This document shows, in pieces, positions 1 through 64,000 of a DNA stretch of 64,000 nt (within the stretch, counting starts at the first letter, position 1; every line of letters begins with the position of its first letter). This DNA is from a virus. Taxonomy: Duplodnaviria; Caudoviricetes. Where the stretch lies: IMG/VR virus record IMGVR_UViG_3300026442_000101; one strand, written 5' to 3'. The position numbers and the translations under genes were made by a program. The notes beneath the pieces were generated by a model. The model made no database searches, had not been told where the DNA came from, and saw only the letters and a list, made by a program, of their open reading frames with translations.

Positions 1-471
1 AAGTTTGAAGAGCTGATCAGAGAAGCGGTCAAGGCCTACGACGACATCCCGGTGCCGATGGCCAAGATGACTCCCGTCAAGGTGATCGGCAGTGTCGAGG
101 TCTACTTCGACAAGAACGACCGCTGGATGTTTGGCGGTAACGTTGAGGGTAAGGAAACTGAGGTCAAGTCCCCTGCCCGCATTCCGGCACTCGATCGCAA
201 CGGCTTTATCGCTGCGGTTAAGATCATCCGCGAGTGCTTGAAGATGCGCGAAAGCAGTGACTTCTATCAGTCATGGCTGGACTTCGAAGATGGTAGTGAT
301 TTCTCGAATGTAATCCATGAGTACGACGAAATGCTGTACATGGATTACTACGATCAATACTACCACCAGACCGTAGGGCAAGCCATCGTCGAAGGGTTCC
401 CTGATTCTTCCTCTGTTGGTGGTGATGTCATCATTGCGTTGATGGCCTGGATGGAACGCAGTATCAAGTAA
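1..471 (+). CDS. hypothetical protein, 5'-truncated by window edge (probably part of virion gene operon)
   Basis: Frame is open from base 1 to the stop at 471; followed by hairpin 475-495. Confidence 0.75.
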   Translation, partial: KFEELIREAVKAYDDIPVPMAKMTPVKVIGSVEVYFDKNDRWMFGGNVEGKETEVKSPARIPALDRNGFIAAVKIIRECLKMRESSDFYQSWLDFEDGSDFSNVIHEYDEMLYMDYYDQYYHQTVGQAIVEGFPDSSSVGGDVIIALMAWMERSIK

Positions 472-520
472 TATAGGGGCGGACTACGGTCCGCCAACCT
501 TAACAACAGCGAGTATCAAC

Positions 521-1600
521 ATGCAAACTCTCCTGAGCGATATCCTGAATACCTACGGCGTCGAGTCGGGTCTGATCACTCCAGAACCCGCCGTTGTCGA
601 GATCCCGCCTGATGACAACGACACCATCGACGGCGACCTGTCTCAGCTGATCGAGCACAGCGCTAACGAGATCGATCGCGGCGTGGCGCTGGTGCAGTCG
701 CTCGACTCGATGTCCGAGCGAGTGGAAGCTGGCGACATCACCGAAGCTGCGATGGAAAGCTATCGCTTCAACTTGGAATGTTTGCTGCGCTCCAGCGGCC
801 TGGGTATCCCGGTTGACCTGATTGCCCCTTCGTTCGAAGCGGCGGAAGCCGACAAGAAGACCGTGGGTCAGAAAGTCAAAGGCGCCATCGACGCTGCCAT
901 CAAATGGATCCGCGAAAAGGTCAAGGCGCTGCTTGCCCTGTTCACTCGCGGTAGCGCCAAGACCAAAGCCAAGGCCGAAGAAGCGAAGAAGGCCGAGGAA
1001 GACGCAAAAGCGTACGCGAAGAAGTACTCCGACGATGGCATCAAGCGCCTGGCTTCTGACGGCTTCGCCGAGAAGTACAAATCGCAGGAAGGTTCGGGCG
1101 TCAAGGTCAAGTCGATGAAGCGCCTGCCGGGCTGGATGGTCAAAGGCGACCAGATCAACTGGGGTGAGCTGGACAAGATCATCGCCGTTTGCAATGGCAC
1201 TCAGGTCAAGAACCTGATGCAGGGCGAAGTGAAGGGCGGTACTCCTGATCACTTCCGGACCGAGATCGGCCACATCATGGCCTCGTTCCCAGCCAACGGC
1301 AATGGCGACGACAACAAGCAAGAGTACGAAGTGGATATTCCGAAAATCGCGGAGTACATCGGCAAGTTCACCGCGTGCATCGTCAGCATCCACGGCCAGT
1401 CCGAAGACCTGCAAGGTACCATCAAAGGGATGGAGAAACGCATCGCGCGCTTCGAGTCCCAAGGTCGCGAGATGAAGCCTGAGGAGAAGAAGCAAATCCT
1501 GGACGACATCCAGGTATTCAGCATGGCAGTTGCTGCCGCTGACCGCATCATCATGCGCCCAGCGTTGGTACTGAAATGGCTGAAGGGCATCCTCGCCTAA
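521..1600 (+). CDS. phiKZ-like inner head (ejection) protein paralog with acidic propeptide
   Basis: Acidic N-terminus, PSFE|A cleavage-type motif, then amphipathic KWIREKVKALL helix as in the paralogs at 57.7-64 kb. Confidence 0.75.
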   Translation: MQTLLSDILNTYGVESGLITPEPAVVEIPPDDNDTIDGDLSQLIEHSANEIDRGVALVQSLDSMSERVEAGDITEAAMESYRFNLECLLRSSGLGIPVDLIAPSFEAAEADKKTVGQKVKGAIDAAIKWIREKVKALLALFTRGSAKTKAKAEEAKKAEEDAKAYAKKYSDDGIKRLASDGFAEKYKSQEGSGVKVKSMKRLPGWMVKGDQINWGELDKIIAVCNGTQVKNLMQGEVKGGTPDHFRTEIGHIMASFPANGNGDDNKQEYEVDIPKIAEYIGKFTACIVSIHGQSEDLQGTIKGMEKRIARFESQGREMKPEEKKQILDDIQVFSMAVAAADRIIMRPALVLKWLKGILA

Positions 1601-1608
1601 AAAAAACA

Positions 1609-1642
1609 GCATAAGGCCCCGGCAAACGCCGGGGCTCTATGT
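1609..1642. terminator. bidirectional hairpin terminator between convergent genes
   Basis: GCCCCGG-CAAACG-CCGGGGC stem, CATA/TATG flanks, upstream A-run. Confidence 0.75.
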
Positions 1643-1644
1643 CG

Positions 1645-1935
1645 TCAATTCAGAAGTAACCAACTAGGCCGATCCTTCCGGAACTTACGTTCTTCTTTCT
1701 TCGCCTCACTCACATCTACGGCAGGGTAGAACCTCACCTTGATGTCCTCCCTCGGCCCATAGACGCGCTGCAACCTAGGACAGTTCATCTTGCCGTCTTC
1801 CAGATCACGCTTGATCTTGAGTAAGGCGGTTTGCATCTGAGTGGACGTACCGGTGTAGACCTTTCCGGTATCGACCATCTCGATAACGAAGAAGCCCGGC
1901 ACATCCATGTCTGTCTTTAGGTGCAGCTTTCTCAT
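1645..1935 (-). CDS. small GIY-YIG nuclease-like protein
   Basis: GFFVI...GKVYTG resembles the GIY-YIG hairpin motif. Confidence 0.55.
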   Translation of the reverse strand: MRKLHLKTDMDVPGFFVIEMVDTGKVYTGTSTQMQTALLKIKRDLEDGKMNCPRLQRVYGPREDIKVRFYPAVDVSEAKKEERKFRKDRPSWLLLN

Positions 1936-1945
1936 CTAATCCTCT

Positions 1946-2368
1946 CTATACAGCAAACTTCTCAGAGGTGGTCGAGAAGTTACGTTTGGCGAAGAGGCGA
2001 ACACCGGCGTAGAAGATCCATGCCCGCCATTTAGCGATACCCTCAGCCCGTAGAGCGCGATAGAAGATCTGATCACACTCCTTACGGGTTGGGTAATAGA
2101 ACCGACCAGGCTCCACCTCAATCCCGTACCCGCTATACAGCCAGTCGTGGATGGTGGCGCTCTTGTCCCCGTAACTCATGAGCAGAGCGTAGAACAAGAA
2201 CGTGAGGATGTTGTACAGGGCATCGATCGAAGCGTAGTCGGTAACGAAACCTTTCCTCGCAGTGATGAGACCCAGACCACTCTGGTCGTTGAAGCTGAAG
2301 TCATCGAGGAGCAGATTTTCCTGACGACTCAGTTGACGTGTGTCGAAGTTACTGAACAGCTTAGCCAT
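1946..2368 (-). CDS. DUF1353-family protein
   Basis: GFVTDYASI, HDWLY, RKECDQIF motifs. Confidence 0.75.
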   Translation of the reverse strand: MAKLFSNFDTRQLSRQENLLLDDFSFNDQSGLGLITARKGFVTDYASIDALYNILTFLFYALLMSYGDKSATIHDWLYSGYGIEVEPGRFYYPTRKECDQIFYRALRAEGIAKWRAWIFYAGVRLFAKRNFSTTSEKFAV

Positions 2369-2408
2369 GGTGATGATCCGTCAATGCCCTATAGTGGGCA
2401 TACGAATA

Positions 2409-2870
2409 TCACCGGAAGTCAGGATGTGGGGTGTTTTCCTTCTTCCGGTCCATGACCCAACAGAACCAAAGGAACCCGACGAGAACGGTACAGATCGCCG
2501 AAACTATAACGGCTACAAACCACCATGGGGTACTGGTGACGTTAGGGTCGAACTTATAGCGCACTACGTTGATGTCGTAAACGATCCCACGTTTACCTGA
2601 CTTGTACGTCTGATAGACACCGCCGCTTATCGGATGTTCGAAGCCCGCTTTGGTCTTCTTATCGACGAAGTAGCCCATCCAGTTTTCTTCTAGATGACTC
2701 TTGGAACCGCTCAAGTAGCTCCACGCTTGAGTCAGTTCCGCGGAGCGCACAACCCGTTCGGTCGGATAACTTGATTTACCGTCGGCGTAATTAGTCAGCC
2801 AGATGAACCCAACGAGCAGAATCGCATAAATGCAGTCCACCCAATACATCTTTTTATTCTTCCCAAGCAT
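2409..2870 (-). CDS. hypothetical membrane protein (2 TM)
   Basis: Two hydrophobic segments; GGAG SD. Confidence 0.75.
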   Translation of the reverse strand: MLGKNKKMYWVDCIYAILLVGFIWLTNYADGKSSYPTERVVRSAELTQAWSYLSGSKSHLEENWMGYFVDKKTKAGFEHPISGGVYQTYKSGKRGIVYDINVVRYKFDPNVTSTPWWFVAVIVSAICTVLVGFLWFCWVMDRKKENTPHPDFR

Positions 2871-2911
2871 GGTAGTCTCCTTGTAGTTATAGCACAGGGC
2901 GGTTTTGTAAC

Positions 2912-2940
2912 AAAAAAAAAGAGGGCGGTTTCCCGCCCCT
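2912..2940 (-). terminator. rho-independent terminator
   Basis: GAGGGCGG-TTTC-CCGCCCCT plus A9 (U-tail on minus strand). Confidence 0.75.
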
Positions 2941-2971
2941 AAAGGGGATGTCCAGTCTGACCTTTCGGTCG

Positions 2972-3226
2972 CTAAAGTACTTGGCCTTGACGGCCGAGTT
3001 CATTCACTACGAATTTGTAGATGTCACCCTGCATACCCAACAGCTCCTTACGGCGCATGTCGATGTAGTCGACTTGAACGTGCGGACTCGTGCCGAAACG
3101 TTTCAACGCATCGGCTTTATAGCTCAACTCCTGTGCCTCTTCGAGCAAGTTGTTGAAGAACTCGTCCGGGTCCTCGTCATCTACGTCACCTCGGTAGTGA
3201 CTTATCTTGAATAACTCTGCCATCAC
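2972..3226 (-). CDS. hypothetical protein
   Basis: Acidic 84-aa ORF in operon. Confidence 0.7.
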   Translation of the reverse strand: MMAELFKISHYRGDVDDEDPDEFFNNLLEEAQELSYKADALKRFGTSPHVQVDYIDMRRKELLGMQGDIYKFVVNELGRQGQVL

Positions 3227-3234
3227 ATTTTCCT

Positions 3235-3414
3235 TTATGCTGCCAAGGCGGCTTCGGCCTCATCGATCTTTGCAGACCAGTGGTTAGCTTCGTCAGAGTT
3301 AACGCCGTGGTTACGCATGGCGCGTTCGAACAGCTTCTCAGCCATCCGCTTTTCCCTCAGGAGGGAATCGGTGACTTCGTTGCTGCGGGTGTTACCAAAC
3401 AGGAAATTAAGCAT
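3235..3414 (-). CDS. hypothetical protein (start reassigned to MLNF)
   Basis: AGGAGG SD precedes ATG at 3414. Confidence 0.7.
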   Translation of the reverse strand: MLNFLFGNTRSNEVTDSLLREKRMAEKLFERAMRNHGVNSDEANHWSAKIDEAEAALAA

Positions 3415-3485
3415 CGCGATTACCTCCTTCGGTGTTATGCGATTGGTGTTCCTTGAGCCGTCATGTTGCACAACTCACGCTGAGT

Positions 3486-3494
3486 ATGTATGAC
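3486..3494 (-). promoter_or_regulatory. putative phage promoter motif (variant)
   Basis: GTCATACAT on minus strand after an AT-rich tract, at head of operon. Confidence 0.45.
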
Positions 3495-3516
3495 TGAAAT
3501 TCTTTTTAATGCGATT

Positions 3517-3810
3517 TCAGGCACGCTGCCGATGCTGGCAAGTATTGAGATGGACTAACTGTTTCTCGAGCAGTATATCGATGGAGTCAGAAATCTCGCG
3601 CATCTTACCCATGACCTCGCGGATACGATCGGTAATCTCGGTCGTATCTTCGTGGCGCATTTGCATTTCCTGACGTTCAGTCGACAACTGCCCGTATTTA
3701 GCATCCAGAGCCAAACGACGACTACGCAGGTCCGCTACGGCACGGCCGTAGTCTACGCTTTGTTGTACGAAGTCTTCGTCGTAGCTGACTACCTGGTTAA
3801 CATGTGACAT
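3517..3810 (-). CDS. hypothetical coiled-coil protein
   Basis: 97-aa helical ORF. Confidence 0.7.
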   Translation of the reverse strand: MSHVNQVVSYDEDFVQQSVDYGRAVADLRSRRLALDAKYGQLSTERQEMQMRHEDTTEITDRIREVMGKMREISDSIDILLEKQLVHLNTCQHRQRA

Positions 3811-4238
3811 AGATAAAGCTCACTCTCATCTGTAGTGGTTTGGTTAAGTGCGAATTCCAGATTGTGCTCAAAGTAGGCGTGTTCAGGAATCGCATCTGCG
3901 ATGCAGCTGTACTTAAAGCACAGCCTGTCCTCTAATCGGACGATCTTGATTTGCTCGCTGTCTCCAGCCTTGCGGAAGTAGTACCAGCGTCTGAAGCGTT
4001 GTGCAGCAGTGATGCACTTCGCGATAGCGAGAGCGTCAACATCCAGCAGCTTCATCAGAAGGACGCCTTCTGAAACGGTTGTTGGCTTTCCAGCGACTTG
4101 GGGCTCGAGCACTTTGTCGCTTACAGTCCAATGACCGCACCGCCAAATGAAACAATTATCTTCCTTGTCCGCATACTTCGGCAAAGGTCCTAGGCTCTCT
4201 GCAGCGGCGGCATTATGTGTTATCACATGGTAGAACAT
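3789..4238 (-). CDS. hypothetical protein
   Basis: ORF overlapping the downstream gene; start taken at MFYH. Confidence 0.7.
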   Translation of the reverse strand: MFYHVITHNAAAAESLGPLPKYADKEDNCFIWRCGHWTVSDKVLEPQVAGKPTTVSEGVLLMKLLDVDALAIAKCITAAQRFRRWYYFRKAGDSEQIKIVRLEDRLCFKYSCIADAIPEHAYFEHNLEFALNQTTTDESELYLCHMLTR

Positions 4239-4271
4239 AGGGCCACCTATTATCACGGTTCATCCTGTCGA

Positions 4272-4283
4272 TTATGTATGACC
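4272..4283 (-). promoter_or_regulatory. putative phage promoter motif (variant)
   Basis: GGTCATACATAA on minus strand upstream of 3789..4238. Confidence 0.45.
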
Positions 4284-4298
4284 GAATAAACTTTAACA

Positions 4299-4331
4299 GC
4301 ATATAGGCCGGGGATTACCCGGCCTATATGT
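4299..4331. terminator. hairpin terminator with CATA/TATG flanks
   Basis: CATATAGGCCGGG-GATTA-CCCGGCCTATATG. Confidence 0.7.
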
Positions 4332-4663
4332 CATTTGCAAACGCCTTCCTTACAGGTGAGGATGTTGACCTCATCTTTCTTGAGGGCGTTGTAGTTGCGC
4401 GTATTATCCAAGCGGATGTTGCACGCACCCACCAGACCGATCTGTTTGATGTACAGACCGCTCCAGAAGTCCACCTGCTCCTGGAGAGACATCTGACGGT
4501 ATTCATCAGGTTCTGCCGGAGAGAGTACCGGACAGTCTTTCAACCACCGATCGTCGATGACAGCGTACTTGGTGACGGTACGCTCTACGATGACCTCTTT
4601 GACCTTGGGAGCACAACCTGTGATCAAGATCGAGAAACACGCTACGGACAGAATCCTGAACAC
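4331..4663 (-). CDS. o-spanin-like lipoprotein (Rz1-like)
   Basis: Signal peptide with lipobox LITG|C; directly downstream of TM plus coiled-coil gene. Confidence 0.7.
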   Translation of the reverse strand: MFRILSVACFSILITGCAPKVKEVIVERTVTKYAVIDDRWLKDCPVLSPAEPDEYRQMSLQEQVDFWSGLYIKQIGLVGACNIRLDNTRNYNALKKDEVNILTCKEGVCK

Positions 4664-4666
4664 TTG

Positions 4667-5122
4667 CTACTTCTCCTTAGGCTCACACCGCGGGTCGGAT
4701 GGAGCTACCTTGCAGTAAGCCTGCCATGTGATTTCGATCTCTACCGGGATACCCCTGAAGGTATTCGGATTCGATCCGTTGGACTGATCAGCCAGTTTGC
4801 TTTCCAGTTTCTTCCGTTCAGCCACCGCTTTGGCTAGCTTGACGCCTAACTCATCAACCGAGCCCAGCAGATCAGTGGTTTGCTGATCGATTGCTTCCTC
4901 GGTCTTCCTGCGGTCCTCATCGTCCTTGACGCGTCTGATGAGTTCCTGGTTGACACTGGCGTTGATCTCGAGCAAGTTGGCGACCTTCGCCTTTTCCTCA
5001 GCCAACTCCGTGGTCATGTTGCGGTAGGTATCCACCGCATAGCCGATGCCGAAATAGGCACCGCCCAGTACCGCCGCAAGTAAGAGTAGCCAGACCCACT
5101 TGGGAATCAGTTCCAACTTCAT
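4667..5122 (-). CDS. i-spanin-like protein (Rz-like)
   Basis: N-terminal TM, long coiled coil, C-terminal Cys pair. Confidence 0.7.
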   Translation of the reverse strand: MKLELIPKWVWLLLLAAVLGGAYFGIGYAVDTYRNMTTELAEEKAKVANLLEINASVNQELIRRVKDDEDRRKTEEAIDQQTTDLLGSVDELGVKLAKAVAERKKLESKLADQSNGSNPNTFRGIPVEIEITWQAYCKVAPSDPRCEPKEK

Positions 5123-5131
5123 GACGTTACC

Positions 5132-5809
5132 TCACTGTTCGATGACGAGCTTACCGTACTGTTCGCATACCAGCCTGTGGCCTTGCGAATCCAGCAGAGG
5201 GTGGACAAACGTGTTGCCCCGCAGCTGGTAATCGAGAGCAGCCATTTCAGCGATCAGAGACGGTGGTACGTCCCATGGCGCTTTCATGGCTTTAATCTGC
5301 TCTTCAGTAGGTTCGAGGTGAACGTCGATGCGATGGTTCAGTTCCAGTGGTCCTGCCTTGTACAAGCGGCAGAGGATCATTGGCGGCTGTGGTTCGAACA
5401 TCTTGTCGCTGTCGATCCGAATACTAAACAGATAACCATCGATCTCACGAACGACCTCAGCCACCACCGCCAGTACGTGCTTCGACCGGAACTGTCGTGG
5501 CGCCTGGTTGAAGGTGACGTTGCCGATCCACGGCAGGTCGGAGTAATGGACGTCTTCAAGATCTGGGATATCCTCTAAGCTACCTGCTGCCGTCTTCTTC
5601 TCTTGCCTGACTACACGAATGCGGCGGCGCATCACGTCGGACTTATTGTCGGGCAGACCCCAGTAAGAAATCTCTGCAGACTTCTTCTTGCGCAGCACTT
5701 CGAACACACTGCTGTTCGCGATGGCGATTTCACGGTGACCGGCGGTTTCCTCTACGGGAATATAGATCACCTTGATCGCTGTTTTCTTTGCTGCCTGCAA
5801 CATATTCAT
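5132..5809 (-). CDS. hypothetical protein
   Basis: 225-aa ORF with GGAG SD. Confidence 0.75.
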   Translation of the reverse strand: MNMLQAAKKTAIKVIYIPVEETAGHREIAIANSSVFEVLRKKKSAEISYWGLPDNKSDVMRRRIRVVRQEKKTAAGSLEDIPDLEDVHYSDLPWIGNVTFNQAPRQFRSKHVLAVVAEVVREIDGYLFSIRIDSDKMFEPQPPMILCRLYKAGPLELNHRIDVHLEPTEEQIKAMKAPWDVPPSLIAEMAALDYQLRGNTFVHPLLDSQGHRLVCEQYGKLVIEQ

Positions 5810-5831
5810 GCCCCATACTCCTAAAGCAGCC

Positions 5832-6449
5832 TTAAGTCAGGCTGCTGTTGTAATGTTCCGCAATAGCGGTTGGTGAAAATTCTGTTCCCCACGCCTTGAA
5901 GATGACGAGCACTGTGTCGTCGGTGGCGGTCTCGATGGTCACGATCCTACACTCAAGCTTGAAGGCGATTTCTTGCAGCAGTTGCAACAGACCCGCGGAG
6001 GGTCCGCCGAACAGACTATTAGTGTTCGGAATCGGAGCTACTGGAAAGAACATGGCGACATGTGGATCGCCATAGAACTCGTAGCCGTCGACATGCGTGA
6101 CTTCGATCGTACGAACGCTGAGTCCGCCTTGGAAGTCCATCGAGTTGTTGCTGACCTTCCACTCTAGATTCGGCTTGTTGAGCAAGTCCCGGATCATCGT
6201 GTAGACAGGCTCTGACAGATGGTTGAAAGTACCCTTACTCCAGCCGTAAGCCAGGAACTGAGGAGAGGTTTCTTGCTCCTCCCCATCGATACCTATCCGT
6301 GCCATAATCAGCGGGCGCTGTACCCGCTTGATTGCAGGTTCAGGTTCTGGTTCCGGAGGTACGGTTGGGAGAAACGTCACAGTGGCTCGGAACAATGGAC
6401 GGTTAAGGAGCCTGGTCGCGGTAGCCCAGATGTCTTTCAATGCTTTCAT
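5832..6449 (-). CDS. hypothetical protein
   Basis: 205-aa ORF, PEPEPE linker. Confidence 0.75.
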   Translation of the reverse strand: MKALKDIWATATRLLNRPLFRATVTFLPTVPPEPEPEPAIKRVQRPLIMARIGIDGEEQETSPQFLAYGWSKGTFNHLSEPVYTMIRDLLNKPNLEWKVSNNSMDFQGGLSVRTIEVTHVDGYEFYGDPHVAMFFPVAPIPNTNSLFGGPSAGLLQLLQEIAFKLECRIVTIETATDDTVLVIFKAWGTEFSPTAIAEHYNSSLT

Positions 6450-6475
6450 AGCGATGTGCCACCTTACAGTAGAGA

Positions 6476-6685
6476 TCAGTCGAAGCCGTCGAACGCATCG
6501 CCCAGACCATCCATCGCTTCGCCAACGCCGCCCGGTGCGTAAGCGATGACGGCGATGATGATATCAATCACGATCATGATGGTAATCGCGATCCACGACC
6601 ATTCGCGGATGTGGTGCGTGCCGAGGATGAACCCTTCGACCAGGAAGACGATTGCCCAGGCGAACAATACGCTTAACAGTTTCAT
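6476..6685 (-). CDS. small membrane protein
   Basis: Two TM segments, acidic tail; overlaps upstream gene stop. Confidence 0.7.
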   Translation of the reverse strand: MKLLSVLFAWAIVFLVEGFILGTHHIREWSWIAITIMIVIDIIIAVIAYAPGGVGEAMDGLGDAFDGFD

Positions 6686-6972
6686 TTGTGCTCCTTACGG
6701 ATAGGCACTACCTTTCCAGGCGCTGGCGACACTGACTTGAGGTGTTTGTTCTCACGCTTCAGGCGCTGAAACTCGTTGTAATCGTCGATCGACTGTTGGC
6801 GACGATGGTCGAAGAAGACGAACGCCAAGCCAATCACCCAGAGTAGGGCGAGCGTCATCTTCCCGAACCCATCCCACTGACTGATGTCGGGAGTGGCTGC
6901 GACAAACATGCCGATCACGTAGGTGATCGCAGTGACCGATAAAGCGTAGATGAAATGTTTCATAGCTAACAC
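6682..6972 (-). CDS. small membrane protein
   Basis: Two TM segments. Confidence 0.7.
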   Translation of the reverse strand: MLAMKHFIYALSVTAITYVIGMFVAATPDISQWDGFGKMTLALLWVIGLAFVFFDHRRQQSIDDYNEFQRLKRENKHLKSVSPAPGKVVPIRKEHK

Positions 6973-7283
6973 GCCAAGGCTTGTTGGTTTAATTGTGCCA
7001 TCGCAGCGACATAGCGCTGCGATTGGTCGAGGGTCATGGCCACCGTATCCAGATTGATCGTAACCATAAACTCTCGAGTTATAGGCGAATACTCGACTAA
7101 GACCTTGCGCATACCGCAGTAACGCTTGACGGCATTGCGCAGTTGGTCAGTGACGCGTTTGAAGCACAGAGAATCAGCACCCAGCCTGAACTTGCGTTCT
7201 ACCTGACCTGTCTTACTGCACAGGTTGATCGATACGTCAATGCAAGCGTTGATTTCACTGTCGAGTCGTTCAGTGTGGGACAT
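6966..7283 (-). CDS. hypothetical protein
   Basis: 105-aa ORF in operon. Confidence 0.7.
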   Translation of the reverse strand: MSHTERLDSEINACIDVSINLCSKTGQVERKFRLGADSLCFKRVTDQLRNAVKRYCGMRKVLVEYSPITREFMVTINLDTVAMTLDQSQRYVAAMAQLNQQALAC

Positions 7284-7292
7284 TCCTTTACC

Positions 7293-7463
7293 TCACAGAG
7301 AGGTCTCGTAAATCTGCCATTCACCGACAGTCATCTTGAAGATGGCTAGGCGCGGGATATCCGAGACGGGTAAGTTGACGAGTTTGGCGAGGGCTTCTTC
7401 GCCCTCTACCTTAGACCACTGGTTAGTGGTCTTGTTGTAGACCTTGAACTTACGTGGACGCAT
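7293..7463 (-). CDS. hypothetical protein, 56 aa (not in ORF track)
   Basis: MRPRKFKVYNKTTNQWSKVEG...; fills the gap exactly, abuts dcd stop. Confidence 0.6.
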   Translation of the reverse strand: MRPRKFKVYNKTTNQWSKVEGEEALAKLVNLPVSDIPRLAIFKMTVGEWQIYETSL

Positions 7464-7464
7464 G

Positions 7465-8208
7465 TCAAGTCCTTGCGAGTGTGGTTCCGCGCTGCCCTTG
7501 GTATTTACCGCCTTTGTCTTTGTAGCTGATTCTGCAGACTTCAGAGACAGTGTGGAACAGCAGCTGAGCGATACCGCAGCCGAGGTACACGCGGGTTGGG
7601 CTGTTGGTCATCGAAGCGATCTCGAGAACCAGCTCGCCTTCCCATTCCGGCTCCAGCGGGGTAACTAGCTGAGACAGGCCAACGCGGGCATAGGTGGACT
7701 TGCCAAGGCAGGTCACCAGCAGGTCACGCGGAATAACGAAGTATTCGACGGTGTGGGCCAGCGCCAGACTGTTAGGCGGCAGGATGAAGTAGTGCAGACC
7801 GAACTCTTCATCGAAGTGGATCACCGGGTCCATGAGCTGGTCGCCATACGGCCGCATCGGATCGACGATCTCACCGGTGAGGTTGGTGAACAGCTTGATA
7901 CCGTCGGCCTTGATGCGAATGTCGTAGCCGTAGGAGCTGGTGCCCCAGCTGATGATCTTGGTACCCTTCTCGTTGAAGCGGTTAGCCTCTGGAGAGAACG
8001 GCCAGATCATGGGCCGCCAACCGAAGCGGGAGCAGTCCTCGTCATCCTTTGGAGTCTCCAACCCCATCCAGCGACGCTTCTCCATATTCGCCACGATCTC
8101 TGGCGTATGGGTGACGCCCGGAATGATCGGTTCCCAGAAACCATCGCGACGCATGAAGTGGTTAGGGCGCATGCAACGCGCCTGAATTTGACGATCGGAC
8201 AGCAGCAT
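7465..8208 (-). CDS. dcd: dCTP deaminase
   Basis: ISWGTSSYGYDIR, GKSTYARVG, TPLEPEWEGELVLE, YQGQ motifs; ~50-aa N-terminal insertion. Confidence 0.95.
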   Translation of the reverse strand: MLLSDRQIQARCMRPNHFMRRDGFWEPIIPGVTHTPEIVANMEKRRWMGLETPKDDEDCSRFGWRPMIWPFSPEANRFNEKGTKIISWGTSSYGYDIRIKADGIKLFTNLTGEIVDPMRPYGDQLMDPVIHFDEEFGLHYFILPPNSLALAHTVEYFVIPRDLLVTCLGKSTYARVGLSQLVTPLEPEWEGELVLEIASMTNSPTRVYLGCGIAQLLFHTVSEVCRISYKDKGGKYQGQRGTTLART

Positions 8209-8217
8209 CGGTTATCC

Positions 8218-8700
8218 TTAAGGTTTTCTATGCCGTTTATTGGGATTGATCTTCGCAAACATGTTTGCGATATGCTCGTTCCAATGACGGACGTGTCTGA
8301 ATATTTTGACCAGCTCTTTCGCATCGGTCATTGTGATTACGTGCTTGGTAGCAATGTTCTTGAGCTTGAAATAAGCCTCAGTGGACATAACAACCTGATT
8401 AGGATTGTAGTTCCGGTTACGGCGGCGATAGGATACAACGATACCATCACAACCAATGTGGCGAACTAGCGCTGCCAGATTGGGGACGCTATCGACAGCC
8501 TCGTTTAACCGCCTGGCGACTTTGACAGGGTAGTCACCGTCCAGCACTTCCAGCGTGCCGCAGACGTGCATCATGGCAGCCATGAAATGCTGGTCTTCCA
8601 TCTTCTCCATCTGTTCGCCGGACGGATGCTTAACCAGTCGGGTGATTTTCAGGCCGATGGACTTATGATACAGTTCGATCTGAACGTCGTAAGTTTCCAT
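8218..8700 (-). CDS. hypothetical protein (start reassigned to METY)
   Basis: Upstream in-frame part crosses a terminator. Confidence 0.7.
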   Translation of the reverse strand: METYDVQIELYHKSIGLKITRLVKHPSGEQMEKMEDQHFMAAMMHVCGTLEVLDGDYPVKVARRLNEAVDSVPNLAALVRHIGCDGIVVSYRRRNRNYNPNQVVMSTEAYFKLKNIATKHVITMTDAKELVKIFRHVRHWNEHIANMFAKINPNKRHRKP

Positions 8701-8730
8701 ACTTTCATTGCTCTTGGTATTTAAGTACAC

Positions 8731-8758
8731 AAAAAAGAAAGGGTCGGTTTCCCGACCC
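8731..8758 (-). terminator. rho-independent terminator
   Basis: GGGTCGG-TTTC-CCGACCC plus A-run. Confidence 0.7.
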
Positions 8759-8764
8759 AATCGT

Positions 8765-9664
8765 TTACATCTCAGCCAGACGATGGATAGCGTCTTCCAT
8801 CTCCATGTCGGGGTTCTCATCGAGAAGCTGGCGCATCTGATCCGTTACGGGAGTCTTGCTGATCGGAATCCGAATCACCTCACCGCCGGTGACGGTACGC
8901 TCGACAGGCGCAGTGAGTTGTTTGACTTCTTGCGGTGCGGAGGAGGTGTGCTCCGATTCCACTGCCTGTCGCCACTTGTTGCGGTTACGCTCCTTGAGAT
9001 CTTCGCAGCGTTTGGCGATGGACTCGTGATGTTCTTCCAGAGTCTTGTGCGTCTTCAGCTTGAAGCGGAACTTCTCCACTTCACGCGTCATGCACGGCTC
9101 GCAACGCCCGCACGCTGTAGCGCCCTTACGGGCATTGGTAGTCGGTAGTTCACAGACCCAGGTAGCAGCGTAGATCTCTGGTGGGAGATCGCGCATCATG
9201 GCGAACTTGGTAGTGTGTCGCAACGGGAACTTCAAGGGGACGACATCACCTTTCTTGGTGAAACGCCACATGGCATTCCACGCCTCGATCATCGAGTGCA
9301 TCTCTTGCAGCGTGTCATCGTCAGCGCAATAGCCGATGTTGACCGAGGTGTGGACATCGGGATCGACCATCTCGATTGCAGCTACCATCCAAGGTAGCGC
9401 TTGACGCCACTTGGCTTTAGGCGTCGCCGACAGATTGACCTTCGACAACACACGCCCGCCGCCATGCGGATACCAGCCTGGCCAATACTCTTTGATCAGG
9501 CTGATGATCTCCCCGCGGGAGTCCTCTTCGACGGAAGACTTATTGCGACCCTGGGCGCCGTCAGCGTAGATGTAGTCGACCTGAGTTCCTGCCTCTGCCA
9601 TTTCCCACATGAGGTAAGTGGAGTCCATCCCACCAGAGAAGAGGACGAGTGCACGCTTAGCCAT
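8765..9664 (-). CDS. QueC-like PP-loop ATPase (7-cyano-7-deazaguanine synthase family)
   Basis: LVLFSGGMDS PP-loop; C..CGRCEPC Zn motif. Confidence 0.75.
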   Translation of the reverse strand: MAKRALVLFSGGMDSTYLMWEMAEAGTQVDYIYADGAQGRNKSSVEEDSRGEIISLIKEYWPGWYPHGGGRVLSKVNLSATPKAKWRQALPWMVAAIEMVDPDVHTSVNIGYCADDDTLQEMHSMIEAWNAMWRFTKKGDVVPLKFPLRHTTKFAMMRDLPPEIYAATWVCELPTTNARKGATACGRCEPCMTREVEKFRFKLKTHKTLEEHHESIAKRCEDLKERNRNKWRQAVESEHTSSAPQEVKQLTAPVERTVTGGEVIRIPISKTPVTDQMRQLLDENPDMEMEDAIHRLAEM

Positions 9665-10074
9665 TACAGACCACCCTGACCGATGAATACTTCGAAGGAG
9701 TGAATGTCGCCTTCAGGCGTACGCTTCATGGTCTTGAGCCAGCCATTGAGAACGGTCAAGCCGCTCAGAGCGACGCTCTGCACCAGGGAGGCGTAAACGT
9801 CATCGCCTTCGAGCTTAATGACTGCATTGCTCAGGCCCACGCCGCTGCTTTCGAACACGCCAGGCATGCGCGGGTTAGCAGCTTCGAAATCAGGAGTCCA
9901 GCATTCCATACGGCATGCCTTGGTAGGGCAAGTCGCGTTACCGAGTTGATCAGTTGGCAGGAACAGTTTGATGTTAGGGTTCTTGAACGCACCTACGAAC
10001 TTCTTGCGGGGATCGATCAGGACGCGTTTCTTCTGGAAGTTTGCTTCGGTAACTTGTGGACGGTAGGACATCAT
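9664..10074 (-). CDS. hypothetical protein
   Basis: 136-aa ORF coupled to the queC-like gene. Confidence 0.7.
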   Translation of the reverse strand: MMSYRPQVTEANFQKKRVLIDPRKKFVGAFKNPNIKLFLPTDQLGNATCPTKACRMECWTPDFEAANPRMPGVFESSGVGLSNAVIKLEGDDVYASLVQSVALSGLTVLNGWLKTMKRTPEGDIHSFEVFIGQGGL

Positions 10075-10136
10075 GTCACTCCTAATTAGTTAGTGGCGGT
10101 GAGACTCTCACCGCCGGGGTTTTGTATTGCTGGGAA

Positions 10137-10709
10137 TTACTTGCTTTCGAAACGGACGTCGACGCCGTAGTAGTTGATGTGGAACGCCATGCCTTCCAGA
10201 CCGCGGTAGGCGCGGTTTCTGGTAACGGTGAGAGTGATCTCATCAGTTTCCGGCAAGAGGTCCACCCAAGCCAGCATCTTCTCGAGCTGACCATTGTCGG
10301 CATTCAGCGCCAGTAACTTGATGCCTTCGCGAACTTTGGCAACGCCGGAGTATTGATAACACTCCACCTCGGCTGTCGGATTCTCAACGACCGGTAGACG
10401 CCGAATGGCCGTGAGGTATTCCAGAGCTTTCGGTAGACTCCAGGCGTGAACCATGTGATCGCTCTTGGTGACATCATCGTCAGTGACGCTGCCGCGACGG
10501 GAAGTCTTCGACCAATCAATCGAGATGACGCGCTTCCGCCAGCCGATGCGGATCTGGCCCTCTTCAGTGCTGACGAGATACCACGGATACTGCTTACGCA
10601 TGTCGTCGTAGTTCGGATGGTCGGGCCAGTAATCGTTCTCGATCTTCTGGAACTCAGTGGGCTCGTAACCTGCGAGGTTGAACAGGGCCGCTACTTCTAC
10701 TACTTGCAT
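10137..10709 (-). CDS. hypothetical protein (start reassigned to MQVV)
   Basis: GGAG SD before ATG at 10709. Confidence 0.7.
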   Translation of the reverse strand: MQVVEVAALFNLAGYEPTEFQKIENDYWPDHPNYDDMRKQYPWYLVSTEEGQIRIGWRKRVISIDWSKTSRRGSVTDDDVTKSDHMVHAWSLPKALEYLTAIRRLPVVENPTAEVECYQYSGVAKVREGIKLLALNADNGQLEKMLAWVDLLPETDEITLTVTRNRAYRGLEGMAFHINYYGVDVRFESK

Positions 10710-10719
10710 GCAACTCTCC

Positions 10720-10974
10720 TTAGTGAATATAGATGGTGACTTCGAGCATTTTGTTGTGGGCAGCCTGGGCCTTATAGTTGATGGTGGTGCCTTCAACTTC
10801 TACATCTGCGAACTCGTTCTCTTCGCAAACGAGCTTCTCGTCGATTTCGATTTCGACATCTTCGTTGAAGTGGCCAGTCGCAACCAGATGGGCTTTGACG
10901 TCGATGGAACCTTCATGACCAACTGGGAAACTGATAGTCATGCTGGTTACTTTGAATGCTTGTTGCAGTGTCAT
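10720..10974 (-). CDS. hypothetical acidic protein
   Basis: 84-aa ORF with SD. Confidence 0.7.
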   Translation of the reverse strand: MTLQQAFKVTSMTISFPVGHEGSIDVKAHLVATGHFNEDVEIEIDEKLVCEENEFADVEVEGTTINYKAQAAHNKMLEVTIYIH

Positions 10975-10984
10975 GATGCTCTCC

Positions 10985-11335
10985 TTAGTGCAGGGTTGTC
11001 TTTTCTTCTGGGACGATGATCAGTTCGACCCGAATTGGATACATTCCAGCCTCACCTTCGCCGACCTTAAGGCCCAAGTCGTAGCGAGGTCCCATGTCGT
11101 CGAATGCTTGGTGGTACTTTCCTGAGAATAGGCCGAACTGTTTACCGAACTGTAGTTTGAACTCATCGCGCAGCACGCGCACGAATTGTTCTTCCTGCTC
11201 GCTGAACTGATCTGCCGTGCTCATTCCCAATGTGACGAGTGTATTGACAATCCTCGGAACCAGCTTCTCCGAGAATACCTTCAACTTCTCCTCATCAGGC
11301 ACGATCAGTTCAATCCGAAATGTCTCTTTAATCAT
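10985..11335 (-). CDS. hypothetical protein
   Basis: 116-aa ORF. Confidence 0.7.
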   Translation of the reverse strand: MIKETFRIELIVPDEEKLKVFSEKLVPRIVNTLVTLGMSTADQFSEQEEQFVRVLRDEFKLQFGKQFGLFSGKYHQAFDDMGPRYDLGLKVGEGEAGMYPIRVELIIVPEEKTTLH

Positions 11336-11386
11336 CCTAAATCCTTATTCAGGTGCGGCATAAAGGCGGGATTACTCCCGCCCAAT

Positions 11387-11923
11387 TTACCAGGTCAGCA
11401 TCTTGGACTCAGTGGATAGACCCACCTTAGTCCCAGACTTACTCAAAATTCTTGCGAGGTTCTTCTCACGCTGCTCATCAGTAAATGCGGTGTTCGAATC
11501 CCACGCCCATTGCAGCAGGCCTTGTCTCTGCACAGGCCGGCAGTTCTTATCGGCCAGCGTACAGTTAGCTTTGATCTGCCCCATGTGCCTGGCTACAAAG
11601 CTATTCCATCGACCGATCTGCCAATCGTCTTCCTTACCTAGGCGACGACCCATGAAGTAATGGCAGTACCATTCGAACCAACCAGACTTATCGGTCTTGA
11701 TCCAACCGTTAGCGCGCCAGACAGAAAGAGGTTGTCTGGATTTGACGCCGTAGAAGTTCAGGCTTATGTCCGGACTATCTTTGGGACCTAATACTCTCGG
11801 ATATTTCTTCCAAGCCTCAGGTACCCCTTTGACGCTATTGATGTATTTGCCTTCGAAGACGCCCTTCTCGAGCATCTCTTGCGGCGTAAAACTTGGTGTA
11901 AACTTAGGGTTCCATGACGCCAT
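11387..11923 (-). CDS. conserved hypothetical protein (FTPxxTPxEML / GWFEWYC / QRQxLLQWA family)
   Basis: Recognisable motif set shared by phage and cellular uncharacterised proteins. Confidence 0.8.
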   Translation of the reverse strand: MASWNPKFTPSFTPQEMLEKGVFEGKYINSVKGVPEAWKKYPRVLGPKDSPDISLNFYGVKSRQPLSVWRANGWIKTDKSGWFEWYCHYFMGRRLGKEDDWQIGRWNSFVARHMGQIKANCTLADKNCRPVQRQGLLQWAWDSNTAFTDEQREKNLARILSKSGTKVGLSTESKMLTW

Positions 11924-12257
11924 GACGAGAGTCCTTTGAATTAGGTTTCATGTTATTGGCGGCATAGAGGTAGAAACGTGCCACCTCCTATTCTGAAACC
12001 CGCTCTGGCGGTCCCACTATCCTTGATCAAGGAATAGCGGCGATCCCAGTTACGCCTTCATATTTAGGAGGTGACGGTGCTTCTATACTCGACGGTCTGT
12101 GAGCGCAAGCCAGAGTGTTGCTTCATCTCCCGCTACCCAACAGATTGTCGCCGTGGTATCGCGGCATCACACAGACGCCTAATTTGAGCGGTCATCCCGT
12201 CTCTTGGTTGACTATCTACGCTTATCAGTGGGGTGGGTGATTAAAGTCCCAAAGGCG

Positions 12258-12521
12258 TCAGGGAGTCTGGGCCATGCCAAACCGAGTCCAGATCTCGGCG
12301 GCGTGACTGTGGGTGCCAAGGAATCGCCCCGATGATTGCCACGACCACGAACATCCGCCGATCATGCGGAGAACGTATTCGAGGTAATCGTCATCTTCCT
12401 CCCCGTCAGTGCAGCAATCCTCTTCCTCGTAGGTGGGTATCTGGAGGTAGCGGTTGAAGCGTTTGACGGAGAGTTCGAGGAGCCGGAATGCGAGACCTAA
12501 GGCGCTGAAGGATCCGAACAT
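12258..12521 (-). CDS. hypothetical acidic protein
   Basis: 87-aa ORF with EEEDCCTDGEEDDD tract. Confidence 0.5.
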   Translation of the reverse strand: MFGSFSALGLAFRLLELSVKRFNRYLQIPTYEEEDCCTDGEEDDDYLEYVLRMIGGCSWSWQSSGRFLGTHSHAAEIWTRFGMAQTP

Positions 12522-12585
12522 CCAAACCCTTAATGCGGCGGCAGTGCTTTACATATAAGGCAATGTGCCAGTAAAAAGTTACGGA

Positions 12586-13023
12586 CTACCCTACCTTAGT
12601 TCCCCAACCGATGTTGTTGATCACATGTCGGGAAGATGCTTCCGGCTCTGTGTTATCCAACCACCACCATTTGGTGTCGCCTGTCGCGATATGTACGACA
12701 ACCGCAGCTTCGTACCACCGACCGCCCGCTTCGAAGCGCTTCCTGCCGTAGCAGAACTCGCCATCGCTTTTGAGAGGGATCTTCACATTAGGGTGGATTA
12801 CCGAGTTATCCCCAACCTTCATGCCTTTCGGTACGATCGCTGAGATCCCGGCGACGTAGCCGAATTGGGAAGCCAGTTGTCGATGCGCACCCAGCATCCG
12901 CCCTAATGCGGCGTCAAACATATTCTGCTTGTCTTCCCAGCTCGTTAATGCTGGCGGAGGTGGTGGGGTCACCTCGAATGTCGCCGAGGGGTAATAAGGA
13001 CCACCACCATCGTCACTAAACAT
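12586..13023 (-). CDS. hypothetical protein
   Basis: 145-aa ORF, Pro tract; ATGA overlap with upstream gene. Confidence 0.7.
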   Translation of the reverse strand: MFSDDGGGPYYPSATFEVTPPPPPALTSWEDKQNMFDAALGRMLGAHRQLASQFGYVAGISAIVPKGMKVGDNSVIHPNVKIPLKSDGEFCYGRKRFEAGGRWYEAAVVVHIATGDTKWWWLDNTEPEASSRHVINNIGWGTKVG

Positions 13024-13139
13024 CAGCAGCTCCTTAACCAGGCAAAGCCTACGATGACTGCGACGATGCCAAAGGCGATCAATGCGCCCTTGGCTTCAGT
13101 CCAGTCGATACAGTTACAAGTCTTCCCACACCGACACAT
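13023..13139 (-). CDS. 38-aa Cys-rich membrane microprotein (not in ORF track)
   Basis: MCRCGKTCNCIDWTEAKGALIAFGIVAVIVGFAWLRSC; stop/start overlaps at both ends. Confidence 0.65.
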   Translation of the reverse strand: MCRCGKTCNCIDWTEAKGALIAFGIVAVIVGFAWLRSC

Positions 13140-13519
13140 CAGGCCATATTCCTGATCGTCTTCCATTCATCCACGGTGAACGTCAGAGAGATCTTAACGT
13201 TATCGCCGCGCTTGTACTGACCAGGGTGAAGCTGGTGCATGTTCTGACTCAGCCACTGTGACATCAGCATCCTGGTGATGCGTTCATGTCGAGTGCGGGA
13301 CATGGCTTCGAGCTTGTCGCTGAAGCGTTGGATGCACTTGCCGATCGGGAACGCAATGGCGGCGCTGTAGACAGCGATATAGAACATGGCCGTGGCCGGG
13401 AACTCTGGGATCGCGAGCATGATGGTGTCATTGATCACACCCATGGCGAACAACATCGCACCCAGAAGAACAAACACTAGAACGCCGATGCTGAATTTGT
13501 AGCGGAATGGAATGATCAT
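13139..13519 (-). CDS. membrane protein (2 TM)
   Basis: Hydrophobic N-terminal half. Confidence 0.75.
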   Translation of the reverse strand: MIIPFRYKFSIGVLVFVLLGAMLFAMGVINDTIMLAIPEFPATAMFYIAVYSAAIAFPIGKCIQRFSDKLEAMSRTRHERITRMLMSQWLSQNMHQLHPGQYKRGDNVKISLTFTVDEWKTIRNMA

Positions 13520-13520
13520 G

Positions 13521-13736
13521 TTAGTCCCTTAATAGATCGAAGACGACGTAGAAGAATTTGCAGACGCACCAGATGATGCCGCAGAAGAGGTAGATCGGCC
13601 AGAGTACGGCGCACCCGAACGGAATCCAGGCTTCCGCATAGCGGGGATCCTTCAGGAGGTTTCCCCACATGACGGTGATTACGCCGCCGACTAGGTAAAT
13701 GAGGAGCCAGAGCTCCCCATAGGTCAGAGTGATCAA
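13521..13736 (-). CDS. small membrane protein
   Basis: Two TM segments; overlaps upstream gene stop. Confidence 0.7.
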   Translation of the reverse strand: MITLTYGELWLLIYLVGGVITVMWGNLLKDPRYAEAWIPFGCAVLWPIYLFCGIIWCVCKFFYVVFDLLRD

Positions 13737-14050
13737 CGAAGACCCTCCAACAGATGTAGAGGCGCCAACTCCTCAAGCGGATGGCTGGAGTATTGGAGGA
13801 TGCGTTTCTCGAAGTTAGGGTCAGTGCCCTCGATCCACGCATAGCCTTCGAAGGTCTTCACCTCGATGGCCCAGTCAGCGGGGCCGTAATTGCTGCCCAT
13901 GATGACGCGGAACGGCGTATCGCCCAGAGCAGCGGCGGTCACGGTACGGACCTCAGCCTCAAGGAGATTGTACGCTTGGCGCAGCTGGTAACCCAGCGCA
14001 CGCTTGGTGAGCTTGCGGTTACCGCCGAAGTAGTGCTTAAGCTTGCGCAC
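13733..14050 (-). CDS. hypothetical protein
   Basis: 105-aa ORF in operon. Confidence 0.7.
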   Translation of the reverse strand: MRKLKHYFGGNRKLTKRALGYQLRQAYNLLEAEVRTVTAAALGDTPFRVIMGSNYGPADWAIEVKTFEGYAWIEGTDPNFEKRILQYSSHPLEELAPLHLLEGLR

Positions 14051-14723
14051 GGATAGGCTCCAAGGTAGCGAGGTCGTAGAAGGTGAAGTAACCCTTCTTC
14101 CAACCCTCGGTGTCGATGTGGTGGATGTTCGCTACGATCAGCGGCTCTGCTACTTTGCAGTGACCGACCACCAAGGCGCGGATATCGCGCACTGGGCGCT
14201 CATCACGGATCTGGTAGCGGTTGCGAGAACCCTGCACGGCGTTACGCACAAGCCATGCGATGCGGTGATCCTTCGAGTGGAGGTACTCCTTGAAGGTTTC
14301 CCAGGTATCGAACATCACGTCAGCGTGGACGATGCAGACCAGACCTTCTTCAGTCTCGATCTCCATCCCGATGGGCAGCTTGCCGAACGCGGCAGCCCAT
14401 TCATCTTTGTGCTCTTCTTTGAAGTTCTGGAACCACGAACCACCTTCAGAGACCCACTTGTCTACAGGGCGTTGACGCCAGTCGACGACGTACTGATCAT
14501 GGTTGCCGCGTACAGCGAAGAACCATGGCTGAGACAACCACCAGAGCGATTGGCTGCTCTGGGGTCCACGGTCTACCAGGTCGCCGACGCTGAACAGACG
14601 ATCGTACTGCTTATCGAAGCCGATCTCTTCGAGTCCCCGCTCGACACGGTCCCAGCAACCGTGGATATCGCCGATCGCAATATCGCGACCAAACTTATTT
14701 CTACCGAAGTGACGAATCAACAT
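14037..14723 (-). CDS. metallophosphoesterase / Ser-Thr protein phosphatase (PphA/NinI-like)
   Basis: GDIHG, GDLVDRG, RGNHD, VGH motifs. Confidence 0.9.
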   Translation of the reverse strand: MLIRHFGRNKFGRDIAIGDIHGCWDRVERGLEEIGFDKQYDRLFSVGDLVDRGPQSSQSLWWLSQPWFFAVRGNHDQYVVDWRQRPVDKWVSEGGSWFQNFKEEHKDEWAAAFGKLPIGMEIETEEGLVCIVHADVMFDTWETFKEYLHSKDHRIAWLVRNAVQGSRNRYQIRDERPVRDIRALVVGHCKVAEPLIVANIHHIDTEGWKKGYFTFYDLATLEPIRAQA

Positions 14724-14735
14724 CCGTATCCCCTA

Positions 14736-15311
14736 TTAGAAGTAGTAGTTCGACTTACCGATGCGTTTGTTGAATTTCCCTGCGACACCACGTTCTACCT
14801 CGATGCTTTGACGAGTGCCTGAGAAGCCCCTGGTCTTGAACAGGACGACTTCGCATGCAACTCGCTCTATGTTAAGGAAGTTCATCAGAGCGTGAGCGGC
14901 GGCTGCCACCATCTCATGCTCGTTTGCAATTATCCACGCCCTGTCCTCGACGACGTCCTTGCGGTAGTGTTCGACGGGATGCTTGTTACCATCCTGTTCT
15001 CGCATTACCTTAGGGTCCCGCAGCTGTATGTCCAGAGGGATAGCTTCGCCCTCATAGATCACAAAGCCAGGTCGCCCCATCTTCGAGATCTCGGTCGAGC
15101 ATTCATACAGATCGAGCAGGCCGTCGGCAAGGAAATAGACCATCTCTTTACGGCCAGGGGCGTCGATGACTTTATTGACCATCGCTTCCTGGACAGAGCG
15201 GGTGCAGCGTTTGGATAACTTGATGAGTTTCTTCTTCTGTTCCTTCTTATCTTTTACGTATTCGACTATCAGCGCCATGCGCAGTAACGCGTCGAGTGGA
15301 TCGTAAGCCAT
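14736..15311 (-). CDS. hypothetical protein (start reassigned to MAYD)
   Basis: ATG at 15311; promoter motif overlaps the longer start. Confidence 0.7.
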   Translation of the reverse strand: MAYDPLDALLRMALIVEYVKDKKEQKKKLIKLSKRCTRSVQEAMVNKVIDAPGRKEMVYFLADGLLDLYECSTEISKMGRPGFVIYEGEAIPLDIQLRDPKVMREQDGNKHPVEHYRKDVVEDRAWIIANEHEMVAAAAHALMNFLNIERVACEVVLFKTRGFSGTRQSIEVERGVAGKFNKRIGKSNYYF

Positions 15312-15342
15312 GACACGAATTCCTAAGTTGACATCTATTCTA

Positions 15343-15352
15343 TAATGTGTCA
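15343..15352 (-). promoter_or_regulatory. putative phage promoter motif CACATTA
   Basis: TGACACATTA on minus strand at operon head. Confidence 0.55.
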
Positions 15353-15360
15353 CTGTAACA

Positions 15361-15410
15361 AAATAAAAGAGATCAAAATGCCGGGGCGATTAAGCCCCGG
15401 CATCTATGCT
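15361..15410 (-). terminator. hairpin terminator
   Basis: ATGCCGGGGC-GATTAA-GCCCCGGCAT with adjacent A-rich tract. Confidence 0.7.
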
Positions 15411-15411
15411 G

Positions 15412-15507
15412 TTAGCCCTTGTCGTTATTACCGTATTTATCGTACAGGGCTTTGAGTCCGTAAAGACCCAGTCCAATGATTACAACCCAGCCTACAAATG
15501 TAGCCAT
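15412..15507 (-). CDS. 31-aa membrane microprotein (not in ORF track)
   Basis: MATFVGWVVIIGLGLYGLKALYDKYGNNDKG; AGGAG SD. Confidence 0.6.
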   Translation of the reverse strand: MATFVGWVVIIGLGLYGLKALYDKYGNNDKG

Positions 15508-15516
15508 GGTGTACTC

Positions 15517-15855
15517 CTATTCCAAACTGCTGATGTCGATAGCGTGAGCCTGGGCGATACCCACTGCTGGGACCTCCGAGGCTGCCCGCTGATAGGTACT
15601 GATGATTTCACCCGCGGTTTCAGCACCGAGGATGTGGAGCATGAACGAGTAGATCGAGATATCGATCCAAGCGTTCTCGCTGTCATGCTTGCTGATCAGT
15701 TCAGCAATCTCGCCCATCAGGTAGCGCGCAAGCACTTCCTGGTTAGCTTCATCACGAAACAGATCCAGCGGAACCTTCTGCTTCTCAGTGAGGTATTTGA
15801 AACGTTCCAGCAACTCACCGCTGAACTTCGCAGAGAGGAATTCGAGAATATCCAC
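15517..15855 (-). CDS. hypothetical protein
   Basis: 112-aa ORF with SD. Confidence 0.75.
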   Translation of the reverse strand: MDILEFLSAKFSGELLERFKYLTEKQKVPLDLFRDEANQEVLARYLMGEIAELISKHDSENAWIDISIYSFMLHILGAETAGEIISTYQRAASEVPAVGIAQAHAIDISSLE

Positions 15856-15864
15856 GAGGACTCC

Positions 15865-16068
15865 TTAGAAGAAGCCGAGGTCTATGCCGCCGGCCTTGAT
15901 GTTGATTATTGGACTGCCGTTAAAATAGGTGAGGATCATCTCCACATCTGGCGTGGCGATAATGATCGATTCGGCGTCCGTGAACTGATCAGGGGTGATC
16001 GCCTGTTCCTCGAGCAACTCGAGGAGACGATCATTGATCTGCTTAGCCCCACGAATTACTTCAGACAT
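15865..16068 (-). CDS. hypothetical protein
   Basis: 67-aa ORF with GAGG SD. Confidence 0.7.
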   Translation of the reverse strand: MSEVIRGAKQINDRLLELLEEQAITPDQFTDAESIIIATPDVEMILTYFNGSPIINIKAGGIDLGFF

Positions 16069-16080
16069 AGCGATTACCTC

Positions 16081-16614
16081 CTACTTACAGAATTCGCGAT
16101 CGGTGAATACCGTTCGCTTATTACCGACCATGATTACATACTGATCGGCGTGTTCGATAGGGAGATTACCGAACTCTCCCTTACTTGCATTCTTCCACCA
16201 CCATGACCCATCTTTCATCAGACCGATGACTTCGGTATCATCGCCTGTGAGTTTGATAGTGGTCTTCTCGGTAGTCTCCAGCTTGTTCATGTGACGGTAC
16301 GCGCCGTAGAAGTCGATGAAGGGCTGACCGAATGTTCTGGTGCCGTTGACGGTGGCGTCATTCTTGGTAATCTTGCAGTCCACTGGGTACGACAGATAAC
16401 CAGTCTTCTTGGTATCCCAGCCGATCCAGCCGATAGCGCCAATCATGATGATCCCAGCAATGGTGACCATCAGGTAGACACGCAACATGAAGAGTCTGGC
16501 GTTCTGTAGAACATCGCGATGCTTCTGCACCATCTTGTCGCGTGAGGCGATTCCCGCATCGAGTACGACTACGTGGGAATCTTCGTTATTGCTTGGGAGG
16601 GCTTCTGTGGACAT
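16081..16614 (-). CDS. membrane-anchored hypothetical protein
   Basis: Single TM then periplasmic-type domain. Confidence 0.75.
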   Translation of the reverse strand: MSTEALPSNNEDSHVVVLDAGIASRDKMVQKHRDVLQNARLFMLRVYLMVTIAGIIMIGAIGWIGWDTKKTGYLSYPVDCKITKNDATVNGTRTFGQPFIDFYGAYRHMNKLETTEKTTIKLTGDDTEVIGLMKDGSWWWKNASKGEFGNLPIEHADQYVIMVGNKRTVFTDREFCK

Positions 16615-16618
16615 CGTG

Positions 16619-17119
16619 TCACTCCTGGGTGATTCGTAAGCTATCGCTTACCGGTTGGGCTGGTAGACGTCCTTCGCTGAAGACGCAGGTCATCAAGTCA
16701 GGTACTTGCTCAAAGATACCCGGCAGGTATTTATTGAAACTGACGCAGTGGAGCAGGCGGAGCTTCTCATAAGCAGCTTTCGCCCTAGGCGGCTGACACA
16801 GTTTGAACTCGGTGACCGCTTTGTCTAATTCACAGATATCTATCCATCCCCTGGTAAACATCTTATCGACGTTTTGAACCAAGTTAGTCAGGCGCTGGAC
16901 TTCCCAAACGTCATTATGGTCGTTCGGTTCCGGGAAGACAATCTGGTCGGTAATGCGCGCACGGCCGATTGTCCTTACCCGCCGATGCTGACCCGGTTCA
17001 GGTGCTGCGATACGGCCCATGGCCTGTAACGCTTGGAAGACATCGGCCACGGTTGTATCTTTATCTAGGGGCGGTTCTTTCTTTGCCCAGTTGATTTCGA
17101 TGAGTCCGAAGAGCTTCAC
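16619..17119 (-). CDS. hypothetical protein
   Basis: 166-aa ORF with GGAG SD. Confidence 0.75.
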   Translation of the reverse strand: MKLFGLIEINWAKKEPPLDKDTTVADVFQALQAMGRIAAPEPGQHRRVRTIGRARITDQIVFPEPNDHNDVWEVQRLTNLVQNVDKMFTRGWIDICELDKAVTEFKLCQPPRAKAAYEKLRLLHCVSFNKYLPGIFEQVPDLMTCVFSEGRLPAQPVSDSLRITQE

Positions 17120-17138
17120 GGTAATCTCCTGTTTGCGG

Positions 17139-17168
17139 AATAAAGGCCGGGTGGTTTCCCACCCGGCT
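17139..17168 (-). terminator. hairpin terminator
   Basis: GCCGGGTGG-TTTC-CCACCCGGC. Confidence 0.7.
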
Positions 17169-17174
17169 CAGGCA

Positions 17175-18836
17175 TCACTCTGGACGGTCGATGATGTAAT
17201 CGGCTTTACCGAATTCAGTCTCGACACGGATGATGAACGGTGCGCCTTGTGCAGGGCGCAGGCCGATGGCCGGACGCTCTACGTCAAGTTCCAGCGAACC
17301 GCCGTCAGAGAACGCGCTGATCACACGCTCCACTTCCTTGAACTCGCGACGCAGCAGTTCGTTGAAGAGGCAGAGCTTGCGGGGGTTGCGTTCTTTCAGG
17401 CCTTCCAGCACGATGATGTCACCGGCGTACTTCGCAGCAGCCTCACCGCCAGTCCAGGTACCAGGGATCGGCAGGACGCCAGCCACGTCATGGAACACGT
17501 TAGGAGCCATGTTGTACTGACGCATGTCGACCATTTCGGAGCTGGTGTACCAGCAGAACGGGTTGCGGTTGTCCTCGTGGTCGTAGAAGAAGATACGACC
17601 AGAGTCTTCCTTCACCGGCGCGGTAACGCAGAAGAAGTTACCTTGGACGATGGCGGGACGAGCCTGCATGGTGCGAGCGTTAGGCAGAACCTTCTCGCAG
17701 AACTTCTCCCAGGTCATGGTCACCGCCGGAGCGATGTGTTCCTTGATCTGCGGCTTGGCTTCTTCCTGCTTGGTGGTCAGGCTGCCGAACAGCTTCTTCT
17801 CAGGCTGCTTGACTTCGATCGGGTTTGGCGACCAGGTGAAACGATTGGCCACTTCGTCGATCTTCGCCAGGCGGCGCAGCAGGTCTTCTTCGCCCAGGCC
17901 CAGCTCTTCGAAGATCTGACGAGCACGCTCGACGTTACCTTCGGAAGGAGCAGCGGTCTGCTGACGGTAGTTGACCGGATCGATCTGCTTGATGAACGCA
18001 CGCTTGGCCATCTCGGTGGAGCGACCGTTGACGATCGGATCCAGGAGCATGGAAGCCACGACGTTGGTGCCGACGCGCGGGAAGGTTGGGTTGATGGCCA
18101 TGCCTTCAGCCACTGCACGCCAGATGTAGTTGCGCAGCAGGGTGTCCTTCAGACCCAGGTCGTCTTTCGCCTTGACCACGCCGTGGAACCACTTCAACAG
18201 TTCGGTGTGCTTGAGAGCGATCTGACCGCAGGATTCGGAGATCACGACCGCGGCAGCGATAGCTTTCAGCGGGTAGTTCTTGATCGCGTTTTCCAGCAGG
18301 GTGAAGTTCTCAGCGTAACGGCCGATGTTCTCGGCAACGTTGCTTTCGGAACACACCTGACGCACCAGATCTTTCGGCAGGAAGTAGTGCGACCACTTCA
18401 CCGCTTCGCCGTTCTGCTGACCGTCGGTCAGTTCTTCGCCCCAGCTGGCGTGCTCGGTCCAGAAGTAACCGGCAACGCCCTGACGACGTACGAAGGTTTC
18501 CACAGCCTTGGTCGAGGCGCGGTATTCTTCAGGCACGGCGTTGGAGTCCCAGAATGCCGGAACGGTACGGCCTTCCGGAGTGATGAAGACCAGGTGGCCG
18601 AAGCGTTCGAAGAACAGACGGCAGCTGGTGCACTTGTTGTGCTTCTGGAGCTCTTCCGGGAAGGCCTGACGGTAGACAGTCGACAGACCTTTGCCGCGGG
18701 TGGAGTACAGATGCGGGCCGAAGCTTGCGAAGTTTTCCTTGAAGGTCTGGATCGCCAGAGCTTGGGCCTTGTGGAAATCAGCACCGGAGGCCGACAGAAC
18801 CTCGGCTACGGAGTTACCAACTACTTCTTGAGTCAT
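17175..18836 (-). CDS. conserved hypothetical protein with CxxC motif
   Basis: 553 aa, strong codon bias, HNKCTSCRLF motif. Confidence 0.85.
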   Translation of the reverse strand: MTQEVVGNSVAEVLSASGADFHKAQALAIQTFKENFASFGPHLYSTRGKGLSTVYRQAFPEELQKHNKCTSCRLFFERFGHLVFITPEGRTVPAFWDSNAVPEEYRASTKAVETFVRRQGVAGYFWTEHASWGEELTDGQQNGEAVKWSHYFLPKDLVRQVCSESNVAENIGRYAENFTLLENAIKNYPLKAIAAAVVISESCGQIALKHTELLKWFHGVVKAKDDLGLKDTLLRNYIWRAVAEGMAINPTFPRVGTNVVASMLLDPIVNGRSTEMAKRAFIKQIDPVNYRQQTAAPSEGNVERARQIFEELGLGEEDLLRRLAKIDEVANRFTWSPNPIEVKQPEKKLFGSLTTKQEEAKPQIKEHIAPAVTMTWEKFCEKVLPNARTMQARPAIVQGNFFCVTAPVKEDSGRIFFYDHEDNRNPFCWYTSSEMVDMRQYNMAPNVFHDVAGVLPIPGTWTGGEAAAKYAGDIIVLEGLKERNPRKLCLFNELLRREFKEVERVISAFSDGGSLELDVERPAIGLRPAQGAPFIIRVETEFGKADYIIDRPE

Positions 18837-18895
18837 TATTACAGTCCTTGTTTGCGGGATTTACATCTAATGGTCTTGCTGCTTATCTTTTTACA

Positions 18896-19465
18896 TCAAT
18901 TGCCGATCAGGTCTTTGATGGCCTTCAGGCGTTCAATCACAGCTTCCTGTCCGGGGAAGTCGTGGTTTGGCAGATCGCGAGCCCAGTAGTAGCTCAGGCG
19001 CGGGTCTGCCAGAGCTGCAATATGGACCATGACACCGCCGATGTTGGTGTACAGGAGTTCATCGCCGAGAGACTTACTGTCCTTGAACTCGACGTCACGC
19101 GCTCTCCAGTAAAGCTGGAACCCCCCGGTATCACAGCTGTGGAGAATCGCGTTGAGCTGCTGCTCTACGGTATCGAACTCAGACTCGATAGGCACCAGCA
19201 TGCGGCGGGTAGGCTTAGCCAGACCAAGGCGCAGGATCAGCTGCTGGCCGGTGTGTTGGTTCACCAGGTACAGGTGGTCCATGACCGGGAAGTCTTTGTT
19301 GGACGGATCACGGAACAGCGCATGCCAGCCGTGGGCAAGGTTGCTCTGCACGTAACCATCGCCGGTGAACTCAGGGATGGTGCCTGGAGTCATCGCTACG
19401 CCTTCAGCGACGCGTACGTCAACGAAGTCAGTATTCTTTTGCTCGTGGTGCAATCGATCGATCAT
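18896..19465 (-). CDS. hypothetical protein
   Basis: 189-aa ORF with SD. Confidence 0.75.
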   Translation of the reverse strand: MIDRLHHEQKNTDFVDVRVAEGVAMTPGTIPEFTGDGYVQSNLAHGWHALFRDPSNKDFPVMDHLYLVNQHTGQQLILRLGLAKPTRRMLVPIESEFDTVEQQLNAILHSCDTGGFQLYWRARDVEFKDSKSLGDELLYTNIGGVMVHIAALADPRLSYYWARDLPNHDFPGQEAVIERLKAIKDLIGN

Positions 19466-19491
19466 GTAACTCTCCTAATGTGGAATGTCAA

Positions 19492-19995
19492 TTAATAGCC
19501 GCGACGTCTAACGCGCGGATCGTGGGCTTTAGCAGAACCCTTCTTGGCATGAGCTTTACGCTCGCTACCGGTTTCTCCAGTCAACAATGTACGACCAGAA
19601 TTCCGTTTACTGGGAATGCCGAGTACGAATTGCTTCGAGTCCGGGTTGATGGAATCGATGAGTTGCTTGAAGCCTTCCATCGGATCCCTGGTCAGCCCGT
19701 CCAGCGCATCTATCATGTCGTCGACGTCAGGTGGAGCGATCAGGCCAGGATACTTCCGCCCGCGATGCAGAGCTAGGATCTGCTGCATGTTCACCATGGC
19801 GTCGAGGTGCTTCTCTTCCTCGACTACGATCACGATGTCTTGGACTGACTTACTTTCGAGCGCCAACTCATCGAGGATAGTGTTCGCGATGTAGCGACGA
19901 CCCTCAGCGCCCGGACCTGTCAGGATGATTCGACAACTTCCGCTAGAGGTGAGGGCTTTGATCAGTTCCTGAATCTTTGCTGCATTCATAACCAC
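19492..19995 (-). CDS. hypothetical protein with degenerate P-loop-like motif
   Basis: IILTGPGAEGRR; IVIVVEE. Confidence 0.7.
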   Translation of the reverse strand: MVMNAAKIQELIKALTSSGSCRIILTGPGAEGRRYIANTILDELALESKSVQDIVIVVEEEKHLDAMVNMQQILALHRGRKYPGLIAPPDVDDMIDALDGLTRDPMEGFKQLIDSINPDSKQFVLGIPSKRNSGRTLLTGETGSERKAHAKKGSAKAHDPRVRRRGY

Positions 19996-20001
19996 CTCGA
20001 C

Positions 20002-20034
20002 AAAATAAAAAACCTGCCCGGTTACCCAGGCAGG
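20002..20034 (-). terminator. rho-independent terminator
   Basis: CCTGCC...GGCAGG hairpin plus A-run. Confidence 0.6.
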
Positions 20035-20046
20035 GATACAAATCGT

Positions 20047-20775
20047 TTATTGCTCAGGTGGAGTTTCACCTTTGGTTTTCGGCCAGTATACGTCACCTAG
20101 TTCCTGAGCCACTTGGTAGACATCTGCGCCAGTGCCGATCCAGAAAACTCGCGCGCATTTGCGACGTTCTGGACGCATCGGTCGGAACCGCCACGACAGA
20201 GCACAGACGATGCCGAGTCTGTATTCATGCTCGGCATCGGGTAGACGCTCTGCAACGTATTGAATGGCCGCAGCGAGGAACCGAGCTTTAGAATCAGGAA
20301 CAGAAGCAAATGCACCGAACCAGCCAAAGTTATCCCACGACTTTACTTCATCGAAGAATGGCGTCAGTAGCTCCTTCGCCCGCGCAAGTCGCTTCAAACG
20401 TTCGGCTGTGATTTCATCAGCCAGAACACCTGGGTCTTTACGGCCGAAGTTACGATTGGCGATGAAATCAGGATCTGAGTTGAAGGCAGCAGCTTCCTGC
20501 CTGTCCTTATAACCCATCGCCTGATAGATCATCAATGATGCTCTCATGTATTTGATCTTGCGTTCAGACAGATCGCGGATCTTTCGAGCAGCCTCGTTGA
20601 TAACCCTCTCAGAGACCTTTTCCAGTAAGACGATCTGAGCGATGATACCGCTTACGTCACCATCTACTTCGGGCGGAGGTTCTACCTCGTACCCATTGCG
20701 GGACTTGAACGCCTCCTCATGTTCCTTAAGGTTTCTGGAGAGGTTCTTAGCGGTCAATACTTCCCGGCGCATCAC
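20047..20775 (-). CDS. hypothetical protein
   Basis: 242-aa ORF with GGAGG SD. Confidence 0.75.
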   Translation of the reverse strand: MMRREVLTAKNLSRNLKEHEEAFKSRNGYEVEPPPEVDGDVSGIIAQIVLLEKVSERVINEAARKIRDLSERKIKYMRASLMIYQAMGYKDRQEAAAFNSDPDFIANRNFGRKDPGVLADEITAERLKRLARAKELLTPFFDEVKSWDNFGWFGAFASVPDSKARFLAAAIQYVAERLPDAEHEYRLGIVCALSWRFRPMRPERRKCARVFWIGTGADVYQVAQELGDVYWPKTKGETPPEQ

Positions 20776-21238
20776 GCACCTCCTTCAATTCGGTTTCAAG
20801 CATTTTGCCGCCTTTGTAAAACAATGCAGCGAAACACCTGGATGTCTCAAGGTGGATGGTCACGACGATTTTATAATCGGCTCGACGCAGCATAGCGATG
20901 GTCACACTTTCGCAATATCCATCGGACTGTCGTCCTACGATCATGTAAGCATTGCCTAAGGCGAGGACTTGGTCATTGAAATCACGTAACACGTAATGCC
21001 AAGGACCGCCATTAACTTCGACGACGGTCAGCTTGATCCCGAAGTTCATGGCAACGGCAGCGTCAACATTACCGCTGAACTGTCGGCGGGCTTTAGGTCT
21101 GGTCACTTCAGGAGCTTCTCGGAACGCCTTCTCGAGACGGTCCATTCGTAACTGGGTTGCGCTGATGTGATGCTTCAGCACTGATAGAGCTGTTTGCCAA
21201 TCCAACTCCAACTCCATTTGTTGTTCAGCCATCATCAT
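20747..21238 (-). CDS. hypothetical protein (start at MMMAEQ)
   Basis: ORF in operon. Confidence 0.7.
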   Translation of the reverse strand: MMMAEQQMELELDWQTALSVLKHHISATQLRMDRLEKAFREAPEVTRPKARRQFSGNVDAAVAMNFGIKLTVVEVNGGPWHYVLRDFNDQVLALGNAYMIVGRQSDGYCESVTIAMLRRADYKIVVTIHLETSRCFAALFYKGGKMLETELKEVRDAPGSIDR

Positions 21239-21242
21239 CCCC

Positions 21243-21374
21243 TTAATTCGTACGCTTGATGATCTGCTCAGCAATCCGGTCGCCGAGCGGTTCCTGTTTG
21301 CCTAATTCGGAGATACCGTACAGGCCAGCTACCAGGCAGAGAGTGAGAAACAGTCGACGAACCAGATTGTTCAT
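21243..21374 (-). CDS. 43-aa microprotein with N-terminal hydrophobic segment (not in ORF track)
   Basis: MNNLVRRLFLTLCLVAGLYGISELGKQEPLGDRIAEQIIKRTN; AAGGA SD. Confidence 0.6.
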   Translation of the reverse strand: MNNLVRRLFLTLCLVAGLYGISELGKQEPLGDRIAEQIIKRTN

Positions 21375-21386
21375 GTGCAAATTCCT

Positions 21387-21908
21387 TTATGCGATAGTAG
21401 ACATTAGTGTTTCGTGATCAGCGCCTTCCACCTTCCATTCAAGGAGCGTGATGAGACGCGAGTAATCGAGTTGCTTGACTTTCTCGATGTCGCCTTCGTG
21501 ACCTTCGCAGATGATGCCGATGATGGCGCCACGCTTGACGCCGCTACCGAGGAACATCGGCAGGCCCATGTCGATGACGCGAGCATTACCGCCAGAGAGA
21601 TGCTGTACTTTACTTACCAGCGCGTCTCGATATTCCGGCTGTAGCTGCTTGGCTTGCAGTAACGCCGCATAGCCAGCCGCCTTGACCAGGTACTTCATTT
21701 CTTCTTCAGTACCGGTGTAAACGGTGTCGTCGATGCAGCCCAATACCTTGACGCGATTGACCAGCCGGGTTTCGGTGAGTTCGAGGATTTCGCTATTCCA
21801 GCCGATATCGCATTCGAGCAACTGACTCAACGCACCCCAAGGCTGATCGGTCTTCTTCGACTTGTAGGTCTCACCGTCTTTCGTACGGATCAGATCAATG
21901 GCGATCAT
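21387..21908 (-). CDS. hypothetical protein
   Basis: 173-aa ORF. Confidence 0.75.
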   Translation of the reverse strand: MIAIDLIRTKDGETYKSKKTDQPWGALSQLLECDIGWNSEILELTETRLVNRVKVLGCIDDTVYTGTEEEMKYLVKAAGYAALLQAKQLQPEYRDALVSKVQHLSGGNARVIDMGLPMFLGSGVKRGAIIGIICEGHEGDIEKVKQLDYSRLITLLEWKVEGADHETLMSTIA

Positions 21909-22324
21909 GCAGACTCACCCAACTTGATGATGCGGTTAGGGAGAGTTTCGTCTTCGGTCGGGTTCTTTGGTGCGAAGGCAAGGCCGCCCAACACTTCGTT
22001 GATTTTCTGAAGACGCTTACCTTCTCGACGAGTCGAATAGACCTGGAAGTTCCAGCTGCCGAATTGGACTTCTTTCGGCATTGGGTGGCAGTAAGGCGTG
22101 CTCTCGACCACGTTCTCCAGAACACCGAAGATAGCGCGTGTTTCCTTGTCTTCGTTCCAGAGCTTCTTCAGCACCTTTGGACTGACCGGCTTGTCAGTGC
22201 TGAAGTTGAAGATGATGGTGACGTCGTCAGCGCCTTTGGTGTAGATGCACTTACCCTTCGGATTGAAGGAGTCAGTGAACACGGTAATGTTGATGTCGCC
22301 AAGTTTCTTTTCGTAGTTGCTCAT
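21905..22324 (-). CDS. hypothetical protein (start reassigned to MSNY)
   Basis: AAGGA SD before 22324. Confidence 0.7.
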   Translation of the reverse strand: MSNYEKKLGDINITVFTDSFNPKGKCIYTKGADDVTIIFNFSTDKPVSPKVLKKLWNEDKETRAIFGVLENVVESTPYCHPMPKEVQFGSWNFQVYSTRREGKRLQKINEVLGGLAFAPKNPTEDETLPNRIIKLGESA

Positions 22325-22334
22325 GATTGTTTCC

Positions 22335-22628
22335 TTATACGTCGAGGTGGGAGAATGGTGGTTTGCCGTCATCGCTGAACGCGAGATGTACGCGGCCGAG
22401 TTCGAGATAGTCTTTGACCAGAGGACCGTAGCGGTCATCGGCCTTTACGCGGGCAGCCCACTCGGCAGCGGTTTCGCCGACCTTAGGGGTGACTACGATG
22501 CTCAGATGCTGCGGACGTTTGGTCAGCGCCTCTGGCGACAGGGACGTAACCGCGACAGGGAATACGTCGAAGAAGCCAGCTACGAAGTTAACGCCCTTAG
22601 TGTTAACGGATACGATGAGAGTTTTCAT
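22335..22628 (-). CDS. hypothetical protein
   Basis: 97-aa ORF. Confidence 0.7.
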   Translation of the reverse strand: MKTLIVSVNTKGVNFVAGFFDVFPVAVTSLSPEALTKRPQHLSIVVTPKVGETAAEWAARVKADDRYGPLVKDYLELGRVHLAFSDDGKPPFSHLDV

Positions 22629-22661
22629 GCGAGTTCCTTCTTTAAGAAAAAGTGCTGCTTA

Positions 22662-22702
22662 CAAAAAATAAAAGGCGGGGGATTTCTCCCCCGCTTTATG
22701 CC
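22662..22702. terminator. hairpin terminator
   Basis: AAAGGCGGGG-GATTTCT-CCCCGCTTT with A-run and TATG. Confidence 0.7.
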
Positions 22703-22705
22703 GTG

Positions 22706-23596
22706 TTACTGAACGCGCTGTTGACGCACGTTTTGCACGATGGCCTTATCCAGCGACTTGCGCAGGAGGCGAACATCTTTCTTGTCCAGACCGTCGAACA
22801 GCTCGTTGTTGTAGACGATCTGAGCATTGACGCAGTAGGTATCGGGCTTCAGACGGGTGGAGGTCTTCAGGCCGTTGGTCTGCTTGTCGGTCAGTTCACA
22901 GGTGGAGTACAGCTGACCACCGATGGCGTCTTTCACGCCCTTGAAGCTCGAGACATCGATCTCGCCGATGGTCAGGTCTTCTTTGAACTCGCCAGTGATT
23001 TCAGAGCTGATGTTGCCAGGGCGACCAATGTAGACCATGCCAGCGATTGGGATGTCGTTCTTGGCACGACGCACCTTGCCGTCAGCAGCAGCCTTCGCAG
23101 CCGAGAACCAGTCGTCGAAGACGATGATGTTCAGGTCTTTGAAGTCCTTGTCGACGTTACCGAAGTTACGCAGGGTCACTTCAGCACCGGAACCTTCAAC
23201 AACGGCGATGCCTTTGTTCTTGTGTTCCTTGTCGGACATGTCACCGAAGTCGCTCACGCCACCCTTACCGAACAGCCAGTAGATGGCTTCCTTGTGGGCG
23301 TCGCTGACGGCGATGTCAGACGGCAGGGGACGGGAGATCACGGCGTCAGCTTGCAGAATGGCGACATCGCAGTCGCCGTCCTTCAGCATCTGGGCCGAGG
23401 ACACCGAGCCTTCAGTCGACAGCACCTCAACCTGGACCTTGGCTGCTTTGGCGACATCATTGGCGATCTGCTTGGCAAACGACTCGTAGAAGCCGCCTTC
23501 TGCACCGCCGCAGAAGTTGAGGGTTTTGCCTTCGATAGCGAGGGCGTTGAACGACATGGCCATCATGGCCAGTGCGGCGACGAGCATCTTCTTCAT
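22706..23596 (-). CDS. TAXI-family (TRAP-type) periplasmic solute-binding-like protein
   Basis: Signal peptide; GGAEGGFY, STEGSVSSAQML, DVAILQAD motifs. Confidence 0.75.
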   Translation of the reverse strand: MKKMLVAALAMMAMSFNALAIEGKTLNFCGGAEGGFYESFAKQIANDVAKAAKVQVEVLSTEGSVSSAQMLKDGDCDVAILQADAVISRPLPSDIAVSDAHKEAIYWLFGKGGVSDFGDMSDKEHKNKGIAVVEGSGAEVTLRNFGNVDKDFKDLNIIVFDDWFSAAKAAADGKVRRAKNDIPIAGMVYIGRPGNISSEITGEFKEDLTIGEIDVSSFKGVKDAIGGQLYSTCELTDKQTNGLKTSTRLKPDTYCVNAQIVYNNELFDGLDKKDVRLLRKSLDKAIVQNVRQQRVQ

Positions 23597-23626
23597 GTTT
23601 TACTCTCGAGTGGTACTGCGGGTGGG

Positions 23627-23764
23627 TTAATTGAAAAGCTTGTAAGCGCCGTACACCGCCAAGCAGACGATGACTAGGCCAGCGGTGAAAAGCCAGCCTT
23701 GCAAAACGCATTGGCACGGCTGGCGTTTACATTCGCAGCAGTAGACGTGATCACGACGAGACAT
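23627..23764 (-). CDS. 45-aa Cys-rich membrane microprotein
   Basis: MSRRDHVYCCECKRQPCQC followed by a TM segment; GGAGGA SD. Confidence 0.65.
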   Translation of the reverse strand: MSRRDHVYCCECKRQPCQCVLQGWLFTAGLVIVCLAVYGAYKLFN

Positions 23765-24359
23765 CGCAATCCTCCACCAGTGCGTTGATATCGAACTGCA
23801 CGTCGATGAGCAAGTCTCGCCCTTTGACGTACCCCTGGATGTCGAACATGCCCCCGCCCTCTTCGACGTCGACGTAGACAACATCGAGTTCGTTCTCGAT
23901 GAACAGTCTGACACTGCTCTCGATGAACATCGCCACGGCCGGATTGAGCCGTCCGTAGTCTTCGAGCAGATCGGCCAGCAGCTCTTCCAGCATGCTGTAA
24001 TCCGGCATGGCTTCGACGTCATCTGGACGATTCTGACGGGTGGCTTGAAGCGCCATGAAGCAATCGTGCTCTGGACGAACTTTAGTACGCCACAGAACAG
24101 CTACGCTTTCGCCGACGTTCTCCAACTTGCCGGTAGTATCCGAATCACGGGAGATTATTGCGGTATAGATCGCATGCTGCTCACGATACTTCCCATCAGC
24201 AAACTCGCGCTGAATCTTGCCGGCGATCGACCAAAGCGGATTATCCGGGAACAACTCAACTGCTTCTTCAAAAGCGACCGCATAGTCGAGCTGCGTTTTA
24301 CCGGCTGTGTCGACTTCGCGTTTCTTCTGGAAGCGATCCGTGCTAGCGATTACTGTCAC
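23751..24359 (-). CDS. hypothetical protein
   Basis: 202 aa, acidic C-terminal half. Confidence 0.75.
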   Translation of the reverse strand: MTVIASTDRFQKKREVDTAGKTQLDYAVAFEEAVELFPDNPLWSIAGKIQREFADGKYREQHAIYTAIISRDSDTTGKLENVGESVAVLWRTKVRPEHDCFMALQATRQNRPDDVEAMPDYSMLEELLADLLEDYGRLNPAVAMFIESSVRLFIENELDVVYVDVEEGGGMFDIQGYVKGRDLLIDVQFDINALVEDCDVSS

Positions 24360-24597
24360 GGGTGTTTCTCCTGAAATGACTACGACTTGCCAAGATCACC
24401 CCATACCCGACAAGCATCATCAGGAAGAACGACAGGAGGATTGCAGCCATAGCCTCGCTGGTGTCAAACTTCGGATGATGCTTATCAACACAACCGTCCC
24501 ACGCAGGTCGTTGGATCGACGTTACGTACTTAGGGCTGTACGGGATACAGCATGCGGCTTCGAGGCATTGCTTGAATGCCTCGTCACCTTTACTCAC
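24343..24597 (-). CDS. small membrane protein
   Basis: 84 aa, one TM; overlaps upstream gene stop. Confidence 0.6.
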   Translation of the reverse strand: MSKGDEAFKQCLEAACCIPYSPKYVTSIQRPAWDGCVDKHHPKFDTSEAMAAILLSFFLMMLVGYGVILASRSHFRRNTRDSNR

Positions 24598-24953
24598 GAC
24601 AGGGTTTCTTCGCCGCGTGCGATGCGAGCGATCTGAGCGTCATCACGCTCCTGCTTGAAGGCGTGTTGCTCTTCTTCAGTAGCGATGACGATCTTGCTGC
24701 CATTGACGAACACGTCGGCACCGTTCTCGATCGCTTCGACAGCAGCGTTGAGAGCGATGTCCAGGTTGTTGTCCATCAGGGAACTGATGGTCTGGCCGGT
24801 AGTGATGACGTCGCCCTCGCACTGGCTGGTTTGACCGCCGATGATCACCTTGGTGATGACCTTCTTGCCGTTGTCCACGATATCGTGAGTAACAGCGGTA
24901 GCCAGAGCCAGCAGGCAGTCGACGGAATAGACTTTGGTTTCGGCGTTGCTCAT
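24594..24953 (-). CDS. hypothetical protein
   Basis: 119 aa, codon-biased. Confidence 0.75.
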   Translation of the reverse strand: MSNAETKVYSVDCLLALATAVTHDIVDNGKKVITKVIIGGQTSQCEGDVITTGQTISSLMDNNLDIALNAAVEAIENGADVFVNGSKIVIATEEEQHAFKQERDDAQIARIARGEETLS

Positions 24954-25222
24954 GGGGACTTTCTCCGTTTGGGGTGTCGTACGTCACGTACGACTAGGGT
25001 GATGAAACCGATGATTATTGCGATGACGATCAAGTACAGCCAGGCGCGTTCATGGAACTCCCTGTTGGCTATCTCGATGTCACGACAATAGTTGTATTGC
25101 TTGATGTCAGCGATGCTGGTGCTCGTCGTTGGCACTTTCTTCAAGACGGGCTCGCAGTCGATAGACGGTTCACGAGGCTTATCGTCACCGCCGAGGACAA
25201 AGTACCAGACGACGATGCTCAT
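24950..25222 (-). CDS. membrane protein (2 TM)
   Basis: TM-loop with Cys pair-TM. Confidence 0.7.
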   Translation of the reverse strand: MSIVVWYFVLGGDDKPREPSIDCEPVLKKVPTTSTSIADIKQYNYCRDIEIANREFHERAWLYLIVIAIIIGFITLVVRDVRHPKRRKSP

Positions 25223-25488
25223 CAGCTGATTCCTTCTTTAGGGACGGGAGCGAAGCGAGTTTCGTCCTCGATCTCCGCCTGGCCGCGTTGCCAGAGTGGG
25301 TTCTCGTCATCGACCGGCAGACCAGGCTTGGCGTAGCCATAGGCCCATTCACCGGTTTGTTCGAGTCGGACATGATGCAGTTCAGGAGTAGTAACGATCA
25401 CGTACTCCTGTCCTTTGTAGTGTTTGAGAATCTGCCCGGGAGTATACTTACAAGCTGGCATGATGAATCTCCTGATTGGGTTGCCCAT
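25222..25488 (-). CDS. DUF1653-like small beta-barrel protein
   Basis: KHYKGQEYVIV motif. Confidence 0.6.
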   Translation of the reverse strand: MGNPIRRFIMPACKYTPGQILKHYKGQEYVIVTTPELHHVRLEQTGEWAYGYAKPGLPVDDENPLWQRGQAEIEDETRFAPVPKEGIS

Positions 25489-25518
25489 ACCAAGTAAATG
25501 CCCAGTAAAGAAACACGA

Positions 25519-25890
25519 CTACTTCTGGTACGGCATATCGAAGCCGATGTAGAGCACGCAGTCCGCGTAGTCACTTTCACCCACCACTTCGGCTTTGGCA
25601 GCCGCTGGCGAGTTGAAGATCTTGGTCACGTTGGCGATAGCCATCGGTACCATTGCGCGGTAGCCGTCATCTTGCAGATGTTCGGGCTTCATCAAACCCA
25701 GCAGCACCGAGTCCATACCTGCGTTCTCAGCACGAGCAGCTACTGCGCCCTTACTGATGTCAGCCACCATCTTACAATCCTCAGTGGTGACTCTGTGGTA
25801 TTCGAATTCCGGAAGGCTATCGTCATAGTGCGGCATGGCGTTAGCGATAACAGCGGTCAGCATCAATGCCGAAAAGATTGCAACTTTCAT
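25519..25890 (-). CDS. secreted hypothetical protein
   Basis: Signal peptide; Cys pair. Confidence 0.75.
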   Translation of the reverse strand: MKVAIFSALMLTAVIANAMPHYDDSLPEFEYHRVTTEDCKMVADISKGAVAARAENAGMDSVLLGLMKPEHLQDDGYRAMVPMAIANVTKIFNSPAAAKAEVVGESDYADCVLYIGFDMPYQK

Positions 25891-25932
25891 GTAGTCCTGA
25901 TCCTAGTGGTTGGTTTGGTTATTCACTTCCAA

Positions 25933-25942
25933 AATGTGTGAC
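25933..25942 (-). promoter_or_regulatory. putative phage promoter motif
   Basis: GTCACACATT on minus strand at operon head. Confidence 0.55.
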
Positions 25943-25962
25943 TATCTAATTCTTAGATAGGC

Positions 25963-25992
25963 AAAAAAAAAGAAGCGGGGCAAGAGCCCCGC
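25963..25992 (-). terminator. rho-independent terminator
   Basis: GCGGGGC-AAGA-GCCCCGC plus A9. Confidence 0.75.
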
Positions 25993-25997
25993 ATCAA

Positions 25998-26699
25998 TTA
26001 CTTCTCGGCCGGGGCTTCGTCAGCACGGATGAACGAAAGTGGGATCGCCATCCCGTTAGGGAACCTGTACGCTACCAACGCTCTACATACGGCCACCGAA
26101 TACGATTGGCAGTTTTCAGCAAAGCGAGTTTCATCGTCGATCCAAGCCCGCGTGTACTGGCCTTCCGGATCCCGGCGAGTGCGGAACTGCGTGTTGATGT
26201 TGTTATTGATGGCGATGTGTGCCGCCATGTTCACACTGCGGGATGGATTGAAGCCGTAGGTGTGGTTGAACTCAAGTTCTTCCTCATCCGGGTCCGGCGC
26301 ATCGTAGGAGATGAACGGAGGTTCACCTTCGCGATCCTCATGTAGACGAATCGTACCCCGGCCGTAATACGGCTCGGTCCAATTCAGCGCTACGGCCACC
26401 GCATAGTCCAGCGCTTTACCGCCCAGACCGTTTGGGAGAACCCAGACCAGCGGGTCTTTCAACGGCTCGACCACCAGCGAAGTAATCGTGACGATCTGAC
26501 GGCGTTCGCCACGACGGCGAGCATCGGCGAATTCGGTAGAGAAATCGAACACCAGCCTATCGATTGAATCGTAAGCCAGCGGTCCAGCATTATTGAACTG
26601 GAAACGCAACATCGCGTCGCGACGCTCGATATTACCATCGCTGTATTGCACCATCAGGCGCGGCAGCTTGTCTGGCGTATCAAACAGTTCTGCAATCAT
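25998..26699 (-). CDS. hypothetical protein
   Basis: 233-aa ORF. Confidence 0.75.
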   Translation of the reverse strand: MIAELFDTPDKLPRLMVQYSDGNIERRDAMLRFQFNNAGPLAYDSIDRLVFDFSTEFADARRRGERRQIVTITSLVVEPLKDPLVWVLPNGLGGKALDYAVAVALNWTEPYYGRGTIRLHEDREGEPPFISYDAPDPDEEELEFNHTYGFNPSRSVNMAAHIAINNNINTQFRTRRDPEGQYTRAWIDDETRFAENCQSYSVAVCRALVAYRFPNGMAIPLSFIRADEAPAEK

Positions 26700-27862
26700 T
26701 TACCACCTCCTTTAAAACGACGATGCTGACCGGGCGGTGGAGCGCCCCATGGATCGTTTGGGTCACTGTGCAGGTGCGGTTCATCATCGTCATGACGGTA
26801 ACGCTTCATCTTCGACGAATTGGTTGCGCGCTGTTTATACGGCGACAGATTGCGATTGACCTTGATGGTGATGGTTGGGCTGATCACCACACGCCATTCG
26901 CTTTCATCAGCGGCAGTCTCGACCTTGGAGGCCGTGAGCCATTCGAACTTACCACTGTCGACGATCTCGTTGGACTTCGGATCGCGCAGTTCGAGAACGA
27001 TAGTGCCATCATCCTCATGCACGAAACGACTGTCGCCTTTGAACGCCTCACCGTTGTGCAGGATCTCACGCAGGTTGTAGTTCGCGTACACTTCGTCAGG
27101 TACGTTGTGGATCTTGAGCTCTTGCTTGAAGGCCTTCAGATCCTTGGCGCCGGTGGCCACCTTCGCTACCACTCGCAGCATGTCAAAGCTGATGCGGTGA
27201 CACTTGCAGTAGTCGAGGATGTATGCCAGGATAGCCGGCTTGAGCTGAAGCTCTTCGATCACTTCGAGGATGGCATCTTCCTGCATGCCTTCGTAGTTGA
27301 TCTTGTACAGGAAGCGGCCAGGGCGGTGGATCATGTAGTCGCTGAGCTCGTGGACATGGTTGGAGGTAACGATGAACATCACCCCTTCCAGATCCGAGTC
27401 GCTGAACAACGTCAGCATCTTATCGCGAGCTTCTTCTTCGTAGTACTTACCGAACTCATCGAAGTAGACGACGCACTTACCCATCGCCAGGATCAGGCGC
27501 TTGATCACCGAGGCCGGGATGGCGCTGGTAATCATGAGACACGGCCGCTTGAACTTCTCGATCACCGAGTTGATGGTGTCTTCAGCCAGCAACGACTTAC
27601 CCGCACCTTTCAGACCGGTCAGCAAGATACCGGTGGTGCCCTTGGCCTCACCGTAGGTTCTGATGAAGCTGGTCTTGTAAGCATCGTGCTGACCATAGCG
27701 CTTGGTCGGAACCTTGAACTTTTCGCGGTCCTTGATCAGGATGACTTCTTCATCCTTGGTCCCTACACGGTAGACCATTGGAGCGACTGCGTCGATCTTG
27801 TTGTGCAGGTTGATATTGCTGAGCGTTACGTATGGGCCTTCATCGGCCAGAATGGTTGGCAT
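26696..27862 (-). CDS. AAA+ ATPase
   Basis: Walker A GLKGAGKS, Walker B VVYFDE, HRPGRF arginine finger. Confidence 0.9.
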   Translation of the reverse strand: MPTILADEGPYVTLSNINLHNKIDAVAPMVYRVGTKDEEVILIKDREKFKVPTKRYGQHDAYKTSFIRTYGEAKGTTGILLTGLKGAGKSLLAEDTINSVIEKFKRPCLMITSAIPASVIKRLILAMGKCVVYFDEFGKYYEEEARDKMLTLFSDSDLEGVMFIVTSNHVHELSDYMIHRPGRFLYKINYEGMQEDAILEVIEELQLKPAILAYILDYCKCHRISFDMLRVVAKVATGAKDLKAFKQELKIHNVPDEVYANYNLREILHNGEAFKGDSRFVHEDDGTIVLELRDPKSNEIVDSGKFEWLTASKVETAADESEWRVVISPTITIKVNRNLSPYKQRATNSSKMKRYRHDDDEPHLHSDPNDPWGAPPPGQHRRFKGGGK

Positions 27863-27871
27863 CTTGTTTCC

Positions 27872-28714
27872 TTACACGAGTTCGACGATATCGAGATGAT
27901 CGATGCGGTTACGCTTGAAGCTTGCCGCGTTAGTGTGACCGCCGCCGCCGTGTTGTTCGGCAATGGTGGCGACGTTAACGTCAGAGCTCTTGAGCGAACG
28001 CAGACGGTAGTAACGGAACTTGGCGTCTTCGTACCAAGTGATCGAGAACGGCGAGTTGTACTTCTTGATCAACTCTTCACCGACGCGGCTGCCGTTGTAG
28101 CGCGGCACGTTCGACATCGGAATGTTCTCATAGCCAGCGAAGCTGACCAGGAAGCTTTCTTCCAGATGTCGGCCGATCTGCTGATCTTCCATCGCCACCA
28201 GCGGCTGCCCTACATCAATCAGATGTTCGGTATACGCATGAGCGTAAGTCACCGAATCGATTTCGATAGGCAAGGTGGCAAAGCCTGCGATGAAAGCTCG
28301 GGTATCAGGCAGCTTGTAGTTCCACAGGTCGTGGTCTTCCACAAGGTCGACAATCGTCGGCCGCGGCTGATTGGGGAAGATGATGTCCCACGCCAGACCT
28401 GCACCAGACCGGGTCATGTCAAGACGCAGGTCGAGGTTGTTCGGATAGCCCGCCTTCTCGAAGTATTCGTCGATACGTTCGATGGCCGTCTCGTGATGAT
28501 CGAGCACAGTGACCATCTTCGCCTTATCGCACATCTCAGCGAGGACGTTCGGCGGATAGGAGAAGTCGAGGATGATGACCGTACGGTCGGTAACGTCGGG
28601 TGGGTTATCACCATAAGCTGCGGCGATGTAGTCGGCATCATCACCGTACTTGTTGCGAGCTGCCCATGCGGCAACGACGCCGTCGAAACAGTCAGCGTGG
28701 TAGATTACAAGCAT
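27872..28714 (-). CDS. DHH/DHHA1 phosphoesterase
   Basis: HADCFDG, ILDFS, LDHH, GGGGHTNAASF. Confidence 0.9.
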   Translation of the reverse strand: MLVIYHADCFDGVVAAWAARNKYGDDADYIAAAYGDNPPDVTDRTVIILDFSYPPNVLAEMCDKAKMVTVLDHHETAIERIDEYFEKAGYPNNLDLRLDMTRSGAGLAWDIIFPNQPRPTIVDLVEDHDLWNYKLPDTRAFIAGFATLPIEIDSVTYAHAYTEHLIDVGQPLVAMEDQQIGRHLEESFLVSFAGYENIPMSNVPRYNGSRVGEELIKKYNSPFSITWYEDAKFRYYRLRSLKSSDVNVATIAEQHGGGGHTNAASFKRNRIDHLDIVELV

Positions 28715-28764
28715 TACAGTCTCCAGTTTGCCTTATGTCAGAACATAAGGCATTGGGTTAGATT

Positions 28765-29403
28765 TTAACCGTTATCGGTCGCTTGGTTCATGGGTTCCGC
28801 GTAACCCATGCTCTCATCAACTTCAGATTGCAACCGATCGGTCATGCGTTCGCGCCTTTCTTCGGTAGTGATCTTGCGGATGGGAGGCTTGAGGTTGTGG
28901 TCCTCCGTGAAACCTTTGGCATGCAGCAGCGCCAAGATATCTTCGACCTTCCAGATCTCGTAAGGCGGTAAGCCGCCGAGCGAACACTTGCGCAGCAGTT
29001 GACCCGCTTCGTCAAGGCTCTTTGTGATGTGAACAGCCATGGTCATCTGTTCTTCAAGCTTACTGGCAGCTCCGCGGACGTAGGTAACGCCTTGCCCGTA
29101 ATGTACGCGGCGGCGCAGCATGTACGTCTTGTGTTCTTCGCTTTTGTTGGGTACGCGGAACTCGTAGAGCTTTCCGCTAGGCGTCAGGATATTGCAGACG
29201 TTGGCGACTTCAGCCTGGCGGATCTCATCGATAGTGCCATCGAAGTAATCGTAGATCACCGGCCAGTTGCATTCCAGCGGGATGATTAACCCGTACTTGG
29301 TAATCAGCGAATCGATCGACACCTTGGTGTATAGATCGTTAGGTTTCAAGATGCCGGTCTGGAGGAAGATCTCGTTGTCTTTGAATACAGTTACGTTTGC
29401 CAT
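28765..29403 (-). CDS. hypothetical protein
   Basis: 212-aa ORF. Confidence 0.75.
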   Translation of the reverse strand: MANVTVFKDNEIFLQTGILKPNDLYTKVSIDSLITKYGLIIPLECNWPVIYDYFDGTIDEIRQAEVANVCNILTPSGKLYEFRVPNKSEEHKTYMLRRRVHYGQGVTYVRGAASKLEEQMTMAVHITKSLDEAGQLLRKCSLGGLPPYEIWKVEDILALLHAKGFTEDHNLKPPIRKITTEERRERMTDRLQSEVDESMGYAEPMNQATDNG

Positions 29404-29993
29404 TACTTAGCGATCCTTGGGACTCGAGGCTTACGGGCACGTTTACGGGTAGGCGCTACTTCTACCGGCGCTGGCTTCGCAGGTGGAGTGATCAGCGGCA
29501 ACAGGTCGCTCTGGCCGATGACATCAACCACCGTACCTACCTCAGGGTTGAGCTCACCTACTGAGATGATCGTGTCTGTGACTGACAGGCCGTGGGCCAA
29601 GCCGACGTATCCCATCCATGCACCGTTACCTCGACATTGGGTGGTTTCGTTCAGATGGGTCCAGCGGTAACCATCAACGCACCACGCGTCAGTGGTGGTC
29701 ATTACGAAATAAGTGCGGTCGCCCAGGAATGCTTCCCGCTGTTCCTCGGTGAACTCAGGGCCGACGTTCTTCTCAGCCGCTTCCCAGCCCATCAGTACGA
29801 TGCTGAATATATCCATCGCAATCTGAACGCTTTCAGGATGGATGTTGTCCCCACAGAAAGCTACAGCCATGCGCTTGGTCTTGCAGACGTACAGCTTCCG
29901 CATTTCCTGAAGGTTGGAATAGGTGGTGTAAGGCTGGACAACACCACAGCGATCAGCGCCGAGGACTCCATCCTTGTAAATGATCAACGACAC
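29403..29993 (-). CDS. Ntn-hydrolase (HslV/proteasome-beta-like) protein, Ser at N-terminus
   Basis: MSLIIYKDGVLGADR pattern parallels MTTVVFDGVTLAADS at 42044. Confidence 0.55.
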   Translation of the reverse strand: MSLIIYKDGVLGADRCGVVQPYTTYSNLQEMRKLYVCKTKRMAVAFCGDNIHPESVQIAMDIFSIVLMGWEAAEKNVGPEFTEEQREAFLGDRTYFVMTTTDAWCVDGYRWTHLNETTQCRGNGAWMGYVGLAHGLSVTDTIISVGELNPEVGTVVDVIGQSDLLPLITPPAKPAPVEVAPTRKRARKPRVPRIAK

Positions 29994-30018
29994 ATCTATC
30001 TCCTTACAAAATAAAACG

Positions 30019-30052
30019 ACATAAAGAGCAGGGTCTTTCGACCCTGCTCTCG
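30019..30052 (-). terminator. hairpin terminator
   Basis: GAGCAGGGTC-TTTC-GACCCTGCTC, CATAAA flank. Confidence 0.7.
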
Positions 30053-30062
30053 CTTGTGCTGC

Positions 30063-30350
30063 TTAAAGGTCCGGGCGCAGTGCCGTCGAACCTTGACCCT
30101 GCTTCGGAGCCGGTGCCTTGTAGGTCGGTGCGGTGCTGCGGGTCACTTTGCCGTCGGTGCCGAAGTAGATACGGGTGCCGATGGTTTCGGTGATGGCGGT
30201 ATCGCCGACCAGGACCGATTCCATGGAATTGTCACCGAATACCAGGCTGGCGCCTTGGTCGCTCAGATGCGCCAGAGTAGCGTAGGTTTCGCCGTTCTCG
30301 GTGGATAGCTTGGCGATTTGTTCAGCGGTCAGTTGCATGTGAAGCTCCAT
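30063..30350 (-). CDS. hypothetical protein
   Basis: 95 aa, codon-biased. Confidence 0.75.
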   Translation of the reverse strand: MELHMQLTAEQIAKLSTENGETYATLAHLSDQGASLVFGDNSMESVLVGDTAITETIGTRIYFGTDGKVTRSTAPTYKAPAPKQGQGSTALRPDL

Positions 30351-30379
30351 TGCAGTTGGGTTGGTGTTGCTCTATACGG

Positions 30380-30388
30380 TAATGTGTG
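30380..30388 (-). promoter_or_regulatory. putative phage promoter motif
   Basis: CACACATTA on minus strand. Confidence 0.55.
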
Positions 30389-30405
30389 GTTGTGATTAGT
30401 TACAG

Positions 30406-30933
30406 TCAGTTGACCCGAAGGATCACTTGATCACGACCACCGCGTTGAGCCAGCCATTCGTAGAACTGCGTATACTTCATATTGCAGAAGAAGTAACTGG
30501 CATCGTCGACGATGATGAGCTTTGCTGGGGGAATAGGATCGGGCAGACCTTTCTTCCGATGCAGGATCGAGCGCTTTACTTCGTATGGCGTACACACACG
30601 AACGCTTTCTAATTCTGCACGGGGATACCCGATGAAATCAGGGTTCTCGTTCGCACAGTTCTGGATCAGCATCTTCTTGATCCTGAGGTTCGGTACGATG
30701 TAGAGCGCCTCACCTACCAGGTTGAAGATCTGAGCCAAAGCTCTGGTACGGCCGGTCTGACGTGGGACGAAGAACCCCACAGTCTTCCAGTCACGCAACC
30801 AGATGTCGTCTGGAGGAGCTGCCCTTCTGTACTGTTCCTCGAACCACTCCTGTTCGGCGTGGAATGGCGCCAGCAGGCTCTGTACCATCTCCTTCGGATT
30901 GAAGGGAGGTTGTGAGACCGTTTTCTTACTCAT
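30406..30933 (-). CDS. small P-loop NTPase-like protein
   Basis: PRQTGRT Walker A-like and IIVDDA Walker B-like. Confidence 0.6.
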   Translation of the reverse strand: MSKKTVSQPPFNPKEMVQSLLAPFHAEQEWFEEQYRRAAPPDDIWLRDWKTVGFFVPRQTGRTRALAQIFNLVGEALYIVPNLRIKKMLIQNCANENPDFIGYPRAELESVRVCTPYEVKRSILHRKKGLPDPIPPAKLIIVDDASYFFCNMKYTQFYEWLAQRGGRDQVILRVN

Positions 30934-31349
30934 CTTGTAATCTCGCCTTTATATTCAAACGGTAAGTTCGCCTTCTCAGCGATCTTCCGTAAAACGTTTA
31001 TGCTTAAGTGTCGGTGACAGAACTTACCGGGACTACAATAGCACGCAATGGCCACCTCACTGTCTCGTCCCAATTCGAGCAGATCGTAGAAAGACCGACG
31101 CCAACTACCGTACCGATCGCGTAATAGCGCTAGGTATTGTTCGGTATACATCTCGTCGGTTATGAGCTCGCCCTTGTGGTTCATGACCATCGTCCAAGTG
31201 GGTGCGAGAAACTCGTACTCCACAGCTGACTTTACCGTGGTATCGGCCAGGATGATTCCCCTATCCTGCACCAGTCTCCACTGGCTAATCTGCGCTGTCC
31301 AAAAGGCCATGCTAAGCTCCGGTATTCTCTGACATACATTTGCCAGCAT
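30930..31349 (-). CDS. DUF488-like protein
   Basis: ACYCSPGKFCHRHL motif. Confidence 0.6.
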   Translation of the reverse strand: MLANVCQRIPELSMAFWTAQISQWRLVQDRGIILADTTVKSAVEYEFLAPTWTMVMNHKGELITDEMYTEQYLALLRDRYGSWRRSFYDLLELGRDSEVAIACYCSPGKFCHRHLSINVLRKIAEKANLPFEYKGEITR

Positions 31350-31364
31350 AAATGAAAGTTTACG

Positions 31365-31396
31365 GCATAAAGCCGGGATCTATCCCGGCAGTATGT
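31365..31396 (-). terminator. hairpin terminator closing the RNA locus
   Basis: GCCGGGA-TCTA-TCCCGGC with CATA/TATG flanks. Confidence 0.7.
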
Positions 31397-31397
31397 T

Positions 31398-31530
31398 TAG
31401 GCCCCGAGCGGGAGATTTGAACTCCCCACCAACTAATAAACGACGGACACGGGAAAGTGCGTCAGGCATGAAACCCTTTCCAGTATATCGTATCGCAGTT
31501 CGCCGGAGTAGCGCCAGCCGCTAGCCAGGG
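31398..31530 (-). ncRNA. tRNA-scaffold RNA NC1 (133 nt): acceptor, D-like hairpin, long insert, T arm, G-CCTA end
   Basis: Acceptor CCCTGGC/GCTCGGG; T arm GGGAG-TTCAAAT-CTCCC. Confidence 0.55.
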
Positions 31531-31537
31531 ATGATCG

Positions 31538-31726
31538 TTACAGGAACTTGGGCTTTTCCTTAGTCAGGCAAGCCGCCGGGAAGCCGGTAGCGCGAACTTC
31601 ACCATCGGCCATCCAACGAACCACCGTGTGCTCGTCTTCCTCATCATAACGCTCGACGGTCAGTTCCGGAGAACCGCTTTTGAGGTAGACGACATCACCT
31701 GGTTCGAACTTGGTAGCTTCGCTCAT
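31538..31726 (-). CDS. YodC/DUF2158-family protein
   Basis: FEPGDVVYLKSGSPELTV...VRW...FPAACL. Confidence 0.75.
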   Translation of the reverse strand: MSEATKFEPGDVVYLKSGSPELTVERYDEEDEHTVVRWMADGEVRATGFPAACLTKEKPKFL

Positions 31727-31744
31727 GCCGGTATCCTGTATTGT

Positions 31745-31948
31745 TTAGAAATCGGAGAAGGTGCGCATGAAGATGGACTCAGCAATGGTCCAGATCTTCC
31801 CTGCCGGTGCATCATGGGTAGGCTCCACATTTGTGTAGACCACCATCGGCCAAGAGCAATCTTGCCCATGTTGCGCCTTATACAGGACTTTGAATCGCAG
31901 TCCGCTAGGAGACTTGTAATCCACTCCTTCTTCATACGACTCAAGCAT
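31745..31948 (-). CDS. DUF1653-like protein
   Basis: FKVLYKAQH...MVVY...IWT...F pattern. Confidence 0.6.
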   Translation of the reverse strand: MLESYEEGVDYKSPSGLRFKVLYKAQHGQDCSWPMVVYTNVEPTHDAPAGKIWTIAESIFMRTFSDF

Positions 31949-31963
31949 TGCACTCTCTCCTAA

Positions 31964-32115
31964 TAGGTCTCCAACATACCCAGTGTATCGCCTATTGTAT
32001 TGTTGAGCGGTCGCAGTTAGGATTTCGGGTCGTACCTAAATTTTCCCCATTGCTGGGCGATGTCCTGATGTAGCGTTTTGGACGATTGCGACACTTTAGC
32101 GATACCACGTTGGAA
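31964..32115 (-). ncRNA. structured RNA NC7 (152 nt) closed by an acceptor-like stem, ending A-CCTA
   Basis: TTCCAACGT/ATGTTGGAG, GTATCGC/GCGATAC, GTCGCA/TGCGAC, CCCA-GCAA-TGGG, TTAGG/CCTAA. Confidence 0.55.
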
Positions 32116-32117
32116 AA

Positions 32118-32245
32118 TAGGTCTCCACCCGTGTTTTCGAGACACGGACCTCACTCATGTACCTGATCCACGCCGAACCCCGAAGGGATGGGCATGTTCG
32201 GAATCGAACCGAAAGAGTGCGCTCTACCATCTGAGCTAGGCGGAG
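32118..32245 (-). ncRNA. tRNA-scaffold RNA NC2 (128 nt) with permuted mini-tRNA in the anticodon arm
   Basis: Acceptor CTCCGCC/GGTGGAG, D arm, stem CACTC/GAGTG around 58-nt insert holding a second T arm. Confidence 0.7.
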
Positions 32246-32252
32246 ATAAAAC

Positions 32253-32978
32253 TTACGCGCAGCGGTAGTTCGGGTTCTCGAGAACAACCTCGAGGTCGAA
32301 GAACAGCTCGGTCTTGATGCTGGACGGCACGGTGATGGAAAGCAAGGCGCGCTCAGGATCTACCTTCAGGTAGATGTCTTCAGCACCAGGGATGCTGAGG
32401 GTGTAGTTCTGAGTACGCTGACCTTCGATCTGCTTGATAGCAGAGAGGTCATGGGACAGCTTGATACCATCGGCCGTGCGGACGTTGTTGAAGCGGATAG
32501 CGCCGACGCTGTCGGTCAGATCCAACACGCTGGGATCGCCGAAGCCGAACACGTTGAACTTACCATCGACCAACGGCAGGTTCTTGGCTTCGAGGCGACG
32601 CTCGGTAGCGCGGCCAATGCGACGACGCAGGACAGTGGAGTACTTGTCCATGAACGCGCCTTGCTGCATCATCATGTCTACATCGAGATCGGAAAGACCT
32701 TCAGGCTTGGCGCCCTGACCCACGTTGTAGAGGAACGAGCACAGACCTTTGTGACGCGCGGTCAGTTGCGCTTGCTCGATAATCATGCGCTGGACATGCG
32801 CCGGGCGGCTGTCGATGTGACCGAGCGGCAAGTGATCTTTCAGGAACTGCTCTTCCGATTGCCAGGTTACGTTGCCGGCTTCGTCTTTGACGTTGTAGCC
32901 AGGCTTACCATCTTCGCCGGATTGAGACGACCAGGCGAGGACAGTAACGTTCTTGTTCACCAGATAGTTCTGAGTCAT
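32253..32978 (-). CDS. multidomain hypothetical protein with crAss001_48-like helical hairpin
   Basis: QRMIIEQAQLTARHKGLCSFL...QQGAFMDKYSTVLRRRI pattern. Confidence 0.7.
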   Translation of the reverse strand: MTQNYLVNKNVTVLAWSSQSGEDGKPGYNVKDEAGNVTWQSEEQFLKDHLPLGHIDSRPAHVQRMIIEQAQLTARHKGLCSFLYNVGQGAKPEGLSDLDVDMMMQQGAFMDKYSTVLRRRIGRATERRLEAKNLPLVDGKFNVFGFGDPSVLDLTDSVGAIRFNNVRTADGIKLSHDLSAIKQIEGQRTQNYTLSIPGAEDIYLKVDPERALLSITVPSSIKTELFFDLEVVLENPNYRCA

Positions 32979-33006
32979 GAAAGATCTCTGCGGGTGGTTG
33001 GATGAA

Positions 33007-33095
33007 TAGGGCGTTCCTCGTGGATTTGAACCACGGACCTTCGGCGTGTCTTTTAGCTAAGGGGCCGACGCTCTAACCAGCTGAGCTAAGGAACG
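33007..33095 (-). ncRNA. tRNA-scaffold RNA NC3 (89 nt) with 18-nt anticodon loop
   Basis: All four tRNA stems perfect; loop CCCTTAGCTAAAAGACAC; ends C-CCTA. Confidence 0.75.
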
Positions 33096-33099
33096 AGAA

Positions 33100-33213
33100 T
33101 AGGGGCTTCCTCGAAGAATCGAACTTCGGACTTCCGCCAGGTATGGTGAGCCTGCCCCATTTAAGGGGCCAGGAGGCTCGAAGACGGCACTCTACCAACT
33201 GAGTTAAGGAAGC
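33100..33213 (-). ncRNA. tRNA-scaffold RNA NC4 (114 nt) with 44-nt hairpin insert replacing the anticodon loop
   Basis: GCTTCCT/AGGAAGC, CCGTC/GGCGG, CGAAG-TTCGATT-CTTCG; ends C-CCTA. Confidence 0.75.
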
Positions 33214-33220
33214 ATGTAGC

Positions 33221-33496
33221 TTAAAGCAAACCTTCCGAGATCATGAACTGTTCGAGGTCATCAAAGAAACCATCGTACAGGATTTCGGTACCGGCAAAAC
33301 CTTTCCAGCGCCACCACTTAGGTTCTTTACCCATAGCGGTGATGCTTTCTTCGGTTTGCTTTCTGAAGAAATTACCGACCTTATCGAACGCAACGAGGTC
33401 GGTGGTGTAGAGATCCCCGTGGACGTGCAGCAGCCTGATTATCTTGGCTTCCAGTTCTGGACTAACCTCGAGTTCTTTCAGTTGCTTATTGCGCAT
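33221..33496 (-). CDS. hypothetical protein, 91 aa (start reassigned to MRNK)
   Basis: The longer start overlaps the NC5 RNA. Confidence 0.7.
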   Translation of the reverse strand: MRNKQLKELEVSPELEAKIIRLLHVHGDLYTTDLVAFDKVGNFFRKQTEESITAMGKEPKWWRWKGFAGTEILYDGFFDDLEQFMISEGLL

Positions 33497-33512
33497 CACA
33501 AGTTTCTCTGAA

Positions 33513-33664
33513 TAGGGAGCACTGACTGGAATTGAACCAGTGACCTTCGTCAAGTTGGCCTTACGCTCTAACCAACTGAGCTAATCACCCATACGGGCGA
33601 TGCCGGACTCGAACCGGCGACCTTAAGGGAGGGACGACGCTCTACCAAACTGAGCTACAGTGCT
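33513..33664 (-). ncRNA. nested double tRNA NC5 (152 nt): outer tRNA containing a complete circularly permuted tRNA
   Basis: Outer AGCACTG/CAGTGCT and TCGTC/GACGA; inner GGGTGAT/ATCGCCC and TAAGG/CCTTA; two D arms, two T arms; ends C-CCTA. Confidence 0.85.
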
Positions 33665-33670
33665 ATTGAA

Positions 33671-33821
33671 TAGGTAACTCTAGCAGGGAATCGAACCCGC
33701 TGCCTTCCTCATGTTTGCGTCTACCAATTCCGCCATTGGCCGATAGTGCCGGCCAAGCAGGACTCGAACCTGCAATCCTTTTCAGGAAGGTGAGGACGCT
33801 CTACCAATGAGCTACAGAGTT
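33671..33821 (-). ncRNA. nested double tRNA NC6 (151 nt): outer tRNA containing a permuted Leu-type tRNA lacking its anticodon arm
   Basis: Outer AACTCTG/TAGAGTT and TCCTC/GAGGA; inner CGGCCAA/TTGGCCG, D arm TGGCGGAATTGGTAGACGC; ends A-CCTA. Confidence 0.8.
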
Positions 33822-33823
33822 AG

Positions 33824-34122
33824 AATAAGCGCCTGGGGAGGACATTCCCCAGGTCTTGCCACTAATTACCCTAGTGGCCAAGGTGCCTTCATATCGCTTC
33901 AGGCAGGTTTGCGCGGTACTAGCTAGTGTCTGACCATGCTAGAACAGTGCTCGGCATGTGCGGCGCTGGCGCTTCCCTGATAACTCAAAGCCAACAGACT
34001 GGCTCCTCGTCGTCGTAGGGTCTAATGTAACTACAAAGCCTTACGTGCAGCTATAGCGCCTCGGGTAGGGAGGGCACGGGGCTAGGATCTTAGGCTTGGC
34101 ATAGGAGTACCGAGCTTCTGAT
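33824..34122 (-). ncRNA. candidate ~300-nt structured ncRNA
   Basis: No credible ORF; hairpins GCCACTAG/TTAGTGGC, CCTGGGG/CCCCAGG; flanked by tRNA-Gln and NC6. Confidence 0.4.
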
Positions 34123-34123
34123 T

Positions 34124-34201
34124 TGGCAGGGGTAATTGGATTCGAACCAATGATCGCGGCGTCAAAGGCCGCTGCTTTAGGCCAGGCTAAGCTATACCCC
34201 G
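34124..34201 (-). tRNA. trnQ: tRNA-Gln(UUG)
   Basis: GCGGC-CTTTGAC-GCCGC anticodon arm, TTCGAAT T loop, encoded CCA. Confidence 0.9.
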
Positions 34202-34209
34202 ATTGAAAA

Positions 34210-34285
34210 TGGCTCCACGACCTGGACTCGAACCAGGGACAGGCGAATTAACAGTCCGCTACTCTACCGACTGAGTTATCGTGGA
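34210..34285 (-). tRNA. trnN: tRNA-Asn(GUU)
   Basis: GCGGA-CTGTTAA-TTCGC, acceptor TCCACGA/TCGTGGA, CCA. Confidence 0.92.
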
Positions 34286-34361
34286 ACAAAGGGTGACCCT
34301 CCAGCCGATCTACGGCTAGTTAAGCGCGCTGCGTAATACGCTGCCTGGCAAGGGTCGTAAA

Positions 34362-34445
34362 TGGTGGATGGGGAAGGATTCGAACCTTCGAAAAATTAAT
34401 GGCGGCTTTACAGGCCGCTCCCTTTGACCTCTCGTGAACTCATCC
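34362..34445 (-). tRNA. trnY: tRNA-Tyr(GUA)
   Basis: GCGGC-CTGTAAA-GCCGC, long variable arm, CCA. Confidence 0.9.
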
Positions 34446-34454
34446 AGATGCAAG

Positions 34455-34530
34455 TGGTAGTACCGAGTGGGATGGAACCACCGACCTTATCCTTATCAGG
34501 GGTGCGCTCTACCAGCTGAGCTACGGCACT
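34455..34530 (-). tRNA. trnI: tRNA-Ile(GAU), possibly degenerate
   Basis: CTGATAA loop, CCA; anticodon stem CACCC/GGATA has 2 mismatches and T loop is TTCCATC. Confidence 0.7.
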
Positions 34531-34576
34531 ATCTTTCTTACATCTTATCTACACGTTCCGTAAAAATGTACGGAAA

Positions 34577-34885
34577 TCAATGAGATCCCTTCGAGCAACT
34601 CCGGCAACCTTTACAGCCAGGACGAGGAGTACCGGCCTTGATGTTGATGTCGGTCTTCCAGGTATGCGTTGCCCGCTCTACAGGAGATGCGGTGATAGCG
34701 ATCTTCACCTCGACATCTTCAGGATCCAGACCGAGCAGCACCCAGATGATCTCATGAACCTTAGGCTGCATGAGCTCGGTAAGTTCGGCCAGACCTACCT
34801 CAGTGAACGGAAGGTTATTCTCTGCGGCCACGTCTTTGATGACGTTCTCGATACGTTGACGGAAGTCCATGGTTTCTCGGGTCAT
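34577..34885 (-). CDS. hypothetical protein
   Basis: 102 aa, C-terminal CxxCxxC. Confidence 0.7.
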   Translation of the reverse strand: MTRETMDFRQRIENVIKDVAAENNLPFTEVGLAELTELMQPKVHEIIWVLLGLDPEDVEVKIAITASPVERATHTWKTDINIKAGTPRPGCKGCRSCSKGSH

Positions 34886-34899
34886 TTTGATTTCTCGAC

Positions 34900-34932
34900 A
34901 AAAAAAAAGAACGCGGGGTGGTTAGCCCCGCG
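34900..34932 (-). terminator. rho-independent terminator
   Basis: CGCGGGG...CCCCGCG plus A9. Confidence 0.7.
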
Positions 34933-34941
34933 GCTTGTGGA

Positions 34942-35052
34942 TCAACGCATCAACATGGAGATCGCCATGGTAACTGCCATGATGATCTTCAATCGACACA
35001 TTGCTTTCTTCTGCTTAGCCGTGAATGGCTTGAGCGGAGGTTTATGTTTCAT
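34942..35052 (-). CDS. 36-aa microprotein (not in ORF track)
   Basis: MKHKPPLKPFTAKQKKAMCRLKIIMAVTMAISMLMR; GAGGA SD. Confidence 0.5.
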   Translation of the reverse strand: MKHKPPLKPFTAKQKKAMCRLKIIMAVTMAISMLMR

Positions 35053-35061
35053 AGCTCGTCC

Positions 35062-35280
35062 TCAGATGAGTTCGAGTTTCAACCCATGCTCTTCCAGAGT
35101 GGCGATCAGATCCATCACGTCACGGCGCTGTATCCGACCGAGGCGTTCGTAAGACCCGAGCGCTTCTTCCAGTAGGTCAATCACGCGTTCGGAGTCAGTC
35201 TCTTCAGCGTTCTTGGCCAACATCCACTCAGGGAGTGGTTCATCGGGATTGAGCTCGATGTTTACGTTCATGCCTTCCAT
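35062..35280 (-). CDS. hypothetical protein
   Basis: 72-aa acidic ORF. Confidence 0.7.
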   Translation of the reverse strand: MEGMNVNIELNPDEPLPEWMLAKNAEETDSERVIDLLEEALGSYERLGRIQRRDVMDLIATLEEHGLKLELI

Positions 35281-36203
35281 TAGGTCGGGTTCTCTTCATT
35301 GAGGAGGTATTGGCGAATGCGCGCGACTGGGATGTTGAAGCCGAGGTTATTGATGATCGAGATCTCGCGATCACGAGCCAGCGGACTACGCGCCGCCAGG
35401 TGGCGAATCAGGAACTGCTGTTCATCGACGCGCAGTTCCTTGTAGCCGGTAATGTGCCAGCAGACCTCTTGGGATACTTCGTAGTAGGTCTTCCCACCCT
35501 CTCCAGGAATTCTGAGTCCGGCAAACCTGGAACGGAGATGATGCAAGTTGGACGGCAGGGTCATTGGGAGATCGGCAGATCTATTGAGGACCAGCGAGAT
35601 GAATTCCTCAAGCTCATCCATCCCGCATCTCGAAAACCGAGATTTGATGAACTCACGTTCGCACTCCTTGAGGAGATTGAAGTAAGGGATTTCCGCCAAC
35701 TCGGAGTCGGTAGGGGCAGCTGCGTTTTTCGAGTAACCGCTTGGAGGTCTTTGAAGCCGGCCAGAGTCTGCGATGTGGTACTCCTCGAACACCGATGGTC
35801 CGTTGAGCTTTTCGAAGTAAGCGTAGCAGCGCAGTTGCAGATACCCTGCGATAGATGCCCTGACATTCTTCGGGGCGCAGAATAGTGCGCCGCTGGTGTA
35901 GGCCTTGGCTTCTTCAGCCCCCACTTCTTCCAGCAGATTCCAGAATCCAGAACCGGGCAGTCCGGCGTTGGTGCCCGACTTACGTACGACGAGCGAGGTC
36001 AGGTGCGGCCAGTTCTTCTCGATGCAGAAGTGGAAGATGTGGGTGAGCAGACCGCCGATGGTCTTGGCCATCTGGTTGCCCCTGTTAGGGATGCCCACGA
36101 GACCTGCGAGCTCTTCGTAGGTAGTGGTTCTTCTCTCCATTGCCAGAACGATCAGTCTGGCCGAGATTGTCGAAGTTGCGCTGTGAATGTTATTGCTAGC
36201 CAT
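35280..36203 (-). CDS. protein with N-terminal winged-helix-like domain
   Basis: TTYEELAGLVG...PHLTSLVVRK...LPGSGFW pattern. Confidence 0.7.
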   Translation of the reverse strand: MASNNIHSATSTISARLIVLAMERRTTTYEELAGLVGIPNRGNQMAKTIGGLLTHIFHFCIEKNWPHLTSLVVRKSGTNAGLPGSGFWNLLEEVGAEEAKAYTSGALFCAPKNVRASIAGYLQLRCYAYFEKLNGPSVFEEYHIADSGRLQRPPSGYSKNAAAPTDSELAEIPYFNLLKECEREFIKSRFSRCGMDELEEFISLVLNRSADLPMTLPSNLHHLRSRFAGLRIPGEGGKTYYEVSQEVCWHITGYKELRVDEQQFLIRHLAARSPLARDREISIINNLGFNIPVARIRQYLLNEENPT

Positions 36204-36251
36204 GTGGCTCTCCTAAACACCGTGTGGTGTCGGTATTGTTAATGCGTAGGC

Positions 36252-36662
36252 TTAGAGTGCCGTACGCAGAGAAAACTCCGTGACGACGTGATTGACGTCA
36301 CAGGAGGTGGTGCTCTTTACGAACTCATCGAACTGGGCGTTATGCTTCATGCGATGCTCGACGATTGCTCGACGTATTGCGAGACTGGCGTCTGCGAAGC
36401 CGATGATGTTCTTTACGCATTCATCATGGCAACGGGTGGACTTGTCTTCTTGACGGACGTAGTAGGCGTCCATCTTGGCCCGGGATTCGGTGAAGCTATC
36501 TACGCAGAACTGATCGCGCTTGAGCTTCACCTTATCACGTTTGACTTCCACCACGTATACGCTTAGGGTTGCGTGTGACCCTTTACGCTTGGTAGTGTAG
36601 GTATCGCCCACGTAGATGGGTTTATAGACTGGAGCGGGTTGAGTTTGCTTGCGTAGCGGCAT
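36252..36662 (-). CDS. hypothetical protein
   Basis: 136-aa ORF. Confidence 0.7.
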   Translation of the reverse strand: MPLRKQTQPAPVYKPIYVGDTYTTKRKGSHATLSVYVVEVKRDKVKLKRDQFCVDSFTESRAKMDAYYVRQEDKSTRCHDECVKNIIGFADASLAIRRAIVEHRMKHNAQFDEFVKSTTSCDVNHVVTEFSLRTAL

Positions 36663-36673
36663 TTCACTTATCC

Positions 36674-37234
36674 TCAGAACCAGGAATGTAGTCTCTCGTT
36701 ATTGATGAGACTTTGGTATTTGTTTTCGATGAGTCGGCAACCCGGCTCAAGGAACGTGCACATCTTGTCGAACGTTTGCTGCGGGTTGAAGTTAGGCGAG
36801 GTGCGGCGGTTGGTGTGGAGACGATAGATGCTATCGAACCACTGCATGACAGCTTCGAGGCTAAAGCCTGCGCACATGCAGCGAACCATCAAGTTCATTG
36901 CCGTCTTCGACATCTCCACCAGGCCCTCGACCTGACGGTCGTGGAACACGTACTGCGGAGACACGAACATGTTGGTGTCCTTACAGTCGTGGGAAACCTC
37001 GATAGCGACGTTGCCATATTCCCCATGAATCATCACGCCGAGGCCGAAGCTATTCTCGTACGTGTAAACGCCGCCGCGAGTACCTAGACCTTGGGCCGAC
37101 ATGTGCGCTTTGGTGATCGCGAAGACTTCGTTAAATGCCATGAAGCGCAAGTGCGGGAAGCCTCGATCTTTCTTGATCATCTTGCCGATGGCGGTGTAGA
37201 TGCGGGAGCGTTCGACGCTATTGAAAGCCAACAT
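36674..37234 (-). CDS. hypothetical protein
   Basis: 186-aa ORF with SD. Confidence 0.75.
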   Translation of the reverse strand: MLAFNSVERSRIYTAIGKMIKKDRGFPHLRFMAFNEVFAITKAHMSAQGLGTRGGVYTYENSFGLGVMIHGEYGNVAIEVSHDCKDTNMFVSPQYVFHDRQVEGLVEMSKTAMNLMVRCMCAGFSLEAVMQWFDSIYRLHTNRRTSPNFNPQQTFDKMCTFLEPGCRLIENKYQSLINNERLHSWF

Positions 37235-37270
37235 GTTGCTGTCCTTATTAATGGTGGTTATCCAGGGCAG

Positions 37271-37280
37271 TAATGTGTTA
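37271..37280 (-). promoter_or_regulatory. putative phage promoter motif
   Basis: TAACACATTA on minus strand. Confidence 0.55.
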
Positions 37281-37301
37281 CCCTAATTTCTTTAACTGAG
37301 C

Positions 37302-37336
37302 AAAAAAAAGACGGCGGGTTTCCCCGCCGCTTATGT
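37302..37336. terminator. hairpin terminator
   Basis: GGCGGG-TTTC-CCCGCC with A-run and TTATG. Confidence 0.7.
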
Positions 37337-37338
37337 CG

Positions 37339-38184
37339 TTAGTTCAACGTCGCGCCGAACCGCAGATCGGAGAAGATGTCGCGCAGGGTAGCTTCGACTT
37401 CTTCATCGGTCATTGCATTGCCGACCATGGACTGATCGAGAGCGCCGTCTTCGATGACGCGTTCGATATAGTTCTTGAGCGGGACGGAGAACGTCGAGCG
37501 AGGTTGTTCGTCGCTGGTCAGGTAGTGGATGATCTCGTCGCGCATCAGTGCAGGAACGGCTTCCAGCGCACGCTCGACCGCCACGATTGGCGACATATGT
37601 ACGCGAATGGAGCGTGCACGCAACAGCGGATACAGGACTGCCAACTGGAGGTTACGCAACAGGCCGGCAGAGTGCTGGTTGACGTTCGGATCTTTCAGGA
37701 CCAGGTTGGCGCTGGTGAGTTCTTCGATGTAGCGAGATTCCATCACCAGGCAACGGACGCGCGCTGCGGCGATGGCCGCTACGTTCTTCGCCGTGCGCTC
37801 CAGGAAGGTGGCGTAGGTCACGTCTTCCACAAACGGGCTATTCGCCCAGAGGTCTTGAGCGAGGTCGATACCGTAGTGGAGAGTTTCCGGGTAGGTGAAC
37901 TCGAGCGGCTTACCGCCCTTCTCGATGTTACGGAAGTGGTCGAGAATCTCGTAGCCAATCACCTGGATTTTCAGATCACCTTCTTCATAGGTGATTTCGA
38001 TCTTGTCGGCACTTGGGCGCGACAGACCCTGATACTTGCCCGGCGGGTGGGCGTAGAGGAACTGCACCAGATGGTGGTTCTTGATGCCGTAATCGGTCGA
38101 ATGGACCGCGGCCTTGATCGGCATTACACCGCGGTTATTACAGGCTACGTAGATACCTTCAAATACAGGGAATGGGACGTTCAT
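37339..38184 (-). CDS. hypothetical protein
   Basis: 281 aa, codon-biased. Confidence 0.8.
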   Translation of the reverse strand: MNVPFPVFEGIYVACNNRGVMPIKAAVHSTDYGIKNHHLVQFLYAHPPGKYQGLSRPSADKIEITYEEGDLKIQVIGYEILDHFRNIEKGGKPLEFTYPETLHYGIDLAQDLWANSPFVEDVTYATFLERTAKNVAAIAAARVRCLVMESRYIEELTSANLVLKDPNVNQHSAGLLRNLQLAVLYPLLRARSIRVHMSPIVAVERALEAVPALMRDEIIHYLTSDEQPRSTFSVPLKNYIERVIEDGALDQSMVGNAMTDEEVEATLRDIFSDLRFGATLN

Positions 38185-38187
38185 GCC

Positions 38188-38784
38188 TTACTCCGTTGCT
38201 TCGATTCGCTCGAAGGTGTAGTAGGTGTGGGACGGAGTCTGGAACTCCGGCGCTTTGGGGTTTGATTCTTTCACGTCACGCAGATGCTGCCGCACCCACT
38301 TATCTTGAGGGAGGCGGAAGTTCTTGATGACAGTATCGTACTTCGGTGCTGTCTTGTGGACCAGCGTCAGGAACACAGTACCGACGATGTCGAGGGCTTC
38401 TTCGTAGATGCTGGCGCCACCGACAAAGAAGATCCACTCGGTGTCGAACGTACGGGCCAGTTCCAGAGCTTCATCGACACTGGACACGCCATAGATTTCG
38501 TTCTCTGGATCATGCACCTCGGAAGCGTATTCCGGCGAGCGGGTGACGACGATACGCTTACGACCGACCATGACAGCCGGCATCGATTCGTGAGTACTAC
38601 GCCCGGAGATGATGACGTTACCCGTGGTCAGGTCTTTGAACCGGGGAAGATCACCTTCGAGTTTCCATGGGATGGTGCCCTTGTAACCTATCTCGCCGTT
38701 TGCAGTAGCTGCGACGATCATGGCGAGTTTCCCTTTGACGGGATCAGCCATTTCCAGTTGGAATCGCGAAAGATCGAGAGACAT
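38188..38784 (-). CDS. folA: dihydrofolate reductase
   Basis: IVAATANGEIGYKGTIPW, DLPRFKDLT, GRSTHES, VGGASIY. Confidence 0.95.
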   Translation of the reverse strand: MSLDLSRFQLEMADPVKGKLAMIVAATANGEIGYKGTIPWKLEGDLPRFKDLTTGNVIISGRSTHESMPAVMVGRKRIVVTRSPEYASEVHDPENEIYGVSSVDEALELARTFDTEWIFFVGGASIYEEALDIVGTVFLTLVHKTAPKYDTVIKNFRLPQDKWVRQHLRDVKESNPKAPEFQTPSHTYYTFERIEATE

Positions 38785-38861
38785 AGGAATCCAAAATAAA
38801 AAAGTTGGCAGGGGGAAGAAGTCCCACGCTAGGACATAGCCTAGCGCGGGTATGTGAAACG

Positions 38862-40316
38862 TTACTCGAACACGAACCGGAAGGTGGCGTTCTCGAGGCT
38901 GATGGTGACGCCCTCACAAGGCTCGAAGACCTCGTTGTGCAGCTTAGGACCTACTTGGCTTTCCAAGGCCTCGTAGTCGATGTCGGTGATCTTCTGCACC
39001 AGCGCCGAGTCAGGGTAGTGACCAGGGTTGGCGTACAGGGTGATCGTCACGCCAGGCCAGAGCGTGTTGATTGCCGCCTTGATGCCGGAATGACGATTGG
39101 TGCTGAACGCCCACGGGCCGATGTCGACACTGATCTCGCGCGAAATCTCATCGACGTCAACGTTGACCACGTTTTCGTGCTTGGTGATGTCGTTGATGGT
39201 AGTCAGGCTGAACGTAGTGATGGCGTCGCTCAGTTCGACTTCCTTACCAGCGGCAGTCATCACCATGGTAGGCTTGCGCTTGAAGTCCATCTTCCGCAAC
39301 ACGGAGCTCAACGAGTCGACCGAGTGGTCCAAGACACTGGCGCCGAGTATACCAAACGGCGTCGAGAGCTCAAATCCGGTGAGTTCGCGGCGCGCAGAAC
39401 CCAGAGCGCCGACACGGTCCGCAGTCTTGTAGGCGAGCCAGTCGGTATAGTCCAGCGCTTTGAGCAGCTCGATGGCCAGCAGGTTGATCTGCTTGTTCAG
39501 CAAGGCATGGTTGACGACAACGCCATGGCGAGAGGTGAACGAGAAGTCCTGCTCAACACGGAAGTAGAACTTACGAGTGAGTGGCTTGGTACCGTGGGTG
39601 AGGCTGACGTAGTGCGTAGGACGCAGATCAGCTGGAGAGCCGATAGCTGTCCATGCATGCAGGTCGATGAGGGTAATGGTACCCCAATCATGGATCTGCA
39701 TTTCGCCTTCTTCAACCACGTATTTATCGCGCTCTTTGATCATGGCTTCTGCAGTCATGTTGTCAGTCTCAGGATTGATTTCGCGCAGCTTGGTGACTTC
39801 GCCACGCATTACGAGGCTGTAGAACTCAATGAGCGCTTCTGCCTTTTCGCCGACCAGGTCTTCGTACAACTTGTCGTCGAACACTTCACAGAAGTGACAA
39901 TTGTCGGTTTCGAAGACTTTGATCGGGACGCCGTAGCGGTCCTTCTCGAGCTTACGCGTCGACGGCATTTCGAAGTCTGGGAACAGTTGACGGTAATTAT
40001 CGCGCATCTCGTTACATCTGGCCTTGATGTGCGCGCGTGGATCGGCAACATCAGGAGTAACGCTGAGCTTGGTGTACTTACCGTCCACAATGGCTTTGAA
40101 CACCTTTGGCCACCAGGCAGACCGCTGGCTGTCGATGAGACGCTCAGCGACTTCTTGAATGGCGCGTACCTCGAAGCTACCGTTCAAGTATTGGTAAACG
40201 ACGAAGCGCTCGCCCGCTGGCAGTTCTTCGGGTTTGGCAACGGCGACATCTACGGTGTCGAGGGTCGGGTATTTAGCCAGGAATTCTTCGCGGGCAGTTT
40301 GTTTCTTTGCAGTCAT
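38862..40316 (-). CDS. hypothetical protein
   Basis: 484 aa, codon-biased. Confidence 0.8.
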   Translation of the reverse strand: MTAKKQTAREEFLAKYPTLDTVDVAVAKPEELPAGERFVVYQYLNGSFEVRAIQEVAERLIDSQRSAWWPKVFKAIVDGKYTKLSVTPDVADPRAHIKARCNEMRDNYRQLFPDFEMPSTRKLEKDRYGVPIKVFETDNCHFCEVFDDKLYEDLVGEKAEALIEFYSLVMRGEVTKLREINPETDNMTAEAMIKERDKYVVEEGEMQIHDWGTITLIDLHAWTAIGSPADLRPTHYVSLTHGTKPLTRKFYFRVEQDFSFTSRHGVVVNHALLNKQINLLAIELLKALDYTDWLAYKTADRVGALGSARRELTGFELSTPFGILGASVLDHSVDSLSSVLRKMDFKRKPTMVMTAAGKEVELSDAITTFSLTTINDITKHENVVNVDVDEISREISVDIGPWAFSTNRHSGIKAAINTLWPGVTITLYANPGHYPDSALVQKITDIDYEALESQVGPKLHNEVFEPCEGVTISLENATFRFVFE

Positions 40317-41089
40317 TATACAGCTTCCTTGTCCATAGTTGGGATAATGCGGTGAGTTGGAGTGCGGTTGTTTTCGACAGCACAGTGCGCGTCGCCGAGC
40401 TCGAATTCATTCGTCGGCGGCTTGCAGCCGGGGTACATCAAGGCGTAACGCTCCTCGAACGTCAACTCCTCGGTATTGGTTCTGTCCTCAGGACAGAACA
40501 CATAGCCGGGGTAGCGATTGTCGAGAAGATGTTTGGGGATGTAACGAACCATGCCTGCATCGCGCAAGATCTCCACGACCTTGTGCCCGGCTTTGCGGTT
40601 CTTGTGGAACATCTCAACCAGAGGGTCTTTCTTACCGCGATGCTCCCAGAACATCTTCATGCGGAAGAACAACTCACGGTCCATACCGCCAGCGCTGCCG
40701 ATGCAGCCAGGGTGGTCAGTGGCCATGTAGTAAGGTTCGACATCAGGAGCCGCGTCCTCTTCCTCGTAGATGAACTCGAGGATGTACTCGATGAACTGAG
40801 CCACCGCCGGAGAGCGGATACGGCCTTCGCCACAATGGACGATGATCTCCTTACGAGACTCTGACGCTACCAACGCGAAGTCGATGATCGAGAGGATGTG
40901 CTCGTCGGTGATTTGACCTTCCGGCTTGACCTTCGACATGTTCATCGGATCGAACTTCAGCTGCAAGAGCTGAATGTGGTTAGCGTGGTAAACGGCTGGC
41001 GAGTCGTAACTACCGCGCAGGCCGATCAGTCGCGTCGGCTTAGTCAGCGCGACAGCAGCTTCCTTACTGATGAAATGAATCTTTGGCAT
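40316..41089 (-). CDS. protein-tyrosine/dual-specificity phosphatase-like protein
   Basis: IIVHCGEGRIRS = HCx5R active-site loop. Confidence 0.75.
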   Translation of the reverse strand: MPKIHFISKEAAVALTKPTRLIGLRGSYDSPAVYHANHIQLLQLKFDPMNMSKVKPEGQITDEHILSIIDFALVASESRKEIIVHCGEGRIRSPAVAQFIEYILEFIYEEEDAAPDVEPYYMATDHPGCIGSAGGMDRELFFRMKMFWEHRGKKDPLVEMFHKNRKAGHKVVEILRDAGMVRYIPKHLLDNRYPGYVFCPEDRTNTEELTFEERYALMYPGCKPPTNEFELGDAHCAVENNRTPTHRIIPTMDKEAV

Positions 41090-41098
41090 GGGGTTTCC

Positions 41099-41383
41099 TT
41101 ACTTGAAGAACGCTACGTAGGCTACGCAGCCGATGATGGAACCGAAGACCAGGATATCGCGAATGACCCTCCCGGCTTTCCTTTTGAATGTTGCCAATTG
41201 CTCGCGCTTCCTTTGCTGATGTAATTCCGCGAGGCCGTGTTGGAAGCCCTTACGGTAAGACCACATGGCTGCGTTCTTGAACACCCCATGGCGTGGCCTT
41301 CGTTTGAGCTTCCATTTACCAGATAGTGCGTCGCGTTTACCTTCCTCGTACCAGAGCTTGGCACGCTGAGAGTTCTTACTCAT
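41099..41383 (-). CDS. small basic protein with C-terminal TM, Rmf-like motif
   Basis: YEEGKRDALSGK...YRKGFQHG; hydrophobic C-terminus. Confidence 0.65.
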   Translation of the reverse strand: MSKNSQRAKLWYEEGKRDALSGKWKLKRRPRHGVFKNAAMWSYRKGFQHGLAELHQQRKREQLATFKRKAGRVIRDILVFGSIIGCVAYVAFFK

Positions 41384-41838
41384 TCGCCGTAGACCAAATC
41401 GAATGTGATGATGCGATCGATTTCTTTGTGCGTGCTGACTGTCGGTTTTAGAAGTGACCGCATCGCCATACGCGCTTTGCCCGGTTCTGCGAACATGTCT
41501 TTGGCGATCTGACCTTTAGGTCCAGCAAACCGAAGTTGGCCGAGCAGGAAAGCTTGATCGTCTTCGTACCGCATATGCACGTTACGCACCAGAGCACAAA
41601 TGTCATCCATCTCGATATTCTGAAATGCAATGATCGCATCTTCCGATGTGGCGTGCGCACGTCGAGTCGGTCCGCCTAAGGTGCAATAGAGTGTCCGCAT
41701 TTTGTTGAGTCGGGCAATCTCCTTGTGGAGATTACTGTTGATCTCGTACGTGAAGCCGGTATGCGGGGACGGCGTATGGAAATTCCCGAGCAGCACTACG
41801 TAATACTCACCTTCCTTGTGGAGGTTGTTACGTTCCAT
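41380..41838 (-). CDS. prohead-protease-fold paralog, probably inactive
   Basis: LYCTLGGP / IEMDDICA / FAGPKG / AMRSL echo the GExGHP...GPxG...SxR pattern of T4 gp21/phiKZ gp175-type proteases. Confidence 0.5.
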   Translation of the reverse strand: MERNNLHKEGEYYVVLLGNFHTPSPHTGFTYEINSNLHKEIARLNKMRTLYCTLGGPTRRAHATSEDAIIAFQNIEMDDICALVRNVHMRYEDDQAFLLGQLRFAGPKGQIAKDMFAEPGKARMAMRSLLKPTVSTHKEIDRIITFDLVYGE

Positions 41839-42047
41839 TATCTCTCCAATCGTTCTAACGCATCAGCGTATTCGTTAAGTTCACGAACCTTCTTTATCAG
41901 TTCGCGACGTTCTCTGCTGTAATGGCTTAGATCCCTGAGGTCCACTTCAAACGCAGCAGCCCTTAGTCGTAGACTCTCAGGGTCCGAGCATTCGCCGTAG
42001 ACCTTTGCGTAGACCCTAGCCCTTAACGCTGCTAGGGTCCTGGTCAT
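41838..42047 (-). CDS. hypothetical protein
   Basis: 69 aa; overlaps neighbouring genes at start and stop. Confidence 0.65.
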   Translation of the reverse strand: MTRTLAALRARVYAKVYGECSDPESLRLRAAAFEVDLRDLSHYSRERRELIKKVRELNEYADALERLER

Positions 42048-42643
42048 TCGCCGCGAGAATGATTCGTTTCGATCATGCGATCGACAGGGATTGTCTTGAC
42101 TTTGCCCTTACGGGCGATGTAGCGGACTTCACCGCCGGTAGCCTTGTCGTACTGGCGGGCCAACTGAACCGCCTTAGCCGCGCTGAGGCCGAGCATGTCC
42201 ATGCCGCAACGAGCCACGTCAGCACCAGATCCAGCGAAGTACGGGAACTTGGTGATCTTCTTGACGGTGAACTTGTGCTTGATGCCCATCTTGAGTTCGA
42301 AGAAACTCTCCTTGGTGAGAACCAGCACGGTACCGGTGGGCAGAGTCTGATTTTCTGTCGTGGTGGCTTTCAGGAGTTCAATAGCCGCATCAAGATCCAT
42401 CCCGGTGAATATGGCGTGGACGAGGCCTTGGGTGAGATTCACCGTACCGGCAGTGGCGACAGCGACGACACGTTCGCCTTGGAAGGACACCGCCTTCTTA
42501 GGTACTTGAAGCTTCTCAACGAACGACGCAGTTGCGTTGATCGATTCCTTACAATGGACGCAATGACGATCGCCCGAGCCCATGCCGCGGCTACGCTGAG
42601 AGTCGGCTGCCAGAGTGACGCCATCGAATACTACAGTCGTCAT
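42044..42643 (-). CDS. HslV/proteasome-beta-like Ntn peptidase
   Basis: N-terminal Thr (MTT), AADSQ, GSG, DxxTGG motifs; CxxC insert. Confidence 0.75.
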   Translation of the reverse strand: MTTVVFDGVTLAADSQRSRGMGSGDRHCVHCKESINATASFVEKLQVPKKAVSFQGERVVAVATAGTVNLTQGLVHAIFTGMDLDAAIELLKATTTENQTLPTGTVLVLTKESFFELKMGIKHKFTVKKITKFPYFAGSGADVARCGMDMLGLSAAKAVQLARQYDKATGGEVRYIARKGKVKTIPVDRMIETNHSRGE

Positions 42644-42915
42644 TAAACCATGCCCCCGTGATAGCTACCGGAATGAAAGCGCTTACTGATGCCGATACGA
42701 CGCTCCAGCGCCGTTTCGTAACCTTTTGACTCAAGCGCTTGAGACGCCATGCCGAACGTCGAGTTCATGTTGATCTTGAGCTGCTGGATCTCAGCCCAAC
42801 GGCGGATCTGCAGCAAGAAGTAGTTCTTGAGAACCGACGGCATCTTCTTGAGTTTGTTGCGGCCGAACTTGTCGATGCCTTTGTTACGACCGATGTAAAT
42901 CTTGGACTTGCGCAT
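42643..42915 (-). CDS. basic hypothetical protein
   Basis: 90-aa ORF. Confidence 0.65.
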   Translation of the reverse strand: MRKSKIYIGRNKGIDKFGRNKLKKMPSVLKNYFLLQIRRWAEIQQLKINMNSTFGMASQALESKGYETALERRIGISKRFHSGSYHGGMV

Positions 42916-43136
42916 TACTTAGCTCCCTTGCGTTTACCTACGAGTTCTGCTTTATTCCAGCATTGGCGATAGATGAGGGCCTGATCCCCACCTTCATCAA
43001 GACACTTGCGCATGGCGACCACAATGGCATCACTGCCTTCCATTCGCTGCGGTTTGTCTAACTGACCGTTAGAGGCGGCGATTATCGCCAGACCTGTCAA
43101 GACCAAACCTACAGCTACGATTAAAGCACCACGCAT
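42915..43136 (-). CDS. small exported or membrane protein
   Basis: N-terminal hydrophobic segment, Cys pair. Confidence 0.7.
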   Translation of the reverse strand: MRGALIVAVGLVLTGLAIIAASNGQLDKPQRMEGSDAIVVAMRKCLDEGGDQALIYRQCWNKAELVGKRKGAK

Positions 43137-43170
43137 TTACCTTTCCCCAGGTTATGTTATCTCCATCCGA

Positions 43171-43179
43171 TAATGTGGT
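43171..43179 (-). promoter_or_regulatory. putative phage promoter motif
   Basis: ACCACATTA on minus strand. Confidence 0.5.
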
Positions 43180-43201
43180 ATCTTATTAATTTACACAGCA
43201 C

Positions 43202-43246
43202 AAAAAAAAAGAAAGCACCGACAGTACCTTTCGGTACTGTCGGCGT
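43202..43246 (-). terminator. rho-independent terminator
   Basis: CCGACAGTACC-TTTC-GGTACTGTCGG plus A9. Confidence 0.8.
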
Positions 43247-43249
43247 TCA

Positions 43250-43594
43250 TTACAGCAGATCCTCGGCGAGCGTCGCCAGTAATGCTTCTGCCATGACGTA
43301 GTATTGACCAGCCATCAGCCACTGGGTTTCGCTATCCATGCCCGGTACACCGATCGTGATCTTATCTTCGGAGGCCGAGTAATGGATGTACAGCTTCGAG
43401 GTGCTGCCGAACCGCATGGTCATACTCCCGCTCGGGAAATGGACCAGCTGGACGGTGAAGAGAACCCGATGGCTTACTCGGAACGCTCTGACGCAGTTCT
43501 CTTTCTTCCATTCGAACTTGTGCTTCTTGAACAGTTCGAGGAAGTCGGCTTCCAGTTCTTCACGGGTGCGTACATCGATCGGGAGTACCTTCAC
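43250..43594 (-). CDS. hypothetical protein
   Basis: 114 aa; GTGA overlap with upstream gene. Confidence 0.7.
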   Translation of the reverse strand: MKVLPIDVRTREELEADFLELFKKHKFEWKKENCVRAFRVSHRVLFTVQLVHFPSGSMTMRFGSTSKLYIHYSASEDKITIGVPGMDSETQWLMAGQYYVMAEALLATLAEDLL

Positions 43595-43740
43595 TTACGC
43601 CCCTCCAGATCTCTCCAGGCCTTGTCGAGTTTTGCTAGATGCTTATCCAGCTCATCGAACTTCTTGTCTTCCCACAGCTTGGCCGCATCGCTACCGCGCT
43701 GGATGGCTTGACCTTTATAGCGGATTACGTTGACGTACAT
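43591..43740 (-). CDS. 49-aa hypothetical protein (not in ORF track)
   Basis: MYVNVIRYKGQAIQRGSDAAKLWEDKKF...; AAGGA SD. Confidence 0.6.
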   Translation of the reverse strand: MYVNVIRYKGQAIQRGSDAAKLWEDKKFDELDKHLAKLDKAWRDLEGRK

Positions 43741-43749
43741 GGCTTTTCC

Positions 43750-44016
43750 TTAAGGACTTCCTACGAGATACCTGAACTGTTTGCAGCAGCGCAGGATCTC
43801 TTTGTGTTGGGGATGCTTCGGCTCCAGCTGTTCGAAGTACTGAGCTACTTTTACCTGGTAGATGCCCAGATCGATCGCCCGCTTACCGTCATCTGTCGCG
43901 ATGTGGGCGGTGCGGAAAATCCTGGTGGCGATCAGGGCTTTGAAACCATCGGCGGTGAAGTCGAAGGTAGCCCCATCTTCTTCATCTCGACCATCGTAGA
44001 ACAGGATCGTCAGCAT
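43750..44016 (-). CDS. hypothetical protein
   Basis: 88 aa with GGAG SD. Confidence 0.7.
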   Translation of the reverse strand: MLTILFYDGRDEEDGATFDFTADGFKALIATRIFRTAHIATDDGKRAIDLGIYQVKVAQYFEQLEPKHPQHKEILRCCKQFRYLVGSP

Positions 44017-44025
44017 GTCGTCTCC

Positions 44026-44256
44026 TTACAGAGTAAGTATCTTGAACCCCGCCATCTGAAGAGCTACAACCCAACCCGCAAGCATTACCGCAGGGTAGAT
44101 CAAGCCCCAAGCTTTGATGTGATCGACGATCTCACCAAAACCGCTGAGATGGATTTCCCATTTGCGAATGTCTTTGATAGACGCGCATACGCCGGCGATT
44201 TTGAAAGTGATGATTGCACAAAGTACCAACGCCGACAGGGCGATGCTAAGGTCCAC
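44026..44256 (-). CDS. small membrane protein
   Basis: Two TM segments. Confidence 0.7.
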   Translation of the reverse strand: MDLSIALSALVLCAIITFKIAGVCASIKDIRKWEIHLSGFGEIVDHIKAWGLIYPAVMLAGWVVALQMAGFKILTL

Positions 44257-44275
44257 TTACTTCAACTCCAATTAA

Positions 44276-44316
44276 CAAAAAGAAAGGCGGGGATTTCTCC
44301 CCGCCGATTTATGCCG
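44276..44316. terminator. hairpin terminator
   Basis: GGCGGGGA-TTTC-TCCCCGCC with A-run and TTATG. Confidence 0.7.
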
Positions 44317-44317
44317 C

Positions 44318-46381
44318 TTACGCGACTTTCGAATTGCCGTGCAGTTCGAACCACCGGTCAGTAGTTTCGGTGATGTGCTGATCGACCTTCGCACAGATGT
44401 CGGTGTGGTTAGGATCAACCACGAAACCGCCATCCATGAAGATCGGTTTCAGCAGACCAGACTTGACGTGGATCTCGGCGATCTTCATATCTTGCTCTTG
44501 GTTGAGCACGATACCTTCATCGCTGTCGATCAGCGCCAGCAGGCCTTTGGCCGACTTCTTCAGACCGTCACCGGTGGCTGGGTCTTTGTACAGCTCGACC
44601 ATCTCACCATTGACCATGGTCGCGGTAGCCTTAACGGCAATGCCGAAGGTATCGCGAGTCAGGTAGTTGTAGGTGTAGGAGCCGACGCCGAACACGACGT
44701 TGCACGATGCGAAACCTTTGATCGCCAGACGACGGCAGATTTCTTCAGCGCGGTGTACGGTGATGGAATCGCCGTAGATCAGGCCGATGCGTTCGTGCAG
44801 AACTTTGTAGCCGCGTTCGGTTTCGGTACCGCCGAAGGTTTCCCACAGCAGCTCGATGGCACCCTTCTCTTGCGCCGACAGCTCGACCTGTTCGATCTTG
44901 TAGCCGTTGCGGTAAGTGCCCTTACCCATGACCATGACTTCGACACCGCGCAGCTCGAGCAGGTCATGCAGCTCACGATACGCTTTGAAGCGGACCGGGT
45001 CGGTGCAATCGGCGCTGATCGGGAACGGGTAGTCGAACAGGGCGGCGGAGCCCATCACGTCGGTCATCAGTTCGTCGTAGTAGCTGTGATCAACCGCAGG
45101 CAGATCGGCCTTGACCTGACTGATGGTGCGGGAGATCGCTTTACCGGCGATACTGGTGGCTTTGTGAATCTTGCCTTCCGGATCTTTGAAGTAGACGAAC
45201 TCCGGCTTGTAGTTCACCATCTGAGCTTCGGCAGCAAGCTGGTCCAGGATTTCCACGCCGCAGATGATTTCTACAGGATCGCCCGAGTCAGGACGGATGA
45301 CCAGCTTGGCCATGCCGTTCTCGTCAGGCAGACGAGCCAGGATCTCTTCCTTCAGCGAAGGCAGGACCGAGGTCAGTACGCCAAAGAAGTCGAAGCTGTC
45401 GCACACCAGGCCCAGCATGCCGGTCTTGAACTTGACGGTCAACATTTCCTTGATGAAGCCACGCTCTGCTTCCAGGCGCATGCCTTTCAGTTCAGAGAGC
45501 AGCTCTTCTTCGGTAGCGCCTTCGGCTCGACGAGCCTTGACCATCTGACGCAGCCGACTCAGGATGTTCGCGGTTGCCACCGAGTGCTCAGTCGCAGGAA
45601 TGGTACCTGCGATCATCACCTTCTCGGCATCGCCGTTGTACATCTGCTCGATGTAGTCGATGGCCGGCATGGTATCACTGCCGGTGAACACGCGCAGGTG
45701 AGCCGCGCCGCAACGAGCGCCATCTTCCATACCCGACATGCCACGGTACGAGAAGTCGTGAGCCTGGAACTTGACGAAGTCGGTAGGCACGCCGGTGATC
45801 TTGGCCCACTTGGTCAGGACGCGACGGTACTCGAACGCAATGGTGCCGACGGTAACCTGTTTCCAGGTCATGTTCGACATGATGGTTTCGAGGAACTCGG
45901 CCAGCCAGAAGAACTCGGAGCCTTCATCGATGACATTACCGTTGCTGTCGTAGATGACGTACATAGGCACGCCAATCGGCAGACGGGTACCTTCTTCCAC
46001 GCCCAGGATACGCAGCGGCAGGTGACCGATATCGTGCAGGTTGGCAAGGGACTTGGCCGATACCTTGTCTTTGCCGATGTAGGTGTCGCAGCGGCGCTTG
46101 AACTTGTAGAGCACGTCGGACTTCGGCTTGCTGAAGAAGCTCTCTTCCCACATGCTGACGATTTCATGCAGCGCGGCTACGTGACCGGTGACCAGGATCT
46201 TACGGTCCCACATCGAACTACAACTCGGCGATCGAGCGAAGATCTTGTCGCTACGCGCGGTGCTGTTGGCGTAGAGGAACGACGAACCGTCGGGATACAT
46301 CGGACCATGGCCTTGTTTGTAGCCATCGGTACCGGTAGGGCCGAACATCTTGAAAGCTTTGAACAGTTTCTTGAGAGACAT
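44318..46381 (-). CDS. nadV: nicotinamide phosphoribosyltransferase-like (NAMPT/Namat) with insertions
   Basis: TDGYKQGH, HDFSYRG, IPATEHS, IRPDSGDP, LIYGDSIT, KKSAKG. Confidence 0.95.
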   Translation of the reverse strand: MSLKKLFKAFKMFGPTGTDGYKQGHGPMYPDGSSFLYANSTARSDKIFARSPSCSSMWDRKILVTGHVAALHEIVSMWEESFFSKPKSDVLYKFKRRCDTYIGKDKVSAKSLANLHDIGHLPLRILGVEEGTRLPIGVPMYVIYDSNGNVIDEGSEFFWLAEFLETIMSNMTWKQVTVGTIAFEYRRVLTKWAKITGVPTDFVKFQAHDFSYRGMSGMEDGARCGAAHLRVFTGSDTMPAIDYIEQMYNGDAEKVMIAGTIPATEHSVATANILSRLRQMVKARRAEGATEEELLSELKGMRLEAERGFIKEMLTVKFKTGMLGLVCDSFDFFGVLTSVLPSLKEEILARLPDENGMAKLVIRPDSGDPVEIICGVEILDQLAAEAQMVNYKPEFVYFKDPEGKIHKATSIAGKAISRTISQVKADLPAVDHSYYDELMTDVMGSAALFDYPFPISADCTDPVRFKAYRELHDLLELRGVEVMVMGKGTYRNGYKIEQVELSAQEKGAIELLWETFGGTETERGYKVLHERIGLIYGDSITVHRAEEICRRLAIKGFASCNVVFGVGSYTYNYLTRDTFGIAVKATATMVNGEMVELYKDPATGDGLKKSAKGLLALIDSDEGIVLNQEQDMKIAEIHVKSGLLKPIFMDGGFVVDPNHTDICAKVDQHITETTDRWFELHGNSKVA

Positions 46382-46408
46382 GTTACGTCCTTGCTTGCGG
46401 GTGGGTGT

Positions 46409-47266
46409 TTAAACTTCGAGCCAGTGGTAGCCTTCGCGCACTTCGCCGTCAGGGCAGAGCGGGCCACGTCCTTTACCGTGGAACGAGTTGGTGCTGTAGA
46501 TCGCATCGAAATACTTCGGCATTTCGTCGTAGCCGTGGCTGAAGATGCCGTGGGTTACGAACAGCGACATGTACTTAGCGCCTTTCTCACGCAGCTTCTT
46601 GGAAAGCTCCATGAAGGTACGGCCGCCATCACAGATGTCGTCGAAGATGATGACATTCTTGCCATCAACATCACCGTAGATCTCGGTGTGGGAGATCTTG
46701 CCGGTAGCTGGGTCACGGTGCTTACTGGCCACGATGACTTCAGACGCCTTGAGCTCTTTGGCGTACTGGTAGGTCTTCTTGAGCGCACCGGCATCAGGAG
46801 CGATCAACACCAGACCTTCGGGCAGGTGGAGCTTACCGATGTACTCCAGGGCGCTGACGTTGACACAGTTGTTGATACCGGTCATGGCGCCTTCGGAGTG
46901 AGCGTCCACGATGGTCACGGTTTCCGCATTGATCGAATTGATCATCTGCCCAACCACTGCCAGCGACAGAGCCTCGCCTTCGTTGCAGACGCGGTCCTGA
47001 CGAGCGTACGGCAGGTACGGGATGAACAGACGTACTGCACAGCCCGGCCAGCGGCGACGCACAGCGTCAGCGGTGAGCATGAGACCGATCAGCAGGTCGG
47101 AGCTGCTGAGGTGGGCTACGATGGTCACGTCAGGACGGATCATCGGTGCATCGCATGGATCGAGTTTGACATCGATCTCACCGCCCGGGAACTTGCCAAT
47201 CTTGACAGCGATGTCGCGGGACATTACGCCAGTGGCGAAGTTCATGGTGGCAATTACTTTGATCAT
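46409..47266 (-). CDS. prs: ribose-phosphate pyrophosphokinase-like (PRPS/Adps)
   Basis: FPGGE, PYLPYARQDR, APDAGA, DDICDGGRTF, THGIFS. Confidence 0.95.
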   Translation of the reverse strand: MIKVIATMNFATGVMSRDIAVKIGKFPGGEIDVKLDPCDAPMIRPDVTIVAHLSSSDLLIGLMLTADAVRRRWPGCAVRLFIPYLPYARQDRVCNEGEALSLAVVGQMINSINAETVTIVDAHSEGAMTGINNCVNVSALEYIGKLHLPEGLVLIAPDAGALKKTYQYAKELKASEVIVASKHRDPATGKISHTEIYGDVDGKNVIIFDDICDGGRTFMELSKKLREKGAKYMSLFVTHGIFSHGYDEMPKYFDAIYSTNSFHGKGRGPLCPDGEVREGYHWLEV

Positions 47267-47586
47267 TACTTTACTCCAAAGTGTTCCATCAGCATGTTCA
47301 GGTACAGTAGTTTGTGGGCTTTGATTTTACGGATGAACGCGAGTCGCTTCTGCTCGTCATGACAGACATCACCCTTCGCATTACCGCATTCGAAACACAC
47401 GACTTCTAAATTGTTCATGTCGAGCAGGAAGCCGTACCGTTTCGCCCGGCGACGAAGGATTCTCAAGTCAGCATTGTGTTCTTCGGCGATACGTCTGCCG
47501 CGACGGAGAACCCACCAGCATGCCAGGAAACTCCCGGCAAGAAGGCCTATGACAAAGGCCCCGATTACGAGGAGTGTTCCCAGCAT
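47266..47586 (-). CDS. membrane-anchored hypothetical protein
   Basis: N-terminal TM, CxxC...C. Confidence 0.7.
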   Translation of the reverse strand: MLGTLLVIGAFVIGLLAGSFLACWWVLRRGRRIAEEHNADLRILRRRAKRYGFLLDMNNLEVVCFECGNAKGDVCHDEQKRLAFIRKIKAHKLLYLNMLMEHFGVK

Positions 47587-47597
47587 GATTACTTTCC

Positions 47598-49418
47598 TTA
47601 TACAGCGACAGGGATGTCCATGAACGGACCGTGGGTATAGCCGGTGATCTCAACATCGCTGAACTTGATGTCGTCGATGTTGTCGAACTTACCGTTGATG
47701 ACCATGCGGGCATCGAAGTCACCGTCGGAGTCGCGCCAGATCAGCTCTTTGATCGCATCGACCTGGTTGAGGTAGATGTGAGCATTGACGCCGACCGTTA
47801 CGAGTTCCATCGGAGCGTGGTTGGTGACGTGAGCTACCATGTGCAGCAGGTAGGCGTACTGAGCTACGTTGAACACGGCTCCCAGCGGCAGGTCGCTGGA
47901 ACGCAACAGGACGAAGCAGTTCAGGCCACGACGCGGAATGTCTTGCTTGTCGAGATATTCATCGACGCTACCAGCACCGCCTTGGGGAAGCTCGACGTCA
48001 TCGCGATGTTTGTACTTCAGCAGCTTCACGCGTTGCGCCATGGTGAGCACTTGCGAGGTGAACTGGAAGTACAGGTGACATGGAGGAAGCGCTGCCTGCC
48101 AGGTACGGCCGGGGTTGTGAGCAGTCACGATGATCCGACGGTCATCCGGGTTGGTGCGTAGCGTATCGATACAGTTCTGCAACTGGTCGATGCTGCGGTG
48201 CATGACCGAGTGACCGAGAGTGGTGAACTCTGGCTGAATCTCGCCCCACTTCAAGTAGCCCTGCTTGATGTAGTCGGAGAAGCTAGGGACGGCATTGTCA
48301 GCATTGGACACTACTTGCCAATCCTGCCATTTGCGCCACTGTGCGCCGTAACCACCCGCACCGATGTCAGCTTCAAGCAGAGGCCACGCATTGATGCCGA
48401 AGAAGTCCAGCAGTTTCTCTACCCGTTCCACTTGGGCGTTGTTGAGGATATCGTCCTCGAACTTGCCGTTGCGGAACACGACCACCGGGACGGTCTTGGT
48501 TTCAGCAGGATCGTCCTCACCCATCATGATAGCGCCAATGATTCGGCTCCATTCATGTTCGCGGTTCTTCGACAGGCGCGCCAACCGACGCTTGAGCGAC
48601 AGGCGCTTCGGCACGTTACGGCGGCGTGGGATGCCGCTGTAGTCGAGGATGTGGTTGAAACCGTCGACCTGGTCGCGATCGAACCCGAAGTTACTGGCGA
48701 TGTTCGGATGCTTGAAGTCCAGGTACTCGTACGGCTCACGACCACCGCCCGGATGGAACCCATGGAGGAACGGCACCACCATGTAGACCTTCCCCGTCTG
48801 TATAGCCAGCTCGATACGTTCTTGGGTGGTGAGTGTGTCGCCTTCCACAGCGTCCCAGAACTCGTACACGCGAGCTACGCCAAACTGGTCAAGGAACTTG
48901 TGGATCTCATGGATGTCAGCATCGGCCAGATTGGAGTAAGTCACCTGCTTCGAGCTTCGCCCGGGCAGCAGCGAAAGTCTTTCGGGACCACCAATGCCGC
49001 TGATCTCGATGCGACGTTCGATGAACTTCTGGATCGCCTCGGTATTTTCGAGGGTGGTGCACGACAGGTCGATACGCTGCTGGCAAGTGCGGCGCCTGAT
49101 GCGCGGCTCATCGTACTTGTCGGTGCCCTTGATGAACCAGCTGTCCCAGATACCTACCTTGTTGTCGCGCAGGTACTTGATGTTGGTGTTACCGGAGACG
49201 AACCAATGCATCTCGTGCTGGAACTTCTCAGGTAGGATACCGCGCAGGCTGATGATCGGCATCTGACCGAACTGGCAGTCAAAGCGCATGACCGCTGCGT
49301 GAGTGGCGTAGGTACCCACCCCGGTGCGGTCCTCTTGGAACCAGCCGTGATCGAGGCAATGGCGATACTTGTCGACGAACTGAGCATCAACAAGGTTGTG
49401 GATTACTGGATCGGACAT
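47598..49418 (-). CDS. thyA: thymidylate synthase with large insertions
   Basis: DRTGVGT, EMHWF, YGAQWR, ALPPCH, RSSDLPLGAVFNVAQY. Confidence 0.95.
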   Translation of the reverse strand: MSDPVIHNLVDAQFVDKYRHCLDHGWFQEDRTGVGTYATHAAVMRFDCQFGQMPIISLRGILPEKFQHEMHWFVSGNTNIKYLRDNKVGIWDSWFIKGTDKYDEPRIRRRTCQQRIDLSCTTLENTEAIQKFIERRIEISGIGGPERLSLLPGRSSKQVTYSNLADADIHEIHKFLDQFGVARVYEFWDAVEGDTLTTQERIELAIQTGKVYMVVPFLHGFHPGGGREPYEYLDFKHPNIASNFGFDRDQVDGFNHILDYSGIPRRRNVPKRLSLKRRLARLSKNREHEWSRIIGAIMMGEDDPAETKTVPVVVFRNGKFEDDILNNAQVERVEKLLDFFGINAWPLLEADIGAGGYGAQWRKWQDWQVVSNADNAVPSFSDYIKQGYLKWGEIQPEFTTLGHSVMHRSIDQLQNCIDTLRTNPDDRRIIVTAHNPGRTWQAALPPCHLYFQFTSQVLTMAQRVKLLKYKHRDDVELPQGGAGSVDEYLDKQDIPRRGLNCFVLLRSSDLPLGAVFNVAQYAYLLHMVAHVTNHAPMELVTVGVNAHIYLNQVDAIKELIWRDSDGDFDARMVINGKFDNIDDIKFSDVEITGYTHGPFMDIPVAV

Positions 49419-49443
49419 CAGTTTGCTCCCAATGGTCTTCTAT

Positions 49444-49851
49444 CTAATTAGCCGGTTTTGTATGTTTTGATTTGAACAATCGCTCATGAGCCGCCATGGC
49501 CGCAATGCAACCAAATGACCCACCTATTCCAGAGGTCAGTAAGATTACCCAGCCGCCCATGACGATGAACGATACACTAGCCACAGCACACGTCGTTACC
49601 AGCCACGATGTCAACCAAGCCGACCAGTAATGGCCTGCCATGATGTTTCGCGACTGGAAGGCTTTGAGGAAGGCCTCAGTAAACGTGGTGAGCATGCTGC
49701 CAAGATACAGGATCGCCATTGCGATGTGGTGATAGTCTTCCTTGGTGAGTGCGTCCAGGAAAGGGAAGATGGCGAGAACATTATCCCGCCACCAGCCTTG
49801 CTGTAGCAGACCGAGCAGACCTGATTCCAGGAATGTGGTCATCGTACTCAT
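49444..49851 (-). CDS. multi-pass membrane protein
   Basis: 3-4 hydrophobic segments. Confidence 0.75.
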   Translation of the reverse strand: MSTMTTFLESGLLGLLQQGWWRDNVLAIFPFLDALTKEDYHHIAMAILYLGSMLTTFTEAFLKAFQSRNIMAGHYWSAWLTSWLVTTCAVASVSFIVMGGWVILLTSGIGGSFGCIAAMAAHERLFKSKHTKPAN

Positions 49852-50339
49852 CAGCGGATCACCACCGCCGACGACTGTTTAGGCTCATCACCAGGACCCC
49901 AAGCCGAACGGATGTTGCGATTATCGGCACTTCCGTACATCACCGACTTGAAGTCAAGCCCGAAGCGGGCAGCGTCAATGAACCAGACGCGCTTCAGTTC
50001 CACATTAGGGTCTTGTACGCTGTAGACCACTTCTTCGGCAATAAGCTTACTGAAGCGAACAACATCAAGAACTGCGAATTCACGTTTGTCCCAGTCGATA
50101 TCTGGAGCGAACTTGAAGAAGATCGCCCAGTCTTTCTCGCCCTTGTCGGTCTTCATGCGGATGTGCAGATAGCCGTCAGCATCAGGGAGTTTCACGAGGT
50201 CTTTTTCGTTACTGACGCAGATGCTCATGCCCGGGAAGAGATGGATAGGTTCAGCGAAATACGAATCCTCCCACGGTACCTGAGTGAAGTCATCGGAGGT
50301 CCAATCATTCATTGGGGACAGCATTGCTTCGTTGGCCAT
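49851..50339 (-). CDS. hypothetical protein
   Basis: 162-aa ORF. Confidence 0.75.
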   Translation of the reverse strand: MANEAMLSPMNDWTSDDFTQVPWEDSYFAEPIHLFPGMSICVSNEKDLVKLPDADGYLHIRMKTDKGEKDWAIFFKFAPDIDWDKREFAVLDVVRFSKLIAEEVVYSVQDPNVELKRVWFIDAARFGLDFKSVMYGSADNRNIRSAWGPGDEPKQSSAVVIR

Positions 50340-50365
50340 TTTTTTCTATTTCCTTACATTGAGGG

Positions 50366-50396
50366 ACATAAAGCCCCGCCATTGCTGGCGGGGCGT
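50366..50396 (-). terminator. hairpin terminator
   Basis: GCCCCGCC...GGCGGGGC, CATAAA flank. Confidence 0.65.
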
Positions 50397-50399
50397 GGA

Positions 50400-51128
50400 T
50401 CAACCTACCACCGGCGCAAGGTCTGCGCTGATGATGAACTGCGACCAGTTTTCGTAAACGTCGATGGTATCATCCAGCTCAAAGCCGGTTTGCCATTTGA
50501 CGTCTTCGATTGCATCTTCTTCGCCCGAAGTGACTTCAAGTACTGGCTGTACTTCAACATCGAAGTACACACCGAGGTGAGTCTTGCCGACGTCGTCCGT
50601 GGTGTCATAGATGAAACCTCGCGCTTCCACGCAGAAGTATTCAGGATCATCGGCAATGGTTACGAACTTGCCAAGACCTGGGTGGTAGAACCGCAGCTCT
50701 TCGTCTACCTCACGGATGAACGAAGCGCGCAGCGTCTGGTAGGCGTAGATCACGCCTTTCGGGCTACGGACGTAGTCGATGGAATCGACATGACCTGCAA
50801 ACCCTACCGAACGCTTGCCGGACAGACGCACTTCACCGTTGTTCTGGTCAGGGCGCTTGTACGACAGGGTGGACTTCTTATTACCTTCACCTGGCCACTT
50901 CGACACGGTGCCGTAGGGGATGAAGTGCAGCTCCGTACGAGACGCTTCCATCCGCTTACGGGTACGCGAGACGATGTCCCAGCGTGCGTCGTGGCAGAAC
51001 TTCTCGACGTCTTGCTTGATCACGCCCTGGCGCGGAGTGTTCAGCAGGACGATTGCCTGCATGATCTCCAGGCCGAAGATGCTCTCAAGCTGCTTCTCGT
51101 ACTTGTATTCTTCGTTGATCGGCGACAT
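50400..51128 (-). CDS. NUDIX-fold hydrolase
   Basis: GEVRLSGKRSVGFAGHV, REVDEEL, VGKTHLG. Confidence 0.75.
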   Translation of the reverse strand: MSPINEEYKYEKQLESIFGLEIMQAIVLLNTPRQGVIKQDVEKFCHDARWDIVSRTRKRMEASRTELHFIPYGTVSKWPGEGNKKSTLSYKRPDQNNGEVRLSGKRSVGFAGHVDSIDYVRSPKGVIYAYQTLRASFIREVDEELRFYHPGLGKFVTIADDPEYFCVEARGFIYDTTDDVGKTHLGVYFDVEVQPVLEVTSGEEDAIEDVKWQTGFELDDTIDVYENWSQFIISADLAPVVG

Positions 51129-51130
51129 GT

Positions 51131-52519
51131 TTATTCACCCTTCTCGTCAGCGACGAAACCACGGCTGCGCGGCAGCATGAATTCAGCGATAGATTGGACC
51201 GTGTCGTACGGACGCTGATCGTTGGCATCGATGACGACGTGCAGTTCGATACGACCATCGTTCAAGGTTCTGATCGATACCGAGCGGTCGATGCCTTCCA
51301 GACGCTGGAGAGGATGTTCGTCGATAGGTGTCGAGATCGCAGCGCAGCCGCGAACAGCTTCGCCGATGCGAGCCGGGATGATGGCGTCAAGGCTGCGCGA
51401 CGGCTCCGGGAGATCGAACCAACGTTCAGCCGGGTAGCGGCTACCTTTACGAAGATGGTGGGTGCCGAAGTTGGTTGCGAAGTTGTCGACCACGACCATG
51501 ACATCGACGAGGACATCAGGTTTGTTGGTCATTGCCATCAGCATGTTGCGGATGACATTCGCGCTGACTTCGGTATTCAGCGAATACAGTTGTGCGGTAT
51601 TCCAGGTGGTCTCGACCCAGAATGGCACAACGGCGTTCATGAAGTTCAGGCCTTCGGTGTACTCGACGAATAGATGGCCAGCAGGCGCACCTTCCTGAAT
51701 CGCAGTACCGACCTGAGGAGCAATGATGAAGCCTGGGAGGACTTCAACACCGCCGGCAAGCCAGAGGTCAGGGCAGTTTTCGGTCGGGATCGGCTTAACC
51801 GGATCCATTGCACGGCCTGGCTCGATATCTGCGTGAGCACCTTCGGCCATCAACGAGTCGATGGTCATGGTCGGACGCTTGCGCAGATCACGATCGATCT
51901 CACCCAGGGTTGGGAGGATCTGTGCGAACACTTGCTCGACGTCGACGTTAGCGTCAATGACGCGATAACGATCAGGCTCGCTGAGAGCGAGGTCCAGATA
52001 AGCCTGCTCGGCGCGGGCGTAGTAATCGGAACCCTTGAGCTCCATCGCATCGCGAGTGGAACCTTCAGCGCGCTGGAGTTTGGTGTTCACATCAGCGGTC
52101 AGCAGGAAGGTCATGTCAGGAACGACCTCACCCACGACATGTTTGTCGAGCATGTTGATCAGTTCGACAGGCGCACCGCCGCCGGCGATCTGGTAGGCAT
52201 AGCTCGAATCGACATAGCGATCGGTAATGACGATCCAGCCGTCAGCCAGCAGCGGCTTGATGAGCTGGTTGATGTGAATGTCGCGTGCTGCGAAGAACAA
52301 CAGGAGCTCGGCGATGTCGGAAATCTCCTGCCCGTCCTTCCTTTCGGCAAAAAGAAATTCACGCAGCTTTTCCCCTGCTGGGGTCCCACCTGGCTCGCGA
52401 GTGTAGTGCACTCGGAAACCAGCATCTTCGTAAAACTTGCCAATCTTGGCGCGTTGAGTACTCTTGCCTACCTTGTCGGTACCTTCAAGAGCAATCAGAT
52501 AACCTTTCTGTTGAGTCAT
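51131..52519 (-). CDS. tmk: thymidylate kinase with ~240-aa C-terminal extension
   Basis: EGTDKVGKST, TREPGGT, DRYVDSSYAYQ. Confidence 0.92.
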   Translation of the reverse strand: MTQQKGYLIALEGTDKVGKSTQRAKIGKFYEDAGFRVHYTREPGGTPAGEKLREFLFAERKDGQEISDIAELLLFFAARDIHINQLIKPLLADGWIVITDRYVDSSYAYQIAGGGAPVELINMLDKHVVGEVVPDMTFLLTADVNTKLQRAEGSTRDAMELKGSDYYARAEQAYLDLALSEPDRYRVIDANVDVEQVFAQILPTLGEIDRDLRKRPTMTIDSLMAEGAHADIEPGRAMDPVKPIPTENCPDLWLAGGVEVLPGFIIAPQVGTAIQEGAPAGHLFVEYTEGLNFMNAVVPFWVETTWNTAQLYSLNTEVSANVIRNMLMAMTNKPDVLVDVMVVVDNFATNFGTHHLRKGSRYPAERWFDLPEPSRSLDAIIPARIGEAVRGCAAISTPIDEHPLQRLEGIDRSVSIRTLNDGRIELHVVIDANDQRPYDTVQSIAEFMLPRSRGFVADEKGE

Positions 52520-52568
52520 TGGTTACAGCCTCCGGTTGTACTACATGATAACCGGAGGCTGTAATCTT

Positions 52569-52964
52569 TTACTTAACGAGGAACGGCATCAGATCGCCGA
52601 TTGGATTTTCGCCACCGCCTGCGTGGCCGGTGACGACTGCCATCAGCTTACCGCTCTTCTTATCAATGGTCAGCTTCTGGAGGATCAGCGGCTGGCCGCG
52701 GTATTCGCCTTTACGCATCGTTACCACCATGCCTGGAATCGGGCTCCACGCATCAGTAACGTCGATCACTGGGGTCGGTCCGGTTTCATCAACCAGATCG
52801 CCTTCAATCAGGGATCGTTCCAGACGTGCGATGATTTCAGAGTTCATCGAACGGTGATGTTCACGAGCTACTTCTGCGATACGCTCACGCATGCCATCAG
52901 GCAGACGAACAACGAATTTGTCAGCAGTGCGGGAGGAGTATACAGCTTGTTTCATTGGACGCAT
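52569..52964 (-). CDS. amrZ: AmrZ/AlgZ-like Arc-family (ribbon-helix-helix) transcription regulator
   Basis: [49 protein letters not shown] is nearly identical to the Pseudomonas AmrZ N-terminal domain as I recall it. Confidence 0.9.
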
Positions 52965-53020
52965 TTACAACTTCCTTTTAAGATAATGACCTTCACGGTC
53001 GGTATGGTATTGCAGGTCTA

Positions 53021-53031
53021 CAATGTGTGAC
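53021..53031 (-). promoter_or_regulatory. putative phage promoter motif upstream of amrZ
   Basis: GTCACACATTG on minus strand. Confidence 0.55.
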
Positions 53032-53047
53032 CGTAGTTAATTTAACT

Positions 53048-53081
53048 GCATAAAGCCCCGGTGTCAACCGGGGCGTTATGT
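53048..53081. terminator. hairpin terminator with CATA/TATG flanks
   Basis: GCCCCGG-TGTCAA-CCGGGGC. Confidence 0.7.
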
Positions 53082-54173
53082 TTATTTGACGGAGGCCGAG
53101 ATCAACTTGTCGAGCGCTTTGAGCGTTCTGACGAGCTGGTCGATCATTGGCTGGTCGTAATAGTAGTTGACGGGGTCGTAGGAGTTATCCACCAACTCAG
53201 TCACCGAGTAGAACGCGTTCTCGTTCTTCTCGTTCTTCTCGAACTTACCGTTGCGAGCAGCCCATTTGAAATCGTCCATCACGTCGGTGTACCACCACTC
53301 ATGACGACCGTACTGATCGTCAAGGATACCAAGGATCCTGAACATGAGCTTACCGGCTTTCTCCACACCGTTGACGGTAAGGGCTGGCCAGTAGCTTGGG
53401 CTGTTCTGAGGCTCTTGTACGATGGAGTGGTAGATGTCGCGTTTGACTTCGATCTTGAAGTTACCGAGTGTACCGCGCGGCACTTTCAGCGCATTCATTG
53501 GTCCTGCGATCTTGGCTTGCTCAGCCAGGAGCTTGACCTTTGCTTCGGTGTAGTCATCGGCTTTGAGGAATTCACCCCAGAGCGTTTCCATCTTGCCCAT
53601 GTACTTGGTCATTTCCCGACTGTAATCGATCAGGAACTTCTCGATCTCGTTGACGCCTTTCTCGATGCCGTCGAGCAGGTTCTGAGGCCAAGGCTTCAGG
53701 CGTAGCAGAGGACCAATGTCACCGAACGGGATCATGGCGTCGGTCACTTCGATCTGCGACAGCCATTCCTTGTTCGTGTAGGTGCCCTGCACCGTCTTCT
53801 CAGCTTTCTGGATGAAGGTCCACTTCGATTCGTAGATCTCGTTGCTGTCTTCATCTTTCTTCTTCGTGCCGCTGAAGAAGTTGGTCAAGCCGACCACGAT
53901 ATCCCACAGCAGGCCTTTAGCCTCCATGGATTCATCGCCCTTCTTGTCATCTTTCTTTTTGTCGCTCTTCTTTTCTTTCTTATCCTTCTTGTCGTCGTCT
54001 TCTGCTTTCTCCGGCAGATTCTCGTACCACTTAGGATCTTCCTTGCGTTTCTTCTTATCTTCGGCGTGCCACTCCCTGGCTTGTTCCTGGTTTATGTGGC
54101 GGGCCTCAGCGAAGTCCTTGTTGTAAGACGCGATCTCGAAAAGCTTGTACTGGGCCTTACTTTTGCTGGGCAT
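53082..54173 (-). CDS. probable virion head protein with charged propeptide (start reassigned to MPSKSKAQ)
   Basis: K/D-rich linker then ESME|A site and amphipathic LLWDIVVGLTNFF helix; longer start crosses a terminator. Confidence 0.75.
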   Translation of the reverse strand: MPSKSKAQYKLFEIASYNKDFAEARHINQEQAREWHAEDKKKRKEDPKWYENLPEKAEDDDKKDKKEKKSDKKKDDKKGDESMEAKGLLWDIVVGLTNFFSGTKKKDEDSNEIYESKWTFIQKAEKTVQGTYTNKEWLSQIEVTDAMIPFGDIGPLLRLKPWPQNLLDGIEKGVNEIEKFLIDYSREMTKYMGKMETLWGEFLKADDYTEAKVKLLAEQAKIAGPMNALKVPRGTLGNFKIEVKRDIYHSIVQEPQNSPSYWPALTVNGVEKAGKLMFRILGILDDQYGRHEWWYTDVMDDFKWAARNGKFEKNEKNENAFYSVTELVDNSYDPVNYYYDQPMIDQLVRTLKALDKLISASVK

Positions 54174-54191
54174 ACTTGCCACTCCGCTGAC

Positions 54192-54228
54192 AAAAAAAAA
54201 GAAAGGAATGAGGCGGCTGGGCCGCCTC
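54192..54228 (-). terminator. rho-independent terminator
   Basis: GAGGCGGC-TGG-GCCGCCTC plus A9. Confidence 0.65.
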
Positions 54229-54238
54229 TGACATATCC

Positions 54239-54526
54239 TTACTCGGCGCGTATGCAGCAGCCGATTGCGGTGTAGCCATAGACCATGAAGGTCGAGTATA
54301 CGGTGGCCCAGATGCTCCACGACATACCGAAGTAGTTGTAGGCGATCAAGAACAGCCCCAAACTCACGACGTCGATGCTGGCGGACCATTTACCCAGCGC
54401 ACGGTGGTAGCTGACCAAGTAACGCGCACCTTCCCTGAAACCAATCCCGTAGATCAGGATGCCGACACTGAAAGTGGCGCCGCCGACGGTAAGTATAGCG
54501 ATAACGATGTCGATGAAGTTAAGCAT
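54239..54526 (-). CDS. membrane protein (3 TM)
   Basis: Hydrophobic 95-aa ORF; GGAGG SD. Confidence 0.75.
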   Translation of the reverse strand: MLNFIDIVIAILTVGGATFSVGILIYGIGFREGARYLVSYHRALGKWSASIDVVSLGLFLIAYNYFGMSWSIWATVYSTFMVYGYTAIGCCIRAE

Positions 54527-54559
54527 TGGTTGACCTCCTCGGTCGATGGTTGAATCGAG

Positions 54560-54655
54560 TTACATGTACCCGCGTTTGTGGAGTTGGGAGATTACGATGT
54601 TGGCTACAACCACTACGGTTACGCCTACAGCTACACTGCGAAGAAAGTTAGCCAT
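54560..54655 (-). CDS. 31-aa membrane microprotein (not in ORF track)
   Basis: MANFLRSVAVGVTVVVVANIVISQLHKRGYM; GAGGAG SD. Confidence 0.6.
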   Translation of the reverse strand: MANFLRSVAVGVTVVVVANIVISQLHKRGYM

Positions 54656-54703
54656 GATGTTACTCCTCGGTTAGGGACAAAAGACAGCGCATGTCTATGC
54701 TGG

Positions 54704-54713
54704 TAATGTGTGC
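54704..54713 (-). promoter_or_regulatory. putative phage promoter motif
   Basis: GCACACATTA on minus strand. Confidence 0.55.
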
Positions 54714-54723
54714 CTTGGGAAAT

Positions 54724-55104
54724 TTAGAGTGCGATTCGCTGCGCACGCGCATACAGCAAGCGCGGCCAGATCGCACTCTTCTTTATGCCGTCCACAGTGG
54801 AGAGGTGTTGATAGATCTCTTCCAATTGATCGGCGCGGTTATCTCCGTAGAGCGGAGATGGCTTGTCATGACACTGGGCGAATGCGCACCAGTCACGATA
54901 CTTCAGATCGTCGATGATAGTGACGATCCTCACGTAGTGGTGCTTGCCGTCCACGGTCTTGCGCAGCATGGCTTGTTCAGCCAGATCCGCTTTGCGCAGC
55001 AGTGTGTAGTGCAGGCACTTCTGCCCATGGAACTCGTAGTGCTCAGGGAAGAACACTCGACCTTCAGCATCGTGGGTTACCTTTACTTGACCTTCCATGT
55101 TCAT
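54724..55104 (-). CDS. hypothetical protein
   Basis: 126 aa; ATGA overlap. Confidence 0.7.
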   Translation of the reverse strand: MNMEGQVKVTHDAEGRVFFPEHYEFHGQKCLHYTLLRKADLAEQAMLRKTVDGKHHYVRIVTIIDDLKYRDWCAFAQCHDKPSPLYGDNRADQLEEIYQHLSTVDGIKKSAIWPRLLYARAQRIAL

Positions 55105-55244
55105 TCTCCTTGCACCGATGCAAAAGCGGCGCGAGCGGCCTGGGCGTTGCCAGATTCGTTGAAGAAGTTGTTGGCAGTCATGCTAGCGAACAGTGCGCCA
55201 ATCATGATACCAGTCAGGGCCAGCTTAAAAGGTTTGTATTTCAT
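55101..55244 (-). CDS. 47-aa exported or membrane microprotein (not in ORF track)
   Basis: MKYKPFKLALTGIMIGALFASM...; GGAGG SD. Confidence 0.6.
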   Translation of the reverse strand: MKYKPFKLALTGIMIGALFASMTANNFFNESGNAQAARAAFASVQGE

Positions 55245-55308
55245 GTTGACCTCCGCGGTCGTTGTATGTTCGGGTTAGGGTAGTCACTATTGACTACCCT
55301 TCCTAGGT

Positions 55309-55761
55309 TTAGCGTGTGATCGAATCTACGGCATTGCTCAGCATTTCGCGAGCTACCATCGGGGTGATGTGTTCAACATCGACGATGGTCTCGAGAGTCC
55401 ACAACCAGATGATGTCATCCACCTCGTGCGGCATCTCGGTACGGTGCACGTTCAGCAGGGTGTTCTTAGCCACTGGGATGGTTACTTCCTCAGTGACTCG
55501 CTCCATGCCGAGGTTCATGCACCAGCGTTTGTACAGATCTTTCATCCGACGCTCGCCGGCTTCATCCGCGACGATGAAGCTGACGTAGAACCGGACCTTA
55601 CCTTCTTCTGGCGCGCCGATGCTGCTGGCGAGCGTGGCGACGGTTGGGATCTTGTTGATCTTTCGGCAGATGCTGTGCATGCCGTGATCAAGTTCCGTCG
55701 GGTGTACCTTGCTAAAGCGGGCCTTCGCTTTAGCCACTTCTTTTTCACTGGCGTAAAACAT
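55309..55761 (-). CDS. hypothetical protein (start at MFYA)
   Basis: GGAGG SD. Confidence 0.7.
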   Translation of the reverse strand: MFYASEKEVAKAKARFSKVHPTELDHGMHSICRKINKIPTVATLASSIGAPEEGKVRFYVSFIVADEAGERRMKDLYKRWCMNLGMERVTEEVTIPVAKNTLLNVHRTEMPHEVDDIIWLWTLETIVDVEHITPMVAREMLSNAVDSITR

Positions 55762-55801
55762 GGCGGACCTCCGAGGTCTCAAGGTGTGCTATCGCGCTGA
55801 C

Positions 55802-55811
55802 TATGTGTGAC
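55802..55811 (-). promoter_or_regulatory. putative phage promoter motif
   Basis: GTCACACATA on minus strand. Confidence 0.55.
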
Positions 55812-55838
55812 TGAAAACTTTTTAGATGCGATAAGATG

Positions 55839-55876
55839 CGGCATAAGCGGGCGGTTTCCCGCCCGCCGTCTATGCC
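55839..55876. terminator. hairpin terminator with CATA/TATG flanks
   Basis: GCGGGCGG-TTTC-CCGCCCGC. Confidence 0.7.
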
Positions 55877-55877
55877 G

Positions 55878-56333
55878 TTACCAGTCGTACACGTAGAGCG
55901 TATCGGTAACGTTGTTATCACCGAACCGTGCTTCGATCAAAGGCCTGACCTCGGTCCTGTAATCCAACGTCCCCGTCGTTTCGCCACATCCGATCCTCGG
56001 GATATGACACTCCGTGATTAGATTCTGCTCCATGTACTTATCGAGCCGCGCCAGCGTTACCTTGATGAGATCAGGAACGGATGGATCAGGCCAATGGTAC
56101 TTGGTAGGAAGGAACGCTAAGGTGAATGCATCAACCTCGTAAGTTACGAGTTCGCCCGTTGCGATCCGGCCTCGTCTACATGCCTTGACGTAGTGCTCGT
56201 GAGCTTTCTTCCAGCGCTCCCGCATGTAACAGGCAAGGCCTTTACCAGCCACGCCTACGGTGTTTACCGGAATGCCTACGAGCGAGCCTTTAGGGGCCAG
56301 CTTCAGCATGTCTCCTTTTATATCGACAAGCAT
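55878..56333 (-). CDS. DarG-like macrodomain (ADP-ribosylhydrolase fold)
   Basis: PVNTVGVAGKGLA, LPTKYHW, IPRIGCG..G.LD. Confidence 0.85.
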   Translation of the reverse strand: MLVDIKGDMLKLAPKGSLVGIPVNTVGVAGKGLACYMRERWKKAHEHYVKACRRGRIATGELVTYEVDAFTLAFLPTKYHWPDPSVPDLIKVTLARLDKYMEQNLITECHIPRIGCGETTGTLDYRTEVRPLIEARFGDNNVTDTLYVYDW

Positions 56334-56337
56334 AGTC

Positions 56338-57087
56338 CTACCTCAGAATATCGCGCATCTCTAGAAGGACCTCTCTACCGTGCATGCTCTCGTAATACTC
56401 CAGTAGACCCGGAGATCCGTGGACCTGCAACATCTCCGTAGGTCTGGTTTCCATCTTCTTCAGCAGAGAGTCGTAGTCGCCATGAGCACTGGTGACGTCC
56501 TTGGCTGCATTCTTCGACATCCCAGGAATCCCTAGTGCATAGAGATGATCGGAAAACTCGATGGCGTGAGGGTCGTCGAGCATGGTCATCCAGTCCAGTG
56601 CATCGCGCATCGACATACCCACCTCGACCAAATGATGACCGCGCAGGGAATAGAGATCAGGGATGCCGCGCACCAACCCTTTGTCGTAAAGGGCCTTCAC
56701 GGTTACTTGCTCGAGGGGAGCTTTCATCAGGTCGAGGTATCGCACGATCCTAGGGATTATCTGGTCACGGCAACTGTGAGACTTGGTGCACTTAAGAGAG
56801 GTCTTCCGAGGATAGGTCAGCAGTGCGCTGTTACACGACGGGCATTTGTCAGGTATGGCGGTTGGATGAGCATCGACTGGACGTTCGCATTTAATGACCG
56901 AAGTGATCTCACCGAACTTGTCGACCTCGATAGTGTCGCCTACCAATACCGCGTGATAACTGAGCAGGTGAACGTTACGCAGAACCACCTGACCTTTATC
57001 GTCGAGGACGATCACCGGCTTCACGTCACCAGTGCTCGCGGTCATGAACACGATGTCCGTGACCACGGCGCGTTTACCGTTTAGCAT
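56338..57087 (-). CDS. stand-alone C-terminal part of NAD-dependent DNA ligase (OB, Zn finger, HhH); no adenylation domain
   Basis: STGDVKPV, GDTIEV, IPDKCPSC...C...C, LVRGIPDLYSL, LYALGIPG. Confidence 0.75.
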   Translation of the reverse strand: MLNGKRAVVTDIVFMTASTGDVKPVIVLDDKGQVVLRNVHLLSYHAVLVGDTIEVDKFGEITSVIKCERPVDAHPTAIPDKCPSCNSALLTYPRKTSLKCTKSHSCRDQIIPRIVRYLDLMKAPLEQVTVKALYDKGLVRGIPDLYSLRGHHLVEVGMSMRDALDWMTMLDDPHAIEFSDHLYALGIPGMSKNAAKDVTSAHGDYDSLLKKMETRPTEMLQVHGSPGLLEYYESMHGREVLLEMRDILR

Positions 57088-57670
57088 TGTCTACCGCCCT
57101 TTGCATTAGTACCGAGCTGACGAAGTGATCGACTCGGTTAAATACATCTTCGTAATAGAGGTTGTACACCGGGATGAAATGCTCTACGGCAATCCGCACG
57201 GCAGTCGCCGTACCGCCTTTCACCCGACCTTGTTTACCGGACGGGATAGCCCAGGTGAGCACAAAGTCCACGTTGCTGCAAAGATCGTCTCCTAGGACCT
57301 GGTACGGGTTCCTGGAATGCAGCATGATCCCCTTCTCATAGAGGCCGTGCCAACTACCGCGCGCTAGCTCCGCAATGATCTTTGCTATGTCGTAGTTCTC
57401 AAACTTAGTAGCGTCGTAAAAACCGTTAGCTGGATCATGATGGAGATCAGCCATTCCATCCCATGCGAGATAGATGCGGTTCTTTGACTTATCGGAAGCT
57501 TTGTGGCCGTAAGCGCCCTTTAGCGCTGCGTAGTCCATCCCTTTAGGACAGCCTCCTGAATAAATGGCATAGCCTAGCTCTACGAGGATGTTTGTGAACC
57601 TCTTAGCGAGCAGGCATACATTGTCTGGGGTTTCCCTCGAGCCGATGACGGCAACTCGTTTGGTAGCCAC
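57074..57670 (-). CDS. SLOG/DprA-like Rossmann-fold protein
   Basis: VAVIGSRETP, SGGCPKGMD, KGGTATAVRIA. Confidence 0.8.
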   Translation of the reverse strand: MATKRVAVIGSRETPDNVCLLAKRFTNILVELGYAIYSGGCPKGMDYAALKGAYGHKASDKSKNRIYLAWDGMADLHHDPANGFYDATKFENYDIAKIIAELARGSWHGLYEKGIMLHSRNPYQVLGDDLCSNVDFVLTWAIPSGKQGRVKGGTATAVRIAVEHFIPVYNLYYEDVFNRVDHFVSSVLMQRAVDNAKR

Positions 57671-57751
57671 ATTGCCTCCAAAAGATCCTATGGGAGTGGG
57701 TCTGTTTGCTACGATCCACCGTTTCTATAATAGCTGTGGCGAGCGTGTAAA

Positions 57752-58918
57752 ATGACAGGTATTTTGAAGCAGCTATCGGCCAGTTGTATCGCTAATGTTG
57801 CCACGGATAACTACGAGGCCGAGGCTGCAAAGATCCTCCATCTGAACGACCAGATCGATCGAGCGACTCAGGCTCTCAACATCGTCAGCGGGTACGATCG
57901 TAAACTCGCCGATGGTTGGTTACCAACCACTCAGTTCGACCGCAGCAACTACCAGCAAAGCATGGAGAGCGCAAGTGCGCTCACTTATGACTTCATGCAG
58001 CTGGACGTCGGTTACAGCACTGAGGCCTCTGAAAAGTCTCCGGGTATGCTCAAGCGTATCTGGGAATGGATCAAAGCGGCCGTTTCCAACTTGATGAAGA
58101 TGATTCGCAAGTTCATGGGGCTGCAGAAGACCAAGCTCATCCGCGTTGAGGCCGACCTCAAGAAGATGCTGGAAGCCATCGGTCGTATCGCAAAGGATAA
58201 AGCCGAGCCATTCTCCGATAGTCGCCGTCCTAACGACCCGTACGTGATCAACGCCAGTGGCGCGTTTGTTGGTACGGGGAACATTCGTTCAGGTCTGGAC
58301 GCTTGTGCCAAAGCCACCAATACCATCGTCAGTAACATCGAGAAGTTGGTGAACTTCGACGCGACATCGGTAACTCCGGTCAAGAACAAAGTCGAGACCG
58401 GCGGTATGATCCGGAGCAAGTTAGGCCTTGAGTACAAATTCAATCTAATCGGCGAAATGAAGCTCGACATCGGCATCGCGACCGTTAACGTTGAGGGCCG
58501 TTCCGGTATGAAGCACCACACTTATACCGGCGCTGTACTCGCAGCCTCTGCCATGAAAGAGGCCTGCCAAACTTCCCTCAAAGCCATCGATGAACTAAGC
58601 AGTGGCGAAGCCGCTGCCGTCAAGTCGCTGAATAAGTTCGATCAGCGGATCGAGGCTATTCGTAAGAAGAATTACGAAGCGCTGGGCAATCGCCACTACG
58701 ATGCCATGAAGCAGAAGATGGAAGCAAACCGCCGGGGACCTCAGGTCGATTACGACAAGCTGGAACAAGACGCCAACGTATTCAACGCCTTGACCACCAT
58801 GATCGACTCTCACTGCCGTGCGATCAGTCAGACCTACTTCGCTGGGCTGACTTACCTCGGTTCGATCAAGCATTTCGTGCGCGCGAACCTCGAACAATAT
58901 CGAGAGCTAGCCGAGTAA
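57752..58918 (+). CDS. phiKZ-like inner head protein paralog
   Basis: YSTE|ASEKSPGMLKRIWEWIK. Confidence 0.8.
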   Translation: MTGILKQLSASCIANVATDNYEAEAAKILHLNDQIDRATQALNIVSGYDRKLADGWLPTTQFDRSNYQQSMESASALTYDFMQLDVGYSTEASEKSPGMLKRIWEWIKAAVSNLMKMIRKFMGLQKTKLIRVEADLKKMLEAIGRIAKDKAEPFSDSRRPNDPYVINASGAFVGTGNIRSGLDACAKATNTIVSNIEKLVNFDATSVTPVKNKVETGGMIRSKLGLEYKFNLIGEMKLDIGIATVNVEGRSGMKHHTYTGAVLAASAMKEACQTSLKAIDELSSGEAAAVKSLNKFDQRIEAIRKKNYEALGNRHYDAMKQKMEANRRGPQVDYDKLEQDANVFNALTTMIDSHCRAISQTYFAGLTYLGSIKHFVRANLEQYRELAE

Positions 58919-58961
58919 CCAAATTCTATAGCCATCCATTCCCCTGATCAGGAAGTGAAAC

Positions 58962-60377
58962 ATGAGCATCTTCAAGCAACTGGCTGGCGCCTCGATGGAA
59001 AGCCTCGCACCGAGCGAGGAAGTCATCGCAGCCCAAGCCCAAGCCGCAGCAGCCGAAGAAGAGCGTGAAGTAATCACCCTCTCCGACGAAATCGACTCCG
59101 ACATCGAAGTTATCGGTGCCATCGGTAACGACATCGAAAAATCCGCCGACGAAGTGTCCAAGGCTTCCGTAGCCTCCGGCGCTATCGAGAATCTGGTTGA
59201 CCAGACCATCGAAACCTACGGCGAAGACGGCATCACCGAACAAGGTGCAGCCATCCTGCAATCCTCGATGGAATCGGTGCTCAAGGCTGCTGGCCTCGAC
59301 ATCCCGGTGTCCATGCTCGTCCCATCGTTCGAAAGCGGTATGACTCGTACCGACTACTCGACCGAAGCCGAAGAGAAGAAGGGCGGCGTCATCAGCCGCA
59401 TCCTGAAGTGGCTGGCTGACGCCTACCACGCTGTGATCGACGGCATCAGCAACTTCTTCACCCGCTTCTTCGTTACTGCTGGTCGTGTCCAGAAGTACGT
59501 CGACAAGGTCAAAGACAAAGTCAACGCCCAGAAGGGTGATGGCGGCGCTGGTGAGATCAGCCTGGGTGGCGAGATCCTCTTCATCGATGGCGGCAACCCT
59601 TCGGCCAGCCTGAACAAGAACGTTCAGGTCTTCCAGAAGTTCGTTCAGCGCTGGACCAGCACCTTCGGCCCTATCGCCGATATCAAGGTCGGTGGTCTGC
59701 AGGAAACCTTCAGCTCCGCTACCAACGCGATGAGCGGCATGATGGAATCCGGCGTTACCCACCTCAAGGGTCTCGAGATCGTTCCTGGCTATTCGGTCGA
59801 GGTGTCGAAAGGCGCCAACAACGAGTTCCCGATGATCGGCGCCAAGCTGAAAGTCGAAGGTAAGGAAAAGCCGAAGGACACCAAAGTCCGTGGCGTTTCG
59901 CTGTCTGATTGCAAGTCCGGTATCGAGGTGTGCGACAAGGCACTGAAAGTCCTGGATGGCATGAAGACCAAGGTCGATGAATGGCTGAAAGATGCCAAGC
60001 GTCTGCAGAAGTGGGCGTCCTCGAATGCCTTCAACCAAAGCATGCTGGCCAAGGTTGAGGATAACGTTCACATGAAGGCTCAGCAGCTTCGTCACCGCGA
60101 CATGCTGAAGTCCGTCGTCGGCGCTTCGCAGGTCATGGCTCAAGGCTGGGCACAGGCAGCTCCTCTGTTCCTGCGCTCCGTCAAGGCGCACGCCGCCTGG
60201 GTTGACCGCAGCTGCCGTGGTTCGGCTGGTCAGGACAAAGATGCTCCTGAGCTGAAGACCATCAAGCCTGATGACAACAAGGCCATCGGCTACGACGCTA
60301 CCGGCAAGAAGAGCACCTCCTACGGCAACGGTAAGGAGCCTGAGAAAGAAGGCACCACTTACCAGAAACGAAAGTAA
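58962..60377 (+). CDS. phiKZ-like inner head protein paralog
   Basis: ASME|, PSFE|, YSTE|AEEKKGGVISRILKWL; strong codon bias. Confidence 0.85.
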   Translation: MSIFKQLAGASMESLAPSEEVIAAQAQAAAAEEEREVITLSDEIDSDIEVIGAIGNDIEKSADEVSKASVASGAIENLVDQTIETYGEDGITEQGAAILQSSMESVLKAAGLDIPVSMLVPSFESGMTRTDYSTEAEEKKGGVISRILKWLADAYHAVIDGISNFFTRFFVTAGRVQKYVDKVKDKVNAQKGDGGAGEISLGGEILFIDGGNPSASLNKNVQVFQKFVQRWTSTFGPIADIKVGGLQETFSSATNAMSGMMESGVTHLKGLEIVPGYSVEVSKGANNEFPMIGAKLKVEGKEKPKDTKVRGVSLSDCKSGIEVCDKALKVLDGMKTKVDEWLKDAKRLQKWASSNAFNQSMLAKVEDNVHMKAQQLRHRDMLKSVVGASQVMAQGWAQAAPLFLRSVKAHAAWVDRSCRGSAGQDKDAPELKTIKPDDNKAIGYDATGKKSTSYGNGKEPEKEGTTYQKRK

Positions 60378-60388
60378 GGGGATGGTGA

Positions 60389-61630
60389 ATGGGCGCCTCG
60401 CTGCTTAAGCAATTGTCGGCAGTGTCGGCGCCACACAAACCTCAAGTTGATCACAGCCTCGAGAGCGCTATCGTCGAGGCTGCTGCCACCGCGGACGGCA
60501 ATATCGAAAGTTTGTCTGATATTGCCGCTACGGTTAATCAACATGTCGGGGAGATCTCGACTGGGATTTGCGTGGCGGACAGTCTGACCGACGTAGTCGA
60601 CAACACCATCGCTATTTATGGCGAAGGCGGTATCGACGAACAGGGTGCTGAGCTTCTCAGGATCTCTGTGGAATCCATCCTCAAGGTAGGTGGTATAAAC
60701 ATCCCTGCCGAGATGGTCGCTCCTTCCTTCGAATCTGTGACCGGTAATTACTCCGCCGAAGTGGCAACCCAGAAGGGTAATGTCATTTCCAGGATCATGA
60801 CCTGGCTGCACGCTGCTCTGCAATCGATCAGCGAATCGATGAAGTCCTTCTGGCTACGCCTCACCAACAGCAGTAAGTCGGTGGAGGAGTACGCTAAGAA
60901 GGTCGCCGAGAGAGTCAAGGCCGTGGATGGCGAGTTGAAGGATCCTGCTGCTACCATCAACGTAGGTGCTGATGCGCTCTGGTTGACTGGTCGTAGCGAT
61001 CATATCTCCAAGCCAGATCGCCATGTCGTGGAAACAGTGGCACGCTTCGAAGACTTCGTCGTCGAATGGCGTAACCTGTGGGGTAGCATCATCGACTTCC
61101 AGTTCCCGTCGCCGTTGAGCGATCCGAAGAACATGGAGGTGTTGAACAAGAAGCTGCATGATCTTGCCGTCTCCACCGTGAAGGGTACCAAGCCTGTCAA
61201 GATCGACATCACCGTGGGTCATGCTATCGACCTCAAGCCAGGTGCTGGCGAAGTCCCGATGCTGACTGCGACCACTAAGGTGGTTGTCAACGTGACGGTC
61301 AAAGACAAGACCGCTCCTGTGCTCACCAAGGATGAGATGAAACACGGTATCGATACCGTGCTCGAAGCCTTCGGTGTGCTGAAGAAGCTGGAGAAGGACA
61401 TGGACAAAGTGGGTCAGACCACTCTGCGTGTCTCCCGGCTGACCAAGAGCGTCTCGGTCAAAGACACCGGTGTCGAGATCAAAGAGAGTGAGCTGCGTCA
61501 AACGCTGAAGGCTCTCTCCAAGGCTTGCGGCTTCGCCTCTTGGGGCTGGACCAACGCCGTACCGTATTACCTCAAAACCCTCAAGGCTTGTGTCAAGTAC
61601 ATTGACGCATCGGCCAGCCGTTACTCTTGA
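60389..61630 (+). CDS. phiKZ-like inner head protein paralog
   Basis: HSLE|, PSFE|, YSAE|VATQKGNVISRIMTWL. Confidence 0.85.
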   Translation: MGASLLKQLSAVSAPHKPQVDHSLESAIVEAAATADGNIESLSDIAATVNQHVGEISTGICVADSLTDVVDNTIAIYGEGGIDEQGAELLRISVESILKVGGINIPAEMVAPSFESVTGNYSAEVATQKGNVISRIMTWLHAALQSISESMKSFWLRLTNSSKSVEEYAKKVAERVKAVDGELKDPAATINVGADALWLTGRSDHISKPDRHVVETVARFEDFVVEWRNLWGSIIDFQFPSPLSDPKNMEVLNKKLHDLAVSTVKGTKPVKIDITVGHAIDLKPGAGEVPMLTATTKVVVNVTVKDKTAPVLTKDEMKHGIDTVLEAFGVLKKLEKDMDKVGQTTLRVSRLTKSVSVKDTGVEIKESELRQTLKALSKACGFASWGWTNAVPYYLKTLKACVKYIDASASRYS

Positions 61631-61645
61631 TAGAGGATTCACCCA

Positions 61646-62932
61646 ATGTTCGTTCATGACGACGCACTGCAACAAGCCGCGGCCCAGGCGCAACTGGAAG
61701 AGAACCCGACCGCTCTGGTCGAGTGCATGGTCGAAGAAGCAGCCGGTGAGCTGAACAACGCCGTGATCGCCGCTGACGCTTCCGGTCAGGAAGTGGTCAA
61801 GATCGCTGAAGTGACCGAATCGCTCGAGTCCTTCATCCACGGCATCTTCGAGCAGGTTCCTGCTGCCGAGTGGAACGCCAAGGTTGCCCGTCAGTACCAG
61901 GTAGGTGTTGGCTCTATCTTCGCTGCCGCTGGCGTTCCGATGGATTCGCGGATCTACTCCGCCTCCTTCGAAGATGCTGGTAAAGAGCAGACCAACGAAG
62001 AGAACCGCGCCGAGTCCGAGACCAAGGGCAAGAACATCGTCAAGCGCATGTGGGAAGCCTTCCTGAAAGCCCTGGCGTCGCTGGCTAGCAACATCATGCT
62101 GTTCGCCGGTAAAGTCGGTAAGAGCGCCCTGGCCTGCCGTAAGGCCGGCGAGAACCTGTGGGCTCGTGCCAAGAAAGCCAAGGGCACTCCAAAGAAGGAT
62201 ACCTTCGACGGGGCTCCGGCTTGGGGCAAGTACCTGTACAAGAACGGCAGTCAGGGCAAGCCGGCCGCTGCTGTTGCTTCGGCGACCTACGAGCTGATGC
62301 ACGTAGCCGTTCCGACCATCGACGCTTACTCCAAGATGGCCGAAGTCTTCTCCAAGGCCGTTGCCGAAGGCGATGTGCTCGACGACGACAAGTTCTCGAA
62401 AGACCTGAAGGACATCGCCGATGAAGGTGGTGATCTCTTCGGTGGTCAGAAGCTCGAGATCGAAGTCTCCGAAGACAAGCTGGTCCCTGGTATCAAAGCC
62501 AAGATCACCAAGACTGCTCCGGCCGTCAAGGACATCAAAGTCCTGACCATCACCGAGATCAATGAACTCGGTACCGCTATCACCAACGTGGCGGACAGCA
62601 TGGAGAAAGTCGAAGGTGGCGTGAAGGCTGCGGTGAAGGGTCTCGAGAAGATTCGTCGCAACATCCACAGCGCCGCGAATAAAGCGACCCCGACCCGTCT
62701 TCGTTCTTCGCAGCTGTCGGACATGATCAGCAACATCACCTCGATGGCCAAGGTTATCCTGCCTTACTCGGCTAACCTGGTGCAGGACGCCTACAGCCAC
62801 GGCTCCGCTTCGCTGAAGATGTACAAAGGCGACTCGCCGGCTGTTGAAGACAGCAAGGGCGGTGACGAGAAGGAAGTGAAGAAGGAAGAACCGAAGGCTG
62901 GCGACAAAGAGGATGGGAAGAAGGATGACTGA
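61646..62932 (+). CDS. phiKZ-like inner head protein paralog
   Basis: ESLE|, ASFE|, KGKNIVKRMWEAF; charged C-tail. Confidence 0.85.
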   Translation: MFVHDDALQQAAAQAQLEENPTALVECMVEEAAGELNNAVIAADASGQEVVKIAEVTESLESFIHGIFEQVPAAEWNAKVARQYQVGVGSIFAAAGVPMDSRIYSASFEDAGKEQTNEENRAESETKGKNIVKRMWEAFLKALASLASNIMLFAGKVGKSALACRKAGENLWARAKKAKGTPKKDTFDGAPAWGKYLYKNGSQGKPAAAVASATYELMHVAVPTIDAYSKMAEVFSKAVAEGDVLDDDKFSKDLKDIADEGGDLFGGQKLEIEVSEDKLVPGIKAKITKTAPAVKDIKVLTITEINELGTAITNVADSMEKVEGGVKAAVKGLEKIRRNIHSAANKATPTRLRSSQLSDMISNITSMAKVILPYSANLVQDAYSHGSASLKMYKGDSPAVEDSKGGDEKEVKKEEPKAGDKEDGKKDD

Positions 62933-64000
62933 TACTAGCCTGTTTCCCGAAACCCCTGCTGAGGACCTTGGTCCTCTGACCGAAGCCGAAGTAGACGGAC
63001 CGATCTTCGATCCAGTTGACGACGTGCAGTTAGGCGAAAGCGTGGGCAACCTCGAGAAACTCGCTAGCATTACCGAGAGCCTGGAGTCGTACACTGCCAG
63101 GTTCTTGGATACCGTTCCTGCCGACAAGTGGACTGACAAGACCTCGGTGCAGTTTTATACCGGGGCTGGCCAGATCCTCTCGGCAGGGGGTATTGTCCTC
63201 GACACCCCACTCTTCGATCTATCCACCGAAGCGTCCGATAAGGCCGGTATCGGCGGGGCAATGAAATCGTTCTTGGCCCGCTTGTGGGAATCCTTCCGTG
63301 GGTTGCTGGCTATGGTGGTTGACAAAGTCACCCAGCTGGTCGTCAACTACGGGAAGACTTCCAAGGCGGTCAGAAAGATGATCATGGCGATGAATAACTT
63401 GCAAGACAAGTTTCCAGACGCCAACCCGCCTAACGGCATGTCGTTCGACATGGTTCCTTCGTGGTCTGACTACCTGATGTACAAGGGTAACCAAGTATCG
63501 GCGCGTGCTTCTCTTGAGGCCGCGATCGGTATCTTGCAGACCGAGGCTCTGAAGTGGATGGATGCCTTCATCGATCCGGCTGATGCTTGCATCAAGATGG
63601 CGTTGGGCGGTAAGCCAGTTACCATGGAGTACCTGAACACCATCGCAGCACCTCCTTCGAAGACCATCGAATGGCCTGGTGGTACGTCCATTGAATTTAC
63701 AGTGGACCTCACCAAGCCTGGTGGTTCGATCCTGAACACCTCAGTGAGTGTCGTGAAGAATCCTAAGCGACCTCACCGCGTAGATGTCCTGAGCGATGTC
63801 GAGATCAAACATGTGGCTGAACGCATGGAAGATCTGGCTCGCGCCATGAACCTTGTTGAGAAAGGCCTCAAGGCCCGTATCAGCACCATGCAGAGCATCC
63901 AACGCAGGATCGGGAAGGAAGCGCTGCCGGTAAGTCCTGCTGCGATCGCTTCGATGATCAAAAGCATGATTGCCGTGCCTCGCATCGTACTACCAACGTC
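62925..64000 (+). CDS. phiKZ-like inner head protein paralog, 3'-truncated (not in ORF track)
   Basis: ATG at 62925 (MTDTSLFPE...), ESLE| and LSTE|ASDKAGIGGAMKSFLARLWESF; open to window end. Confidence 0.8.
   Translation, partial: MTDTSLFPETPAEDLGPLTEAEVDGPIFDPVDDVQLGESVGNLEKLASITESLESYTARFLDTVPADKWTDKTSVQFYTGAGQILSAGGIVLDTPLFDLSTEASDKAGIGGAMKSFLARLWESFRGLLAMVVDKVTQLVVNYGKTSKAVRKMIMAMNNLQDKFPDANPPNGMSFDMVPSWSDYLMYKGNQVSARASLEAAIGILQTEALKWMDAFIDPADACIKMALGGKPVTMEYLNTIAAPPSKTIEWPGGTSIEFTVDLTKPGGSILNTSVSVVKNPKRPHRVDVLSDVEIKHVAERMEDLARAMNLVEKGLKARISTMQSIQRRIGKEALPVSPAAIASMIKSMIAVPRIVLPT

What the first reader, a model, noticed from the sequence alone, without database searches (positions are those of the whole stretch)
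31398..33821. Family of seven anticodon-less tRNA-scaffold RNAs sharing an N-CCTA 3' end
Seen: seven minus-strand elements (31398-31530, 31964-32115, 32118-32245, 33007-33095, 33100-33213, 33513-33664, 33671-33821) each close with a 7-bp acceptor-like stem, one discriminator base and CCTA (six continue CCTATT). The four tRNAs beside them all encode CCA. None of the seven has a 7-nt anticodon loop; the anticodon position instead holds inserts of different lengths. Stems have different sequences but stay paired, which suggests selection on structure rather than decay. They form tandem pairs separated by only 2-6 nt, like a tRNA operon. Inference: a phage system that uses the tRNA fold as a stable, host-processed chassis (RNase P/3' trimming) for non-translational RNAs. 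Possible roles are decoys for anti-phage tRNA nucleases, modulators of RelA or the CCA-adding enzyme, or carriers of cargo RNAs. I know of no description of such a family.
Basis: partly seen in the sequence, partly recalled or inferred. Interest (0 to 1): 0.93.

Follow-up and report, generated by a model that had tools for sequence, protein, structure and literature searches.

The report
Anticodon-less tRNA-shaped RNAs in jumbo phage
Next to its real tRNA genes, a soil jumbo phage carries a conserved set of tRNA-shaped RNA genes that have no anticodon and a spoiled CCA end, and three of them have a second tRNA body nested in the first; related phages keep them by selection, their function is untested, and they most likely mimic tRNA.

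Summary
All seven minus-strand elements sit at the stated coordinates. Each closes with an acceptor-like helix, one base and CCTA, while the four neighbouring tRNAs encode CCA.

Five elements (E3-E7) are real structured RNA genes. Five related phage genomes carry them, with 99-100% of cells paired and 12-13 compensatory pairs each in E6, E7 and E3 (0 of 500 shuffles reach this).

E6, E7 and E3 are twin RNAs: a permuted tRNA-like module (T arm, closed acceptor hairpin, D arm or remnant) sits on the anticodon stem of an outer tRNA body. This module matches the tRNA-like domain of the bacterial Y RNA YrlA, but there is no Ro-binding stem and no Ro60 gene. E4 and E5 are tRNA bodies with a hairpin in place of the anticodon.

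E1 is a separate, near-invariant RNA that ends CCA in relatives. E2 has no support.

CCUA is strict in this clade (33 of 34; all about 25 canonical tRNAs counted end CCA). Cultured relatives (Xanthomonas RTH11, Burkholderia FLC9, Ralstonia RP12) carry CCA, ACA or UCA instead.

Function is untested. tRNA mimicry as a decoy is my best inference, because the elements share an apparent operon with an anti-Thoeris Sequestin gene. This scan found nested tRNA-like phage RNAs before on other DNA (e1-133249). I found no published description.

The parts
33671..33821 (-). E7, a twin tRNA-shaped RNA (151 nt). Outer acceptor, D arm and T arm. One 5-bp anticodon stem (UCCUC/GAGGA) is shared with an inner permuted module made of a variable-arm hairpin, a T arm, a closed 7-bp acceptor hairpin and a Leu-type D arm. 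Ends A-CCUA.
   Evidence: 36 pairs, 100% of cells paired, 12 compensatory pairs, 0 of 500 shuffles.
33513..33664 (-). E6, a twin tRNA-shaped RNA (152 nt). The outer tRNA body carries, through a 4 x 7-nt internal loop, a second anticodon-type stem and an inner module (33559-33628) made of a T arm, a closed 7-bp acceptor hairpin and a D arm. Ends C-CCUA.
   Evidence: 42 pairs, 100% paired, 12 compensatory; inner part matches YrlA positions 23-85 at 37.7 bits; full-length homologue in phage RTH11 at 101.9 bits.
33100..33213 (-). E5, a tRNA body (114 nt) whose 5-bp anticodon stem encloses a 44-nt insert: a hairpin with loop UUAAAU followed by single-stranded ACCAUACCU. Ends C-CCUA.
   Evidence: Rfam tRNA 48 bits with a 41-nt insertion; 31 pairs, 6 compensatory; the ACCAUACC motif is shared with the RP12 element.
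33007..33095 (-). E4, a tRNA body (89 nt) with an 18-nt 'anticodon' loop holding a 3-bp mini-hairpin whose loop keeps AGCU. Ends C-CCUA.
   Evidence: ARAGORN 'tRNA-???', Rfam 54.7 bits; 24 pairs, 4 compensatory, including the mini-hairpin (CUU/AAG, CGU/ACG).
32118..32245 (-). E3, a reduced twin (128 nt). The outer tRNA body has an anticodon stem (CACUC/GAGUG) that encloses an inner T arm, a closed acceptor-like hairpin capped by CCC-UUCG-GGG, and a D-loop remnant. Ends A-CCUA. The outer T loop in this window is atypical (CUCGAAA).
   Evidence: 35 pairs, 99% paired, 13 compensatory.
31964..32115 (-). E2, a 152-nt insert present only in this window. It is closed by a 7-bp helix plus A-CCUA and flanked by the 12-nt direct repeat TGGAGACCTATT. 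It has no D or T arm. It is not confirmed as an RNA gene.
   Evidence: z = -1.69, 15 of 200 shuffles fold as well; absent from all relatives; no BLAST match.
31398..31530 (-). E1, a separate conserved RNA (133 nt) with a T arm and an imperfect acceptor-like closure. It is almost invariant in four relatives and ends G-CCA in all five; this window has one extra T (CCTA).
   Evidence: no BLAST match in cultured phages.
34124..34530 (-). Canonical phage tRNAs Ile(GAU), Tyr(GUA), Asn(GUU) and Gln(UUG). All encode CCA.
32253..32978 (-). ORF (241 aa) with a PF21825 Sequestin / crAss001_48 domain, lying between E4 and E3. This family holds anti-Thoeris 3'cADPR sponges.
   Evidence: bioRxiv 10.1101/2025.07.12.664507.
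33221..33511 (-). Small ORF (96 aa, no family hit) between E6 and E5.
31372..31389 (-). Conserved GC hairpin followed by UUUAUGCC, just after E1. Probably the end of the transcription unit (inference).
   Evidence: the loop varies and the stem is kept in relatives..

Best explanation
E3-E7 are genes for non-decoding tRNA mimics.

Likely pathway (inferred):
- They are transcribed with the phage tRNA operon.
- Their intact acceptor/T/D 'top half' lets host RNase P cut at the 5' end, as for the neighbouring tRNAs. U at -1 fits this.
- 3' processing leaves an end that reads CCU(A) instead of CCA, so the RNA cannot be charged as encoded.
- With no anticodon loop, it cannot decode.

Structure (shown):
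- E6, E7 and E3 present two tRNA elbows on one molecule. A YrlA-type permuted module is mounted on, or shares, the anticodon stem.
- E4 and E5 present a small conserved hairpin where the anticodon would be.

Likely function (inferred): they occupy a protein that recognises the tRNA body without being consumed, acting as a sponge or decoy. The most likely targets are tRNA-directed host defence nucleases or toxins, given the apparent shared operon with replacement tRNAs and an anti-defence sponge gene.

My odds for the parts:
- Real structured RNA genes: about 0.9.
- RNase P-type excision: about 0.7.
- Decoy or sponge role: about 0.3.
For: Structure under selection:
- E6, E7 and E3 have 99-100% of cells paired.
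- Each has 12-13 pairs with compensatory changes, reached by 0 of 500 shuffles. Slid controls give 25-52% paired.
- E4 and E5 have 4 and 6 compensatory pairs.
- Between the window and L123, the elements are 69-79% identical, against 59% for the adjacent protein gene.

tRNA likeness:
- Rfam tRNA scores E4 at 54.7 bits and E5 at 48 bits.
- The inner module of E6 matches the YrlA tRNA-like domain at 37.7 bits.

Shared processing context:
- U at -1 in 39 of 40 elements, and in the tRNAs.

3' ends:
- About 25 of about 25 canonical tRNAs in six genomes end CCA.
- 33 of 34 non-canonical elements end CCU-A, and one ends CCC-A.
- The bases after CCUA vary.

Breadth:
- A full-length E6-type twin occurs in cultured Xanthomonas phage RTH11, with different sequences in every variable helix (101.9 bits).
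- E7-, E5- and E3-like elements occur in Burkholderia phage FLC9.
- An E5-like element occurs in Ralstonia phage RP12.

Context:
- A Sequestin-domain ORF lies between the elements.
- Phage tRNAs are known to replace nuclease-hit host tRNAs (PMC10264068; bioRxiv 10.1101/2023.03.15.532788, titles and abstracts only).

Precedent:
- M. smegmatis YrlA, with a 7-bp closed acceptor hairpin, is cut by RNase P and receives CCA (PMC4201824).
Against: - There is no evidence of discrete transcripts or mapped ends.
- The decoy role rests only on gene neighbourhood and on what the RNAs lack.
- CCUA is not conserved outside this clade. RTH11 has CCA, and FLC9 and RP12 have ACA or UCA. It may be a lineage habit of processing, not a functional mark.
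- Exonuclease trimming to CC plus the host CCA-adding enzyme could restore CCA (established knowledge of RNase T and CCA enzyme; not tested here).
- Anticodon nucleases usually read the anticodon loop, which these RNAs lack, so they may bind such enzymes poorly.
- Only six genomes are available, and several are close relatives, so the counts are not independent.
Confidence: 0.45

Rival explanations
1. The elements act as punctuation. They are cis-acting processing and stability signals. RNase P and RNase E cuts at the tRNA-shaped elements release the small ORF mRNAs that lie between them (96 aa, Sequestin, 67 aa, 62 aa), and the folded 3' ends protect those mRNAs. The excised RNAs have no role of their own.
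For: - ORFs and elements alternate on one strand with very short gaps.
- The ribosome-binding site follows CCUAUU directly (CCUAUU-AGGAGAG-N7-AUG after E2; CCUAUU-GGAGAAAG in L001).
- No sigma-70-like promoter lies inside the array.
- A conserved hairpin follows only E1.
- T4 also has ORFs inside its tRNA cluster.
Against: - One tRNA would do for punctuation, yet the elements come in pairs. They also keep elaborate inner modules, internal loops and hairpin loops (AGCU in E4, UUAA in E5, ACCAUACC in E5 and RP12) that cutting would not require.
- E7 and E6 follow tRNAs and a non-coding stretch, not an ORF.
- RTH11 and FLC9 carry the elements inside runs of tRNAs without interleaved ORFs.
Confidence: 0.2
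2. The elements are Y RNA-like. The twins are phage versions of YrlA that work with a host Ro60/Rsr ring and an exoribonuclease (PNPase) in RNA decay or repair.
For: - The inner module of E6 aligns to YrlA model positions 23-85 (37.7 bits, E = 5e-6).
- The RTH11 homologue scores 44.2 bits on positions 18-91.
- YrlA RNAs are reported in phages (PMC4201824).
Against: - Scores are well under the family cut-off of 69 bits.
- The Ro-binding stem (model positions 1-22 and 86-114) is replaced by a complete tRNA body.
- No TROVE protein is found in the complete genomes of RTH11, FLC9 and SPFM4, or among the 30 ORFs scanned in this window.
- Tandem tRNAs also give weak YrlA hits.
Confidence: 0.1
3. The elements are debris from tRNA gene duplication and recombination: pseudogenes with insertions, kept only because they are young.
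For: - The slot after E3 is hypervariable. It holds E2 in the window, a different element in L122, and nothing in others.
- E2 is flanked by a 12-nt direct repeat.
- E3's outer T loop is degenerate in this window.
- E8 and tRNA-His are missing here.
- Twin layouts can arise from a tandem tRNA duplicate whose halves pair crosswise (inference).
Against: - Helices stay 99-100% paired through many double substitutions, in genomes whose flanking protein is only 51-76% identical.
- Homologues exist in phages of other host genera.
- The CCUA end is kept while adjacent bases vary.
Confidence: 0.05
4. The elements are interrupted or split tRNA genes. The inserts are removed, or the halves rejoined, to give normal decoding tRNAs.
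For: - E4 scores as a tRNA (54.7 bits).
- E6 is exactly two tRNA lengths.
- Permuted tRNA genes exist in some algae and archaea (own knowledge).
Against: - Removing the hairpins does not leave a 7-nt loop with U33 in any element or relative.
- E6 has only 4 + 7 unpaired bases for two would-be anticodon loops, and E7 has one shared stem and none.
- The inserts are too short for group I introns.
- No bacterial enzyme is known to splice such inserts (own knowledge).
Confidence: 0.03

Closest known systems
YrlA, bacterial Y RNA-like RNA (Rfam RF02553; Chen et al. 2014, PMC4201824)
   Same: - Both have a permuted tRNA-like module: a stem, a T arm, a closed acceptor-type hairpin, U8-A9 and a D arm, then back to the stem.
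- The order and conserved bases are the same in the inner part of E6.
- The hairpin is 7 bp, as in M. smegmatis YrlA, which RNase P cuts.
   Different: - In YrlA the module sits on a Ro60-binding stem and the gene lies beside rsr.
- Here the module sits on, or shares, the anticodon stem of a second complete tRNA body with a free acceptor end.
- No Ro60 gene was found.
- Scores are below the family cut-off.
Phage T4 stable RNAs C and D (species 1 and 2)
   Same: - They are small RNAs of unknown function encoded at the end of a phage tRNA cluster and annotated as stable RNAs.
- rnaC has a T arm and paired ends, like E1.
   Different: - There is no sequence similarity, no D arm, no twin architecture and no CCU end.
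- rnaD shows no tRNA feature.
tmRNA tRNA-like domain
   Same: It is a tRNA mimic with an acceptor and T arm and no anticodon.
   Different: - tmRNA is charged with alanine (G3:U70, CCA end) and carries a tag reading frame.
- The elements have no G3:U70 and end CCU.
- ARAGORN finds no tmRNA.
Engineered tRNA scaffolds for RNA expression (Ponchon and Dardel; own knowledge) and the eukaryotic mascRNA
   Same: In both, the tRNA body serves as a stable chassis that the cell processes, with foreign RNA placed at the anticodon stem. E4 and E5 have exactly this layout.
   Different: The scaffolds are artificial and mascRNA is eukaryotic. Neither has a nested second tRNA body.
Circularly permuted and split tRNA genes (red alga Cyanidioschyzon, some archaea; own knowledge)
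   Same: The inner module has the 3' half before the 5' half.
   Different: Those genes mature into normal decoding tRNAs through a splicing endonuclease. Here no anticodon loop can be formed.
Nested double tRNA-like RNA of an N4-like phage
   Same: It describes one anticodon-less tRNA top half nested in another, in a phage, with YrlA as the closest known relative.
   Different: That RNA is 112 nt and comes from other phage groups. I did not examine that locus.

Membership tests
tRNA (RF00005) | Cloverleaf with acceptor, D and T arms | tested here: met
   E4 scores 54.7 bits and E5 48 bits, both over the 29-bit cut-off. E3, E6 and E7 have outer acceptor, D and T arms.
tRNA (RF00005) | 7-nt anticodon loop with U33 and a readable anticodon | tested here: not met
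   ARAGORN reports only E4, as 'tRNA-???' with a 2-nt anticodon. The loops are replaced by 18-81-nt inserts.
tRNA (RF00005) | CCA 3' end, encoded or added | tested here: inconclusive
   The genes encode CCU-A, not CCA. The mature end is unknown.
YrlA / Y RNA-like (RF02553) | tRNA-like domain (T arm, acceptor-type hairpin, D arm) | tested here: met
   E6 inner module matches model positions 23-85 at 37.7 bits. RTH11 matches positions 18-91 at 44.2 bits.
YrlA / Y RNA-like (RF02553) | Ro60/Rsr-binding stem formed by the 5' and 3' ends; score over the family cut-off | tested here: not met
   Nothing aligns to model positions 1-22 or 86-114. The best score of 37.7 bits is below the 69-bit cut-off.
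YrlA / Y RNA-like (RF02553) | Gene next to a TROVE (Ro60) protein gene | tested here: not met
   No PF05731 match in the complete genomes of RTH11, FLC9 and SPFM4. None among 30 window ORFs scanned with Pfam. The window's own whole genome is not held.
tmRNA | Alanine identity (G3:U70), CCA end and tag reading frame | tested here: not met
   ARAGORN finds no tmRNA. Position 3:70 is C-G or U-A in all elements.
T4-type stable RNAs of tRNA clusters (rnaC, rnaD) | Discrete stable RNA processed from the tRNA transcript | not testable with these tools
   Only contigs of RNA libraries were available.
T4-type stable RNAs of tRNA clusters (rnaC, rnaD) | Sequence or structure homology to rnaC or rnaD | tested here: not met
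   rnaC shares only a T arm and paired ends, and rnaD shares nothing.

The most novel reading that the evidence does not exclude
Jumbo phages make a class of non-chargeable, anticodon-less 'Siamese-twin' tRNAs: two tRNA bodies joined at the anticodon stem. These serve as RNA sponges against tRNA-directed bacterial immunity or toxins. A deliberately spoiled CCA end (CCU here; ACA or UCA elsewhere) would keep them out of translation. This would be an RNA-based counter-defence encoded beside protein sponges.
Probability: 0.25. Interest if true: 0.85.

Novelty: new variant of a known kind. Interest (0 to 1): 0.7.

Why it matters
- Phage tRNA clusters are usually annotated by tRNA finders that skip these genes. 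In RTH11, FLC9 and RP12 the elements are unannotated, and in SPFM4 one lies under a spurious CDS.
- A conserved family of tRNA look-alikes that can neither decode nor, as encoded, be charged points to a use of the tRNA shape outside translation during infection.
- If they are decoys, they would add an RNA arm to phage counter-defence.
- They would also give a natural, selected design for tRNA-scaffold RNAs with two elbows.
- The question is testable, because the E6-type twin exists in a cultured Xanthomonas phage.
- It may also shed light on the 50-year-old puzzle of T4's stable RNAs, and on what the tRNA-like domain of Y RNAs is for.

Tried and rejected
- **Transcription evidence.** 22 soil 'metatranscriptome' runs hold the stretch. 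Laid as contigs, they are 30-40 kb pieces at flat depth with no joints inside the elements. This shows neither transcription nor RNA ends.
- **IMG/VR scan for a T arm plus CCTATT.** This returned mostly ordinary tRNAs or chance hits and is of no use as a family search.
- **E1-core 18-mer scans of viral and metagenome contigs.** These returned only the known relatives and chance hits.
- **BLAST of E1 and of E2+E3 against cultured phages.** No match.
- **Covariance model R1.** It also scores plain tRNAs at 39-51 bits and tandem tRNAs at 55-59 bits (PA1C; FLC9 128140-128307). I inspected these and rejected them.
- **Intron or splicing reading.** Removing the inserts never restores a 7-nt loop.
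- **Anti-Shine-Dalgarno mimicry by CCUCC-like runs in the inserts.** The runs are not conserved in relatives.
- **Ro60 partner.** No TROVE gene was found.
- **Pairing of E5's 3' strand with E4's 5' strand.** Not kept in relatives.
- **Literature.** Eight full-text searches found no description of this family.
Full report
**Where this is**

The window looks like part of a jumbo phage.
- Its NAMPT-like protein is closest to those of Pseudomonas phages Phabio and Viktualia and Ralstonia phage RP12.
- The Sequestin-like protein of the region occurs on a contig of 248 kb.
- No whole genome is held.

Almost everything near the finding is on the minus strand. Reading that strand, the order is:
- tRNA-Ile, Tyr, Asn and Gln (34530-34124);
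- a 267-nt conserved non-coding stretch;
- E7 and E6;
- a 96-aa ORF;
- E5 and E4;
- a 241-aa ORF with a Sequestin domain;
- E3 and E2;
- two small ORFs;
- E1, followed by a conserved hairpin.

**The observation**

Each of the seven elements closes with an acceptor-like helix, one base and CCTA. Six continue CCTATT. The four tRNAs encode CCA. ARAGORN calls only E4, as a tRNA with an impossible 2-nt anticodon. Rfam's tRNA model accepts E4 (54.7 bits) and E5 (48 bits) by treating the anticodon region as an insertion. Four separate runs carry the stretch. The differences between them fall in the tRNA genes (34430-34474), and the one figure printed over the seven elements, for DNA run X1 over 31300-34239, is 0 other letters. 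The odd ends are therefore not assembly errors.

**Relatives**

The Sequestin-like ORF led to five other distinct genomes:
- two in IMG/VR (L001 and L003);
- three through exact-protein look-ups (L122, L123 and L124).

Protein identity to the window ranges from 51% to 76%. All five carry the same array.
- E7, E6 and E3 are present in all six genomes.
- E5 is in five genomes and E4 in five.
- An eighth element (E8) and tRNA-His and tRNA-Asp occur in relatives but not in the window.
- E2 is found only in the window.

**Structure**

For E6 I wrote the nested structure by hand and counted pairs.
- There are 42 pairs, and 252 of 252 cells are paired.
- 12 pairs have changes on both sides.
- No shuffle out of 500 reaches this, and slid partners give 25-38% pairing.

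E7 has 36 pairs, 100% paired, 12 compensatory. E3 has 35 pairs, 99% paired, 13 compensatory. E4 and E5 have 4 and 6 compensatory pairs. In E4 these include the small hairpin inside the loop, which reads CUU/AAG, CGU/ACG or UUUU/AAAA.

The helices that vary are the acceptor, anticodon-type, inner-acceptor and outer T stems. The D arms, the inner T arms and several unpaired runs do not vary.

*E6.* The order is: outer acceptor 5' strand, D arm, outer anticodon-stem 5' strand, 4 unpaired bases, then an inner unit. The inner unit is a stem strand, a variable-region-like AGGUC, a T arm, a closed 7-bp hairpin, UA, a D arm and the other stem strand. After it come 7-8 unpaired bases, the outer stem 3' strand, the T arm, the acceptor 3' strand, and C-CCUA. 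Read as two tandem tRNAs, neither acceptor nor anticodon stem would pair.

*E7.* It has a single 5-bp stem that serves as anticodon stem for both bodies. Its inner D arm is of the leucine type (GCGGAAUUGGUAGACGC), preceded in permuted order by a variable-arm hairpin.

*E3.* It keeps an inner T arm and a capped acceptor-like hairpin, but only a remnant of a D arm.

**Closest known**

A permissive Rfam scan matched the inner unit of E6 to the tRNA-like domain of YrlA, the bacterial Y RNA-like RNA. The match covers model positions 23-85 at 37.7 bits (E = 5e-6), under the cut-off of 69 bits. The topology is the same as described for YrlA: a T arm, an acceptor-type stem-loop and a D arm (PMC4201824).

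The rest of YrlA, the Ro60-binding stem, is absent. It is replaced here by a whole tRNA body. No TROVE protein is encoded by three complete related phage genomes or by the 30 window ORFs I scanned. These RNAs therefore work like a YrlA tRNA mimic in shape, but they are not members of that family.

T4's rnaC and rnaD sit in the same kind of place. rnaC has a T arm and paired ends, but there is no further likeness.

**Cultured carriers**

BLAST and a covariance model built from E6 (R1) found the following.
- A full-length twin in Xanthomonas phage RTH11 (75849-75999; 101.9 bits). All helices pair, with different sequences.
- E7-, E5- and E3-like elements in Burkholderia phage FLC9.
- An E5-like element in Ralstonia phage RP12 that shares the unpaired ACCAUACC run.

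None of these is annotated. Salmonella phage SPFM4 has a tRNA-shaped RNA whose anticodon stem is capped by UUCG. An earlier follow-up of this scan reported a nested double tRNA-like RNA in an N4-like phage (e1-133249). I did not re-examine it.

**The 3' end**

Within the six-genome clade the rule is strict.
- All about 25 canonical tRNAs counted end N-CCA.
- 33 of 34 non-canonical elements end N-CCU-A, and one ends N-CCC-A.
- The next two bases vary.

Outside the clade the rule fails. The RTH11 twins end CCA. The FLC9 elements end ACA, CCA and ACA. The RP12 element ends UCA. All of these are CCA or one change away from it.

I read this as a tendency of the non-decoding RNAs to carry a defective CCA, fixed as CCU in this clade. 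The mature end is unknown. Trimming to CC followed by A addition could restore CCA (established enzymology; not tested here). Both classes have U at -1, in 39 of 40 elements and in the tRNAs, which fits RNase P.

**E1 and E2**

E1 is a different RNA of 132 nt.
- It is almost invariant in four relatives.
- It has a T arm and an imperfect closing helix, and no covariation to judge by.
- It ends CCA in all five relatives. The window's CCTA is a single inserted T.

E2 lacks support as an RNA gene.
- It has no D or T arm.
- It folds no better than 15 of 200 shuffles (z = -1.69).
- It has no homologue.
- It is bounded by a 12-nt direct repeat of E3's end, which points to an insertion at a hypervariable slot. 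L122 has a different tRNA-like insert at the same place.

**Function**

Nothing here tests function.
- The RNAs cannot decode.
- As encoded, they cannot be charged.
- They keep one or two tRNA elbows and a free acceptor end.
- They appear to share a transcription unit with replacement tRNAs. Across the six genomes the tRNA set holds Tyr, Asn, Asp and His (GUN anticodons), the queuosine family.
- That unit also holds a gene with a Sequestin domain, a family shown to sponge the Thoeris signal 3'cADPR (bioRxiv 10.1101/2025.07.12.664507).

I therefore favour tRNA mimicry aimed at a tRNA-binding host factor, most plausibly a defence nuclease or toxin. The punctuation reading (mRNA release and protection) is the main rival. 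The Y-RNA, debris and split-tRNA readings are weaker, for the reasons given under rivals.

**Verdict**

- This is a new variant of a known kind: tRNA-mimic non-coding RNAs.
- I could not find the twin-on-a-tRNA architecture or the clade-wide CCU end in the literature searched.

Noticed in passing
window 33823-34089 (-): A 267-nt ORF-free stretch between tRNA-Gln and E7. It has long invariant blocks in L001, L122 and L124 and is absent in L123. It ends in a conserved hairpin plus GGCGCUUAUUC. It has no Rfam match and little covariation so far.
   Followed up: partly
window 34124-34530 (-); L001:4492-5278; L123:63-600: Across the six genomes the phage tRNA set is Ile, Gln, Tyr, Asn, Asp and His. 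This includes all four queuosine-family (GUN anticodon) tRNAs, which are the targets of some anticodon nucleases (own knowledge). A QueC-like ORF lies at 8765-9664.
   Followed up: no
L001:5286-5420; L123:617-763: An eighth element (E8) occurs in relatives. It is a tRNA body with a 60-75-nt insert in the anticodon stem and ends CCUA. It lies after tRNA-His. Both E8 and tRNA-His are missing from the window.
   Followed up: partly
L122:2060-2170: At the slot where the window has E2, this relative has a different insert: a class II-like tRNA-shaped unit clamped by GGAGUC/GACUCC, without a CCUA end.
   Followed up: no
L133:2505-2578 (Salmonella phage SPFM4, LR535902): An unannotated tRNA-shaped RNA whose anticodon stem is closed by a UUCG tetraloop, followed by an odd tRNA-like unit. 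An annotated opposite-strand 'hypothetical protein' CDS (SPFM4_00252) overlaps them.
   Followed up: no
L010, L021, L032, L040, L050, L066, L085; L072:3920-4042; L091:851-1034: Unrelated IMG/VR contigs carry long tRNA-shaped RNAs that also end N-CCTATT. One is a 197-nt family, one is a 112-nt element, and one is a 173-nt element whose loop begins CUUUUAA and then holds an insert of about 110 nt. The scan was selected for CCTATT, so the shared tail means little.
   Followed up: partly
window 31372-31389: A GC hairpin right after E1, with a conserved stem and variable loop in all relatives, followed by UUUAUGCC. It is a likely terminator of the whole tRNA and tRNA-like unit.
   Followed up: partly
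window 32136-32142 (-): The outer T loop of E3 reads CUCGAAA in the window but UUCGAUU or UUCAAUU in relatives. The window copy may have a weakened elbow.
   Followed up: no
window 31300-34600: Many small soil 'metatranscriptome' runs from 2018-2019 carry this phage as 30-40 kb contigs at depth 300-980. This looks like DNA carry-over or a bloom in one campaign.
   Followed up: partly
window 30930-31349 (-), 27872-28714 (-): Downstream genes include a DUF488-N3a protein and a weak DHH/DHHA1 phosphoesterase match. These are possible further nucleotide-signal or RNA-end enzymes in the neighbourhood.
   Followed up: no

Follow-up and report, generated by a model that had tools for sequence, protein, structure and literature searches.

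Locus and neighbouring genes

The sequence analysed here, which we call the window, is a 64,000-nt stretch of DNA from a virus of the class Caudoviricetes (IMG/VR record IMGVR_UViG_3300026442_000101). We examined a non-coding element of this window, E6, and the genes around it, which are all on the minus strand. Read along this strand, the order is a 241-aa gene, the tRNA-shaped element NC2, E6, a ribosome-binding site and a 67-aa gene.

32978-32253, minus strand: 241-aa gene, related to the Pfam family crAss001_48
32116-32247, minus strand: NC2, tRNA-shaped upstream neighbour of E6, kept in relatives (alignment; exact 29-mer core in common)
31962-32115, minus strand: E6, non-coding element of 154 nt, consisting of a body, a discriminator A and a CCTATT tail
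31961-31953, minus strand: ribosome-binding site, directly after the CCTATT tail of E6
31948-31745, minus strand: 67-aa DUF1653-type gene (phrog_9138, E 2e-28)

The distance from the end of E6 to the start codon of the 67-aa gene is 13 nt. We refer to the latter as the DUF1653 gene, an annotation carried by a phrog_9138-type homologue in phage pPa_SNUABM_DT01. The closest cultured carriers of the gene are Pseudomonas jumbo phages, with a protein identity of 62-68%.

Using ARAGORN and Rfam, we recovered four ordinary tRNAs (Ile, Tyr, Asn and Gln) at 34530-34124, every one with an encoded CCA. Below them, the same tools returned tRNA-like matches with abnormal anticodon regions, and the neighbours of E6 score between 25 and 63 bits. 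The motif CCTATT occurs on the minus strand at six sites within 31962-33674, each of which ends a tRNA-like element and is preceded by an acceptor-type strand and one discriminator base; over the whole window its count is at chance level.

We noted two other features of the cluster. The non-coding stretch of about 295 nt from tRNA-Gln to the first two-headed element (33828-34123, minus strand) is 83% identical to positions 5233-5535 of relative L005 and contains a terminal 8-bp GC-rich hairpin (33853-33832). Rfam returned nothing for it at E<=10, and the z-score of its fold reaches only -1.4; it is a candidate for a conserved ncRNA or a processing region. Just downstream of the last tRNA-like element (31398-31530), a gene at 30930-31349 (minus strand) encodes a 139-aa product that matches Pfam DUF488-N3a ('Active DUF488-N3 subclade', E 6e-7).

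Boundaries and predicted structure of E6

An earlier note on this DNA had placed an apparent intergenic gap just after the CCTA of NC2. The placement is right, as the 5′ end of E6 directly follows the CCTATT of NC2 at 32116, with zero gap between the two. The closing pairing and the A-CCTA end described in that note are also found on the minus strand, where TTCCAACGT (32115-32107) pairs with ATGTTGGAG (31977-31969), followed by the discriminator A and by CCTATT (31967-31962). The closing helix is 9-10 bp long, end to end. RNAfold reproduced all the inner helices that the note had listed, i.e. a second helix of 7-8 bp, a third helix, GTCC/GGAC, CCCA-GCAA-TGGG and TTAGG/CCTAA. The parts of the element are as follows.

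32106-32115, minus strand: 5′ strand of H1, the closing, acceptor-like helix (MFE structure and closure statistic); the base at -1 is U
31969-31978, minus strand: 3′ strand of H1 (MFE structure and closure statistic), followed by A31968 and by CC at 31967-31966
32098-32105, minus strand: 5′ strand of H2 (MFE structure), continuous with H1 on the same strand
31985-31992, minus strand: 3′ strand of H2 (MFE structure), with a 6-nt bulge (31979-31984) between H2 and H1
32006-32095, minus strand: H3, formed by 32095-32087 with 32015-32006 (MFE structure) and enclosing hairpins H4, H5 and H6
32083-32062, minus strand: hairpin H4, 4 bp with a 14-nt loop (MFE structure)
32060-32044, minus strand: hairpin H5 with a GCAA tetraloop (MFE structure)
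32039-32017, minus strand: hairpin H6, 5 bp with a 13-nt loop (MFE structure)
32116-32127, minus strand: copy 1 of a 12-nt direct repeat, the 3′ end of NC2 (last 5 nt of the acceptor strand, A and CCTATT)
31962-31973, minus strand: copy 2 of the 12-nt direct repeat, the 3′ end of E6 (exact sequence repeat)

The 12-mer TGGAGACCTATT does end both NC2 and E6, as had been noticed before. As a trait of the family it finds no support; it also forms the exact direct repeat bounding the indel described below, and the window contains exactly two copies of it (32116-32127 and 31962-31973). The agreement in length between E6 and the elements NC5 and NC6 is numerically true and carries no weight, with copies in relative L005 of about 146 and 157 nt.

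We compared E6 with the tRNA class and with the local CCTATT-ended tRNA-scaffold RNAs, represented by NC2 and the elements at 33826-33005. The earlier expectation that the lack of D and T arms would hide the element from tRNA finders turned out to be correct; neither ARAGORN nor Rfam (RF00005) calls a cloverleaf on 31962-32115, even at E<=10. At its end, E6 has a stem and A-CC, but the third base is T and not A. With the local family it shares the strand, the cluster and the whole design of the end, that is, a terminal helix of 7 bp or more, one discriminator base, CC followed by TATT, and U at -1, the base found in every neighbouring element. In contrast, E6 lacks the family body, in which D and T arms form an elbow and an insert occupies the anticodon position; it has no D arm, no T arm and no anticodon-type stem, its interior is dissimilar and it is not kept in relatives. 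The family-like parts are only the terminal helix of 9-10 bp, the discriminator A, the CC and the U at -1. E6 is not a tRNA mimic.

Folding of E6 compared with the background

The end-to-end closure of E6 is non-random. Ten consecutive end-to-end pairs were present in 2.1e-4 of same-length segments of window DNA, a figure that applies to an element with both ends fixed by flanking tail motifs, as is the case here; with the 3′ end alone fixed and the length free to vary from 80 to 200 nt, the frequency is 2.1%. In total folding energy, E6 does not stand out from the genome background. The MFE is -42.1 kcal/mol, with a z-score of -2.07 against dinucleotide shuffles (RNAfold), and 73% of all same-length minus-strand segments, or 44% of the GC-matched ones, fold as well as E6 or better. 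The plus strand of the region, with a z-score of -1.37 against its own shuffles, is relatively no better. We also folded E6 within a context of 321 nt. The inner helices persisted and the closing helix was replaced by other pairings; as the conserved NC2 was misfolded in the same prediction, this fold decides nothing.

H1 contains three non-Watson-Crick positions, all of which are G.U on the minus strand and A.C on the other strand, a strand bias that counts for little since the helix search itself allowed G.U. The first seven pairs resemble the acceptor stem of NC2, and at the three pairs that differ (1, 5 and 6) the pairing is kept each time; the stem differences between the paralogous neighbours at 33213-33098 and 33095-33005 are likewise pairing-preserving. 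The T that opens the 12-mer is Watson-Crick paired in E6 and forms a G.T wobble in NC2, and the relatives have G-C, which suggests that the last 12 bases of NC2 have been homogenised with, or exchanged for, the end of E6.

Comparison with related phages

The relatives available for comparison are three IMG/VR contigs (L001, L002 and L003), matched by the 241-aa protein with 76, 76 and 67% identity. L001 does not differ from L002 in this region, and with L003 the set amounts to two distinct sequences. Protein-anchored searches with the 241-aa gene and with the DUF1653 alignment both yielded only these same three contigs, in which the DUF1653 gene is 88-91% identical to that of the window. All three have a homologue of NC2 whose 45-nt core is identical, and the NC2 of the window differs from these homologues by compensatory changes in three stems (acceptor, anticodon-type and outer T). 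In the alignment of NC2 (32116-32247) to L001 3738-3866 and L003 1478-1610, the invariant 45-nt core corresponds to the inner T arm and the hairpin.

E6 itself is absent from all three relatives, where the A-CCTATT of NC2 runs directly into the ribosome-binding site and the start of the DUF1653 gene, and the conservation with compensatory changes seen in NC2 does not extend to it. The relatives keep NC2 and four other members of the family. By BLAST synteny, window positions 33215-32116 and 31972-31745 align to adjacent positions in the relatives, with an overlap of 11 nt, and both copies of the 12-nt repeat align to a single L005 site (7160-7170). Because the flanks are adjacent in the relatives and both repeat copies map to one site, E6 is, on these alignments, a clean 154-nt indel made up of the interior and one copy of the repeat. 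The junction between tail and ribosome-binding site before DUF1653 is the same in both states, being formed by NC2 in L001-L003 and by E6 in the window.

The cluster differs from the relatives in other units as well. We identified two further blocks present only in the window with respect to the three relatives, one at 33510-33215 with a 92-codon frame that has no reliable family match and one at 31744-31533 with a gene for a 62-aa DUF2158 protein; unlike E6, both are without an obvious flanking direct repeat. For their part, the relatives have a tRNA-Asp(GTC), a tRNA-His(GTG) and an extra CCTA-type-ended element that the window lacks (L005 4885-4961, 5510-5582 and about 5590-5725, respectively). 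This extra element is tRNA-shaped, has a large insert at the anticodon position and ends in C-CCTAGC. The tRNA-Gln of the window was not called by ARAGORN in L005 4600-7500. From these comparisons the cluster is seen to evolve by gain and loss of whole units, and the absence of E6 alone is therefore no proof of junk. As for the direction of the indel, a gain of E6 in this phage is mildly favoured, since nothing E6-like is present in any other phage examined. Judged by its absence from the three nearest relatives, E6 is dispensable for the lineage.

Cultured phages with a DUF1653 homologue (pPa_SNUABM_DT01, Noxifer and Psa21) have a different upstream gene and no E6. In Psa21 (L009 1926-2725), the homologue lies inside a tRNA cluster with an HNH endonuclease gene directly before it, and in pPa_SNUABM_DT01 it overlaps the end of the thymidylate synthase gene. 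The site upstream of the small DUF1653 gene appears to be a recurrent insertion point.

Searches for homologues and known RNA classes

Covarying homologues, on whose presence the earlier note had staked its proposal, were not found as far as the data reach, the three relatives being without E6. The searches, which combined BLAST, exact scans, Rfam, ARAGORN, a covariance model and tblastn, returned no homologue, and hence there is no covariation for E6. Among 50,697 phage records, megablast and blastn (word size 11) gave only a match to tRNA-Asn and one chance 30-mer. Exact-pattern scans of IMG/VR with four segments of E6 were empty for three of them, and the fourth hit a 20-mer in a RecT-like ORF that did not extend. 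A scan of bacterial genome contigs with E6 resulted only in a chance 20-mer in an Arcicella MAG, and a metagenome scan with the conserved NC2 core returned only the already-known 14-kb contig. There is no second copy of E6 in the window, in the loci compared with it or in the whole records of the relatives. The Rfam and Infernal checks that the note had proposed came back empty: no Rfam family matched E6 on either strand, at the gathering threshold or at E<=10, and a single-sequence covariance model of E6, run on the window, the relatives and five loci of cultured jumbo phages, with about 144 kb of near and distant jumbo-phage DNA covered, matched only E6 itself.

In local alignments of the interior with the six other elements, the scores were at the level of shuffled sequences, and we rejected on this ground an origin of the interior by decay from a copied NC2 or two-headed element. 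A promoter within E6 was also rejected, as we found neither sigma-70-like sites nor an intergenic-enriched 7-mer. A search for an antisense target within the window gave only chance complements of 11 nt.

Several known systems resemble E6 in part; in function, the closest among those described are hairpin-type RNase P substrates, the T4 RNAs RNAC and RNAD, and the t-elements and acceptor-stem-like stem-loops of plant mitochondria. Hairpin-type substrates of bacterial RNase P include the 4.5S RNA precursor and the C4 RNA of phages P1 and P7. E6 has, like these, a long helix of its 5′ and 3′ ends and a single-stranded 3′ tail that opens with purine-C-C; it is, however, multibranched and has no sequence relation to them, and the analogy is only functional. 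YrlA and other Y RNA-like RNAs (RF02553) also have ends that pair into a long stem and are found in phages beside tRNA-like modules. E6 has no tRNA-like module and no match to the RF02553 covariance model at E<=10, although the neighbouring two-headed elements match it partially. MITEs are multi-copy, whereas E6 is present once in the window and not at all in the relatives and collections searched.

In phage T4, RNAC and RNAD are small stable non-tRNA RNAs of the tRNA region with unknown roles (Uzan and Miller 2010, PMC3014915). The likeness to E6 is by description only, as a small non-tRNA sequence within a phage tRNA cluster; unlike these two RNAs, E6 is known from sequence alone, and even close relatives do not conserve it. 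In plant mitochondria, t-elements and acceptor-stem-like stem-loops are partial tRNA mimics at mRNA ends, some of them reduced to an acceptor-like stem-loop, and are proposed or shown to direct cuts by RNase P or RNase Z that set the mRNA termini (Forner et al. 2007, PMC1920247). E6 is like them in its acceptor-like end, and it lies directly 5′ of the ribosome-binding site of an mRNA. However, t-elements are organellar, and true t-elements keep the T arm that E6 does not have. In the papers searched we found no description of the CCTATT-ended family or of an E6-type element in phages.

Alternative explanations

The explanation that we tentatively prefer, and that we regard as quite possible, is that E6 is a lineage-specific accessory cassette of the N-CCTATT-ended RNA cluster, co-transcribed with its neighbours and excised via its acceptor-like handle. 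It has to be weighed above all against a neutral recombination scar. In that case, illegitimate recombination at a short homology would have put, or left, about 142 nt of foreign or filler DNA at the NC2/DUF1653 junction; the 12-nt repeat would be the duplicated junction and any RNA a functionless by-product. The indel is indeed clean and bounded exactly by the repeat, and E6 is an orphan sequence missing from the relatives. Its ordinary fold energy, a GC content of 49%, like that of intergenic DNA, and the fact that non-coding gaps of 150-330 nt are common in the window are consistent with such an origin as well. A random insert, however, would close with ten end-to-end pairs only about 2e-4 of the time, and here the closure is in register with the discriminator and the family tail. 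Moreover, five of the pairs are formed with bases of the repeat, which would require a coincidental complementarity between the left end of the insert and its target, and all imperfections of the helix are G.U on the transcribed strand. We consider a scar unlikely on balance. The repeat could also be read as the mark of a miniature mobile cassette, non-autonomous and served by a recombinase or transposase in trans, which targets the 3′ ends of tRNA-like genes and carries a replacement copy of the end. Integrases target tRNA 3′ ends, and the circle junction of such a cassette would consist of two inverted arms of about 8 nt with the tail motif between them, as in the core site of a tyrosine recombinase. 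The 12-nt direct repeat of the target 3′ end, the imperfect terminal inverted repeats that overlap it at the ends of E6, a size within the MITE range and the HNH endonuclease gene at the equivalent place of Pseudomonas phage Psa21, upstream of DUF1653 in a tRNA cluster, all point in this direction. But no second copy was found in the window, the records of the relatives, the 50,697 phage records or the exact scans of IMG/VR, none of the neighbouring genes scanned encodes an integrase or transposase, and were the 12-mer a target duplication, the inverted repeat would not begin at the left end of E6. A mobile cassette is in our opinion quite improbable.

The position of E6, which ends 13 nt before a start codon and directly before the ribosome-binding site, with no terminator-like site between it and the DUF1653 gene, would suit a cis-acting 5′ leader, a structured RNA that stays on the mRNA and tunes its stability or translation. 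Yet the ribosome-binding site is unpaired in the E6 fold, the relatives express the same gene without E6 and no Rfam riboswitch or leader matched, which makes a leader improbable. That E6 encodes a small protein or is itself a gene remnant can hardly be credited. A 45-codon GTG frame (32154-32017) and a plus-strand open stretch of 43 codons cross the region, but the start of the GTG frame lies inside NC2 and lacks a ribosome-binding site, and no frame with a start codon is open across E6. For the longest frame within E6, tblastn gave no hit in any of the phage records at E<=10, and the only 20-mer match, in a RecT-like gene, fails to extend. With no credible frame and no tblastn match, we rejected the coding reading.

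The processed cassette is favoured over these explanations by the closure with ten pairs, found in 2.1e-4 of same-length segments, and by the A-CCTATT that follows the helix as at five neighbours, with T at -1 throughout. It is also favoured by the H1 mismatches, all G.U on the transcribed strand, and by the differences from the NC2 stem at pairs 1, 5 and 6, which keep the pairing as those of the adjacent paralogues do. The tail-to-RBS junction kept with and without E6 argues for it too, as does the lack of an ORF of its own in a cluster where gain and loss of whole units is normal. On the other side stand the lack of homologues, and hence of covariation, and the absence from the three nearest relatives. 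The ordinary folding energy, two inner hairpins with only 4-5 bp and loops of 13-14 nt, the missing tRNA elbow and the loss of the closing helix in the 321-nt fold, in which NC2 is misfolded too, also speak against it.

Possible processing of E6

NC2, E6 and the DUF1653 unit have the same orientation and no gap separates them; E6 is probably co-transcribed with the other two. The features that RNase P recognises in bacterial tRNA processing are a helical stem of the acceptor type, U(-1) and a purine-C-C on the 3′ side. Exonucleases acting from the 3′ end stall at CC, and the CCA-adding enzyme repairs N-CC ends. RNase P and the 3′ trimming and CCA repair machinery use such helix-end determinants on tRNA precursors as well as on hairpin-type substrates, although full recognition by RNase P and the CCA enzyme normally uses the tRNA elbow. 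Under the cassette explanation, RNase P would cut at the base of the E6 helix, which would free the 3′ trailer of NC2 and at the same time set the 5′ end of E6. The UAUU tail would be cut or trimmed, so that the transcript yields, besides NC2, an RNA of roughly 150 nt and a short-leader mRNA whose 5′ end lies a few bases upstream of the ribosome-binding site. E6 would bring its own copy of the processing handle, and the junction before DUF1653, which NC2 provides in the relatives, would survive its presence. The transcription, cleavage and stability of E6, as well as any function of its body in trans, are what we infer from this arrangement.

A more specific version of this model is that E6 is expressed and precisely processed to an RNA of about 150 nt, in which the tRNA-mimic design is stripped to a handle (acceptor helix, discriminator and CC) that excises and stabilises a non-tRNA cargo. 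We consider this version rather unlikely. If it were true, the cluster would be a modular expression system of handles and cargoes, a natural counterpart of the laboratory tRNA-scaffold trick, with cassettes swapped between phages by recombination at the common tail motif.

If E6 is made and processed at all, a tRNA-type acceptor helix and an N-CC tail would be enough to punctuate a polycistronic phage transcript, with no need for a tRNA body, and a hypervariable cluster of tRNA mimics would gain whole RNA cassettes at a fixed junction. E6 would then also serve as a handle-only control, provided by nature, for experiments on its two-headed tRNA-mimic neighbours, which are more remarkable than E6 itself. 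Should E6 be a scar instead, the tail motif would still be marked as a hotspot of recombination or indels. As E6 is not conserved and its function is putative, its value lies mainly in the context it gives to the family.

One short sequence in the interior concerns the tail. E6 contains AATAGG on the minus strand (31991-31996), the exact complement of the six-base tail motif (CCTATT on the plus strand), and this hexamer could pair with the unprocessed tail of E6 itself or with that of a neighbour. The chance expectation for such a 6-mer in 150 nt is about 4%.

Follow-up and report, generated by a model that had tools for sequence, protein, structure and literature searches.

Locus and genome context

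The window, that is, the whole stretch of 64,000 nucleotides that was analysed (IMG/VR record IMGVR_UViG_3300026442_000101), is part of an uncultured phiKZ-like jumbo phage from soil, and a phiKZ_IP domain match was found among its ORFs. Four decoding tRNAs (Ile, Tyr, Asn and Gln) were found to be encoded on the minus strand, and after them comes a series of odd tRNA-like genes with N-CCU-AUU ends. Among the latter lies the RNA element described here, which occupies 32245..32118 on the minus strand and is 128 nt long. The CCA was found to be encoded in the four decoding tRNAs of the cluster; the element itself ends in A-CCU-A.

The gene upstream of the element encodes a Sequestin-family protein (Table 1) that was seen on contigs of up to 248 kb. 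A DUF488-N3a gene (PF22751) was also present nearby, at window positions 30930-31349 on the minus strand, and the two neighbours, of which the Sequestin family has been described as an immune-signal sponge, suggest a counter-defence neighbourhood. No near relative of the region was found by BLAST among 50,697 phage records, where near and distant searches returned either a tRNA-Asn match only or nothing. Related contigs were fetched via the Sequestin-family protein, namely L001 and L002 (76% protein identity) and L003 (67%) from IMG/VR, and L008 (61%), L009 (51%) and L010 (68%) via the protein collection. A metagenome scan with the same protein yielded no contig beyond one already known, and the pattern GGTTCGA-N16-CCCTTCGGGG was found in IMG/VR only in the known contigs and in unrelated tRNA ends and terminators.

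An ORF-free and well-conserved stretch of about 285-360 nt was present between the decoding tRNAs and the mimics in the window (33832-34115, minus strand), in L001 (1830-2195) and in L008 (190-480); it ends in the strong hairpin CCUGGGG...CCCCAGG and then CGCUUAUUC, and gave no Rfam match. A conserved RNA-like stretch (window 31375-31530, minus strand; L009 2095-2250; L010 2830-2989) was found to contain the canonical T arm GGGAG-UUCAAAU-CUCCC near its 3′ end and a terminator-like hairpin after the T arm, and neither ARAGORN nor Rfam made a call on it. At window positions 31963-32127 (minus strand) the 11-mer GGAGACCTATT was found twice, at 32127-32117 and 31973-31963, bracketing about 150 nt (element 32115..31964). 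This stretch was absent from L001, L003 and L010, in which the CCTATT of the mimic abuts the ribosome-binding site of the next gene, and the element 32115..31964 may have been inserted, or may be an extra copy that arose by duplication, to judge by its appearance. In L008 the orthologue of the mimic is followed by a class II-like tRNA (2058-2160; 'tRNA-Tyr' with anticodon ATA according to ARAGORN) inside an extra outer stem, UUGGAGUC/GACUCCAA. In the 299-aa ORF at window positions 8765-9664 (minus strand), the match to QueC (PF06508, residues 4-39, E 6.7e-9) was limited to the N-terminal PP-loop part.

Table 1. Parts of the RNA element and its upstream gene in the window (all on the minus strand; changed pairs refer to the orthologues)
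Feature	Position	Sequence	Remarks
Upstream gene, 241 aa	32253..32978		PF21825 (crAss001_48; Sequestin in newer release); stop codon 7 nt before the RNA
Outer acceptor stem, 5′ strand	32239..32245	CUCCGCC	Partner 32123-32129; 4/7 pairs changed on both sides
Spacer		UA	Between outer acceptor 5′ strand and D arm
D arm	32221..32236	GCUC-AGAUGGUA-GAGC	Holds G18 and G19 equivalents; stem invariant, GG in every orthologue
Anticodon stem, 5′ strand	32215..32219	CACUC	Common to both bodies; partner 32152-32156; 4/5 pairs changed on both sides (CACUC/GAGUG, UCCCC/GGGGA, CCUUC/GAAGG)
Inner T arm	32197..32213	UUCGG-UUCGAUU-CCGAA	T loop canonical; 3/5 pairs changed on both sides in L009 (ACAGG/CCUGU)
Inner acceptor-like stem	32169..32196	CAUGCC/GGCGUG	Closed by 3x3 internal loop and CCC-UUCG-GGG cap; in L009, 2 pairs changed on both sides and 1 pair (wobble change) on one side
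Linker	32162..32168	GAUCAGG	Single-stranded; GG (32162-32163) in all lineages (alignment A4 and FLC9)
Anticodon remnant	32157..32161	UACAU	U34 A35 C36 A37 U38, valine-type NAC; A35 and C36 invariant in orthologues
Anticodon stem, 3′ strand	32152..32156	GAGUG	
Variable loop and outer T arm	32130..32151	AGGUC, CGUGU-CUCGAAA-ACACG	3/5 stem pairs changed on both sides
Outer acceptor, 3′ strand	32118..32129	GGUGGAG-A-CCU-A	Discriminator A; CCU-A in place of CCA

Architecture of the element

The preliminary description had proposed an outer tRNA body that carries a nested T arm and a capped acceptor minihelix in permuted order inside its anticodon stem. Every helix and element that it listed was found on the minus strand, the minimum free energy structure from RNAfold was exactly the proposed fold, and the insert was found to be 58 nt long, as described. 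In DNA letters, the outer body contained the acceptor CTCCGCC/GGTGGAG, the D arm GCTC-AGATGGTA-GAGC, the anticodon stem CACTC/GAGTG, AGGTC, and the T stem CGTGT/ACACG with the off-consensus loop CTCGAAA, followed by A-CCTA. The insert contained T, TTCGG-TTCGATT-CCGAA, CATGCC, CAT, CCC-TTCG-GGG, TTC, GGCGTG and GATCAGGTACAT. Read as RNA in the 5′ to 3′ direction, the element begins with the acceptor strand CUCCGCC, UA, the D arm, G, the stem strand CACUC, U and the inner T arm, and ends with GGCGUG, the 12-nt single strand GAUCAGGUACAU, GAGUG, AGGUC, the outer T arm, GGUGGAG, A and CCU-A.

The acceptor, D and T arms were found with their elbow nucleotides (D-loop GG, T-loop UUCRA), except for a C at position 54 in the outer T loop of the window copy. 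This C54 was found in the window copy only, and the outer T loop of the other genomes was canonical (UUCGAUU, UUCAAUU or UUCGAGU). The fold under selection contains two T loops and two GG motifs, that is, two potential elbows, together with one free and one capped acceptor end. The GG of the linker may dock on the inner T loop.

The energy of the fold was not exceptional, with uninformative z-scores of -0.83 for the window element and +0.27 for the element of Burkholderia phage FLC9 described below. As the stability is unexceptional, the case for more than chance rests on conservation and not on energy.

Conservation and covariation

One orthologue was found per related contig, directly after the same Sequestin-family gene, in five related metagenomic phage contigs, and the length of the RNA gene was conserved at 124-128 bases. 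The covariance model R1 scored the orthologues at 126-170 bits and every other tRNA or tRNA-like gene, the paralogues, at no more than 70 bits; at the distant Sequestin loci L011-L013 it detected no such RNA. In the structure-guided alignment A4 of 6 distinct sequences, 97.7% of the pair cells were standard-paired and 16/36 pairs were changed on both sides, a count that was reached in 0/500 shuffles and that no slid register came near. Compensation was found in 5/6 helices (Table 1), the exception being the invariant D stem, and these compensatory changes back the proposed topology.

A lack of covariation between CATGCC and GGCGTG had been named in the preliminary description as the finding that would speak against the nested stem. 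The covariation was found, as CGAACCC/GGGTTTG in L009 and as CUGCCCC/GGGGCAG in FLC9, and because of the L009 pairing at that stem the proposal stands.

The inner 45 nt, from the T arm to GGCGUG, contained 0/45 differences between the window and the L001/L003/L008/L010 group, against 28-29/90 in the rest of the element (Fisher 2.6e-6, inner versus rest). In L009 the inner part was as diverged as the outer (14/45 versus 31/90) but compensated. The sameness of the inner module reflects either sequence-specific reading in that sub-lineage or exchange between genomes.

The region was found in 24 soil metatranscriptome runs as Logan contigs, some of them of whole-phage-genome length, which are uninformative on a discrete RNA, its ends and splicing. 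Over 31300-34600, four runs gave contigs of up to 234 kb that run across everything without a joint at the insert and that say nothing on splicing. In the RNA run X23 a contig begins at 33013, right after Illumina adapter letters and with a shift of contig depth; the neighbouring 18-nt-loop element has its 3′ acceptor strand there, with 33013 falling 2-3 nt within it, and the contig start is a weak hint of the end of an abundant RNA.

Judged by its conservation pattern, the element is a real and conserved RNA gene, a predicted non-decoding tRNA mimic and not a broken tRNA. A decaying tRNA gene interrupted by a chance insertion, for which the off-consensus T loop CUCGAAA of the window copy and the lack of an anticodon loop could be quoted, is almost certainly the wrong explanation, being contradicted by the covariation in 5/6 helices, by one orthologue per genome and by the retention of the architecture in FLC9.

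A counterpart in a cultured phage

An unannotated RNA of the same plan, with unrelated stem sequences, was found in Burkholderia phage FLC9 (LC667451) at 5532..5387 of the retrieved locus L033 (LC667451.1 128912-129057, minus strand), by model R1 together with inspection of the unannotated gaps beside tRNAs. Its anticodon stem is CCCGU/ACGGG, its inner T arm CCCGG-UUCAAAU-CCGGG and its outer T arm GGUGG/CCACC. The inner acceptor contained 7 bp (CUGCCCC/GGGGCAG), is fully different from that of the window and is closed by a 13-nt loop, after which a GG-containing strand follows. A free-energy fold gave the same topology unaided. When further relatives were sought with the FLC9 stretch, it matched only itself.

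The FLC9 element sits inside a pure tRNA cluster. FLC9 was also found to contain the full double-headed type and the hairpin-insert type, the latter being present in Ralstonia phage FLC4-3B as well. The three unannotated tRNA-like genes of FLC9 (L033 5387-5857; LC667451.1 128912-129382) contained a 2-nt bulge (AA or UU) in the 3′ strand of the acceptor, after the second pair from the T stem, and end in A-ACA or A-CCA instead of the N-CCU-AUU of the window clade; the bulge is a clade-specific quirk. The two neighbours of the counterpart in this group lie at L033 5552-5681 and 5695-5857.

The double-headed sisters in the window (33664..33513 and 33821..33671) share with the element the outer scaffold, the N-CCU-AUU end, the NAC remnant described below and a permuted inner body. 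In these sisters, unlike the element, the inner cloverleaf half is complete, D stem included, and has an anticodon stem of its own that is connected via an internal loop; the element has no inner D stem and a single anticodon stem that is common to both bodies. The preliminary description had taken the element for a trimmed form within a possible evolutionary series. This part was not supported: distant FLC9 keeps both the reduced and the full double form, and the reduced form is therefore an old and stably kept paralogue that does not look like a recent stage of erosion.

A valine-type anticodon remnant

The strand after the inner acceptor had been described as a D-loop-like remnant. Its GG was found to be conserved and the rest was not. 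A valine anticodon loop accounts better for its 3′ part, GUACAU, in which the 3′ half of such a loop is retained as U34 A35 C36 A37 (UUACAA in L009). The comparison was extended with a parser that finds the acceptor, D stem, anticodon stem and T arm blind to the loop and prints the bases before the 3′ strand of the anticodon stem; as a control, it returned the true loops and anticodons of decoding tRNAs (CUGUUAA, CUGAUAA and others). It was applied to 27 odd elements of 6 types from 7 loci (window, L001, L003, L008, L009, L010 and FLC9).

All 27 parsed odd tRNA-likes (27/27) contained N-A-C-N-N before the 3′ strand of the anticodon stem, with A35 and C36 of the valine anticodon, and in all 27 the NAC ends exactly 2 nt before the stem strand. 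The count is one of conservation and not of independent events, because the odd elements are probably paralogues, maybe of one ancestor. The NAC was kept across the hairpin-insert, 18-21-nt-loop and double-headed types (window 31398-33821, minus strand; L001 2286-2970; L009 617-1181; L033 5387-5857). The element itself reads UACAU in the window, UACAA in the L001 group, UUACAA in L009 and AACAA in FLC9, and the equivalent of position 33 is occupied by G, A, U and A, respectively. In the sister elements, base 34 was found to drift even from one close relative to the next, being U, G, C or A.

The L009 copy reads G|UUACAA, the loop GUUACAA of a tRNA-Val(UAC). Because the base across the insert is G in L009, the insert lies exactly between nucleotides 32 and 33 of the would-be tRNA-Val(UAC) loop. 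The discriminator A73 was found in all orthologues, FLC9 included. G45 was present (AGGUC), position 20 is U, and the minor valine element G20 was absent. The acceptor contained irregularities, namely a G5-U68 wobble in the window, a U3-G70 wobble in L008 and the 2-nt AA bulge in FLC9. No canonical tRNA-Val was found in the fetched tRNA clusters (by ARAGORN for the window).

In E. coli, A35, C36 and A73 are valine identity elements that are read by valyl-tRNA synthetase (ValRS) (PMC9976931). Plant-virus TLS-Val structures keep A35 and C36 with A73 or C73 and tolerate large inserted stem-loops, A76 is required for valylation, and E. coli ValRS prefers a regular acceptor helix (PMC9976931). ValRS is also a target of phage T4, whose vs gene modifies the enzyme of the host, and this matters in minimal medium (PMC13716836). 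Invariant positions 35 and 36 beside a drifting position 34 form the pattern that would be expected if a protein reads 35 and 36 and decoding is unneeded. The constancy of A35 and C36 could also have a structural cause, or could serve some reader that is not ValRS.

Comparison with known RNA classes

ARAGORN called neither a tRNA nor a tmRNA on the element, and cmscan with Rfam gave no RF00005 match at E up to 10, whether the element was scanned within its surroundings or by itself. In place of a canonical 7-nt loop with U33, the loop was found to be 58 nt long, with U33 present in L009 only. The element cannot decode, since it lacks a 7-nt loop, lacks U33 in 3/4 lineages and carries a bulky insert beside the anticodon. 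An intron-bearing tRNA was considered and judged very unlikely, as removal of the insert restores a standard loop in L009 only; no group I match was found in Rfam and no bulge-helix-bulge motif by eye.

The tRNA-like domain of YrlA is the closest described thing. It shares the permuted order of T arm, loop-closed acceptor and D region, and its entry stem stands where the anticodon stem would be; the YrlA RNA of M. smegmatis is cut by RNase P and receives CCA (PMC4201824; Chen et al. 2014). In the phage element, by contrast, the stem that leads into the domain belongs to a second complete tRNA body, as its anticodon stem, and is not a Ro60-binding helix. The YrlA-like inner order, with a T arm and a closed acceptor, is present and covarying, while the inner D stem is absent. 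Membership of YrlA (RF02553) was rejected, as no match was found on 32118-32245 at E up to 10, even with the element alone, and the two ends of the RNA pair as a tRNA acceptor and do not make a Ro-binding stem. No TROVE/Ro60 or RtcB domain was found among 30 window ORFs, which include 21 of at least 249 aa and leave out the ORF at 7465-8208 (247 aa).

The TLS-Val of TYMV type is likewise viral and non-decoding, presents A35 and C36 with an A or C discriminator on a tRNA-shaped fold (PMC9976931, PMC7749636) and tolerates large inserted stem-loops (PMC9976931). It differs in being the pseudoknotted 3′ end of an RNA genome, whereas the element is encoded by a gene of its own in the genome of a DNA phage; its acceptor stem is a true one, and a second T arm is nested in it. 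The 3′ end of TYMV is encoded as CC and the last A is added later.

Permuted tRNA genes and the two-piece tmRNA also place the 3′ half (T arm and acceptor 3′ strand) before the 5′ half (acceptor 5′ strand and D region). Membership of these classes was rejected, as the inner module contains no anticodon arm of its own, no D stem and no tag reading frame, and it is capped and not opened. A trace match of the permuted cyanobacterial tmRNA model (cyano_tmRNA) to the inner module, 7.8 bits at E 2.8, was not significant.

RNAC and RNAD of phage T4 (species 1 and 2) are small stable RNAs beside the phage tRNAs, with roles that are unknown (PMC3014915, PMC9697503). A canonical T arm is also found at the end of T4 RNAC, where the 5′ and 3′ ends pair and so close it, but neither RNA contains a second T arm, a D arm or an NAC remnant, and kinship was rejected in that no match to model R1 was obtained; T4 RNAC is a looser analogue than YrlA.

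The possibility that the inner minihelix is a copy of a host tRNA was rejected at the level of exact matches. The exact 20-mer of the inner T arm and acceptor occurred 4 times in 185,579 species genomes, each time within coding sequence, and since it was found in no tRNA there, the minihelix copies no particular tRNA of those genomes. A tRNA body with a nested, permuted T-arm/acceptor module was not found described in the literature or in the Rfam families searched.

Proposed reading and its alternatives

Since the element displays A35, C36 and A73 while being unable to decode, it may be read as a trans-acting mimic that occupies or bridges tRNA-binding proteins. The reading that we propose, and that we consider about equally likely to hold or to fail, is that of a non-decoding, tRNA-Val-derived mimic with two elbows, which would act on tRNA-binding proteins, ValRS first; the function is here deduced from sequence and predicted structure. 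The transcript is predicted to fold as a tRNA-Val-derived body with an acceptor, a D arm, a 5-bp anticodon stem, a variable loop and a T arm, in which nucleotide 33 of the anticodon loop is replaced by a module of 51-58 nt. In this module a second T arm stacks on an acceptor-like stem with a hairpin cap, and the GG-containing strand comes next, giving two tRNA elbows on one shared anticodon stem. Release from the polycistronic unit would most likely be carried out by the tRNA-processing enzymes of the host, RNase P cutting the 5′ end and other enzymes trimming the 3′ end to N-CC, and the product would accumulate as a stable RNA that is presumably excluded from the ribosome. ValRS would be the first candidate to be engaged, through A35/C36 and A73 on the outer body, and a second factor that binds elbows or minihelices could sit on the inner module.

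The CCU end, the irregular acceptor and the lack of G20 fit binding without efficient charging better than charging, and the wobbles and the bulge of the acceptor argue that ValRS would, at best, bind the RNA without charging it. The ValRS link is the best testable lead.

An immune decoy is an unlikely alternative. The RNA would titrate an anti-phage effector of the host, one directed at the acceptor, the T arm or the elbow of tRNAs, such as a CCA-modifying toxin or an acceptor-cleaving nuclease, and ValRS would have no part in it. The stretch holds an anti-defence-type gene of the Sequestin family, for which a signal-sponge role has been described (bioRxiv 10.1101/2025.07.12.664507), each molecule would offer two acceptor/T minihelices and two elbows, and phage tRNAs are known counter-defences (bioRxiv 10.1101/2023.03.15.532788). 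The invariance of A35 and C36 in every type is, however, left unexplained by a decoy, the capped inner acceptor end and the CCU of the outer end would be poor baits for CCA-directed enzymes, and the inner 20-mer imitates no tRNA exactly among the 185,579 species genomes.

The tRNA shape could instead be mere punctuation in cis, a signal for RNase P and 3′ trimming that separates the Sequestin mRNA from the downstream mRNA or stabilises their ends, the excised RNA having no job; we give this the same low probability as the decoy. It would agree with an RNA that begins 7 nt past the upstream stop codon, with the CCTATT that abuts the next ribosome-binding site in L001, L003 and L010, and with the interleaving of several tRNA-likes with genes in one unit, at the end of which a terminator-like hairpin lies near 31372-31389. 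For such a role a plain tRNA-like would be enough, yet the nested module was the most conserved part (0/45 changes), distant FLC9 keeps the architecture in a pure tRNA cluster, and RNase P does not need an invariant A35 and C36.

Removal of the insert after transcription, leaving a decoding tRNA-Val(UAC), is very unlikely. Excision between nucleotides 32 and 33 would give the perfect loop GUUACAA in L009, and a canonical tRNA-Val is missing from the fetched clusters. In the window, however, the same excision would produce G33, and in FLC9 and the L001 group A33; the loops that remain differ in length, neither a bulge-helix-bulge motif nor a group I core can be seen or was found in Rfam, base 34 is free to drift in the sister elements, and the insert itself was found to be under structural selection.

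It is highly improbable that the element is a YrlA-type Y RNA, the inner module of which would be the tRNA-like domain that tethers Ro60/Rsr for RNA repair or decay. The inner module does share the permuted order of YrlA (PMC4201824), the sister element 33561-33626 gave a sub-threshold YrlA match of 37.7 bits, and TROVE proteins are encoded by some jumbo phages (PMC7824862). Against this stand the null result with the YrlA model, the pairing of the 5′ and 3′ ends as a tRNA acceptor and the ORF survey given above, in which neither TROVE nor RtcB was found.

Significance

Viral tRNA mimicry is known mainly from plant RNA viruses and Y RNAs, and two tRNA elbows on one anticodon stem form a fold that was absent from the papers and Rfam families searched. 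Genes of this kind escape the tRNA finders and stay unannotated in deposited genomes. A test at the bench is possible because the cultured Burkholderia phage FLC9 has the same design. The invariant valine-type A35 and C36 give these phage RNAs a first concrete and testable partner, ValRS, and they connect the valine TLSs of plant viruses, the long-unexplained modification of ValRS by T4 and the RNAs of jumbo phages.

A wider proposal, which we regard as doubtful, is that DNA jumbo phages own a counterpart of the plant-virus valine TLS, a battery of non-decoding RNAs addressed to ValRS through A35/C36, of which the two-elbow members, the present element among them, would be bivalent adaptors. 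One body would then hold ValRS, and the nested minihelix would hold another factor that binds tRNA. If the proposal is true, host translation or starvation signalling would be retuned during infection, and the phage RNAs would be an RNA analogue of the modification of ValRS by T4 Vs.
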